25,061 bases of DNA from an archaeon (GTDB lineage: Archaea > Asgardarchaeota > Thorarchaeia > Thorarchaeales > Thorarchaeaceae). This document shows, piece by piece, positions 1-25,061 of this stretch. Where the stretch lies: assembly GCA_024275415.1 (NCBI GenBank), contig JAJRZD010000118.1, forward strand, positions 1-25,061. Reading direction: 5' to 3'. The position numbers and the translations under genes are program-made. Each line of letters begins with the position of its first letter. Positions within the stretch are counted from its first letter, which is position 1. The notes below the pieces were generated by a model. That model was given only the letters and a program-made list of their open reading frames with translations, did not search any database and was not told the origin of the DNA.

Positions 1-1809
1 CAATTGACCGCTGTGCTTGTCGCATTCGGTCTATTCCTGATAGCACCCCTTTTGAGTGTAGTCTTCACATCCTTCATTGACCCTAATACGGGTATGCCCT
101 CACTTTACCACTTTGTAAACCTGTTCTCTGACTCGAACTTTTGGCCATGGCAATATAACGAGAATACCAAAGAATGGATCACGTACATTGATTGGAGAAC
201 TATTATCCCTCCCACTGGCAATAGCGATTTGATGGTTATCCAAGGATGGGACTTTGGAGCGGTCTTGAACTCTATCTATACCGCCATCATTGTCACTATA
301 TTCTCCGTCATACTTGGTGTCTTTCTAGCATTCATTGTTGCAAGATATGATTTTCCTGGCAAGAAGATTATTCGTACAGTGCTGATATTCCCAATCCTTG
401 CTACTCCATTCGTTGGAGCAATTGGCATTAAGACGTTCTTAGGACGTGCAGGATTCTTCAACAACCTGTTCTACACAGCGCTTGGCATCATGCCTTACCG
501 AGTAGAGCTTCATGGTCTTGCAGCTATCATTTTTGTTCAGTCACTATCCTTGTTCTCGCTTGTATATCTAAATGCGTATTCGTCCTTCATGGGCATTGAT
601 CCCTCTCTCGAAGAACAGGCTGAGAATCTGGGAGCAACAGGCTTCAAATTATTTAGGTCTGTCACGCTGCCCTTAGCAATGCCCGGCATCCAAGCAGGTG
701 CGATTCTAACATTCATCCTTAGTATTGAGGATTTGGGAACTCCAATCGTATATTTTGAGGATCTGCAGGCACGAAAGACACTTGCCTTTCAGGTGTTTGA
801 CAGCATAGCCTCACAGTCAGGACAGATTGACCCCACCGGCCCTGCCGTAGGAATTATCCTTCTCATATTTGCCGTCGTTGGATTTCTGACCATTCGCAAA
901 TACGCCTCTCTGCGATCCTATGAATCTGGAACCAAGGGCGGGCAATGGAATCCAAGAACCCGTAGGTTAAGCATGCGAACATCAATTCTATTGTATGCTG
1001 TGCTCATCCCTATTCTGTTTTTGGCTTTAATCCCTCAGATCAGTGTCATCATCCTTTCTTTATCCGGAGGATGGTCTACGGACTCGATCTTACCAGATGT
1101 CTGGACACTTGGCAATTATGATGTTCTTTGGGCATACCAAGATGTAACTCAATCAATCCAGTTCACGTTAATATACGGACTAGTCGCCACGATCTTCATT
1201 GTTCTATTGGGGACGAGTGCAGCGTACATCGTGGCCAGACGTGACATCCCCGGAAAGACTGCATTTGACCTTCTCGTGACATCACCTATTGCATTACCTG
1301 GTATTGTTATTGCTACTGGTTACTTCACGCTCTTCTATAACACACCATTCTTCATGCCTGGTGAAGTCTTTCCTACAGGACCGTGGTTCTTGATTACGAT
1401 TTCGTATATGATACGAAAGTTTCCGTTCACTGTACGTGCGGCCTATGCAGGGCTACAATCAACGCCCGTCGTACTTGAAGAAGCCTCACTGAATATGGGC
1501 GCAAGCCGGAATCAGACCTTCACCAAGATCACACTTCCTCTGATTGGCGTGAGTGTTCTTGCGGGCTCGTTGCTATCATTTGTCTACTCCGTCAGTGAGG
1601 TAAGCACCAGTTTGATTCTTGGTAGTGTAGGACGGCAACAGGCTCCTATGACATTCTGGACTAAAGAGGTACTAGAAGGGACTGGAGTATATGGAGGCCC
1701 TGAACATGCAGCCACTCTTGGTGTCCTCATGATGGCACTTCAAATGGCTGTGATTACAATAACGAACAAGATACTCGGCACTCGCAGTTCTGCGATGACT
1801 GGGATTTGA
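1..1809 (+). CDS. ABC transporter permease, FbpB/ThiP-like fused two-module type (Fe3+/thiamine/polyamine family); 5' truncated by the window edge
   Basis: Frame is open from base 1 (CAA TTG ACC...). About 12 hydrophobic segments and two EAA loops (DPSLEEQAENLGA...VTLPL and VLEEASLNMGA...ITLPL). The ATPase gene follows immediately. Confidence 0.9.
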   Translation, partial: QLTAVLVAFGLFLIAPLLSVVFTSFIDPNTGMPSLYHFVNLFSDSNFWPWQYNENTKEWITYIDWRTIIPPTGNSDLMVIQGWDFGAVLNSIYTAIIVTIFSVILGVFLAFIVARYDFPGKKIIRTVLIFPILATPFVGAIGIKTFLGRAGFFNNLFYTALGIMPYRVELHGLAAIIFVQSLSLFSLVYLNAYSSFMGIDPSLEEQAENLGATGFKLFRSVTLPLAMPGIQAGAILTFILSIEDLGTPIVYFEDLQARKTLAFQVFDSIASQSGQIDPTGPAVGIILLIFAVVGFLTIRKYASLRSYESGTKGGQWNPRTRRLSMRTSILLYAVLIPILFLALIPQISVIILSLSGGWSTDSILPDVWTLGNYDVLWAYQDVTQSIQFTLIYGLVATIFIVLLGTSAAYIVARRDIPGKTAFDLLVTSPIALPGIVIATGYFTLFYNTPFFMPGEVFPTGPWFLITISYMIRKFPFTVRAAYAGLQSTPVVLEEASLNMGASRNQTFTKITLPLIGVSVLAGSLLSFVYSVSEVSTSLILGSVGRQQAPMTFWTKEVLEGTGVYGGPEHAATLGVLMMALQMAVITITNKILGTRSSAMTGI

Positions 1810-1814
1810 GGTGA
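1808..1814 (+). promoter_or_regulatory. Shine-Dalgarno GAGGTGA of the ABC ATPase
   Basis: GAGGTGA lies 5 nt before ATG 1820. The same motif and 5-6 nt spacing recur before several genes in the window. Confidence 0.75.
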
Positions 1815-1819
1815 AATAG

Positions 1820-2980
1820 ATGGTAGAAATCACTCTTGAGAATCTCCGTAAGACATTTGGAGATGTAGTCGCTACAGATGAGGTGACCTTGACACTAAAA
1901 GAAGGGGAACTCTCAACTCTTCTTGGTCCTTCTGGATGTGGCAAAACAACCCTCTTGCGTCTGATTGCGGGGTTCTACATCCCTGATTCGGGAAAGATAT
2001 TCTTTGACGATCGGGATGTCACGAACCTCCCACCTTTCAAGCGCAACACTGGGATGTGTTTCCAGAACTATGCCTTATGGCCCCATATGTCCGTGAATGA
2101 CAATATTGCATACGGCCTGAAGTTGAAACGGTTCGAGGGGAAAAAATACACCAAATCTGCAATAAACAAAAGGGTGAAGGATGCTCTCGAGCTTGTCCGT
2201 CTGGAAGGGCTTGGCGAGAGAAGAGTTCATCAACTTTCTGGAGGTCAGCAACAACGAGTTGCTCTCGCAAGAGCATTGGTCATCGAGCCCGATGTCTTGC
2301 TTCTTGATGAGCCATTGTCCAATCTTGACGCCAAGCTCAGGATTGAAATGCGTGAAGAGATCATTCGGATTCAAAAGGAGTTGTCCATCACGACCGTTTA
2401 TGTCACTCACGATCAACATGAGGCACTAAGCATCTCTGATAAGGTCGCAGTGATGGATCATGGTTACGTACAGCAATTTGGATCTCCCCGCGAGATATAT
2501 GCGAATCCCCAGACCATTTTTGTGGCAGACTTCATTGGTCAATGCACATTCATCGACGGAGTCATAACTTCACTTGGCGATTATCTCGATGTGAAGATAC
2601 CAAATGGACAGGTCATCTCTGGAAAACCAACAATTGAAGGGTATCCCTTCGAGGTGGGCGAGCAAGTAAAGTGTGCTATGCGTCCTGAGAACCTACACCT
2701 ATCAAGAACCAGTCCCGACGACAACGAGATCACGGGAACCGTCACACGAACTATCTATGTTGGTAGTGCATTGGAGGTGTATTTCAAGGTCGGCGATATC
2801 GCTGCTCAATCGCTTCTTAAACCTGAGTTTCAGATTGAAGCTGGGACTGAGATAAACCTCTATGCGCCGCGGCTCGATGTCATGATTCTTCCGGTAGGTG
2901 GTGTAGACGCGCTCAGGAAAGTCCCAGGACATCCGCTGTTCCAGGCAAGCCGTAGCGCACCTACTCCCTCGAATGCCTAG
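1820..2980 (+). CDS. ABC transporter ATP-binding protein, PotA/FbpC-like with C-terminal TOBE domain
   Basis: Walker A GPSGCGKT, Q-loop FQNYAL, signature LSGGQQQRV, Walker B LLLDEP, H-loop VTHD, and the 'G(S)PREIYANPQTIFVADFIG' motif. Confidence 0.93.
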   Translation: MVEITLENLRKTFGDVVATDEVTLTLKEGELSTLLGPSGCGKTTLLRLIAGFYIPDSGKIFFDDRDVTNLPPFKRNTGMCFQNYALWPHMSVNDNIAYGLKLKRFEGKKYTKSAINKRVKDALELVRLEGLGERRVHQLSGGQQQRVALARALVIEPDVLLLDEPLSNLDAKLRIEMREEIIRIQKELSITTVYVTHDQHEALSISDKVAVMDHGYVQQFGSPREIYANPQTIFVADFIGQCTFIDGVITSLGDYLDVKIPNGQVISGKPTIEGYPFEVGEQVKCAMRPENLHLSRTSPDDNEITGTVTRTIYVGSALEVYFKVGDIAAQSLLKPEFQIEAGTEINLYAPRLDVMILPVGGVDALRKVPGHPLFQASRSAPTPSNA

Positions 2981-4991
2981 GTATTACTGCAACCCCTCTG
3001 GAAAAGGCAAGCATCTCGGGTCCTGACAGAAGAGTCCGACCAGTCGCAAGTAACGCCGTTTCCCTATCGACTATCAGTACCTCCTCACCTGCCAGAAGGT
3101 CTGGATGAGCCCTAGTGATAAATTTGGCGAGTGCTGATTTTCCATCTGCAACGAAAGGTGCTGCGTCCTCGTTGACGGCAACCATGTATCGGTCGCTTAT
3201 GCCCTCGGTCATCAAGATCCGCCCTCCTTTGTATGTTGGTGTCAGCAGTCCTGTAGTAGGAACAAGAGTGAATAGAATATCCTCGTCCTTTTGGATGTAC
3301 CTTATCTTCCCCGTCTTCCTAGAAACCTTCAATTCGATATCGGACTTTTGGAGAAATTCCGGTTTCATCCTCCATTGGAATGAGAACACAGCACCAAGCT
3401 TTCTTCTACCCCCGTCCACTCTGCCCTCTGGGTATCCTTCGATACTCTCAATGGCTTTTGCAACCCCTGCGAGTATCTCAATATGAAATACCTCTTGTAA
3501 TGTTTGCACTATATTATCCAGCGGGATGTTTCGGGACACCCACTGCACTTTATCTGGATTCAATGCCTGAATGAAGTCTGTTGTTCGTGATATTGTATTG
3601 GCTCGCGTTGTCAAATCTAATGATGGTGGAAAGACACACTGCTGAGCAGGATGGACATGTTCTAGTTCCCAAGGCACTACCCCGATTGGTGTCACAAAGC
3701 CAAGAACAACGTCAGAGGGGTTTCGGGTGCGTAGTGCTGTAATTAAATTGGGCATCATATCGGAGAACGGGTTACTGCCTAAGTCTGGAACCAGTATGAG
3801 CGTCTTGGGCGAGGAATACGGGTACGAGGACAGTATCTGTTGATGGAATCTTGCGAATATGGGGAACCTAGAGGTTTCTGGTCCTGTGTATAAAATGGAA
3901 CTCGTATTTCCTACGGGATCAAGTTTCTTGAACTGGTCAGAGTTTTCCAGCATGACATTGAACGCTTCCAGCAACTCGGGATGTCCCCGTGCCCTGATTG
4001 CTGCAAGTTCCATCAGCTTCCCATCTCTAATTGCCTGTCTGACCTGTCTTATCTCTGATGCTGTGACATAGAGGTTATGTTTCATCAATTGCAGTGCTTT
4101 CTTTTCCTTCTTGAGACCCTTGAGTTCATCTGCTGTAGTATTGCTGCAAACAGGGCAGCCGCAGGGTAGCTCTGTGAGGTTGTCCAAGTGGACAGTACCG
4201 GTTGGTAAGAGCATCCTTCCCGAGTCTGCAAACTTTGCATAGGACGCAGAGTCAAAAAAGTCACAACCCACTAATGCAGCCTGTGCGAAGAGCATCGGGT
4301 GTCCACAACCGAAAAGATGGACAGGTCTGTCGGGAGGAAGATGTTTCTTTGCCGCAAGAACAGCCCGCACGACATCCGCGTATCTGTAGCGTTCCATTAA
4401 GGGAACGACACCTCCAATGGGATATACATCGAAATCCAGTTGTGCCATGTTCATTGCAGACTTTTCCCTGAGTTCCGGATATACGCCTCCTTGAATGGTT
4501 CCTGCCAGCAACATATCTCCCTTGTGATGCACCGAATTCTTTGCTCTTTCATACGAGAGCCTTACATCAGATTTGACTTGCTCTCTCTTCACATTTGGGT
4601 CTGAGAACACATCGAGTATGGTTCCAACATCTGAACCAATCTGTCTTTGGAACTCGATGATATCAAGTGGGTCTATTTCCTCTGATGGCAGATTGTGATA
4701 ATACATCTGAAAGGTTCCCGAGTCAGTCATGATTGGACCCTGAAAATCAAGTAGCCCATGGACTCCCTTCTCAAGAGCAATGTCCTTGAACTTTTCCTGA
4801 GATCTTATGATATACGAGTTTGTGATGACCATCTGGAACCCTAAATCACTCACCAGGTTCTGAGGTGTTATCTCGGACTTGCCCGGATGAATCACCGGCA
4901 TAATTAATGGTGTCTGCACAGTGCCATGTTTAGTGGTGAATCTGCCAAGTCTGGCCATCCCATCTTTGGCTTTGATCTCGAATCGACTCAT
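2961..4991 (-). CDS. tgtA: archaeosine tRNA-guanine(15) transglycosylase (7-cyano-7-deazaguanine tRNA-ribosyltransferase) with C-terminal PUA domain
   Basis: Motifs TPLIMPV, MTDSGTFQ, GGVVPLME, HLFGCGHP and FDSASY, Zn site CGCPVC...HN, and a PUA-like C-terminus. Start moved to ATG 4991 (MSRFEIKAKDG), which has AGGAG 5 nt upstream. Confidence 0.93.
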   Translation of the reverse strand: MSRFEIKAKDGMARLGRFTTKHGTVQTPLIMPVIHPGKSEITPQNLVSDLGFQMVITNSYIIRSQEKFKDIALEKGVHGLLDFQGPIMTDSGTFQMYYHNLPSEEIDPLDIIEFQRQIGSDVGTILDVFSDPNVKREQVKSDVRLSYERAKNSVHHKGDMLLAGTIQGGVYPELREKSAMNMAQLDFDVYPIGGVVPLMERYRYADVVRAVLAAKKHLPPDRPVHLFGCGHPMLFAQAALVGCDFFDSASYAKFADSGRMLLPTGTVHLDNLTELPCGCPVCSNTTADELKGLKKEKKALQLMKHNLYVTASEIRQVRQAIRDGKLMELAAIRARGHPELLEAFNVMLENSDQFKKLDPVGNTSSILYTGPETSRFPIFARFHQQILSSYPYSSPKTLILVPDLGSNPFSDMMPNLITALRTRNPSDVVLGFVTPIGVVPWELEHVHPAQQCVFPPSLDLTTRANTISRTTDFIQALNPDKVQWVSRNIPLDNIVQTLQEVFHIEILAGVAKAIESIEGYPEGRVDGGRRKLGAVFSFQWRMKPEFLQKSDIELKVSRKTGKIRYIQKDEDILFTLVPTTGLLTPTYKGGRILMTEGISDRYMVAVNEDAAPFVADGKSALAKFITRAHPDLLAGEEVLIVDRETALLATGRTLLSGPEMLAFSRGVAVIPRHSRE

Positions 4992-5025
4992 GGGAACTCC
5001 TGTGGAACCCAGTGCCTTCGCCAAA

Positions 5026-5062
5026 GAAGCTTTTGTTATGGTTCACAACACACAGTTTAAGA
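5026..5062. promoter_or_regulatory. divergent promoter region tgtA/hflX (GAAGCTTTT element and TTTAAGA TATA-like box)
   Basis: TTTAAGA at 5056-5062 is about 24 nt before the hflX ATG (leaderless geometry) and reads TCTTAAA on the minus strand. GAAGCTTTT is at 5026. Confidence 0.45.
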
Positions 5063-5085
5063 CAAAATAGCACAGCTTCTATACG

Positions 5086-6366
5086 ATGGATAATCTCAAA
5101 GCGTTACTAGTTCAAAGGCGGGACTGGAATACACCCGACCTGCTTTCCGAGTTCGAAGCGATAGCGACTACCGCGGGCTACCTCGTGGAAGGTACGTTTG
5201 ACATAGTCGCTCCCCCTTCTGGCAAGTATGGAATAAGCATTGGGAAAGTCGAGGAGATTGCTACAATCATTGAGGTTTCTGAGATTGACATTGTTCTTTT
5301 CTCAACAAGACTAAGTTCCAGTCAGGTCTTTCGTCTCATGGAAGAGTGGAAAGTCGAGGTTCGCGATAGGACTCAGGTCATCCTTGAGATATTCGACAAG
5401 CACGCACGAACACCACAGGCCAAGCTTCAGATTGAACAAGCTCGATTGAAGTACGAACTCCCATTCGAACGTCACCAGATTCGGATGCGTCTCCAGAGTG
5501 AACATACTGGGGACAGGCCCACAACGGATCAGGTGGGAGTGGGTGAGGATCTCCTCACAAAGCGGATTGCTGAGATCCGTCGTCGGATGGGGCTTATCGC
5601 ATCGAAATTAAGAAAGATTTCAAAGGCACAAGACCTGAAACGAAAACGCAGGGTTTCTGAGGGGTTCCTAGAGGTCACATTGGCCGGTTATACGAACGCT
5701 GGGAAGAGCACATTGCATCATGCGTTGACAGATTCAGGTGTGGAAATTGCTGACAAGCTGTTCACGACCCTCTCGACCAAGACTGCTAGGTTGCCGACCG
5801 AGGCAAGACAAGTAGTTATCTCGGACTCGGTCGGGTTTATCAGTGACCTTCCGAAGACGCTCTTACAAGCTTTTAACACTACGCTAATGGAGATTACAGA
5901 GGCTGATGTCATCATTCTTGTGGTCGATGCCTCTGATTCAGTGGATGAGATACACCGGAAGATGGATGCTTGTTTTCAGACCTTCTCAGAGATTGGGGCG
6001 AATGGTATTCCAATCATCATCGCTTTCAACAAGATTGACCTTCTTTCTGAGCCCGAAATTGCTGAAAGGCTAGAGGAATTAGATGATAGAAACGAACCCA
6101 TCATCCCGATATCTGCGAAGGATGGTTTTGGACTCGAAGACCTGATCCATGCTGTCGAGCAAGAGTTTCCTGAGCTTGTACGTTTTCAGGTGCATTTGCC
6201 TTATGGGGACGACGGGATGTCTACGCTTTCATGGCTGCATGAACGAAGTTCCATCAAGAAAGAATACTACCGGAAAAAGCACATCGAGCTTGAGGTCGAG
6301 ATGGGCATGGTTGAGGCGCAGAAACTGTTGAGGATGAATCCTGAAATCGAGCTCATTCGCATCTGA
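5086..6366 (+). CDS. hflX: ribosome-associated GTPase HflX
   Basis: VRDRTQVILEIFDKHART..AKLQIE.ARLKYELP N-domain; G1 GYTNAGKST, G2 DKLFTTL, G3 DSVG, G4 NKID, G5 ISAK. Confidence 0.95.
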   Translation: MDNLKALLVQRRDWNTPDLLSEFEAIATTAGYLVEGTFDIVAPPSGKYGISIGKVEEIATIIEVSEIDIVLFSTRLSSSQVFRLMEEWKVEVRDRTQVILEIFDKHARTPQAKLQIEQARLKYELPFERHQIRMRLQSEHTGDRPTTDQVGVGEDLLTKRIAEIRRRMGLIASKLRKISKAQDLKRKRRVSEGFLEVTLAGYTNAGKSTLHHALTDSGVEIADKLFTTLSTKTARLPTEARQVVISDSVGFISDLPKTLLQAFNTTLMEITEADVIILVVDASDSVDEIHRKMDACFQTFSEIGANGIPIIIAFNKIDLLSEPEIAERLEELDDRNEPIIPISAKDGFGLEDLIHAVEQEFPELVRFQVHLPYGDDGMSTLSWLHERSSIKKEYYRKKHIELEVEMGMVEAQKLLRMNPEIELIRI

Positions 6367-6420
6367 ACAGCAACTCGTGTCTTAGTAAAGGTGATATACT
6401 AGGCTCAACCAACTCCATAC

Positions 6421-6428
6421 GGATGTGA
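6421..6428 (+). promoter_or_regulatory. probable Shine-Dalgarno (GGATGTGA) for a CTG start of metF
   Basis: One mismatch to GGAGGTGA, 6 nt before in-frame CTG 6435. This matches the spacing at 9942 and 17437. Confidence 0.5.
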
Positions 6429-6434
6429 CAGGAT

Positions 6435-7364
6435 CTGTTTCGCTCTCACCTTGAATCGCTCCTCAATAAGGGTCAATTCGTCGTCACAGCTGAGATACGC
6501 CCTCCCAAGGGGAGTGATACCTCAATACTCATTGACCGGATCCGGACTGTACGGGGTTATTGTGATGCGATTAACATAACCGACAACGCCCGAGGCATTC
6601 CACTGATGAGCAGTGTGATTTGCTCACATTATGTCATCAAGGAAGGGTGCGAACCAGTTATGCAGATTACTTCACGCGACCGCAACAGGATCATGCTGCA
6701 GAGTGATCTCTATGGTGCATACGCCTTGGGGGTCAGGAACGTACTGTTCATACAGGGGGATCTCCCATCTTTTGGCACTCACCCGGATGCAACAGCCGTG
6801 TACGATTTGGACTCGCCCGGAACAGTTGCGTTGGCAAACAGGCTTCGGTCAGGTTATGACATGGCTGGCGACGAGTTAGAAGGAACTCCCTCGTTCTTTG
6901 TTGGCGCCACTTTCGATCCAAATGATCTCTCAGAAAAGCAACTTGTTCACCTGAAACGCAAAATAGATGCCGGTGCGCGATTCTTTCAAACGCAAGCGGT
7001 CTTTGACGTGTCCGCGTTGCAGGAATTCATGAAACGGATCGTGGAAACCAGAGTCAAGACCATAGTTGGTATAATACCCTTGAGAACCCCGGAGATTGCT
7101 GAATTCATGGATACGAAGGTTCCTGGCATAACAGTCCCCACAGAGATGATTGACCGTTTGAAGAAGGCTGGTGAGGGGCTTCCAGAAGAGAAGATGCTTG
7201 AAGCCTTCGAACATGAAGGGATACAGATGGCTCTCGAACTAATCGAAGATATTAAGAGAGTCCCTGGAGTGTCTGGAATCCATCTCATGGGTGTCGGTTG
7301 GACTGAAAGCATCCCAGTGCTTGTACAGGAAGCCGATCTACACCCCAGACCATCCCGAGGTTAG
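6435..7364 (+). CDS. metF: 5,10-methylenetetrahydrofolate reductase (MetF family); start is upstream of the ORF-track ATG 6606
   Basis: The frame of 6606 stays open back to TGA 6426-6428 and encodes the typical N-terminus (L)FRSHLESLLNKGQFVVTAEIRPPKG...DAINITDNARG. Core motifs: EPVMQITSRDRNRIMLQSDL, GVRNVLFIQGD, KIDAGARFFQTQAVFD, GIHLM. Confidence 0.88.
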   Translation: MFRSHLESLLNKGQFVVTAEIRPPKGSDTSILIDRIRTVRGYCDAINITDNARGIPLMSSVICSHYVIKEGCEPVMQITSRDRNRIMLQSDLYGAYALGVRNVLFIQGDLPSFGTHPDATAVYDLDSPGTVALANRLRSGYDMAGDELEGTPSFFVGATFDPNDLSEKQLVHLKRKIDAGARFFQTQAVFDVSALQEFMKRIVETRVKTIVGIIPLRTPEIAEFMDTKVPGITVPTEMIDRLKKAGEGLPEEKMLEAFEHEGIQMALELIEDIKRVPGVSGIHLMGVGWTESIPVLVQEADLHPRPSRG

Positions 7365-7368
7365 CGAT

Positions 7369-8286
7369 GTGTTCGTGTTCAAAACGAAACAGCAGAAATT
7401 CGAATTTGGTGGGATCTCTTTCGGAGGCGCATCCGGTGAGAGTCCCACTGTTCTAGTTGGAGGACTTTTCTTCAAGGGCCAAGAGATTGTGGTTGATACC
7501 AAGTCGGGACGTTTCGATAAGGAAATCGCCAAAGAATGGATATCACTAGCAGAAGCCTCCTCCGAACAGACCGGCCATCCACTAATCCTGCAAATATACG
7601 GTCGAATGCCCGATGCCATGGAATCGCACATACCTTGGATCGTTGAGAATTATGATGGTCCGTTCATGATAGAGTCGATAAATGCGCGCGCACGAATTCG
7701 GGCGGTTCAGTTATGTGAGGAACTTGGACTAAAAAACCGGGCTATCTTCAATGCTGTCAACCTATCTCTCACAGAGGACGAGAAGAATGCTCTCCGCGCA
7801 TCATCACTTGAAATGGCTGTGGCGCTAGGCTGGTCACCCCGTACCACTTCTCTGCCAGAACGAATGACCGTGATTAAGCAAGTTCTGGATTTGGTCGCCG
7901 AGCTTGGCTTCAAGTATAAACTGGTGGATCCTGCGACTATGCCCGTTGGTGCAGGCTTCGGGCTGGACTATCGATCCATCCCCGCTATAAAATCGGAGTT
8001 GGGATTACCTACTTGTGCGGGTGCTCACAATGCGCCTTCTGCATGGAAATTCCTCAAGCAGCAAGGATTCAATAAAGAATCGACACACCTGTCTGCAATC
8101 ATTGCTTCAACAGTAGCTGCCCAGATATTTGGAGCCGATTGCATAATGTTTGGTTCGTTGCGTAGGAGCAAAGAGGTTTTCCTCGCGGTGTCTCTCGTAG
8201 CAAATGCGATATACACGGGCCTTGGTGAATCCTATCGTGCGCTCGGGATAGCACAAGATCTCTTCGAACCGCCGACCATCGAATAG
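7369..8286 (+). CDS. mtrH: MtrH-family pterin-binding methyltransferase, divergent copy 1
   Basis: GTG 7369 with GAGGTTA 5 nt upstream gives MFVFKTKQQKFEFGGISFGG..GE.PTVLVGGLFFKGQEIV, an MtrH-like N-terminus. GAHNAPSAW and GADCIMFG motifs are present. Confidence 0.85.
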   Translation: MFVFKTKQQKFEFGGISFGGASGESPTVLVGGLFFKGQEIVVDTKSGRFDKEIAKEWISLAEASSEQTGHPLILQIYGRMPDAMESHIPWIVENYDGPFMIESINARARIRAVQLCEELGLKNRAIFNAVNLSLTEDEKNALRASSLEMAVALGWSPRTTSLPERMTVIKQVLDLVAELGFKYKLVDPATMPVGAGFGLDYRSIPAIKSELGLPTCAGAHNAPSAWKFLKQQGFNKESTHLSAIIASTVAAQIFGADCIMFGSLRRSKEVFLAVSLVANAIYTGLGESYRALGIAQDLFEPPTIE

Positions 8287-8297
8287 GAGGGTTGTTC

Positions 8298-8990
8298 ATG
8301 AATCAGATCATTCGAGAAGACTGGCCTCCAGTTCCAGGTGATTTTGAGGTTGGGGATTTGACCTCCGCTGTTGCCATCTGCACGCTCGGCAAGAGGATTG
8401 CAGTTCCTTGCAAGTATGCAATCATAGGGACATGCAAGACCGAGAACATCGGTATTGAACGGGTAATAGTCAATGTGGTATCCAACCCATTGATCCGATT
8501 CTTCATTCTTGCCGGTCCAGAGGTTCCCGGTCATCATACAGGAGCATCCATTCGAGCATTGTATGATTTCGGAATCGAGTCAGACACACGGCGAATCGTT
8601 GAGGCGCCTGGCGCTATCCCATATATCGAGAATATCCCTGTTGAAGCCGTGGAACGATTTCGGGAACAGGTCGAGTTCATAGACATGATGAATGTGTCTG
8701 ACCCTGCCAAAATTTCAAGTATGGCGGAGGAGCTGAACAAAAGGAACGTTGAGCCATTTCCCGAAGAGATTATCTGGATCGACTTCAAGAGCAAGACGAA
8801 AAAGAAATCCACTGGGGTGATGATAGCATCTGTGTCCGTAGTCCCTGAAATAGGTCTGTTCTACCATCCTGACACATCGCTCATATACTCTCAGACTATG
8901 GATGCCAAGGTTTCGGACAGTCCCACCTCAATAGGGATTGAGATACGCGAAGATGAGGGTGGGACTGTACTGGTCGGCAAGGAGTCGTGA
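8298..8990 (+). CDS. mtrA: MtrA-family corrinoid protein without a C-terminal transmembrane helix (soluble, MtxA-like)
   Basis: DWPPVPGDFEVGD, CKTENIGIERVIVNVVSNP.IRF, EVPGHHTG (cobalt-ligand His) and GAIPYIENIP.EAVERFREQVE. ATG 8298 has AGGAGGG 6 nt upstream. The C-terminal 70 aa are hydrophilic or beta-like. Confidence 0.92.
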   Translation: MNQIIREDWPPVPGDFEVGDLTSAVAICTLGKRIAVPCKYAIIGTCKTENIGIERVIVNVVSNPLIRFFILAGPEVPGHHTGASIRALYDFGIESDTRRIVEAPGAIPYIENIPVEAVERFREQVEFIDMMNVSDPAKISSMAEELNKRNVEPFPEEIIWIDFKSKTKKKSTGVMIASVSVVPEIGLFYHPDTSLIYSQTMDAKVSDSPTSIGIEIREDEGGTVLVGKES

Positions 8991-8995
8991 TTACA

Positions 8996-9931
8996 GTGTT
9001 CATATTCCAAAAAGAGCAAGTGATACACCAAATAGGCGGCGTCAAGATTGGAGGGAATCTAGGAGAGATCCCTACCGTCTTGGCTGGAAGCATATTCTAC
9101 AACGGACACAAGATAGTTTCTGACCCGAACAGTGGCGAGTTTGATAGGTCTAAAGCTGAAACTCTGATTACATTACAGGATGAAATGTCAGAAACCACCG
9201 GGAACCCGTGTATGATTCAGATAGTGGCTGAAGCAGAGGCTGCTATGCAGAAGTACATTGATTTCGCTTCTGAGATTTCCGAAGCTCCCCTAATAATTGA
9301 TTCTACGAGTTCTGATGTCCGAATCTCAGGTCTACATCATGCCGAGGAAGTAGGACTGATTGATAGGATTATCTACAACTCGCTTAATGTGTCTGCAACA
9401 AAAGAGGAGATTGACTCTCTTAGGGAATTCCAGCATGAATCCGCCATTGTCCTTGCCTTTAACCCTCAAGATCCTTCGATTGCCGGACGGCGAGCAGTTC
9501 TTGATGAGGGCATCATGAATCTTGAAACAGGCCTTCTCCCTCTCAGTGAACAGCTCGGAATAACAAAGCCACTGATTGATACAGCCACGACTGCAATGGG
9601 AGCTGGAGCCGGGTCTTCTGTGGCATTCACCTTCGTGTCGAAGGCAAAATATGGACTACCTACCGGGTCTGGCATACATAATGCGCCCTCATCGTGGTCA
9701 TGGCTTCTCGAGCATAAGAAGAAGAATAAAGATGCCTTCAAGGCATGTGATTATGCCTCAAATCTTGCTGTCCAAATGTTGGGTGGTGACTTTGTCCTGT
9801 ACGGACCTATCAAGAACGCAAGAATCGTCTTTCCCCTTATCGCAATGGCTGATTCTTTCGCAGCTGAATATGCAAACATCGAGTTCGGCATTGATGCCTC
9901 TGAGAATCATCCCTTCAAGCGTCTTTTCTAG
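8996..9931 (+). CDS. mtrH: MtrH-family pterin-binding methyltransferase, canonical-like copy 2
   Basis: MFIFQKEQ..HQIGGVKIGGNLGEIPTVLAGSIFYNGHKIV, IIDST, IYNSLN, LIDTA, GSGIHNAPSSW and GGDFVLYGPI. GTG 8987 (4-nt overlap with mtrA) is the alternative start. Confidence 0.92.
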   Translation: MFIFQKEQVIHQIGGVKIGGNLGEIPTVLAGSIFYNGHKIVSDPNSGEFDRSKAETLITLQDEMSETTGNPCMIQIVAEAEAAMQKYIDFASEISEAPLIIDSTSSDVRISGLHHAEEVGLIDRIIYNSLNVSATKEEIDSLREFQHESAIVLAFNPQDPSIAGRRAVLDEGIMNLETGLLPLSEQLGITKPLIDTATTAMGAGAGSSVAFTFVSKAKYGLPTGSGIHNAPSSWSWLLEHKKKNKDAFKACDYASNLAVQMLGGDFVLYGPIKNARIVFPLIAMADSFAAEYANIEFGIDASENHPFKRLF

Positions 9932-9941
9932 GTGATGCCAT

Positions 9942-11354
9942 TTGGTCAGGCGTTTCAAGGTGGTCAGGCCCCGTTCAGTCGGAGTTACCACGACTCGGAT
10001 GGGCCCGTTCTTTACGGTCGCATCTGTGGAGCTGGGCAATACCACGACAAAATGCATCATCTCGACAACAAACCTGAAAACAGCGGAGATATTCCAGATT
10101 GCAAAGGAAGTACGGTTCACTCGGGATGTCCGACCACCCAAAGCAGGGGAAAGTGTTTTTGGTGAAACCTTAGTTGGAATAGGACTCACCCGCGAATCTG
10201 TGAAGGAGCTTGTGTCTGACATAATCCGGTCTGTCGTCACAACGGCAGGAATGGACATCAGTTTGGATCTACACTTTGCTGTGCGTTCTACGGGTGTCAC
10301 TGCTGGTTTTTCTCATCCCGATGATGTAGGAGAGATGGTGAAAGCGCTTGCAGAAGGCTGTCTTGCAGCCGGTATTCCTCCTCGAAAGATGACCGCATCT
10401 TTATCTCCTGAGAATCTCCCTCCTCAATTCCAAGATTTCACATGGCTGCGCCGAGTTTATTTCGATGGTGCCATCACGAGCAGTCTACCTCCTGCTGACG
10501 CGAATATTGTGGGGAATGAGATGGAGGGCGAGCTGGTGACTGCTGGTATCAAGGGCGCAGCAAAATCGACAGACATCGACTTCAGGAACCCTGTAATGAC
10601 CCTTGATTTTGGAACCACGCTTGCTGGCCGTGTGACCGATGATTCCTTTCCGTACTCTCGGACTATTGGGTCGTTTGTCGGACTGGCCGGTGCAATACCC
10701 GACGCACTTGTTTCAGGATCGCGATTGGTTCCTATCAATAATGCCACGGCCCTTGACATTGGCAACAAAAGTAGAAATCTTTCTGTCGATATTCCCGACT
10801 CGGTCGTGGACGAGGTTCACAGTCTAATTCGAGTGGAGGTACTTGGAAAAGGAATTGACCGCTATGGGACAGTCCCTGTCAATGTTTCTGCAGCTGCTGA
10901 GTCCGAAGTGACCATCATAGGTGTAGATGTGGGACGAAACGGATCTGACTTGCCATTGTTGGAGAAAAAAGGACTAGAGGTCACCAACGAGTTCGGGGCT
11001 GATGGTCTAATCTCAACGATTGATCTGGTACAATCCAGATTGGTTTCACGCTTGGTTTCTGTTGCTGAAGAGAATGGACTAGTCCTCAATGACACCTCGC
11101 TGGGACTGACTGGGCGTGCTATCACAACTGGACGAAAACCACTGCTGGTCGCCACAGACTTATCGACCAGTAGTGGCACAGCATGGGCCACTTCACATCA
11201 ACTCATTTTTGTTGAGGATGGACTTGCCTTTGGAGCTGCTGTGGCTGCCAGATGTATGAACTCGCTCGGGACTCGCCATAACCCAATGGGAGGACGCAAA
11301 GGAAACAAATGCATAATGGGAGCAAGGATGAAACTTCAAAGACTCGACCGATGA
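9942..11354 (+). CDS. methanogenesis marker protein 14 family (DUF2114-like), ASKHA/actin-like ATPase motifs
   Basis: VASVELGNTTTKCI, TRDVRPPK.GE.VFG, LTRESV.ELV.D, DLHF.VRSTGV.AGF, ALA.GCL.AGIPPRKMT and NEMEGEL match marker 14 as recalled. TTG start with AGGTGA 6 nt upstream. Confidence 0.85.
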   Translation: MVRRFKVVRPRSVGVTTTRMGPFFTVASVELGNTTTKCIISTTNLKTAEIFQIAKEVRFTRDVRPPKAGESVFGETLVGIGLTRESVKELVSDIIRSVVTTAGMDISLDLHFAVRSTGVTAGFSHPDDVGEMVKALAEGCLAAGIPPRKMTASLSPENLPPQFQDFTWLRRVYFDGAITSSLPPADANIVGNEMEGELVTAGIKGAAKSTDIDFRNPVMTLDFGTTLAGRVTDDSFPYSRTIGSFVGLAGAIPDALVSGSRLVPINNATALDIGNKSRNLSVDIPDSVVDEVHSLIRVEVLGKGIDRYGTVPVNVSAAAESEVTIIGVDVGRNGSDLPLLEKKGLEVTNEFGADGLISTIDLVQSRLVSRLVSVAEENGLVLNDTSLGLTGRAITTGRKPLLVATDLSTSSGTAWATSHQLIFVEDGLAFGAAVAARCMNSLGTRHNPMGGRKGNKCIMGARMKLQRLDR

Positions 11355-11402
11355 TGTGATAATGAGAAGTGTTTATGTGTCGAGGTTAGCGGTCAAAGGA
11401 CT

Positions 11403-12194
11403 GTGGACACAATGCAAGTTATCCCTATTAGGACGCGACTTATCACAGAGAGCGATGAGTTTCTCGATGTCATTGTTGAAGGAATGAACTCGATTGGTCT
11501 TGGCTTTGAAGACGGGGACATTCTCGGCGTTGCAGAAACGCCTCTAGGCACCACAGAGGGACGGGTTGTACGTCTCGATGCGGTCGAAATCTCTCCAAGG
11601 GCAAGGGAGTTAGCAGAACGGTATGAGATGCATCCTGCAGTGGCTCAGCTCGTCATCAACGAGGCTGATGAGATACTGGGAGGCATCCCCCATGTGTTGC
11701 TCACCATCAAGAACAACACGCTGATGGCGAATGCTGGAGTTGACAAGTCTAATGTCCCTCTTGGTCATGCGTCACTTCTCCCTTCCGATCCAACGCAAAG
11801 CGCAGGACATCTGAGAGAGCTTATTCAGGAGCGATTCGAGAAGAACGTCGGGGTTCTAGTCATTGACAGCAGGACACAGCCCCTAAGATTGGGGAACATA
11901 GGGATGGCGCTAGGCGTTGCCGGATTTCGTCCCGTTGCTGACGACCGAGGACGCAAGGATCTTTTCGGGAACGAGCTGAGGATAACTCGCAGGGCTATTG
12001 CTGACAACCTGTCTTCTGCATGTGTTGCCGTCATGGGCGAGTCTGACGAATCCATTCCAGCAGCTTTGATACGCGATGCGCCAATTGAGATGGTAAATGG
12101 CACATTTGATTCATCTGAGATGTGGATTAGTCCACACGAGTGTATGTATATGGCAATCTTCGAGCAGTGGAAACGCGATTCGACTTCCATCTGA
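11403..12194 (+). CDS. cofE: CofE-family gamma-glutamyl ligase (coenzyme F420-0:L-glutamate ligase-like)
   Basis: DGDILGVAET, ANAGVDKSNV, LLP.DP..SA..LR, IDSRTQPLRLG, KDLFGNELRIT..AIAD.L and VMGE.DE.IP. ATG 11412 is an alternative start. Confidence 0.85.
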   Translation: MDTMQVIPIRTRLITESDEFLDVIVEGMNSIGLGFEDGDILGVAETPLGTTEGRVVRLDAVEISPRARELAERYEMHPAVAQLVINEADEILGGIPHVLLTIKNNTLMANAGVDKSNVPLGHASLLPSDPTQSAGHLRELIQERFEKNVGVLVIDSRTQPLRLGNIGMALGVAGFRPVADDRGRKDLFGNELRITRRAIADNLSSACVAVMGESDESIPAALIRDAPIEMVNGTFDSSEMWISPHECMYMAIFEQWKRDSTSI

Positions 12195-12260
12195 TACAGT
12201 ACAAACTCGAAAGAAAGAAAAGGGCTTTCCTATTTCCCTCCATCATAGTTTAATTGGAGA

Positions 12261-13646
12261 ATGGGTCGGTTGAGTAAGACTATCCTTATCGATGCATCTC
12301 AAGCTGGAGCGTCTGGGGACATGATACTCTCCGCGCTTATCGACCTTATTGGTGATGACGAGTCTATCATTCCCGTCGCGGCAAGTCTTCTTATCTACGA
12401 CCCCGCTATCCGTGTAAAGATTCTCCAAGACAGCTCTTATGGTGTCACGGGAAAACGACTGATTGTGACTAAGGACAAGGATGTCCGATTCACTCCTGAT
12501 TCTCTCAATGAGATTCTCAATTCTGTGGCCGAGGAGCTCGAACTCTCGAAAAAAGCGATTGATTTTGCAAAGAAGGCTTTGAGTGAGATAATCGATGCTG
12601 AGTCCCGAGCACACGACACTCCTGTCGAGAAGTTGCATCTGCACGAAACTGGATCCGTTGATACGATCTTGGACATTGTCGGGACTGCGTACCTCCTAGA
12701 AAAGATTGGATATCTCTATGACACACGATTCATCTGCACTCGGATAGCAACGGGAAGCGGGAAGATTCAAACCGAACATGGGCTTCTTGAGGTGCCTGTG
12801 CCCGCAGTTACAGAGATCATTTCAAAACACAATATCCCCGTACACTCAGGCCCCGCACAAACAGAAGTCCTCACACCAACAGGCGCTGCTTTGCTTGCAA
12901 CTCTTGTTGATGAGTTCATTGAAAGCACCGAGAGCTTTATTCCGGAGAAGCAAAGCATCGGGCTAGGTTCTCGTGATTTGGGCGAAACGCCTAATGTCCT
13001 TCGATTTGCAGTAGGAGTTATTGAGAAACCTGAACCTGACGAACAACCACCTGGAACAACCCAGAAGCCACCCGAGAAGAAACAGCCGCCGAAAGTCAAG
13101 GATGAAGCGACAACGAAAAAGCATGAAACACCTGCGACTAAGATGAAACACACGGAGCGGAAAGAGATGTTCGAAGACTGGAACGCGGATGAAGTTGTTG
13201 TGATTGAATCCAACATCGACGACACTGACAGTGAGGTGCTGGGTAATCTCTTCGATGTCTTACTATCTGAGGGATTGGCCTATGATGTCATTATGATCCC
13301 AGCTTATGGGAAAAAGAACCGGCCCTGCTTCTTGGTCAAAGTCATCGCCGCAAAGGCTGGTCTGAAGAGTGTTGCTGAGATAATGATGAAGCAGCTTGGC
13401 ACTATTGGAATCCGATACACCGAATGGAGCCGTTTAAAGGCACACCGTGATACTGTGGTCTGCCGCCTTGAGATTGATGACAAGGAGTTCATGGTTCGTG
13501 TTAAGGTTTCGCGAAGCGCAGATGGCAGCATCATTAACATAAAGCCGGAGATTGACGACATCATCGAGGTGGCAAAGGCAACTGGCATTCCAATTCGTGA
13601 ACTCAAGCCACGAGTCGTTCTGCAGGCACAAGCTATCACCGATTAG
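12261..13646 (+). CDS. larC: nickel-pincer cofactor biosynthesis protein LarC family (full-length, single ORF)
   Basis: GASGDMILSAL, HLHETGSVDTILDIVG, HG..EVPVPAV.EI, EVLTPTGAALL, IGLGSRD, PNVLR, ESNIDD, KKNRP, GTIGIR and KPEIDD. TTG 12270 is a possible alternative start. Confidence 0.88.
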   Translation: MGRLSKTILIDASQAGASGDMILSALIDLIGDDESIIPVAASLLIYDPAIRVKILQDSSYGVTGKRLIVTKDKDVRFTPDSLNEILNSVAEELELSKKAIDFAKKALSEIIDAESRAHDTPVEKLHLHETGSVDTILDIVGTAYLLEKIGYLYDTRFICTRIATGSGKIQTEHGLLEVPVPAVTEIISKHNIPVHSGPAQTEVLTPTGAALLATLVDEFIESTESFIPEKQSIGLGSRDLGETPNVLRFAVGVIEKPEPDEQPPGTTQKPPEKKQPPKVKDEATTKKHETPATKMKHTERKEMFEDWNADEVVVIESNIDDTDSEVLGNLFDVLLSEGLAYDVIMIPAYGKKNRPCFLVKVIAAKAGLKSVAEIMMKQLGTIGIRYTEWSRLKAHRDTVVCRLEIDDKEFMVRVKVSRSADGSIINIKPEIDDIIEVAKATGIPIRELKPRVVLQAQAITD

Positions 13647-13677
13647 ATCATTGGATCAGGTGTAGAAGTTTTCCCTC

Positions 13678-15924
13678 CTATTCCGTATCGGTTCCAAACT
13701 GTGCGAGGTATTGTGCGGGAACGAGGCTTTCAAATGCTCGGACACACAGGTTGGCATAGGCTTTAGCATCGTAAGTTGTTGATGTGTCAATCAATTCGAT
13801 AGCCCTGACTCGCTTGAAGGGACTTGGTGACTCCGAATCAACTATCAGATATCCCACTCTCTGCCCTGCATGAAGCTCCTTCCCAGCACCCTCTATCTGT
13901 CTTGCCACAATTGCAGCTCGTGATGTTGTTTGGTATTCGTGTGGCTCACGAGTCAAGCGCGTATATAGGATGAGGTCTCTCACATCCACATCTCCTTGGT
14001 GCAGCCTATCGATAAAGGCCTGACAGATAGAATAGGCATCCGGTATAAGTTCGAGGAATTCTGCTTTGGAGTTGCCCCGCGCAAAGACCTCTATTATCCT
14101 CTTCTGACAATCGCCCACATACCTGCATGTGTCCCGTCTTCGTGTTTCAATCCCTCTGGTCTTTATCCCGCCGTTCAGGTAGATCCCATAGTAGCGATTA
14201 AGGGGTGCAATAGATGGGCGCACCCGTGAACTTGGGATTACCAGCCACTTGTAGATTCCCTTGAGCGACATGTCTATGTCCACAGCCTTGCTTACTATTT
14301 TGCAGTATTCTTGGAGATGTTCATAATCAAGGTCGCTCTTTGACTGCACCCATAACGAATCAACAATCCCATGAACCGTGTGCAATCCCATCTCTTCGCC
14401 AATCTCCTGTGCTTTAAGAAGGACTTCCCGTGAAAAGGCACAGACTGCGGTATGCGCTTCGACCCGCCCGAACTTCGCATTTTTGAATCCCAGATAGCCG
14501 AAACAGGAAACCAGTATCCCCTTCAGCGTATTCTGCTTCAGCTTGTACTTTCTGGGATTTTTCCCTTCGAGTATCAGTTCCTTGAACCTGTTCCGTTTTT
14601 CTATGACCACCTCTAATGACTTGGAAACTATCCCTCTCCGACGGTTACAGATCTTGAAACCCACCCCTGGCACATCGTCACAGTACTGGCTATCATATGG
14701 GCATTGGCTTCTTACACAAATGGTTTCTGGGCTGATGTTCCGTGTTACCATGAGTGTTGGATACATGGAGGCAAAATCGAGTTCAGCTACATTCTCATAC
14801 ACTCCGGGACGGGGTTGCAGAATCAATCCCCCTCTATCTATTTCCGCGAGTTCGTTCACGGTCTTGAGGAACTCAGGATTCCGCTTCACTGGTGGGATGA
14901 GGATGCCCATCTGGTGTGCGGTGTACATCTGTGACGAGGCGTTCACCGTACCTATGGACATTCGTGCGACCCGCTGTGGTCTGGCTAATGCTATCCGACA
15001 TCCCTCTATGATTCCTTCCATCCCAGATGGCGAGTAATATAGGCTTTCTTTCTTGTCAATATGAATGCGTCCATCGAACACGACCTGACTTCCAGACCTG
15101 AAGACGGTCTTGTTGTACTGCCAGAACGAACTCGGCTTTCCGTGTTTGATGTCTAGAGCTTGCCCATTTCGTGAGAATACCAGATGAATTCCGTTCGCTC
15201 TAGCACGTAACGCCAAGTATCTGAAAAGGTGGCCGTCACCACCATTGGTCACAATGACATCTGGGTCGATACTGTCCACGATATCCTGAAGATGTAGCAA
15301 TATCTCACGTTCGTTCTCATTCTCGATTCGTATCACCTGTCCTTTGTTGTAGACCTCAATGTGTCGTATTGGTTCTTCAAACTGGGGAAATACCCCCTCG
15401 GCGTCAATGACCACTTCGATCCCTATCTCTTCGAGTTTTGGGGTTTCGTACTCGACATCTTCTCTATGGTCGATGCAGATGATATCACTGATCACCTCGT
15501 TCTTCTCAATAAATTCCACACGACCAAACGGGAAGATGCTCTTCTCTATGAAGAATTGCTGTACAGGATCGATGTCTTCATGGTATATGACAGCATCAGG
15601 AAGGCTTTCTAGGTCTCTTGCAACATCTGACAGCATCCCAATTCTTGTCCTCACACATAACACTCGTTTCGGCTCATCGTCATAGACTGAAACGTATTTG
15701 GAAACAATCTCTGCTTCCTTGACCTCTTTGTGTTGTGTCACCACTCTGATGATGGTTTCGTCCGACCATTTCGGGTCGTCGAGTATGCTTGTATTCAAGT
15801 ACAATGAGGGAGCGAAACCATTGTACACATACCCTTGCGTCTTGCTATCCACTTTGATCCATAGCACGAGTGCTTGTTGCTCATGATCAATATTGGCATC
15901 AATGAGCCACCCCCTCTTCCTCAT
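13678..15924 (-). CDS. polB2: family B DNA polymerase, archaeal PolB2 group (degenerate exonuclease, altered motif C)
   Basis: Motif A ELDFASMYP, motif B KGILVSCFGYLG, and motif C HGIVDSLWV in place of YGDTDS. Also KTRGIETRRRD and N-terminal GWLID...LWIK. The start overlaps the stop of the small upstream gene (ATGA). Confidence 0.88.
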   Translation of the reverse strand: MRKRGWLIDANIDHEQQALVLWIKVDSKTQGYVYNGFAPSLYLNTSILDDPKWSDETIIRVVTQHKEVKEAEIVSKYVSVYDDEPKRVLCVRTRIGMLSDVARDLESLPDAVIYHEDIDPVQQFFIEKSIFPFGRVEFIEKNEVISDIICIDHREDVEYETPKLEEIGIEVVIDAEGVFPQFEEPIRHIEVYNKGQVIRIENENEREILLHLQDIVDSIDPDVIVTNGGDGHLFRYLALRARANGIHLVFSRNGQALDIKHGKPSSFWQYNKTVFRSGSQVVFDGRIHIDKKESLYYSPSGMEGIIEGCRIALARPQRVARMSIGTVNASSQMYTAHQMGILIPPVKRNPEFLKTVNELAEIDRGGLILQPRPGVYENVAELDFASMYPTLMVTRNISPETICVRSQCPYDSQYCDDVPGVGFKICNRRRGIVSKSLEVVIEKRNRFKELILEGKNPRKYKLKQNTLKGILVSCFGYLGFKNAKFGRVEAHTAVCAFSREVLLKAQEIGEEMGLHTVHGIVDSLWVQSKSDLDYEHLQEYCKIVSKAVDIDMSLKGIYKWLVIPSSRVRPSIAPLNRYYGIYLNGGIKTRGIETRRRDTCRYVGDCQKRIIEVFARGNSKAEFLELIPDAYSICQAFIDRLHQGDVDVRDLILYTRLTREPHEYQTTSRAAIVARQIEGAGKELHAGQRVGYLIVDSESPSPFKRVRAIELIDTSTTYDAKAYANLCVRAFESLVPAQYLAQFGTDTE

Positions 15925-16190
15925 GCCATCCCCTTCTTGCCCTCAAGGTGCTTTACTTGTTCTTTCAGTTCCTTTAGTTCTTGAAGCATCTCTATCATCG
16001 TGGCTACTAAGACGACTTCTGTGATTCGGGGAGTCGATATCATGGTGCCTGCGTCTACACACGATCTGGCATACTCGAATATCTTGGATAGATTCTCTCT
16101 ATACGCGGGTTTCAAAGTTCTGCGGAAAGGTTTCCATTTTGCCTCCTCGATGTCAATAGCATCTCTAAATGTTCTGACCGTGCGTCCCAC
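15921..16190 (-). CDS. small alpha-helical PolB2-associated protein (arCOG07300-like), 89 aa
   Basis: MGRTVRTFRD.I..E...WKPFRR.L.......L..IF.YAR....AG matches the family found upstream of polB2. GTG 16190 has GGTGA 5 nt upstream. Confidence 0.8.
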   Translation of the reverse strand: MGRTVRTFRDAIDIEEAKWKPFRRTLKPAYRENLSKIFEYARSCVDAGTMISTPRITEVVLVATMIEMLQELKELKEQVKHLEGKKGMA

Positions 16191-16350
16191 TTGGCTCACC
16201 ATAAATCGTTTGTCGTTTTCTGTTATGTCCTTTCTTACGTGTTGGCAAATTGTCACTTTTTCTCAAGCTGCACGTTCATCGAGATGTATTCTTTTGGGGT
16301 CGAGTGGTGTCCGAAAGTAAGTGGCGTCTGAAAGGATAGTGACAAAGAAC

Positions 16351-16358
16351 TTTAATAA
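16351..16358. promoter_or_regulatory. TATA-like box between the divergent polB2 operon and Rab gene
   Basis: TTTAATAA on plus (preceded by purine-rich CAAAGAAC) and TTATTAAA on minus. Confidence 0.45.
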
Positions 16359-16415
16359 CTATGAAAACCTCAGCAATTGCAAGTGGTCGCGCACCTACAG
16401 GTGGGTTATAACAAG

Positions 16416-16982
16416 ATGGTAACAGCCCTCTTCAAAGTCGTACTTATGGGCGATGGCTCCGTCGGAAAGACGAGTCTGAGACGAACCTATATGGGTGAAG
16501 GCTTCAAAGCCCAGTACATGATTACGATTGGAGCTGATTTCGCAGTCAAGAAGATGCAACTTGAAGGCGGTCACGACGTGAGCATTCAGATATGGGATCT
16601 TGCAGGTCAGGAACACTTCAAGAATGTCCGCTCGACCTTCTACAAGGGTGCTCAAGGTGCTTTGGCAGTGTATTCCACAGTAGAACGCTCATCGTTTGAT
16701 AATATCCACGACTGGCTGGAAGAGTGTTGGACCAATGCTGGCAAGAAGATTCCAATCGTTCTGATCGGGAATAAGACAGATTTGCGGGATCAGTTCAAGG
16801 ATAATCCTGCGATGCAACAGACAATCGTGACCACTGAAGAAGGCCAAAAACTAGCGGATCGTATAGCTGGCATGGGCGCACATGCATCATTCATCGAAAC
16901 CAGTGCAAAGACAGGTCTGAATGTCGAAGCGGCCTTCTTGGAGCTTGCAATCAAAATACTGGAAGCTGGTGGGCTAGTATAA
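16416..16982 (+). CDS. Rab-like small GTPase (188 aa), no prenylation motif
   Basis: G1 GDGSVGKT, G2 YMITIGADF, G3 IWDLAGQE, G4 NKTD, G5 ETSAK. Start set at ATG 16416 (MVTALFKVVLMG). Confidence 0.93.
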   Translation: MVTALFKVVLMGDGSVGKTSLRRTYMGEGFKAQYMITIGADFAVKKMQLEGGHDVSIQIWDLAGQEHFKNVRSTFYKGAQGALAVYSTVERSSFDNIHDWLEECWTNAGKKIPIVLIGNKTDLRDQFKDNPAMQQTIVTTEEGQKLADRIAGMGAHASFIETSAKTGLNVEAAFLELAIKILEAGGLV

Positions 16983-17034
16983 GTCCATTTATTCAAAGCA
17001 TGAAAATGAAACTTGTACGAATTGAGGGTATGCC

Positions 17035-17355
17035 TTGAATCGACTTGTGATCTATAACCTCGATATTGATTTACTAATCGACCTGCTAAGCAATCGTTGC
17101 TCTGATATCATATCAAAGGTCTGGCGTAGCGACACCCTCGTTTCAGGTGTCTTCATCCTTGAGGATGCTGAATCGCAGGAGCTAGGTGTAAGCATCACCA
17201 CCATAGTAGAGTATAGGCCGGATGACTCCAAATGCTCAGTCATTTTACATGCTGCACGTGTTGGTAAGGACATAGATGCTGCTGAGGCTGCAGAGGCACA
17301 ATTGCGACACACCTTGATTGAGTTTGCAGAGGAAAATAGATGGACTTGGAAGTAG
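17035..17355 (+). CDS. hypothetical alpha/beta protein, 106 aa (faint resemblance to DUF6054-type proteins)
   Basis: Fills the gap between two plus-strand genes. TTG start with GAGGGTA 4 nt upstream, acidic globular composition, and an alternating beta-strand pattern (GVSITTIVEY, KCSVILHA). Confidence 0.65.
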   Translation: MNRLVIYNLDIDLLIDLLSNRCSDIISKVWRSDTLVSGVFILEDAESQELGVSITTIVEYRPDDSKCSVILHAARVGKDIDAAEAAEAQLRHTLIEFAEENRWTWK

Positions 17356-17380
17356 AACCATTTGGAATATTCTCTATTCA

Positions 17381-17393
17381 GAAGCTTTTTAGA
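17381..17393 (+). promoter_or_regulatory. putative BRE/TATA element of the WD40 gene
   Basis: GAAGCTTTTTAGA about 45 nt upstream of ATG 17437. SD GGTGA lies 6 nt before that ATG. Confidence 0.45.
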
Positions 17394-17436
17394 GGTCTGG
17401 AAAGCTCGATTGCGTATACGCCTGTGGTGAGGCCAA

Positions 17437-18564
17437 ATGGAATCAAGAGAAATTTCTCTGTTTCTCAAACGTGAAACACTAAAGCCCGAAGCGGCTGTCG
17501 CCGGTGACATAACTCGTCGTCTGGCAATGAATCGAGTAGGTAGGATGATAGGTGCTGCATGTCAGGATCGAACGATTCGCCTATATGACGCGCGAAACTG
17601 TGAGGAGATCCAGCGCATCCAAGATGATGTCCTATGCACCTCGCTTGCTTTCAGTCCTAATGGTGCTTTCCTAGCTACAGGTGATGTCGGGCGCACCGTG
17701 AAGATCTGGGACATTCGTGAAGGAACACGCCTTGCCACATTAGAAGGTCATACGTACCCAGTTCTCTCTCTTGCATTCTCACCTGATGGGAACCATCTGG
17801 TTTCGGGAAGCGGTGATACTTCCCTCATTGTCTGGAATCTCGATTCGAACGAGAAGACACATCAATTACGGGGTCATTCTCTCTACGTCCTAAGTGTGGA
17901 TTGGGATCCCAATGACAACCGCATCGTTTCGTCTTCGGTTGATGCTACCATACGTGAATGGGATCCATATTCCGGAACACCGCTTGCCACACATGAAGAG
18001 CATCGCACCGCAGTCCAGCAGGTTCGTTTCTCACATGATGGGCAAAAACTTGCATCCGCGTCATCAGATCATGTCGTAGTATTATGGCTAGCAGAACATC
18101 CCCTCCGCGTTGAAAAGAGACTACATGCACATAACGAGGAGGTACGTGCAGTCGCATTCAGCCCAGATGGTAAATATCTCGCGTCTGGGTCTGCCGATAA
18201 GGCACTCTTTGTCTGGAATCTGGAAACTTTCACTGTTGAAGGGGAGGGAGTGACACCTAGCGAGATTGACGGGATAGAATGGTACCCTGACAAGCTCGCA
18301 TTCTTGACCGAGGATGACACCGGCGCCATAGTCCGTTGGGATGTGACAGAGCTTGATGCGATTCTCGAACCGTTTCGTAACCTACTCCAAGAGATTGAGA
18401 ATGATCCTGCTGGCAACAGGAGAGAGGAACTAATTAGAAAATACAATGAGGTCGTGTCAAACTACGACCCAGAAGTCCTTCGCGACAAACGACTTTTCTA
18501 TGTGAACTGGCAATGCAAGAAGGCATTGGGACTGCTGAAGGCGAAAGTCAGGAGTTCTTCCTAG
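17437..18564 (+). CDS. WD40-repeat seven-bladed beta-propeller with a C-terminal helical domain
   Basis: Seven WD40 units ending LYD, IWD, VWN, EWD, LWL, VWN and RWD, with GH/EH/AH starts and repeated 'SLAFSPDG..LASGS.D' cores. The tail of about 70 aa is amphipathic helical. Confidence 0.93.
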   Translation: MESREISLFLKRETLKPEAAVAGDITRRLAMNRVGRMIGAACQDRTIRLYDARNCEEIQRIQDDVLCTSLAFSPNGAFLATGDVGRTVKIWDIREGTRLATLEGHTYPVLSLAFSPDGNHLVSGSGDTSLIVWNLDSNEKTHQLRGHSLYVLSVDWDPNDNRIVSSSVDATIREWDPYSGTPLATHEEHRTAVQQVRFSHDGQKLASASSDHVVVLWLAEHPLRVEKRLHAHNEEVRAVAFSPDGKYLASGSADKALFVWNLETFTVEGEGVTPSEIDGIEWYPDKLAFLTEDDTGAIVRWDVTELDAILEPFRNLLQEIENDPAGNRREELIRKYNEVVSNYDPEVLRDKRLFYVNWQCKKALGLLKAKVRSSS

Positions 18565-19094
18565 GATACAGCGGTCGATTCCTCAATCATGGTCTTGCAG
18601 AGAGTGACATATGCTGCCTCGACGTTCTTTCCTGTGAGAGCACTTGACTCGACATAGAGATGGCCGTTCTCTTCTGCCCACTTCTGTCCTTCCTCTGTAG
18701 TCACGGCTCGACTATCTACAAGATCTACTTTATTTGCTACAACTACAAGAGGTATTTCTCGTGTTAGATTCTTGAACGCCTCATCTTTCCAATTCTGGAT
18801 ATTGAGAAATGTTCTTCTCCGTGTCACGTCATATACCAAGAGACCTCCTCGTGCCCCTCTGTAGAACCCTTGACGTACTACTTCGAACCGCGGTTGCCCT
18901 GCAAGATCCCACACCTGAAGTGTGACATTCACATCTATCTCGGGAATCTCAAGTTTCTTTATTGCGAAATCGGATCCAATCGTTCGTTTGTAGTCTGCAT
19001 CAAAGTACTCTTGTGTGAATCGTGTCGTGAGGGCTGTCTTGCCCACAGCACCATCTCCAAGCATAACAACTTTGAAGCGATATTCTCTCGGCAT
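18561..19094 (-). CDS. Rab-like small GTPase (177 aa), no prenylation motif
   Basis: G1 GDGAVGKT, G2 YKRTIGSDF, G3 VWDLAGQ, RF...RQGFYRGA, G4 NKVD, G5 ESSA. ATG 19094 has AAGGAGATGT upstream. Confidence 0.93.
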   Translation of the reverse strand: MPREYRFKVVMLGDGAVGKTALTTRFTQEYFDADYKRTIGSDFAIKKLEIPEIDVNVTLQVWDLAGQPRFEVVRQGFYRGARGGLLVYDVTRRRTFLNIQNWKDEAFKNLTREIPLVVVANKVDLVDSRAVTTEEGQKWAEENGHLYVESSALTGKNVEAAYVTLCKTMIEESTAVS

Positions 19095-19186
19095 AGCGAG
19101 ACATCTCCTTAAGATTGAGAGTGACACACCCCCTAAAAACCTAATGTAACTGTACTCAAAACGCAAGATACTACAGTGAGATATCA

Positions 19187-19194
19187 TTTAATAG
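19187..19194. promoter_or_regulatory. TATA-like box in the divergent Rab/Roadblock intergenic region
   Basis: TTTAATAG about 33 nt upstream of ATG 19228. Confidence 0.4.
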
Positions 19195-19227
19195 GGTAAT
19201 ACTGTGTTTCAGAGATAGAGTCATCGG

Positions 19228-19626
19228 ATGGAGACTACACATATGGAACGTCCAGACTACCGTTCACTAGTTACAATTCTCGAAGTTATGAATAAGGAAG
19301 GTGGCTTCTTTGCATCAGTCATAGCTAGGGATGATGGCTTCTTGATCGCATCCGATGTATCAGCAACGACTCACCCTGATGTTGTGGCTGCGATGTCTGG
19401 TTATGTCGCCGATACTGTTGAAAGAATGAGAGATGAATTGAAGCTGGGGGATCTCAAAGACATCTCCGTACGCTGCGGGAATGGTAAGGCCGTTTTCAGG
19501 AAAATTGCCTCGCAAGGCAGACAGGCACTTATCATTGCAGCTATCATGCCTAAACATGTGCGGTATCATGCTCGGGCAATCGGGAAAGCCTCTACTCAGA
19601 TCCGAAAAGTCCTTGGATATAGATAG
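19228..19626 (+). CDS. Roadblock/LC7 (MglB-like) domain protein
   Basis: SVIARDDGFLIAS...DVVAAMSG...TVERM..EL.LG.L..I.V.C.NGKAVF...ALIIAAI matches the Roadblock pattern. ATG 19243 is an alternative start. Confidence 0.85.
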   Translation: METTHMERPDYRSLVTILEVMNKEGGFFASVIARDDGFLIASDVSATTHPDVVAAMSGYVADTVERMRDELKLGDLKDISVRCGNGKAVFRKIASQGRQALIIAAIMPKHVRYHARAIGKASTQIRKVLGYR

Positions 19627-19713
19627 TCCCACATTTTTAATTTCCACTCAAAACATTCAAGTGGTGCATTTGAAATTAGATGATAGTACACCCTATATTA
19701 GGAGATACTCGGT

Positions 19714-20043
19714 GTGGATAAAGCGGCAGGCTCGAATGTGAGTGACAAACACACAGACGACACGATTGTGGATATTGTCTTTTTCAAGTCTGATACCTGT
19801 GCTTTCTGTCCGCGAGCCGAGGAGGTGCTCCGAGAAACAATCCAAGACTTTGGGCCAAGCGCGTTCAATCTTTCAATCGTGAATGTTTCACAGAATCCGG
19901 AGGCTGCCGAGGAGTATGGTGTATTTGCATTACCTACAATCATGATTGGAGGCATATCCGTTACAGGTATTCCTGAACCTGAAATGTTGATGAAGATGAT
20001 ACTTGGCTGTAAGATAGCCAAGAAACGGGGGTCTAGACAATGA
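19714..20043 (+). CDS. thioredoxin/glutaredoxin-fold protein (CAFC) with KaiB-like sequence
   Basis: CxxCP (TCAFCP), cis-Pro motif ALPTI, and the segment FNLSIVNVSQNPEAAEEYGVFALPT. The stop overlaps the ATG of the next KaiC-like gene (ATGA). Confidence 0.85.
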   Translation: MDKAAGSNVSDKHTDDTIVDIVFFKSDTCAFCPRAEEVLRETIQDFGPSAFNLSIVNVSQNPEAAEEYGVFALPTIMIGGISVTGIPEPEMLMKMILGCKIAKKRGSRQ

Positions 20044-20786
20044 GTGATTATGAAATTGACCGAGTAAAGACGGGCATTCCTGGATTAGACGAGCTTATTG
20101 AAGGTGGATTTCCACGAGGAGACACGATTCTCGTTGCAGGGAAAGCAGGAACCGGGAAGACGATTATGGCGAACCAGTTCCTGTATTATGGAGCCGTCAA
20201 ATATAATGAGCCGGGTGTGCTGGTAACCCTAGAGGAACCGCCTCGCGCTATCAAGAGGAACATGTTGAGATTCAACATGGATCTTGACTCTCTGGTTCAG
20301 CAAGGAATGTTGGCAATTGTTGATCTTTATCCCTCTAAAGAAGTCGCCCGAGTCAACATTGGCGAGTACCCAAGCTTTGACCTATCTGGACTGGAAGCAA
20401 TCATCATGAATCATGTGAACAAAATTGGTGCCAAGCGTGTGGTTATCGATACGCTTTCTATCTTGGCATACAAGTTCAGAAGTAGGGACATCCTCCGAGA
20501 GGAGTTCTTCAAGCTCACAGCAAACATCACACGACATGGTGCGACACTCCTGCTAACAAGTGAGATTCCTGCCCAAGACTCTGGACTGGGCGTCTTTGAT
20601 ATCGAAGCGTTCCTCGCGTCGGGAGTCGTTGTGCTCTATAATGAGAAGATTAGTGACACATCCCGCTCGCGGTCTATTGAGGTTCTCAAGCTCCGTGGCT
20701 CAAAACACAGTTCGAGGATCCATTCCATGAGGATTACTGATGAAGGAATTCGTGTGTGGCCCGGTGAGATTAGTCCTAGTCATTGA
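20040..20786 (+). CDS. single-domain KaiC/RAD55-family ATPase, KaiC CI-like
   Basis: RVKTGIPGLDELIEGGFP, Walker A GKAGTGKT, QFLYYG...EPGVLVTLEE, FDLS, Walker B RVVIDT, and Arg finger LKLRGS. Confidence 0.9.
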   Translation: MSDYEIDRVKTGIPGLDELIEGGFPRGDTILVAGKAGTGKTIMANQFLYYGAVKYNEPGVLVTLEEPPRAIKRNMLRFNMDLDSLVQQGMLAIVDLYPSKEVARVNIGEYPSFDLSGLEAIIMNHVNKIGAKRVVIDTLSILAYKFRSRDILREEFFKLTANITRHGATLLLTSEIPAQDSGLGVFDIEAFLASGVVVLYNEKISDTSRSRSIEVLKLRGSKHSSRIHSMRITDEGIRVWPGEISPSH

Positions 20787-20807
20787 GATTCAACAGAGGT
20801 GAAATAC

Positions 20808-21518
20808 GTGAATGAACAGCTGGATTCAAGCACATCGACAAGAATGCCAGCAAAGGTCAGTCCTATGATTGGTGACCTTGTTGAATTTGGCCAACTCACT
20901 CAGCTTTCATTCATGCTTTTGGGTCCTTTGGGTTCAGGGAAGACCACGTATGCTGAAGCCTATCTTGCAGAAGGACTAACCCTTGGATTTCCTGCTGTCT
21001 TTGTGACCACTGATGTTTCTCCCAGAGTCATTCGGAATGACATGAGTCGTCATGGTTGGAGCATTGACGAATATGAGAAAGAGGGTCGATTTGTCTTCAT
21101 CGATGGGTATTCGGAGAGGATGGGCGCACCAAGCACTGGCTCTGCTCGGTCACTCTCCAAGGTCGATGATGTCAGTGAGCTGGGAATCGCTCTCTCCGAT
21201 GTGCTAGAGGATCTTGTTGTAGCTCGCGTTGTGATTGATAGCCTTTCCACGCTGATCTTACATTCTGCTCCAGAAGCAATGCCCCGTGCAATTCAGCGGC
21301 TCAGCGGAAGAATCAAACAAGGGTCGCATAGTATCATGTTCATCCTTGAAGATGGTGTCCATGATGAGAAGACATACGCGACGTTCTCTTATCTGGCTGA
21401 CGCTGTTCTGCGATTCAAGATTGATGATAGTGGCGATAAACCATCCTATTACATCCGAATGGAACGTATGAGAGGAAGTGAAACTTCGAGGACTTGGCAT
21501 GATTTCATTATAACCTGA
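20808..21518 (+). CDS. second single-domain KaiC/RAD55-family ATPase (divergent; TTDV in place of the EE motif)
   Basis: Walker A GPLGSGKT, GRFVFIDGYS, Walker B ARVVIDSLSTL and RMRGS. Start moved from GTG 20799, which lies inside the SD GAGGTGA, to GTG 20808, 5 nt after that SD. Confidence 0.87.
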   Translation: MNEQLDSSTSTRMPAKVSPMIGDLVEFGQLTQLSFMLLGPLGSGKTTYAEAYLAEGLTLGFPAVFVTTDVSPRVIRNDMSRHGWSIDEYEKEGRFVFIDGYSERMGAPSTGSARSLSKVDDVSELGIALSDVLEDLVVARVVIDSLSTLILHSAPEAMPRAIQRLSGRIKQGSHSIMFILEDGVHDEKTYATFSYLADAVLRFKIDDSGDKPSYYIRMERMRGSETSRTWHDFIIT

Positions 21519-21532
21519 CATCTGCTTTCAGT

Positions 21533-21544
21533 GAAGCTTAAATT
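21533..21544 (+). promoter_or_regulatory. putative BRE/TATA element of the TPR-solenoid gene
   Basis: GAAGCTTAAATT about 40 nt before GTG 21585. SD AGAGGAGAG is at 21571-21579. Confidence 0.45.
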
Positions 21545-21584
21545 GATATGCTTTACATCCTGTAATCTATAGAGGAGAGTCATA

Positions 21585-23882
21585 GTGGATTCAGCACTCA
21601 AAGCGACACTAAGAGAAATATTATACGCCTCACTCTCCCTTGATGACGGGTTATCAGCGATTCAGAATTTTGCAATCACGAATGAGAAAGAGGGTTCTTC
21701 TCTCTACTTTGATATCGCACGAATTCTTGAAGAGATAATACTTCGCCGTCCGGGGCTGGCCAGCGCAAAAGTCACTGAACTGACCGTACGACTTGCATTT
21801 GATGAGGATATTGCTCTATGCAAGATGTTGACTCTCCTTGACGCTCGGTACAATACGATACATGAGATTGCGGAGTGCGAATTGCTTCCTGACATCGAGG
21901 CAATCCCAAAGCTTTTGGACATCCATGGCGAGTTGATTCAGGCGATGATTGATGCACTGGAACTCAATCTTCGTCCGCTTTTGCCCTTTTTAACAGATGC
22001 AGTTCTGGTGACGCTCGATGGCATTTCTACCCGTGGGCACAAAGCGACTACAGAAATGGTAGTTCACGAATCACATTATCTTTCAACTCTGCTCTCTGAA
22101 GCTAGAATCTTTGACTGTGCGGAAGCAATCCTAAACAGGTTGATGAGCCTGACAAGCGAGGACGATTTCTCTGAAATTGTTTTTGACGTATCATTGGATG
22201 AAGCATCAGTCTTGACAGAGATTGGTCTGTATAATGAATCCAGAAAAATACTCCACGACCTGCGTGACAACCCGAAGGTCATCAATGACCCCAGCAAGTA
22301 CGCTGCCGTATTGCTTCAACTTGCAGTCAACGAAACCCGCGATGACAATGTTTCTCATGAAACAGCAAGAGCGATTGCTGATGAGGCAGCTCAAAGGATT
22401 GACATGATTACAGACTGTGACACTTCGCCAAAGGAAGGCTTAGCTCTAGCACTTCTGGTGGTAGGGTCGAACATCTTGGTGAACGGATGGCGAGAAGCAG
22501 TTCCTGAAGGAATAGAACGACTACAAGATGCTTTGAAGATATTCGAGGGCATTGAAGACCCTGACATGTCCCAAACAGTACTACATGTGAAATGCCTGAC
22601 GGGATTGGGATTTGCCTATGGACTCATGCGTGACTATGAGCATGTATCAAAGAGCCTTCGCTATTTTAACCAAGCAATCACTGTATTGGAAAAACTCAGG
22701 AACACTAAAGAGTATGAAACTGATCTTGCCCGAGTTCACAATGCAATTGGGTGGGTGTGCCTTTCATCTGAATCAGATGAGTTCTGGGACACCGGAATCG
22801 AGTCTTTTGAGAAAGCAATTGGGATGCGAAACACTCTATGGACTAATGGTGAAATATCCGAACTGGAATTCTTAGGGAGCAAGGTAGGTTTGGCGCTCTC
22901 CCTGATCAGAAGTCCTGATGCTCACAGGGGTTCGATTATTGATGATATGCACTCAATACTCTCGCAGTATGCCCCCCTTTTTCCCACAGACAGACGTGCG
23001 TTCATTGAAACCGCAATCGCCATTTACAACCTTGTTTGGTTATCGATTCGCCATTCAATTGAAATTCCACAACGGATGATGCGCCTTTTGGATGATATTG
23101 ACAAGATGCTGGTCGAAGCTCGGGCATTAGAGGATTCGGTCTTTGTTCACGGTGCCTCCCTTGTCGTACCATACCTTACTTCCTCATGGGATTCGCTTCA
23201 AAAGAGGGCTTCGTTATTGAAAGAAAATCCACAGCTTGCGATAATCGCTCATCTAGCCTATGCTTTAGCAACAGCAAAGCGTAATATTCACGCCTCAAAC
23301 ATGGAAACCGTTTCTACTATCTCTGACGAGTTCGATGATACTGTATATTCAATTGACCCTCTCCTCGCACAGTATTGGAAAGGGCAAGCACGGCTGGGAC
23401 TTACTATCAAGCATTACTATGAGAACAAGGACTACTCCGCTCTTGCGACCGGATTGTATGCTGCATCCCAAGAGATGCGATCTATTGAGAATATCTCCAC
23501 TGACTATCTTGAGTCGGCCGAGTTCATTAGAGCTACGGCTCTCTCACTGTCAAAGTCATTGATGAAATTTGCAATGGTTCTCGCTGAGCATTTTGGAGCA
23601 TCTATCGAGTTTGAAGGTTCTGAACCTGACCCCGTTGAACTAGAAACCGAACAGTACGACTTCCTGTTGACAGGGGATTGGCTAGGTCTCTTGAAGATAT
23701 CCGATTCGTACTTGGATTTAGTAAAGGACTTGGAGTTCTCACAGGCACAGCCATATCTGAATGCAGTATTTTCAAACACAGCACGCGCATTAAGGATGAT
23801 GGATACTGTATCAATGATTGAAAGGCGAGTGTTCGCTCACCTTGGTGACATGATGAATGCCCGATACTATCTCCGGAAATAG
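21585..23882 (+). CDS. large all-alpha TPR-like solenoid protein (765 aa)
   Basis: Helical composition throughout. TPR-like units include CLTGLGFAYGLMRDYEHVSKSLRYFNQAITVLEKL and LARVHNAIGWVCL...GIESFEKAIGMR. No catalytic or transmembrane motif recognised. Confidence 0.75.
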   Translation: MDSALKATLREILYASLSLDDGLSAIQNFAITNEKEGSSLYFDIARILEEIILRRPGLASAKVTELTVRLAFDEDIALCKMLTLLDARYNTIHEIAECELLPDIEAIPKLLDIHGELIQAMIDALELNLRPLLPFLTDAVLVTLDGISTRGHKATTEMVVHESHYLSTLLSEARIFDCAEAILNRLMSLTSEDDFSEIVFDVSLDEASVLTEIGLYNESRKILHDLRDNPKVINDPSKYAAVLLQLAVNETRDDNVSHETARAIADEAAQRIDMITDCDTSPKEGLALALLVVGSNILVNGWREAVPEGIERLQDALKIFEGIEDPDMSQTVLHVKCLTGLGFAYGLMRDYEHVSKSLRYFNQAITVLEKLRNTKEYETDLARVHNAIGWVCLSSESDEFWDTGIESFEKAIGMRNTLWTNGEISELEFLGSKVGLALSLIRSPDAHRGSIIDDMHSILSQYAPLFPTDRRAFIETAIAIYNLVWLSIRHSIEIPQRMMRLLDDIDKMLVEARALEDSVFVHGASLVVPYLTSSWDSLQKRASLLKENPQLAIIAHLAYALATAKRNIHASNMETVSTISDEFDDTVYSIDPLLAQYWKGQARLGLTIKHYYENKDYSALATGLYAASQEMRSIENISTDYLESAEFIRATALSLSKSLMKFAMVLAEHFGASIEFEGSEPDPVELETEQYDFLLTGDWLGLLKISDSYLDLVKDLEFSQAQPYLNAVFSNTARALRMMDTVSMIERRVFAHLGDMMNARYYLRK

Positions 23883-23884
23883 TA

Positions 23885-25061
23885 TCAATACTCCTCCTCG
23901 GGCACCTCTTTTTTGATAGCTCTGTATCCTGCAGTCTGAGCTCCCCACGTTGCCCATCCTGATGTTTCTGTTCGTATCTCATTGGCCAGACCGAAGGACT
24001 CTCTGACTGGTATCTCGGCGATGATCCTGTACAACATACGTTCTGAGTCAATCTCTAGGATGTTGCCTTTACGCCTAGACAGGATTGATGACAGGATACC
24101 AACATGTTCCTCGGGAGTGCTGATATCAAGCCTAATCCACGGCTCCATAAGGACTGGCTCCCCTGAAAGGATGCTTTCTCGTATCGCGGCCACCAATGGC
24201 TGTGTGATGGTTCTCCATGAGGTTTCAGGTGATTCATATCTGATCTGGGCTTCGTTGATGACGATAGTTGTGTTTCGCATCCGCTCATTGTATGTTGGAC
24301 TATTTCGGATAACAACCTTGAATGCCTCACGAACCCACTCGATTTCTTCACTCGTGGTACTTATCTTTCCAGTCGAGTCAACTAGATAACAATCAGAGTT
24401 CGCCATCTCATCGATAACCATTCCTATTTTAGAAACGTCACTTTCGCTAGACCTGATCGCCTGAACTGTGAACTTACTTGTTTGCTCATCTCCCACACCC
24501 GTGACTTTTCCATCCTTCATCATCTCTTCTTTGAGCACGACCATTGGTTTTCCAAGGTTTATGCTTACCCCAGTGCGTGCGAGCTTTTCCACTGTAATCT
24601 CAACGTGGAGCTCTCCTGCCCCAGAAAGAAGCATTTCTCCTGTTTCTTCATTTATCTCGAACTCCAATTGTGGATCTGACTTCACAAACTCCCTGATCGC
24701 CTGTTGGACATCGTTCAACTCGGCAAGCCTTTTTGGCTCAACTGCGTATGTCACTACTGGTTCTGTTGGATACTGAAGTCCCTTCATTGGTATCATGTCA
24801 CTATTGTCCAAGTCTACTAGTGTGTCCCCTGTCACAAGGTTTCTTATCTCTGTAACGAATGCAAGGTTTCCCGCTGGGATCTTGTCGTGTGGCACACGAG
24901 TCTTGGACATGAACAGACCAATCTGCAGAGTCTTTCCCTGACGCAAAGTTCTGAGATTGAATAGAGGTCTTCCCCGTTGCAGTGTTCCTGAAAATATCCG
25001 TACTGCTGCAACCTGCCCTGCATGTCTGTCTGGTTGGACATTTCCTACCAGCAATAACAGG
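23885..25061 (-). CDS. translation elongation factor 2 paralog (aEF-2p-like), domains II-V only; 5' part lies outside the window
   Basis: VRIFSGTL, EPVVTYAVEPK, DPQL.FEINEETGEMLLSGAGELHVEI, LMEP...I..PEEHVG.....LSRRKG, PVRESFG.ANEIR.ETSG.A.W. The frame is open to the window edge. The diphthamide HRG motif is absent. Confidence 0.88.
   Translation of the reverse strand, partial: LLLLVGNVQPDRHAGQVAAVRIFSGTLQRGRPLFNLRTLRQGKTLQIGLFMSKTRVPHDKIPAGNLAFVTEIRNLVTGDTLVDLDNSDMIPMKGLQYPTEPVVTYAVEPKRLAELNDVQQAIREFVKSDPQLEFEINEETGEMLLSGAGELHVEITVEKLARTGVSINLGKPMVVLKEEMMKDGKVTGVGDEQTSKFTVQAIRSSESDVSKIGMVIDEMANSDCYLVDSTGKISTTSEEIEWVREAFKVVIRNSPTYNERMRNTTIVINEAQIRYESPETSWRTITQPLVAAIRESILSGEPVLMEPWIRLDISTPEEHVGILSSILSRRKGNILEIDSERMLYRIIAEIPVRESFGLANEIRTETSGWATWGAQTAGYRAIKKEVPEEEY

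What the first reader, a model, noticed from the sequence alone, without database searches (positions are those of the whole stretch)
6435..12194. Candidate new system: soluble corrinoid methyl shuttle (metF-mtrH-mtrA-mtrH-marker14-cofE)
Seen in sequence: six co-oriented genes with gaps of 4, 11, 5, 10 and 48 nt, with no mtrE/C/D, mcr or MtaB/MttB-type substrate methyltransferase nearby. Established: MtrH-fold enzymes move methyl groups between a pterin carrier and a cobamide (methanogen MtrH with H4MPT; Desulfitobacterium MtgA and Methylobacterium CmuB with H4folate, the latter working with MetF), and Methanosarcina has a soluble mtxXAH cluster of unclear role. Inference: two different pterin-binding methyltransferases around one soluble corrinoid protein fit a transmethylase linking two C1 carriers (CH3-H4MPT <-> Co <-> CH3-H4folate). 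MetF would work the folate side, marker 14 would maintain the corrinoid and CofE would tail a cofactor. This would bridge the H4MPT and H4folate Wood-Ljungdahl branches without Na+ pumping. The alternative is that copy 1 accepts an unknown methylated substrate for methylotrophic growth.
Basis: partly seen in the sequence, partly recalled or inferred. Interest (0 to 1): 0.88.

Follow-up and report, generated by a model that had tools for sequence, protein, structure and literature searches.

The report
Soluble Mtr-derived methyl-transfer operon, Thorarchaeota
A Thorarchaeota (Asgard) genome carries a membrane-free remnant of the methanogens' vitamin-B12 methyl-transfer machine, with two different methyltransferases around one cobalt carrier protein; the gene set is real and partly published, and its proposed job of passing methyl groups between folate and methanopterin is possible here but not shown.

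Summary
Six co-oriented genes lie at 6435-12194 with gaps of 4, 11, 5, 10 and 48 nt: MetF, a diverged MtrH (H1), soluble MtrA, canonical MtrH (H2), methanogenesis marker 14 (DUF2114) and a CofE paralog.

The host is a Thorarchaeota MAG. MetF-H1-MtrA-H2 is kept in the 19 of 20 related loci that carry MetF, and DUF2114 follows wherever the contig reaches. CofE-LarC behaves as a separate block.

H1 is a paralog found only in Thorarchaeota and one other Asgard genome. It keeps a pterin pocket but always has Asp103Glu and Thr32Gly, and it lacks the Lys242/Lys243 tail patch. H2 is an MtrH equivalog.

The genome has H4MPT genes (RFAP synthase, Ftr, Mch, Mtd, CdhDE) and folate genes (Fhs, FolD, this sole MetF). 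Mer, AcsE, MtrE, McrA and MetE were not found. The CH3-H4folate/CH3-H4MPT shuttle therefore passes its genomic prerequisites, but carrier specificity is untested. A MetV-MetF-Mer operon in another Asgard genome points the other way.

Adam et al. 2022 already reported Thorarchaeia MtrAH plus m26, and this scan has met the same operon in at least five other genomes. I rate it a new variant of a known kind.

The parts
6435..7364 (+). metF: methylene-pterin (tetrahydrofolate-type) reductase with a CTG start. It is the only MTHFR gene in the genome.
   Evidence: PF02219 at 121 bits. The best NCBIfam match is the MTHFR half of PRK08645, at 219 bits. The CTG start aligns with CTG, TTG or ATG starts of orthologs, with stop codons upstream. 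The genome has a single match. A gene caller recorded only the 252-aa form starting at ATG 6606 (P0151).
7369..8286 (+). mtrH1: a diverged MtrH paralog found only in Thorarchaeota and one other Asgard genome.
   Evidence: PF02007 at 222 bits. It fails TIGR01114 (220 bits against a cut-off of 271) and the MtgA model (127 against 550). Orthologs above 46% identity occur only in family f1 and in G033, out of 400 Asgard genomes. Only one full-length cluster above 50% identity exists among 1.84 billion representatives. The clade has 100% support, sits on a long stem, and lies inside the canonical-MtrH clade. G32, F35, Q38 and E103 are invariant, N129, D196, H229 and N230 are kept, and the K242/K243 patch is lost.
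8298..8990 (+). mtrA: a soluble corrinoid protein. It is the only MtrA in the genome. Its C-terminal tail has no membrane helix and carries conserved strand-like motifs.
   Evidence: PF04208 at 174 bits. Residues 8-167 align with the MtrA cytoplasmic domains of 8Q3V and 5LAA at 144 bits, including the GH..TG histidine motif. The genome has a single copy. The highest 19-residue hydropathy is 1.55 and lies in the core, not the tail. The tail has an invariant Pro-Glu motif. Three of 10 ortholog tails give weak hits to the N-terminus of Pfam MtrB, at E 0.02-0.08.
8996..9931 (+). mtrH2: a canonical MtrH (methyl-H4MPT:cob(I)amide methyltransferase type).
   Evidence: PF02007 at 372 bits. TIGR01114 equivalog at 381 bits against a cut-off of 271. 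252 bits to M. mazei MtrH 9QTP. It groups with methanogen MtrH in the tree. It keeps T32, Y35, Q75, D103, N129, D196, H229, N230, K242 and K243.
9942..11354 (+). Methanogenesis marker 14 (DUF2114, m26): an ASKHA-fold protein and a candidate ATP-dependent helper or reactivase of the MtrA cobamide.
   Evidence: PF09887 at 589 bits. TIGR03285 at 575 bits against a cut-off of 274. The AF2 model has pLDDT 81.7. Foldseek finds ASKHA kinases and Kae1, with RACo only at rank 32 and TM 0.36. ASKHA phosphate motifs and four invariant Cys are present. It follows mtrH2 in all 18 loci whose contig reaches it. The published link to Mtr is in PMC9635834.
11403..12194 (+). CofE-family gamma-glutamyl ligase paralog. 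It is a neighbour that is only loosely tied to the module.
   Evidence: PF01996 at 226 bits. TIGR01916 at 189 bits against a cut-off of 181, and TIGR04132 at 104 bits. A more canonical CofE lies on C116 at 255 bits. It moves together with LarC as a block, being inverted in G019 and separated by a 2.5-kb insertion in G020.
12261..13646 (+). LarC-like nickel insertion protein. It is a co-oriented neighbour and probably not part of the module.
   Evidence: PF01969 at 325 bits. It matches the LarC1 and LarC2 models. It stays with CofE in the rearranged loci.

Best explanation
This is a cytoplasmic, Mtr-derived corrinoid methyltransferase operon of Thorarchaeota.

Shown:
- A soluble MtrA cobamide protein is encoded between two MtrH-family pterin methyltransferases.
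- Both methyltransferases are under equally strong purifying selection.
- H2 is a canonical methyl-H4MPT enzyme. H1 is a lineage-specific paralog with a retained but remodelled pterin pocket.

Inferred:
- MetF reduces methylene-H4folate, which comes from the Fhs/FolD branch, to methyl-H4folate.
- H1 passes that methyl group to Co(I) on MtrA. H2 passes it on to H4MPT.
- Methyl-H4MPT then feeds the archaeal CODH/ACS (CdhDE). The whole route may also run in reverse.
- In this genus the route would replace the missing Mer step, and it would stand in for the AcsE that the folate branch lacks.
- The MtrA tail, which carries an MtrB-like Pro-Glu strand motif in place of the membrane anchor, probably docks on an H1/H2 dimer.
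- Marker 14, an ASKHA-fold protein, probably returns inactive Co(II) to Co(I) at the expense of ATP.
- No Na+ is pumped, because the membrane subunits are missing.
For: - Gene identities and tight spacing are confirmed.
- MetF-H1-MtrA-H2 is kept in the 19 loci that carry MetF, and H1-MtrA-H2 in all 20, from 16 genera; DUF2114 follows in the 18 loci whose contig reaches it. Insertions and an inversion lie around this core but never inside it.
- An H1-A-H2 triad also occurs in a second Asgard family.
- H1 and H2 are conserved alike, at 73% and 71% mean column identity. H1 keeps Q75, N129, D196, H229 and N230, so it still looks like a ligand-binding enzyme.
- H1 differs from H2 at exactly the pocket and tail positions defined in the MtgA and M. 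mazei MtrH structures: T32G, Y35F, H38Q, D103E and loss of K242/K243 (PMC7154762; PMC12774963).
- The genome holds both carrier systems. The H4MPT side has RFAP synthase, Ftr, Mch, Mtd and CdhDE. The folate side has adjacent Fhs and FolD.
- Fhs occurs in 24 of 24 Thorarchaeota relatives but in only 2 of 16 other Asgard genomes.
- This MetF is the only one in the genome.
- Mer above its cut-off is missing from all 7 genomes of this genus.
- The only strong Pterin_bind gene is a DHPS next to MptE; one further weak hit (29 bits, contig C93) was not examined, and no AcsE-type gene was recognised.
- MetE was not found. Methyl-H4folate would therefore have no other known consumer.
- MetF lies next to H1, not next to H2.
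- In 12 of 24 relatives an acetogen-type MetV precedes MetF.
Against: - No result shows which pterin H1 binds.
- H1 branches within the canonical-MtrH clade. It scores higher to methanogen MtrH (183 bits) than to the folate enzyme MtgA (124 bits).
- Its changed residues do not converge on those of MtgA.
- H1 has lost the basic patch that corresponds to MtgA Arg236, which binds the glutamate tail of folate.
- FolC was not found in this genome or in 40 relatives, so folate synthesis itself is not demonstrated.
- In G031, which lacks Fhs and FolD, MetV-MetF-Mer form one operon. This suggests that Asgard MetVF works on the H4MPT route.
- 13 of 24 Thorarchaeota relatives have Mer as well as the operon, so the operon is not simply a replacement for Mer.
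- G019 keeps H1-A-H2-marker 14 but has neither MetF nor Mer.
- A RACo-type activase is encoded elsewhere in the genome, so marker 14 need not be the reactivase.
Confidence: 0.35

Rival explanations
1. MetF replaces Mer, and the module is a branch point. MetF (with MetV where present) reduces methylene-H4MPT. H2 loads the methyl group from methyl-H4MPT onto MtrA. H1 then hands it to some acceptor other than folate, or takes it from some other donor. The module is thus a remnant of Mtr that works on a single C1 carrier.
For: - A MetV-MetF-Mer operon exists in an Asgard genome without Fhs or FolD.
- MetVF also lies near Mer in G036 and G030.
- Mer is missing in this genus while MetF is present.
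- Fhs and FolD occur without MetF in other Asgard families, so the folate pair does not need MetF.
- Both MtrH copies are closer to methanogen MtrH than to MtgA.
Against: - H1's acceptor would be unknown. No MtrE, McrA, ComA or MetE was found.
- H1 keeps a pterin-type pocket.
- 13 relatives have both Mer and the operon.
- MetF belongs to the MTHFR family, and no member of that family is known to me to use H4MPT (own knowledge).
Confidence: 0.25
2. Methylotrophy. H1 acts as the substrate-specific methyltransferase that strips a methyl group from an unknown methylated compound onto MtrA. H2 passes it to H4MPT for oxidation or acetyl-CoA synthesis. This would be analogous to the three-component MtgB/MtgC/MtgA or O-demethylase systems. 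It is the reader's stated alternative and the common reading in the literature for MtrAH outside methanogens.
For: - Published proposals exist for MtrAH in non-methanogens (PMC9635834; PMC8407382).
- G019 keeps H1-A-H2-marker 14 without MetF or Mer.
- H1 has lost the basic tail patch and has a widened pocket, with G32.
- The genome holds other corrinoid proteins, a URO-D type methyltransferase and a RACo activase, so it already invests in methyl-transfer chemistry.
Against: - Known substrate methyltransferases belong to other families (MtaB, MttB/MtgB, MtvB). No MtrH-family member is known to me to use a non-pterin substrate (own knowledge).
- H1 keeps the Asn, Asp and His-Asn pterin ligands invariant.
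- MetF-H1 adjacency is kept in 19 of 20 loci.
Confidence: 0.15
3. H1 is a structural half of an asymmetric heterodimer. It no longer turns over substrate. It pairs with H2 and provides the docking site for the MtrA tail, replacing the MtrB stalk. The methyl group on MtrA would go to a partner encoded elsewhere.
For: - MtrH and MtgA are dimers.
- The two MtrH residues that bind MtrB in M. mazei are split between the paralogs. H1 keeps Arg211 but has Lys5. H2 keeps an acidic residue 5 but lacks Arg211.
- The MtrA tail has an invariant Pro-Glu that matches the position of Glu9 in MtrB, and it gives weak hits to the MtrB profile.
- The catalytic Asp is changed to Glu in all H1 sequences, and D102A kills MtgA.
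Against: - Asp to Glu keeps the carboxylate.
- All other pocket residues are invariant across 21 orthologs that share only about 55-60% identity overall. This argues for a working site.
Confidence: 0.1

Closest known systems
Thorarchaeia 'canonical MtrAH' plus marker m26 (DUF2114), described as methanogenesis remnants by Adam et al. 2022 (PMC9635834)
   Same: It is the same lineage and the same genes: soluble MtrA, canonical MtrH and DUF2114, linked by distribution, phylogeny and synteny.
   Different: The text and supplement that I could search do not mention MetF, the second diverged MtrH paralog or the MtrA tail (one search found no 'MetF'). The function is left as a generic methyltransferase in a mixotrophic lifestyle.
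Energy-conserving Mtr complex (MtrABCDEFGH) of methanogens (structures 8Q3V, 9QTP/9QTS)
   Same: The MtrA corrinoid domain, with its His motif, and H2 are close homologs. H2 passes the equivalog cut-off. Marker 14 accompanies Mtr in methanogens as well.
   Different: There are no membrane subunits, since MtrE was not found. MtrA has no membrane anchor. No Mcr or ComA was found. A second MtrH paralog takes the place where MtrE would take the methyl group. Na+ pumping is not possible.
Three-component corrinoid methyltransferase systems such as MtgB/MtgC/MtgA of Desulfitobacterium hafniense
   Same: The logic is a loading methyltransferase, a corrinoid protein and an unloading methyltransferase. 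MtgA is an MtrH-family TIM-barrel dimer that methylates H4folate from methylcobalamin.
   Different: The corrinoid protein here is of MtrA type, not the B12-binding (PF02310) type. Both methyltransferases are of the MtrH family. Neither reaches the MtgA model cut-off (127 and 200 bits against 550).
Soluble MtrAH of other non-methanogenic or methyl-reducing lineages (Methanomassiliicoccales 'MALP', Sifarchaeia/Jordarchaeia, the Atabeyarchaeia/Freyarchaeia MtrAH fusion, Bathyarchaeia)
   Same: These are membrane-free MtrA plus MtrH. They are proposed to link a pterin carrier (H4MPT or H4folate) with another methyl pool.
   Different: Those systems have one MtrH, or an MtrA-MtrH fusion. CoM is proposed as the partner. 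None is described with two different MtrH paralogs flanking MtrA, or with MetF in the operon.
Cobalamin-dependent methionine synthase MetH (functional analogy only)
   Same: It combines a pterin methyltransferase module, a cobalamin carrier, a second methyltransferase module and a reactivation module.
   Different: There is no homology of the parts. The Pterin_bind family is absent here except for a DHPS. The second acceptor here is probably a pterin, not homocysteine.

Membership tests
Mtr complex (N5-methyl-H4MPT:CoM methyltransferase, MtrA-H) | MtrH subunit at equivalog level | tested here: met
   H2 scores 381 bits against TIGR01114 (cut-off 271). It keeps the pocket residues named for M. 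mazei MtrH.
Mtr complex (N5-methyl-H4MPT:CoM methyltransferase, MtrA-H) | MtrA with a corrinoid-binding cytoplasmic domain and a C-terminal membrane helix | tested here: not met
   The domain is present. The TIGR01111 equivalog is failed (165 bits against 249). The tail has no hydrophobic segment.
Mtr complex (N5-methyl-H4MPT:CoM methyltransferase, MtrA-H) | Membrane subunits MtrB-G, including the CoM-methylating MtrE | tested here: not met
   PF04206 (MtrE) was not found in the 92.9%-complete genome. No such genes lie in the window.
Mtr complex (N5-methyl-H4MPT:CoM methyltransferase, MtrA-H) | Works with CoM and Mcr | tested here: not met
   McrA was not found in 26 genomes, including this one. 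ComA was not found, although other CoM pathways were not searched.
MtrH family (PF02007) | Pfam gathering score, TIM-barrel pterin ligands | tested here: met
   H1 scores 222 bits and H2 372 bits, against a cut-off of 22.8. H1 fails the narrower TIGR01114 and NF002142 models.
MtgA (methylcorrinoid:tetrahydrofolate methyltransferase) | NCBIfam NF047990 equivalog cut-off of 550 bits; MtgA pocket residues Ser32, Asp75, Asp102, Ser226 and Arg236 | tested here: not met
   H1 scores 127 bits and H2 200 bits. H1 has G32, Q75, E103 and H229 and has no basic patch.
Methanogenesis marker 14 (TIGR03285 / DUF2114 / m26) | Model cut-off; neighbourhood with Mtr genes | tested here: met
   It scores 575 bits against a cut-off of 274. 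It lies directly after mtrH2 in all 18 loci whose contig reaches it.
RACo/RamA-type reductive activators of corrinoid enzymes | 2Fe-2S ferredoxin domain, RACo middle domain and RACo ASKHA domain | tested here: not met
   Marker 14 matches only DUF2114 in Pfam. Foldseek places RACo at ranks 32 and 42 with TM 0.31-0.36, among generic ASKHA folds. A true RACo (Fer2, Raco_middle and RACo_C_ter) lies on contig C67 next to a third MtrH.
Acetogen-type MetVF methylene-tetrahydrofolate reductase | MTHFR subunit together with a MetV (PF12225) subunit | tested here: inconclusive
   MetF is present. MetV was not found in this genome or in its genus (0 of 7), but it lies directly upstream of MetF in 12 of 24 Thorarchaeota relatives.
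CofE (F420-0:gamma-glutamyl ligase) | TIGR01916 cut-off; sole F420 ligase of the genome | tested here: inconclusive
   The window copy only just passes (189 bits against 181). The copy on C116 scores 255 bits over the full length. The window copy is the better match to the folate-ligase-like model TIGR04132 (104 bits against 73), though both are far below its cut-off of 350.
Methanosarcina mtxXAH cluster | MtxX together with MtxA and MtxH paralogs | not tested

The most novel reading that the evidence does not exclude
The operon encodes a soluble methyl-H4folate:H4MPT transmethylase, made of H1, MtrA-cobamide and H2 and serviced by marker 14. It would join a bacterial-type folate methyl branch (Fhs, FolD, MetF) to the archaeal H4MPT-dependent CODH/ACS. 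This enzyme activity has not been described. It would also explain how Thorarchaeota can lose Mer.
Probability: 0.35. Interest if true: 0.8.

Novelty: new variant of a known kind. Interest (0 to 1): 0.55.

Why it matters
Soluble MtrAH genes are widespread in archaea that are not methanogens, and nobody knows what they do. The Thorarchaeota version is the most complete small case. It has one corrinoid protein, two clearly different methyltransferase partners, a reductase that makes a methyl-pterin, and the uncharacterised marker 14, all soluble and in one operon.

If H1 and H2 use different pterins, this would be the first enzyme to move methyl groups between the folate and methanopterin C1 pools. 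It would also explain how an Asgard lineage runs a hybrid Wood-Ljungdahl pathway without Mer or AcsE.

Whatever the carriers turn out to be, the operon offers a membrane-free system for testing the function of marker 14, a gene conserved in methanogens that have Mtr.

Tried and rejected
- **Complex prediction.** H1, H2 and MtrA were submitted with alignments A1-A3. The score was 0.15 against a mark of 0.32, so there is no verdict. This is not evidence either way.
- **Sequencing runs.** None was listed for the operon, so there is no information on expression.
- **MtrA tail against the PDB.** Only a chance-level hit was found.
- **Profile of 21 MtrA tails against 5.8 billion proteins.** It returned only two Thorarchaeota MtrA fragments and no MtrB. 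The MtrB likeness therefore rests on three weak Pfam hits.
- **In-frame TGA reported in the Fhs match.** It lies upstream of the Met start and is not a selenocysteine codon.
- **MetF homologs labelled Odin-, Hermod- and Hodarchaeota.** They sit in exactly the same extended synteny as Thorarchaeota loci. They add no independent lineage, and the labels are probably wrong.
- **Protein Atlas search with MetF.** It returned only generic MTHFR clusters and says nothing about the carrier.
- **Complementary pattern between Mer and MetV across Thorarchaeota genera.** All four combinations occur, so there is no such pattern.
- **The idea that the window's CofE paralog is the missing FolC.** There is a precedent in Chlamydia CT611 (PMC1971073). 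FolC was not found in 41 Asgard genomes. However, CofE paralogs of this type also occur in Asgard genomes without the operon, so this is no more than a hint.
- **One mistyped Pfam call.**

Full report
**1.

- MetF: 6435-7364.
- MtrH1: 7369-8286.
- MtrA: 8298-8990.
- MtrH2: 8996-9931.
- DUF2114 (methanogenesis marker 14): 9942-11354.
- A CofE-family ligase: 11403-12194.

These assignments come from Pfam and NCBIfam. The gaps are 4, 11, 5, 10 and 48 nt, and Shine-Dalgarno-like motifs sit in front of the starts. A LarC-like gene follows after 66 nt.

The metF start deserves comment.
- There is no ATG, GTG or TTG between the stop at 6426-6428 and position 6606.
- The MTHFR profile already matches from residue 8 of the stop-to-stop frame.
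- In orthologs the aligned codon is CTG, TTG or ATG. Several have a stop codon one to three codons upstream.
- A CTG start is therefore the best reading. A public gene call kept only the 252-residue form that starts at 6606 (P0151).

**2. Host and conservation**

Related contigs are titled Candidatus Thorarchaeota. The genome is 3.5 Mb in 127 contigs and 92.9% complete.
- MtrA occurs in 24 of 24 genomes of the same family and is single-copy here.
- I fetched 20 loci from 16 genera. H1-MtrA-H2 is intact in all 20, preceded by MetF in 19 and followed by marker 14 in the 18 whose contig reaches it; CofE-LarC lies downstream where the contig continues, at 45-77% amino-acid identity.
- The wider neighbourhood (ABC transporter, archaeosine TGT, HflX on one side, PolB on the other) is syntenic too. 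Conserved order alone is therefore partly inheritance.

The exceptions are more telling.
- A MetV gene, and sometimes solute-binding protein genes, are inserted between HflX and MetF in many genera.
- A 2.5-kb gene is inserted between marker 14 and CofE in G020.
- In G019, CofE-LarC is inverted to the other side and MetF is missing from the genome.
- H1-MtrA-H2-marker 14 is never interrupted. The functional unit is (MetV-)MetF-H1-MtrA-H2-marker 14, and CofE-LarC is a separate block.

Outside the family, only one other Asgard genome (G033, a different family) has an H1-MtrA-H2 triad, on a 3.8-kb contig. Other Asgard genomes with MtrA have MtrA-MtrH fusions or single genes. Contigs labelled Odin-, Hermod- or Hodarchaeota carry the identical extended synteny and add nothing independent.

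**3. The two MtrH copies**

H2 is a canonical MtrH.
- It passes the TIGR01114 equivalog cut-off (381 bits against 271).
- It scores 252 bits to M. mazei MtrH.
- It groups with methanogen MtrH in a tree of 110 family members.

H1 is a diverged paralog.
- It fails the same model (220 bits).
- Its orthologs above 46% identity occur only in Thorarchaeota (about 77 of 85 genomes) and in G033, out of 400 Asgard genomes.
- In a library of 1.84 billion representatives, only one full-length cluster is above 50% identity. The next hits are at 37% or less.
- In the tree the H1 clade has full support and a long stem. It lies inside a supported clade (97) that also holds H2 and canonical MtrH.
- Both copies score higher to methanogen MtrH than to the folate enzyme MtgA.

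I compared the pocket residues using the numbering of the M. mazei MtrH structure paper (PMC12774963) and of the MtgA structures (PMC7154762).
- H2 keeps T32, Y35, Q75, D103, N129, D196, H229 and N230, and also the K242/K243 patch proposed to hold the anionic tail.
- H1 has G32, F35, Q38 and E103 in all 21 sequences. It keeps Q75, N129, D196, H229 and N230 without exception. It has lost K242/K243.
- H1 and H2 are equally conserved among the same genomes (73% and 71% mean column identity).

H1 is thus a maintained, ligand-binding protein with a remodelled pocket and not a decaying copy. The Asp-to-Glu change sits at the residue whose Ala mutant is inactive in MtgA, but it keeps the carboxylate. 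The changes do not converge on the MtgA residues (S32, D75, S226, R236).

**4. MtrA and marker 14**

MtrA:
- Residues 8-167 align with solved MtrA cytoplasmic domains, including the His motif.
- The tail has no hydrophobic helix.
- Across 22 orthologs the tail carries an invariant Pro-Glu within a V.LLPE...DP.TSL motif, and a second conserved strand-like motif at the C-terminus.
- Three of ten ortholog tails give their only Pfam hit, a weak one (E 0.02-0.08), to positions 2-31 of MtrB.
- In M. mazei the MtrB N-terminal strand docks on the MtrH dimer through Arg5-Asp5 and Glu9-Arg211.
- Here H1 keeps Arg211 but has Lys5, while H2 keeps an acidic residue 5 but lacks Arg211.
- This fits a tail that docks on an H1/H2 heterodimer, but it is inference. 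The complex prediction gave no verdict.

Marker 14:
- It passes its NCBIfam model.
- It folds with pLDDT 82 and resembles ASKHA kinases and Kae1. RACo appears only far down the list.
- It has ASKHA phosphate motifs and four invariant cysteines.
- A role in reactivating Co(II) is plausible but untested. A true RACo-type activase is encoded next to a third MtrH on contig C67.

**5. Does the host meet the prerequisites of the two-carrier idea?**

Yes, in this genome.
- H4MPT side: beta-RFAP synthase, Ftr, Mch, Mtd and archaeal CdhD/E.
- Folate side: adjacent Fhs and FolD on contig C83. The only MTHFR in the genome is the one in this operon.
- Fhs is found in 24 of 24 Thorarchaeota relatives but in only 2 of 16 other Asgard genomes sampled.
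- A Mer above the TIGR03555 cut-off is missing from all seven genomes of this genus and from five other genera. It is present in 13 relatives.
- The one strong Pterin_bind gene is a DHPS next to MptE; a second, weak hit (29 bits, contig C93) was not examined, and no AcsE-type gene was recognised.
- MetE, MtrE, McrA and ComA were not found.

In this genus, methyl-H4folate made by MetF would therefore have no known consumer. Methyl-H4MPT would have no known source other than CODH/ACS, unless H1-MtrA-H2 connects the two pools. MetF lies next to H1, not H2, and in half of the relatives it is preceded by MetV. Both facts fit that route.

**6. Evidence on the other side**

- FolC was not found here or in 40 relatives, so folate itself is not demonstrated.
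- A CofE homolog can replace FolC in Chlamydia (PMC1971073). The window's CofE is the less canonical of two copies. However, such paralogs are common in Asgard genomes without the operon.
- In G031, which lacks Fhs and FolD, MetV-MetF-Mer form one tight operon. MetVF also lies near Mer in two other Asgard genomes. This suggests that Asgard MetVF may belong to the H4MPT route.
- Fhs and FolD occur without MetF in other families.
- Thirteen relatives have Mer as well as the operon.
- G019 keeps the core without MetF or Mer.

Taken together, the specific shuttle is the single most likely reading, and I put it at about one in three.

**7. What is known**

- Adam et al. [quoted passage not shown] They also reported that m26, which is DUF2114, is tied to Mtr by distribution, phylogeny and synteny, including in Thorarchaeia.
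- Soluble MtrAH has been discussed for Methanomassiliicoccales (proposed as a methyl-H4folate:CoM enzyme), for Sifarchaeia and Jordarchaeia, for Atabeyarchaeia and Freyarchaeia and for Bathyarchaeia.
- In the papers I could search, I found no mention of the second MtrH paralog, of MetF in the operon or of the MtrA tail.
- This scan has already met the same operon in at least five other genomes, with similar verdicts. One of those reports judged its host to be folate-only. That is not the case for this genome.

**8. Verdict**

This is a real, family-wide, partly published operon, and a new variant of a known kind. Its main value is as a small soluble system in which two questions can be tested directly: what non-methanogen MtrAH does, and what marker 14 does.

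Noticed in passing
window 6423-6440: metF appears to start at a CTG codon (6435). An ATG at 6423 is followed at once by an in-frame TGA. Orthologs have CTG, TTG or ATG at the aligned codon. A public gene call is truncated to 252 residues starting at 6606.
   Followed up: yes
G000 contig C67:16641-20486 (L043:6642-10487): A third MtrH paralog, from a different clade of the family, lies two genes away from a RACo/RamA-type corrinoid activase (Fer2, Raco_middle and RACo_C_ter). This is a separate corrinoid methyl-transfer locus.
   Followed up: partly
L019:6807-7460 and equivalents in 12 of 24 Thorarchaeota relatives: A MetV gene (PF12225) lies directly upstream of MetF in many genera. It is missing from the whole genus of this window, which has MetF alone.
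   Followed up: yes
G031 contig C1 (L052:8112-10931): MetV-MetF-Mer form one tight operon in another Asgard family that lacks Fhs and FolD. This is an unexplained pairing of two methylene-pterin reductases.
   Followed up: partly
genome-wide, genus g1 (G000-G006): No Mer above the TIGR03555 cut-off was found in any of the seven genomes of this genus, although Ftr, Mch and Mtd are present. Mer presence is patchy across Thorarchaeota genera.
   Followed up: partly
window 11403-12194 and G000 contig C116:5361-6170: The genome has two CofE-family ligases, and the window copy is the less canonical. [quoted passage not shown]
   Followed up: partly
window 9942-11354: Marker 14 has four invariant cysteines across 18 orthologs (positions 18, 120, 418 and 437 of the 450-residue form). 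This may be a metal or cluster site.
   Followed up: no
L060, L062, L064: NCBI MAGs labelled Odinarchaeota, Hermodarchaeota and Hodarchaeota carry the same extended synteny as Thorarchaeota loci. Their taxonomic labels look wrong.
   Followed up: partly
L048:3-593 (G033 contig C86): In the only non-Thorarchaeota triad, an RRXRR-family protein gene follows mtrH2 where marker 14 would be. The contig then ends.
   Followed up: no
I did not examine them.
   Followed up: no

Follow-up and report, generated by a model that had tools for sequence, protein, structure and literature searches.

The closest structurally described counterparts of the proteins studied here belong to the membrane-bound Mtr complex of methanogens. 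In the 2025 cryo-EM structure of Mtr from M. mazei, the MtrH dimer binds a sheet formed by MtrB residues 1-23, small hydrophobic MtrB residues occupy a hydrophobic pocket between the two MtrH subunits, and two salt bridges are present, Glu9(MtrB)-Arg211(MtrH) and Arg5(MtrB)-Asp5(MtrH) (PMC12774963). A single MtrB meander serves the entire MtrH dimer in this complex, and strands of MtrF and MtrG extend the MtrB sheet (PMC12774963). For M. marburgensis, the same MtrB-MtrH interface was predicted with AlphaFold2 (PMC10998594). Both studies place the MtrB N-terminus, as a docking element, at the MtrH-binding end of membrane Mtr, which agrees with what the initial annotation of the locus described below had stated. 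Outside the methanogens, genes for MtrA and MtrH are found widely in archaea that lack the other Mtr subunits and are usually termed "canonical MtrAH remnants" (PMC9635834), and covalent MtrA-MtrH fusions were described earlier in Asgard archaea of the Atabeyarchaeia/Freyarchaeia type (PMC11291895). A further relative, MtxA, is encoded by the mtxXAH operon of Methanosarcinales (NF010654); this soluble homologue of MtrA has about 197 aa and a basic linker, and its gene adjoins that of an MtrH homologue. In the literature searched, we found no description of an MtrB-like tail on MtrA and nothing that brings MtrB, MtrH and Thorarchaeia together, while MtrA, MtrB, MtrH and Asgard occurred together only in an ancestral reconstruction.

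In this study, we examined a 25,061-nucleotide stretch of a Thorarchaeal genome (contig JAJRZD010000118.1; here called the window) that carries a tight, co-oriented cluster of genes for an MTHFR-like protein, MtrH1, MtrA, MtrH2, DUF2114, CofE and LarC. The cluster starts with the MTHFR/MetF-like gene (6606..7364, plus strand; Pfam PF02219, 96.5 bits) and continues on the same strand with mtrH1 (7369..8286; PF02007, 222 bits), encoding a divergent MtrH paralogue of 305 aa, and with the gene for a soluble form of MtrA of 230 aa (8298..8990). These are followed by mtrH2 (8996..9931; PF02007, 372 bits; TIGR01114, 379 bits and over the cut-off), encoding a canonical-like MtrH paralogue of 311 aa, and by a gene for a DUF2114/methanogenesis marker 14 protein (9942..11354, plus strand; PF09887, 589 bits; TIGR03285, 575 bits), a candidate cobamide reactivase. 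MtrH1 and MtrA are identical (100%) to recorded gene products of 305 and 230 aa, respectively, and a gene product of 311 aa is recorded for MtrH2. The order MTHFR-MtrH1-MtrA-MtrH2-DUF2114-CofE-LarC is the same in four distant Thorarchaeal contigs; the MTHFR/MetF-like gene keeps its position in these 4 other contigs, and the DUF2114 gene invariably stands second downstream of mtrA.

The borders of two of these genes deserve mention. A GTG at 8987 that overlaps the MtrA stop codon makes the start of mtrH2 ambiguous; its orthologues and the recorded 311-aa product start at 8996 (MF[IV]F...). In the region 6367-7364, the MTHFR-like open reading frame starts at position 58 of a 287-position profile, and its 240-nt 5' flank (6367-6605) contains stops in that frame; orthologous proteins are between 251 and 314 aa long. 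One relative (L115) has a DUF5981 (PF12225) gene just upstream of the MTHFR-like gene, and none is evident here.

The closest homologues of MtrA come from named Thorarchaeota. The 3.5-Mb genome is 92.9% complete and contains three MtrH genes and a single MtrA domain, the one in the window. Searches of this 92.9%-complete genome for the membrane subunits of a complete Mtr complex gave no match for MtrE and none over the cut-off for MtrB, the best PF05440 match reaching 14.5 bits at a site away from the MtrA tail. The third MtrH paralogue is more divergent and is encoded elsewhere in the genome (G000:C67:19629-20459; L005:1444-2358:-), next to genes for a 229-aa protein without a Pfam match and an Rce1-like protease.

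The MtrA protein (residues are numbered with the Asn at 8301 as residue 1) consists of a normal cobamide domain, a Lys-rich linker and a 56-residue tail without a membrane helix. The domain matches PF04208 over residues 5-168 with 174.1 bits (cut-off 25). Like the canonical membrane MtrA (TIGR01111; M. marburgensis, 238 aa), it has the His motif, and its gene adjoins mtrH. Residues P76, G77, H78, T80 and G81 are invariant among 26 MtrA orthologues, so that the His of the G-H-x-T-G motif, which ligates cobalt in the M. marburgensis protein (His84), is kept; the same motif reads QGHITG in Methanothermobacter MtrA. The protein scores only 165.2 bits against the TIGR01111 model for MtrA of the canonical Mtr complex (cut-off 249), with a match that ends at profile position 185 of 238, and 156 bits against the MtxA model NF010654 (cut-off 279).

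The differences from canonical MtrA lie at the C-terminus. Canonical MtrA continues from its cobamide domain into a Glu/Gly-rich linker and a long stalk/membrane helix (L048), whereas the Thorarchaeal protein continues into a Lys-rich linker and two beta elements and has no hydrophobic helix. The linker, KSKTKKKSTGV (8787..8819, plus strand), was read from the sequence and is predicted to be flexible, with a pLDDT of <50 in the full-length model; among orthologues its sequence varies yet stays basic. Its charge is inverted with respect to the EEGGEEEEGEE linker of canonical membrane MtrA (L048:1801-2517), and the MtxA linker is likewise basic. Since the maximum 19-residue Kyte-Doolittle mean of the tail is 1.36 and the anchor of MtrA from Methanothermobacter reaches 2.15, no membrane helix remains, and the loss of the anchor asserted in the initial annotation is borne out. 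MtrA aligns from end to end, including the conserved tail, with >100 Thorarchaeal orthologues that are 225-236 aa in length. In an alignment of 92 tails, Pro182, Glu183 and Gly221 are invariant, and Pro208, Thr222, Leu224 and Glu228 are nearly so.

The first half of the tail is formed by a module resembling the MtrB N-terminus (motif 1), a predicted three-stranded beta-meander of residues 174-200 (8820..8900, plus strand) that contains the invariant Pro182-Glu183. Its core, V178-I195, is encoded by nt 8832-8885 and reads VSVVPEIGLFYHPDTSLI. For this comparison, genomes with MtrB were reached via a pattern scan for methanogen genomes; 61 Methanobacteriota and 81 Halobacteriota genomes were searched with the Pfam MtrB model, and the N-termini were read in the 60 loci obtained. 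Two MtrB strings quoted when the likeness was first proposed proved exact, VKIAPEYNLTLDPSTGMI occurring in Methanothermobacter loci and VRIAPEINLVMDTESGTV in Methanosarcina loci. The profile comparison with a 35-sequence MtrB alignment (hhalign) confirmed an MtrB-like first motif, with a Prob of 95.3 and an E-value of 2.4e-8 over 27 columns for the whole tail and a Prob of 96.4, an E-value of 1.1e-9 and a score of 43.0 for its first half. One hundred column shuffles scored 18.0 at most, with a median of 9.2. The similarity is short (~27 residues) and covers MtrB residues about 3-30, and the motif common to the MtrB arm and the tail can be written [VI]-x-[ILV]-[ALV]-P-E-[YFI]-[GN]-L-x-[LFY]-D-P-x-[ST]-[GS]-x-[VI].

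Searches at the level of whole genomes pointed to the same segment. When the tail profile was used in a six-frame scan of the 81 Halobacteriota genomes, the 16 best matches all lay within the opening ~25 codons of mtrB, and the best E-value per genome was 5.3e-5. The start of mtrB was matched at an E-value of ≤1 in 27 of the 45 mtrB-carrying genomes and was the best match in 26 of them, while genomes without mtrB gave nothing better than 0.06. In the reverse direction, the MtrB N-terminal profile found its best match in the 3.5-Mb Thorarchaeal genome at 8832-8885 (E-value, 0.18), making the tail and the mtrB start reciprocal best hits at the whole-genome level. A hidden Markov model (HMM) of the first half of the tail found the MtrB open reading frame in essentially every mtr locus of the Methanobacteriota and Halobacteriota, and several MtrB lineages read V-L-P-E-Y-G-L-V-V-D-P, near the Thorarchaeal consensus V-x-L-L-P-E-Y-G-x-x-x-D-P-x-T-S-L-V. 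Among 177,635 PDB sequences, the top match of the tail profile was again MtrB (8q3v_B, residues 7-26; E-value, 0.086). As the hhalign comparison, the shuffles, the genome scans, the reverse scan and the locus HMM all agree, we regard the likeness of motif 1 to the MtrB N-terminus as real and specific on sequence grounds.

Other searches were silent on MtrB. Single-sequence and Pfam searches did not detect the likeness; a Pfam scan of the tail alone (the last ~60 residues) gave no match at an E-value of ≤10, and an ESM Atlas feature search with residues 172-229 gave no usable match. When the profile was run against 1.84 billion representative proteins, every match was a Thorarchaeal MtrA fragment or a low-complexity repeat protein; in a library of such size a 27-residue motif cannot reach an E-value of ≤0.001. 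The docking meander with its Pro-Glu motif is present, but the stalk helix, the NSL-P...PGRE motif and the C-terminal membrane helix of MtrB are not, and MtrA ends 29 residues past the meander; the Pfam MtrB model (PF05440) does not recognize the protein because the rest of MtrB is absent. Thorarchaeal MtrA is thus neither a member of the Pfam-defined MtrB family nor a canonical MtrA. In MtrB the module forms the N-terminus of a separate subunit, whereas here it forms the C-terminus of MtrA.

We also analyzed the distribution of the tail in a sample of 151 Asgard genomes. It is present in 24 of the 26 sampled genomes of the family to which the window belongs and in one genome of another Asgard family (G153), in which the order MtrH1-MtrA-MtrH2 is the same. 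The tail of G153 reads INLLPEFNINLDPYTGLV, and within it PEFNINLDPYTGLV is identical at 12 of 14 positions to PEFNITLDPSTGLV of a methanogen MtrB (locus L063 of the Methanobacteriota sample), which makes a common origin likelier than convergence. The same identity, the profile-profile E-value of 1e-9 with shuffles far below it, and the fact that the same 25 mtrB codons were matched repeatedly and independently in dozens of genomes all speak against a chance resemblance, for which one could cite the shortness of the motif, per-genome E-values of often merely 0.001 to 0.2 and the modest E-value of the reverse match. If the tail were left over from a lost Mtr stalk and had no function, it would hardly show the strong purifying conservation seen across the family. 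We consider an explanation by chance, convergence or decay very improbable.

Most other Asgard families in the sample carry their MtrA domains in frames of about 510 aa. The one such frame that was verified (L153:1519-3045:+, genome G161) encodes a single 509-aa polypeptide in which MtrA (residues 18-183) is joined at its C-terminal side, via a covalent linker of ~37 residues, to MtrH (residues 221-487). These fusions, which are those described in PMC11291895, resemble Thorarchaeal MtrA in that the association with MtrH does without membrane subunits and starts at the C-terminal side of the MtrA domain; they differ from it in that the Thorarchaeal connection would be a non-covalent, MtrB-derived dock for two separate MtrH paralogues. 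Since MtrA and MtrH are tied covalently through the same C-terminal end where the dock is missing, the fusions provide an independent argument that the tail holds MtrH, as well as a natural comparison for an MtrB-type dock. One Asgard MtrA-MtrH fusion gene is followed by a thymidylate-synthase-like gene.

To compare the putative partners with the solved interface, the contact residues were aligned. Methanosarcina MtrB starts with MSIVRIAPE, so its Glu9 is the glutamate of the Pro-Glu pair, and its aligned counterpart in the tail is the invariant Glu183. On the side of MtrH, the equivalent of M. mazei Arg211 is Arg202 in MtrH1, which is invariant in 36 MtrH1 orthologues; the position is occupied by Ala in MtrH2 and by Lys in the third paralogue. 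The residues for the Glu-Arg pairing are thus kept in the tail and MtrH1, while the Arg5/Asp5 pair is conserved on neither side in the Thorarchaeal proteins. The retention of Arg202 is weak evidence for docking because Methanosarcina MtxH, which has no MtrB partner, also has Arg at this position. MtrH1 further keeps the pterin-site residues Gln75, Asn129, Asp196, His229 and Asn230, with Asp103 replaced by Glu, and for this reason looks catalytically competent.

Structure predictions were made for the full-length protein, the tail and the complex. In the full-length AlphaFold2 model of MtrA, the cobamide domain is confident, residues 165-205 are poor and the tail is of low confidence, as is expected of a segment that folds on binding. 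A tail-only model built from the 92 sequences reached a mean pLDDT of 70 and showed three short strands in the MtrB-like part (pLDDT of about 80), followed by a further hairpin. The predicted three-strand meander is the same module as the N-terminal arm of MtrB (residues 1-23/30; 9qts/9qtp of M. mazei, 8q3v of M. marburgensis, PF05440). Foldseek gave no PDB match to the tail model at an E-value of ≤0.001; the MtrB chains 9qts_E, 9qts_D and 9qtp_E were found at probabilities of 0.63-0.72. The model superposed on the 27-residue MtrB peptide 9qtp_E at 1.3 Å (TM by target, 0.79; probability, 0.72; E-value not significant), which is consistent with the MtrB-like reading and is no evidence by itself, and VIA-align re-scoring against chains of ≥30 residues gave nothing over Z 2.4. 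A prediction of the complex of MtrH1, MtrH2 and the tail from alignment inputs yielded an ipSAE of 0.02 in two runs, with a pLDDT of <50 for the partners, values that speak neither for nor against binding.

Alternatively, the MtrB-like module might have been re-used for another purpose, such as self-association of MtrA, binding of the DUF2114 protein or formation of a lid on the cobamide domain. The disorder of the tail in the monomer model would fit such a role, as would the constant position of the DUF2114 gene and the pairing of the MtrB sheet with MtrF and MtrG strands in Mtr, which makes other strand pairings conceivable. However, within the module a single side chain is invariant, that of the Glu in the Pro-Glu pair, which contacts MtrH in the solved complex, and the MtrA-MtrH fusions found in sister lineages suggest that the partner is MtrH. 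We therefore consider re-use unlikely and docking of MtrH the better reading of the module.

The second half of the tail was analyzed in the same way. It contains a second conserved hairpin (motif 2; residues 201-229, 8901..8987, plus strand), with strands predicted at tail positions 45-52 and 55-62 of the tail-only model; V204-V223, encoded by nt 8910-8969, reads VSDSPTSIGIEIREDEGGTV. Motif 2 had been proposed as a second, looser MtrB-like copy, with one motif serving each MtrH paralogue. In hhalign comparisons it resembled neither MtrB (Prob, 0.2) nor motif 1 (Prob, 0.5), and its HMM found nothing at an E-value of <0.5 among all open reading frames of 62 mtr loci, which cover the end of MtrC, MtrB, MtrA, MtrF and the start of MtrG. 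Whole-genome scans likewise gave no consistent match for profile positions 34-63. A tail with a separate MtrB-like hairpin for the docking of each of MtrH1 and MtrH2 would accord with the conservation and predicted beta-structure of both tail halves and with the position of mtrA between two mtrH genes; given the negative profile comparisons, and a solved complex in which one meander suffices for the MtrH dimer, such an arrangement is quite unlikely, and the proposal of one motif per paralogue is not supported for a second half unrelated by profile to MtrB and motif 1. Motif 2 might complete the small sheet to which MtrF and MtrG add strands in membrane-bound Mtr. A LAMTOR5/Roadblock-type strand-turn-strand was also considered for motif 2 and dropped, since the PDB matches were weak (E-value of about 0.5) and probably due to chance; Roadblock genes are abundant in the genome carrying this tail.

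Taken together, we favor, with a probability of roughly 0.7, the reading that MtrA is a soluble cobamide carrier in which an MtrB-homologous MtrH dock has replaced the membrane anchor and which docks the flanking MtrH dimer. The membrane/stalk helix of MtrA would have been replaced by the Lys-rich linker, the MtrB-type meander and a lineage-specific extra hairpin. By homology to MtrB, the meander would dock MtrA onto a dimer of the flanking MtrH paralogues, either an MtrH1/MtrH2 heterodimer or an MtrH1 homodimer, the contact Arg being kept by MtrH1 and not by MtrH2. The docked cobamide domain could then swing on its linker of roughly 15 residues to the MtrH active site(s), giving a self-contained, membrane-free methyl shuttle. 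We infer the docking, the identity of the MtrH partners and the chemistry; binding of the tail to MtrH is strongly suggested by the solved homologous interface, the conservation and the analogy to the fusions. The MtrB-like tail is thus the probable means by which an MtrA-MtrH complex for methyl transfer holds together without a membrane. Of the original proposal of an MtrA-MtrB(N) fusion that tethers MtrH, the part resting on one MtrB-homologous module stands as the best reading because this module is the MtrH-docking element in methanogens, while a second MtrB-like motif is not supported. The accompanying idea of a stalk turned into a soluble scaffold is not supported either, as no stalk helix is kept and only the docking meander and the extra hairpin are found.

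The C-terminus thereby makes Thorarchaeal MtrA non-canonical, as it carries the dock that the 2025 cryo-EM structure assigned to MtrB. The arrangement offers a testable architecture for a soluble MtrA-MtrH complex, with a module containing an invariant Pro-Glu pair and Arg202 of MtrH1 as its candidate partner. It is also relevant to the evolution of the Mtr stalk subunits and to how methyl groups are metabolized by the archaea most closely related to eukaryotes.

A comparison with MtxA showed that its C-terminal D-I-I-x-S-E-E-F-V-M-D-S-x-x-G-I-I element aligns with motif 1 (hhalign Prob, 66; E-value, 5e-5). The element differs from motif 1 in a turn that is two residues shorter and in a Ser in place of the Pro, it is followed by no second hairpin, and its likeness to MtrB itself is weak (Prob, 5). 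A C-terminal dock for MtrH or MtxH may be general among soluble MtrA-type proteins. Going further, we suggest very tentatively that a C-terminal MtrB-like dock is the general, perhaps ancestral way in which soluble MtrA-type carriers hold MtrH, as in the Thorarchaeal proteins, the second Asgard family and possibly MtxA, and that the MtrB arm is the same module on another subunit. The MtrH1-MtrA-MtrH2 trio would then form a self-contained soluble machine whose single tethered cobamide carries methyl groups back and forth between the two unlike pterin-type sites of a heterodimeric MtrH.

The MtxA loci in our collection are L117-L133, with L111:2502-3092:- as an example of the gene, and their basic linkers include KKRQ and KRKKRRK. 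In several Halobacteriota methanogens, mtrB is directly followed by two copies of mtrA in tandem (e.g., G099:C22:3155-4893). MtrB frames of about 186 aa occur in G069, G080, G091, G102, G112 and G138, which suggests N-terminally extended or fused forms of MtrB.

What the first reader, a model, noticed from the sequence alone, without database searches (positions are those of the whole stretch)
19714..21518. Candidate new system: proto-KaiBC operon (KaiB-like thioredoxin + split CI-like and CII-like KaiC)
Seen in sequence: three genes with an ATGA overlap and a 21-nt gap. The first combines an intact CAFC redox motif with segments that align to cyanobacterial KaiB as recalled (RAEEVL vs RALKTL; FNLSIVNVSQNPEAAEE vs YALKVIDVLKNPQLAEE; VFALPTI vs ILATPTL). 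The second closely follows KaiC CI (QFLYYG..YNEPGVLVTLEE, loop + FDLS, IEAFLAS vs VEEFVSD, LKLRG). The third carries Ser where CII has S431. Established: KaiB binds the CI ring in its thioredoxin-like fold, and single-domain KaiC ATPases are proposed signalling hubs in archaea. Inference: a KaiA-less, redox-gated KaiBC-like switch or timer built from two stacked or mixed rings, possibly resembling the state before KaiC domain fusion and KaiB fold switching. Oscillation is not shown by the sequence.
Basis: partly seen in the sequence, partly recalled or inferred. Interest (0 to 1): 0.85.

Follow-up and report, generated by a model that had tools for sequence, protein, structure and literature searches.

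The report
Redox thioredoxin on Thorarchaeal KaiC module
In Thorarchaeota (Asgard archaea), a small redox-active thioredoxin gene always sits just ahead of one active and one degenerate KaiC-type ATPase, next to a Roadblock protein and the crystallised 'Thor-Rab' GTPase, and a model places it on the KaiC loop where the clock protein KaiB binds, giving a testable but unproven redox/ATP input to an Asgard GTPase switch.

Summary
The three genes are real and lie as described: Trx 19714-20043, KaiC1 20040-20786 (ATGA overlap) and KaiC2 20799/20808-21518.

The thioredoxin is an MJ0307-type CxxC protein, not a KaiB family member. Its Pfam KaiB score is 24.8 bits (cut-off 27), against 101 bits for a true KaiB. 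CxxC and the cis-Pro are invariant in 21 orthologues.

KaiC1 is a complete, CI-like single-domain KaiC. KaiC2 is not CII-like. It belongs to the degenerate 'iKaiC'/DUF7504 kind, with the catalytic EE replaced by DV.

The real unit is larger: Thor-Rab GTPase, Roadblock, Trx, KaiC1, KaiC2 and a TPR-like protein. It was kept in all loci read from one Thorarchaeal order.

A complex model puts the Trx active-site face on the KaiC1 B-loop equivalent: ipSAE 0.63, best control 0.00. This could be memory of solved KaiB/SasA-CI complexes.

Three other Asgard families have a Trx-fold gene in the same position before a KaiC. Eleven of the twelve loci read lack CxxC. Two of those read in full add an iKaiC-GTPase fusion and a Roadblock.

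The 'KaiB-like role' is therefore plausible. The 'split CI+CII proto-clock' is not supported.

This scan noted the same cluster earlier in other Thorarchaeota genomes. I found no paper describing it.

The parts
17437..18564 (+). WD40 beta-propeller protein (375 aa), a conserved neighbour
   Evidence: Pfam WD40 179 bits. Present next to the GTPase in related loci.
18561..19094 (-). Rab-like small GTPase, counterpart of the crystallised Thor-Rab. The ORF is open up to 19187, but the likely start is the Met at 19094.
   Evidence: Pfam Ras 173 bits. PDB 7EZB 'Thorarchaeota Rab' 301.5 bits over residues 1-176. Divergent from Roadblock in family f1 and co-directional in f2.
19228..19626 (+). Roadblock/LC7-like protein (132 aa), first gene of the co-oriented run. 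It has one conserved Cys (C83).
   Evidence: Pfam Robl_LC7 17.5 bits, below the cut-off of 23. PDB 7YH1 Roadblock, E 0.004. Conserved in all loci read. C83 is present in 19 of 20.
19714..20043 (+). MJ0307-type thioredoxin (109 aa) with CAFC (19798-19809), cis-Pro ALPT, a family-specific GIPEPEM motif and a basic tail
   Evidence: PF13192 33.7 bits (cut-off 24.8), KaiB 24.8 bits (cut-off 27). TIGR00411 54 bits. 1FO5 50.6 bits. AF2 model pLDDT 83.9 with b-a-b-a-b-b-a order, and the Foldseek top 50 are all thioredoxins. C29, C32 and P74 are invariant in 21 sequences.
20040..20786 (+). KaiC1: single-domain, catalytically complete KaiC-type ATPase (Walker A 20139-20162; catalytic EE 20232-20237)
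   Evidence: PF06745 233 bits. KaiC CI 178 bits against CII 77 bits. K40, E65, E66, D137 and R219 are invariant.
20319..20411 (+). KaiC1 residues 94-124, the B-loop equivalent (invariant core EYPSFDLSGL) and predicted docking site of the Trx
   Evidence: Interface list. Residues 109-121 are 90-100% conserved, 111-116 and 118 invariant. It aligns with the FDLS(A/G)L of KaiC CI, whose F122/D123 are needed for KaiB and SasA binding (bioRxiv 10.1101/2020.06.17.158394).
20799..21518 (+). KaiC2: degenerate KaiC-like protein (iKaiC/DUF7504 kind). Walker A, Walker B and the Arg are kept. Catalytic EE is replaced by invariant TTDVSPR (21006-21026). S197/Y198 lie at 21387-21392. The alternative start is GTG 20808.
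   Evidence: PF06745 109 bits and DUF7504 47.7 bits. Invariant residues. Profile against PDB: PH0284 102 bits, KaiC CI 57-61 bits, CII 24 bits. 30-32% identical to DUF7504-type genes in other KaiC operons.
21585..23882 (+). 765-aa TPR-like helical protein, conserved downstream in family f1 only
   Evidence: No Pfam hit. Language-model features point to TPR clusters (0.94, weak recognition). 40-49% identical orthologues follow KaiC2 in L021, L024 and L025, but not in f2.

Best explanation
This is a lineage-wide Thorarchaeal signalling module. It is not a clock and not a split CI/CII KaiC.

The co-oriented genes Roadblock-Trx-KaiC1-KaiC2, followed in most genomes by a TPR-like protein, lie beside the Rab-like GTPase 'Thor-Rab'.

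KaiC1 is the working ring ATPase. KaiC2 binds nucleotide but is a hydrolysis-impaired iKaiC partner.

The thioredoxin holds the operon position that KaiB holds in kaiBC. It most likely docks, through its CxxC/cis-Pro active-site face, on the exposed B-loop equivalent of KaiC1.

Neither KaiC protein of this window has any cysteine. The CxxC therefore cannot be reducing KaiC itself.

The inferred mechanism has two forms. Either the redox state of the Trx gates its capture by KaiC1, or the nucleotide state of KaiC1 controls access to the Trx active site. In both cases redox and ATP status would be passed on to the Roadblock/Rab-like GTPase switch.

Shown here: the genes, their motifs, their conservation and the recurrence of the architecture. 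Supported only by a model: the Trx-KaiC1 contact. Inferred: redox gating and output to the GTPase.
For: 1. Conservation. The Trx orthologue occurs in 71 of 85 genomes of family f1 and 1 of 1 of f2 (same order). It was not found in the other 313 genomes of the phylum at E<=1e-15. All 19 related loci first read keep Roadblock > Trx > KaiC1, plus KaiC2 wherever the contig reaches, and Rab-like GTPase and WD40 matches in most. The Trx-KaiC1 junction is -20 to +9 nt in 20 of 20 loci. In f2 all five genes, GTPase included, are co-directional with gaps of 46, 76, 0 and 26 nt.

2. Redox competence. C-x-F-C-P and the cis-Pro are invariant in 21 orthologues. The closest solved proteins are the MJ0307 and MTH895 thioredoxins. 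The model has a thioredoxin fold.

3. Docking. Complex prediction scored Trx against KaiC1+KaiC2 at 0.63, with the best of 3 controls at 0.00. That mark was reached by 58 of 80 solved complexes and 2 of 110 mismatched pairs. These counts hold only roughly, because my own alignments and three chains were used. The runs agree in at least 93% of contacts and the partner's pLDDT is at least 74. Contacts are with KaiC1 only (residues 94-124, 142-146). On the Trx they cover 24-35 (CxxC), 58-75 (cis-Pro loop) and 80-95. The best pairs are KaiC1 F113/D114 with Trx A72/L73. These KaiC1 residues align with KaiC F122/D123, which are needed for KaiB and SasA binding.

4. Trx interface residues are more conserved than the rest of the domain (entropy 0.44 against 1.10).

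5. KaiC1 keeps K40, E65/E66, D137 and R219. KaiC2 keeps K48, D147 and R220/223/225, but has D72-V73 in place of EE, invariantly.

6. Recurrence. In 12 of 12 loci from three other Asgard families, a Trx-fold gene directly precedes a KaiC1-like gene (35-40% identity). Two of these, read in full (one each from f21 and f7), continue with an iKaiC-GTPase fusion, a Roadblock and a second iKaiC. One locus (f13) has a CxxC Trx with 98.9% hhalign probability to the Thor family, followed by a KaiC and a RagA-like GTPase.

7. A second KaiC/iKaiC cluster in the same genome also ends in a Ras-family GTPase.
Against: - The docking result may be the model's memory of the solved fsKaiB-CI and SasA-trx-CI complexes. 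KaiC1 is about half identical to CI, and the Trx shares the fold. No control with another thioredoxin of the same genome could be run.
- No Trx-KaiC fusion was found.
- The KaiC1 interface as a whole is no more conserved than the rest of this very conserved protein.
- KaiC paralogues without a Trx neighbour have similar F-x-h-x-x-L motifs.
- An invariant CxxC fits an ordinary reductase with an unknown client just as well.
- There are no expression or biochemical data.
- The Roadblock assignment is sub-threshold in Pfam.
Confidence: 0.5

Rival explanations
1. A proto-KaiBC timer in which a KaiB homologue with a CxxC binds a CI-like ring, a separate CII-like ring carries the phosphosite, and the whole represents KaiC before domain fusion.
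For: The Trx is in the kaiB position and is modelled on the B-loop. KaiC1 is CI-like. KaiC2 S197/Y198 align with S431/T432 in HMMER's CII alignment. The KaiB HMM gives 24.8 bits, the same range as the CxxC-less Asgard proteins in that position (20-28 bits).
Against: KaiC2 matches CI (57-61 bits) better than CII (24 bits). It lacks the catalytic EE that a CII kinase needs. It groups with DUF7504-type iKaiC genes. The Trx fails the KaiB cut-offs, while a true Asgard KaiB scores 101 bits. The KaiB HMM gives similar sub-threshold hits in 10 control genomes, among them E. coli and B. subtilis, that have no hit over its cut-off. S197 is not invariant. Nothing in the sequence speaks to oscillation.
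Confidence: 0.1
2. The thioredoxin is an ordinary disulfide reductase. It is co-transcribed because it keeps a cysteine of a cluster protein or of a client reduced, for example Roadblock C83. The modelled contact with KaiC1 is an artefact.
For: The CxxC and cis-Pro are invariant and the fold is typical. Roadblock has one conserved Cys (19 of 20) and the GTPase one (14 of 17). The docking may be model memory (caveat).
Against: Start/stop overlap with KaiC1 in nearly all loci suggests matched amounts of the two proteins. Related Asgard clusters keep a Trx-fold protein in this position without any CxxC, so the position does not require redox chemistry. Family-specific conserved residues (GIPEPEM) lie in the modelled interface.
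Confidence: 0.25
3. The two ATPases are RadA/Rad55-type recombination or repair paralogues, and the neighbours are unrelated.
For: Weak RadA/RadB/DnaB hits to the P-loop region of KaiC1.
Against: KaiC family scores are far higher (233 and 109 bits against about 17 bits). There are no DNA-binding domains. Synteny with signalling proteins is conserved.
Confidence: 0.03

Closest known systems
[quoted passage not shown]
   Same: A small thioredoxin-fold protein is encoded directly before a KaiC gene. It is modelled on the loop that aligns with the CI B-loop, with F113/D114 matching F122/D123.
   Different: It keeps an invariant CxxC and a standard Trx beta-hairpin. It fails the KaiB thresholds (24.8 bits here against 101 bits for a true KaiB). 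There is no sign of fold switching. The partner is a single-domain KaiC plus a separate degenerate KaiC. There is no KaiA, SasA kinase or CikA.
MJ0307 / MTH895 small archaeal thioredoxins (PDB 1FO5, 1NHO; TIGR00411; Pfam Thioredoxin_3)
   Same: Best sequence and fold matches, CxxC-P and cis-Pro, about 80-residue core.
   Different: It scores below the TIGR00411 equivalog cut-off (54 against 92.75). It has a variable acidic N-tail, the GIPEPEM motif and a basic C-tail. Its genetic coupling to KaiC genes is fixed.
Archaeal KaiC-like 'signal transduction hubs' with inactivated KaiC (iKaiC) partners (Makarova, Galperin and Koonin 2017, mBio; the paper is not held here, so this rests on my own knowledge and on PMC5847659)
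   Same: An active single-domain KaiC is paired with degenerate KaiC-like proteins and signalling partners. Several such clusters occur in this genome.
   Different: I found no description of a thioredoxin partner or of the link to a Rab-like GTPase and Roadblock. I could not read that paper itself to check.
Thor-Rab (PDB 7EZB/7EZD/7EZE; Tran et al. 2024, PMC10933270) and the MglA/MglB GTPase-Roadblock logic
   Same: The cluster's GTPase is the counterpart of the crystallised Thor-Rab (301 bits). It sits back to back with a Roadblock gene.
   Different: That paper mentions no thioredoxin, ATPase or gene context for Thor-Rab. Here the Roadblock gene heads the Trx-KaiC operon.
Asgard five-gene cluster: KaiB-like, KaiC, iKaiC-GTPase fusion, Roadblock, iKaiC (families f21 and f7; loci L055, L056)
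   Same: The same set of parts in nearly the same order. A Trx-fold gene directly precedes a KaiC1-like gene.
   Different: There the small protein lacks CxxC and scores 20-28 bits on KaiB, and the GTPase is MglA/Arf-like and fused to an iKaiC. In Thorarchaeota the small protein is redox-active and the GTPase is Rab-like and a separate gene.

Membership tests
KaiB (Pfam PF07689; TIGR02654) | Score at or above the curated cut-off of the family model | tested here: not met
   PF07689 gives 24.8 bits against a cut-off of 27, covering profile positions 17-55 of 82 only. TIGR02654 gives 13.8 against 145.3. A true Asgard KaiB scores 101 bits. Similar sub-threshold hits occur in 10 of 14 control genomes, only Synechococcus being over the cut-off.
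KaiB (Pfam PF07689; TIGR02654) | No redox CxxC, and a fold-switching C-terminal half (the LPPP...IIGDLSD region) | tested here: not met
   CAFC is invariant. The C-terminal half is a normal Trx hairpin plus helix in the model. The hhalign match to a true KaiB covers 44 columns only.
KaiB (Pfam PF07689; TIGR02654) | Encoded next to kaiC and binds the CI B-loop | tested here: inconclusive
   Adjacency is met. Binding is only modelled: 0.63 against a best control of 0.00, possibly from memory of solved complexes.
Small archaeal thioredoxin (Pfam Thioredoxin_3 PF13192; MJ0307 family TIGR00411) | Family model score, CxxC, cis-Pro and thioredoxin fold | tested here: met
   PF13192 gives 33.7 against 24.8. 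CxxC and cis-Pro are invariant. The fold and the Foldseek hits are thioredoxins. The stricter TIGR00411 equivalog cut-off is not reached (54.2 against 92.75).
KaiC family ATPase domain (Pfam PF06745) | Family model score; Walker A, catalytic Glu pair, Walker B and Arg finger | tested here: met
   KaiC1 scores 233 bits with all motifs invariant. KaiC2 scores 109 bits but lacks the Glu pair.
Circadian KaiC (TIGR02655 / PRK09302) | Two fused domains of about 500 aa; CII with S431/T432 and the A-loop | tested here: not met
   Both proteins are single-domain. KaiC1 scores 158 against 546 and 206 against 408.
KaiC CII domain (the claim made for KaiC2) | Closer to CII than to CI; catalytic EE kept for kinase activity | tested here: not met
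   The profile scores 57-61 bits to CI and 24 bits to CII. EE is replaced by DV. S197 does align with S431.
iKaiC / DUF7504 (Pfam PF24336) | Family model score; degenerate catalytic site; encoded beside an active KaiC | tested here: met
   KaiC2 scores 47.7 against 27. It is 30-32% identical to DUF7504-type genes in two other KaiC operons.
MglA/MglB-type GTPase-Roadblock pair | A small GTPase encoded beside a Roadblock-fold protein that regulates it | tested here: inconclusive
   Adjacency is conserved. The GTPase is Rab-like, not MglA-like. Roadblock is sub-threshold in Pfam (17.5 against 23). Regulation was not tested.

The most novel reading that the evidence does not exclude
The KaiC-linked thioredoxin-fold proteins of Asgard archaea, with CxxC in Thorarchaeota and family f13 and without it in f21 and f7, form one lineage that shares ancestry with KaiB. 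On this reading KaiB arose from a redox-active thioredoxin that already docked on the KaiC B-loop. In Asgard archaea the Trx/KaiC/iKaiC unit would be an ATP- and redox-dependent controller of small GTPases of the Rab or MglA kind.
Probability: 0.15. Interest if true: 0.85.

Novelty: new variant of a known kind. Interest (0 to 1): 0.6.

Why it matters
- KaiC-like ATPases are the most expanded and least understood signalling family in archaea.
- Asgard small GTPases are central to ideas on how eukaryotic membrane regulation began, yet none has a known regulator or input.
- This cluster ties the one Asgard Rab-like GTPase with a crystal structure to a Roadblock protein, a KaiC/iKaiC pair and a redox-active thioredoxin in KaiB's position.
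- It yields concrete pull-down, ATPase and GTPase experiments with five small soluble proteins.
- It offers a natural series for asking how KaiB relates to thioredoxins: CxxC Trx, CxxC-less Trx fold, canonical KaiB.

Tried and rejected
- An apparent Trx-KaiC1 fusion (open frame 359 aa in G338 and G341) is not one. An in-frame stop separates the two genes.
- A search for longer proteins holding this Trx found none. This is weak evidence.
- The search for related loci with the double-domain KaiC P0122 found nothing in genome contigs.
- Sequencing runs: none was listed, and no RNA holder was listed.
- The sigma-70 promoter and terminator scan is not meaningful for an archaeon, and its counts were near those of shuffles.
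- The PADLOC defence models gave nothing relevant.
- Makarova et al. 2017 could not be read, by DOI or by PMC id.
- I considered the FDLS motif as a marker of KaiC proteins with a Trx partner. I rejected it because paralogues without a Trx have similar motifs.
- Nearest single-domain relatives of KaiC1 (P0165, P0173) have no Trx neighbour. One double-domain relative has a KaiB downstream and another has none.
- hhalign of the Trx family against a true KaiB (86%), a generic Trx paralogue (93.7%) and the CxxC-less P0271 (91.9%) does not separate the options.
Full report
**1. The observation**

One search lists three + strand ORFs at 19714-20043 (109 aa), 20040-20786 (248 aa) and 20799-21518 (239 aa).

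Reading the DNA:
- The first gene starts at a GTG, with AGGAG 9 nt upstream.
- Its stop overlaps the ATG of the second gene in ATGA (20040-20043).
- The third gene starts 12 nt after the second at GTG 20799, or 21 nt after it at GTG 20808.
- CAFC is residues 29-32 of the first protein.

**2. What the three proteins are**

*The small protein.*
- Pfam: Thioredoxin_3 33.7 bits (cut-off 24.8). KaiB scores 24.8 bits (cut-off 27), over profile positions 17-55 only.
- NCBIfam: MJ0307-family thioredoxin 54 bits, circadian KaiB 13.8 bits.
- The best solved relatives are the MJ0307 and MTH895 thioredoxins (1FO5 at 50.6 bits, and 1NHO). No KaiB is among the 60 listed.
It is the shared thioredoxin-fold motif.
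- An AlphaFold model (pLDDT 83.9) has the minimal b-a-b-a-b-b-a thioredoxin fold with a long last helix. The 50 best Foldseek matches are thioredoxins.
- In the whole genome this protein is the only hit of the KaiB model at E<=1. The same model gives sub-threshold hits in 10 of 14 control genomes, including E. coli, B. subtilis and M. jannaschii; only Synechococcus elongatus has a hit over the cut-off.
- A true KaiB from another Asgard genome scores 101 bits.
- The protein is therefore not a KaiB family member.
- C29, C32, the following Pro and the cis-Pro loop are invariant or nearly so in 21 orthologues. Redox chemistry, or at least the active-site geometry, is under selection.

*KaiC1.*
- It scores 233 bits on the KaiC domain.
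- It matches the CI half of solved KaiC proteins much better than the CII half (178 against 77 bits).
- Walker A Lys, the Glu pair, Walker B Asp and the Arg are invariant.
- It is no closer to cyanobacterial CI than to archaeal single-domain KaiC proteins (PH0186 156 bits; CI-only constructs about 154 bits).
- In a library of 1.84 billion representatives its 50% cluster stands alone. The next relatives are at 45% identity or less.

*KaiC2.*
- It scores 109 bits on KaiC and 47.7 bits on DUF7504.
- A profile of 21 orthologues matches PH0284 best (102 bits). It matches KaiC CI at 57-61 bits but CII at only 24 bits.
- Walker A, Walker B and three Arg are invariant. The catalytic Glu pair is replaced by an invariant TTDVSPR, that is Asp-Val.
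- It is 30-32% identical to DUF7504-type genes that accompany active KaiC genes in two unrelated metagenomic operons. It is only 26% identical to the CI of a double-domain KaiC, and scores just 34 bits to that protein's CII.
- KaiC2 is thus an 'inactivated KaiC' partner, not a CII equivalent.
HMMER puts S197/Y198 on S431/T432. The Ser is present in 20 of 21 sequences.

**3. The real unit is larger**

The neighbours are:
- a WD40 protein;
- a Ras-family GTPase on the other strand;
- a Roadblock-like protein just upstream;
- a 765-aa protein downstream with no Pfam hit, which looks TPR-like by language-model features.

The GTPase is the counterpart of the crystallised Thor-Rab (7EZB, 301.5 bits over 176 residues). 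The paper on Thor-Rab mentions neither a thioredoxin nor an ATPase, and gives no gene context for it.

Names attached to homologues identify the group as Candidatus Thorarchaeota.

Distribution of the Trx orthologue:
- 71 of 85 genomes of family f1;
- the one genome of f2, in the same order;
- not found in the other 313 genomes of the phylum at E<=1e-15.

All 19 loci first read, from 16 genera, keep Roadblock > Trx > KaiC1, with KaiC2 following wherever the contig reaches; most also show the divergent Rab-like GTPase and the WD40 gene.

Over the 20 loci that hold all three genes, the gaps are:
- Trx to KaiC1: -20 to +9 nt;
- KaiC1 to KaiC2: 7-35 nt;
- Roadblock to Trx: 63-114 nt, with one of 272.

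In f2 the GTPase is co-directional and all five genes are packed with gaps of 46, 76, 0 and 26 nt.

**4. Does the Trx bind KaiC1?**

I gave complex prediction the three proteins as matched alignments, with the Trx as the scored partner.
- Score 0.63, with the best of 3 controls at 0.00.
- The mark was reached by 58 of 80 solved complexes and 2 of 110 mismatched pairs. These counts hold only roughly here, because my own alignments and three chains were used.
- The runs agree in at least 93% of contacts, and the partner's pLDDT is at least 74.

All confident contacts are with KaiC1. None are with KaiC2.
- On KaiC1: residues 94-124 and 142-146.
- On the Trx: residues 24-35 (CxxC), 58-75 (cis-Pro loop) and 80-95.
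- The tightest pairs involve KaiC1 F113/D114.

These align with the FD of FDLS in KaiC CI. The literature identifies this stretch as the B-loop. F122/D123 there are required for binding of both fold-switched KaiB and the SasA thioredoxin-like domain (bioRxiv 10.1101/2020.06.17.158394; PMC6378743).

The model therefore places the Trx as KaiB sits on CI. Such complexes are solved and KaiC1 is about half identical to CI. The pass may reflect memory, and it shows likeness rather than binding.

Side evidence:
- The Trx interface residues are much more conserved than the rest of the domain (entropy 0.44 against 1.10). Part of this is expected for any thioredoxin active site.
- The KaiC1 core 109-121 is 90-100% conserved, with 111-116 and 118 invariant. 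KaiC1 is highly conserved throughout.
- Neither KaiC protein of this window contains a cysteine (read). The CxxC cannot act on them.
- Roadblock has one conserved Cys, in 19 of 20 sequences.

**5. The same architecture elsewhere in Asgard archaea**

The nearest outside relative of KaiC1 is a double-domain KaiC (P0122; 43% and 37% identity for its two halves).

Its metagenomic locus reads: DUF7504-type iKaiC, V4R protein, a 92-aa protein whose stop overlaps the KaiC start, then the KaiC. That small protein has the thioredoxin-fold motifs but no CxxC. It aligns with the Thor Trx family at 91.9% hhalign probability.

Earlier notes of this scan prompted me to search the phylum with it. I found matches in families f21 (6 of 6), f7 (5 of 5) and f13 (2 of 3).

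In all 12 loci fetched, the small gene directly precedes a KaiC1-like gene of 35-40% identity.

Loci read in full:
- **L055 (f21) and L056 (f7).** KaiB-like protein without CxxC, active KaiC, an iKaiC fused to an Arf/Ras-type GTPase (387 and 379 aa), Roadblock (55 bits in L055), and a second DUF7504 iKaiC.
- **L057 (f13).** A CxxC (CGFC) thioredoxin with 98.9% hhalign probability to the Thor family, then a KaiC, then a RagA-like GTPase, with a TPR protein next door.

The CxxC-less proteins score 20-28 bits on KaiB and 22-25 bits on Thioredoxin_3. That is the same twilight range as the Thor Trx. tblastn links the Thor Trx to the f7 proteins directly, at 31-36% identity over about 80 residues, including a shared FKS(D/E) start.

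The parts list (Trx-fold protein, KaiC, iKaiC, small GTPase, Roadblock) therefore recurs across at least four Asgard lineages. The iKaiC-GTPase fusion is independent evidence that the ATPase module and the GTPase work together.

In the window's own genome, a second cluster (contig C97) joins a KaiC, three iKaiC-like genes, receiver domains and another Ras-family GTPase.

**6. Reading**

The best-supported account is a KaiC-type signalling module.
- KaiC1 is the motor.
- KaiC2 is a nucleotide-binding but hydrolysis-impaired partner.
- The thioredoxin is a KaiB-position adaptor whose active-site face meets the B-loop equivalent.
- The Roadblock/Thor-Rab pair is the likely output.

Redox gating is an inference. 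It rests on the invariant CxxC lying in the modelled interface and on the absence of cysteines in the KaiC proteins.

The 'KaiB-like role' survives as a functional analogy, possibly with shared ancestry. Family membership does not.

**7. Novelty**

Full-text searches found:
- no paper holding Asgard, KaiC and Roadblock together;
- none holding KaiC, MglB and archaea together;
- among the papers listed as holding at least three of KaiC, archaea, thioredoxin and Roadblock, none describes this link, judged by title and abstract.

The key 2017 survey of archaeal KaiC neighbourhoods could not be read. Prior mention there cannot be excluded.

This scan has noted the same Thorarchaeal cluster, and the related five-gene cluster, on other genomes. 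My results agree with those notes and were obtained independently here, except for the lead to the five-gene cluster.

I rate it a new variant of a known kind, of moderate to good interest, and resting so far on computation only.

Noticed in passing
window 16377-16982 (+): A second Rab-like GTPase lies upstream of the WD40 gene. Matches of 43-45% identity to the cluster's GTPase occupy the same position in L024 and L025, so this flank is conserved too.
   Followed up: partly
L029 (own genome, contig C97:27500-34500): A second KaiC cluster. It holds a receiver domain, a 477-aa iKaiC with GvpD-like P-loop, and an active KaiC on one strand. On the other strand are two DUF7504-type iKaiC genes and a Ras-family GTPase. 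It has no thioredoxin.
   Followed up: partly
L031 (own genome, contig C100:39500-46500): A KaiC gene here is interrupted by an in-frame TAG. It lies beside a 620-aa TPR protein, a 461-aa iKaiC and three receiver-domain genes. It could be a pseudogene, a read-through or an assembly error.
   Followed up: no
L041 (Asgard genome G160, family f24): A canonical kaiB (101 aa, 101 bits) overlaps the start of a 506-aa double-domain kaiC. A second kaiC lies upstream and a receiver/PAS histidine kinase downstream. Some Asgard archaea therefore carry a standard KaiBC set.
   Followed up: partly
window 23885-25060 (-): The C-terminal part of an elongation factor 2-like gene abuts the cluster. In the f2 locus L023 a 698-aa gene only 39% identical to it lies directly after KaiC2. 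This may be a divergent EF-2 paralogue that travels with the cluster.
   Followed up: no
L057:5402-5860 (+), Asgard family f13: A 152-aa protein with no Pfam hit sits just upstream of the CxxC Trx-KaiC-GTPase run, where Thorarchaeota have Roadblock. It might be a divergent Roadblock or longin fold.
   Followed up: no
L035 (GCA_964633445.1 contig): The nearest single-domain relative of KaiC1 (45% identity) heads a run of three overlapping KaiC-type genes (KaiC, KaiC, DUF7504 iKaiC). There is no Trx-fold gene.
   Followed up: no
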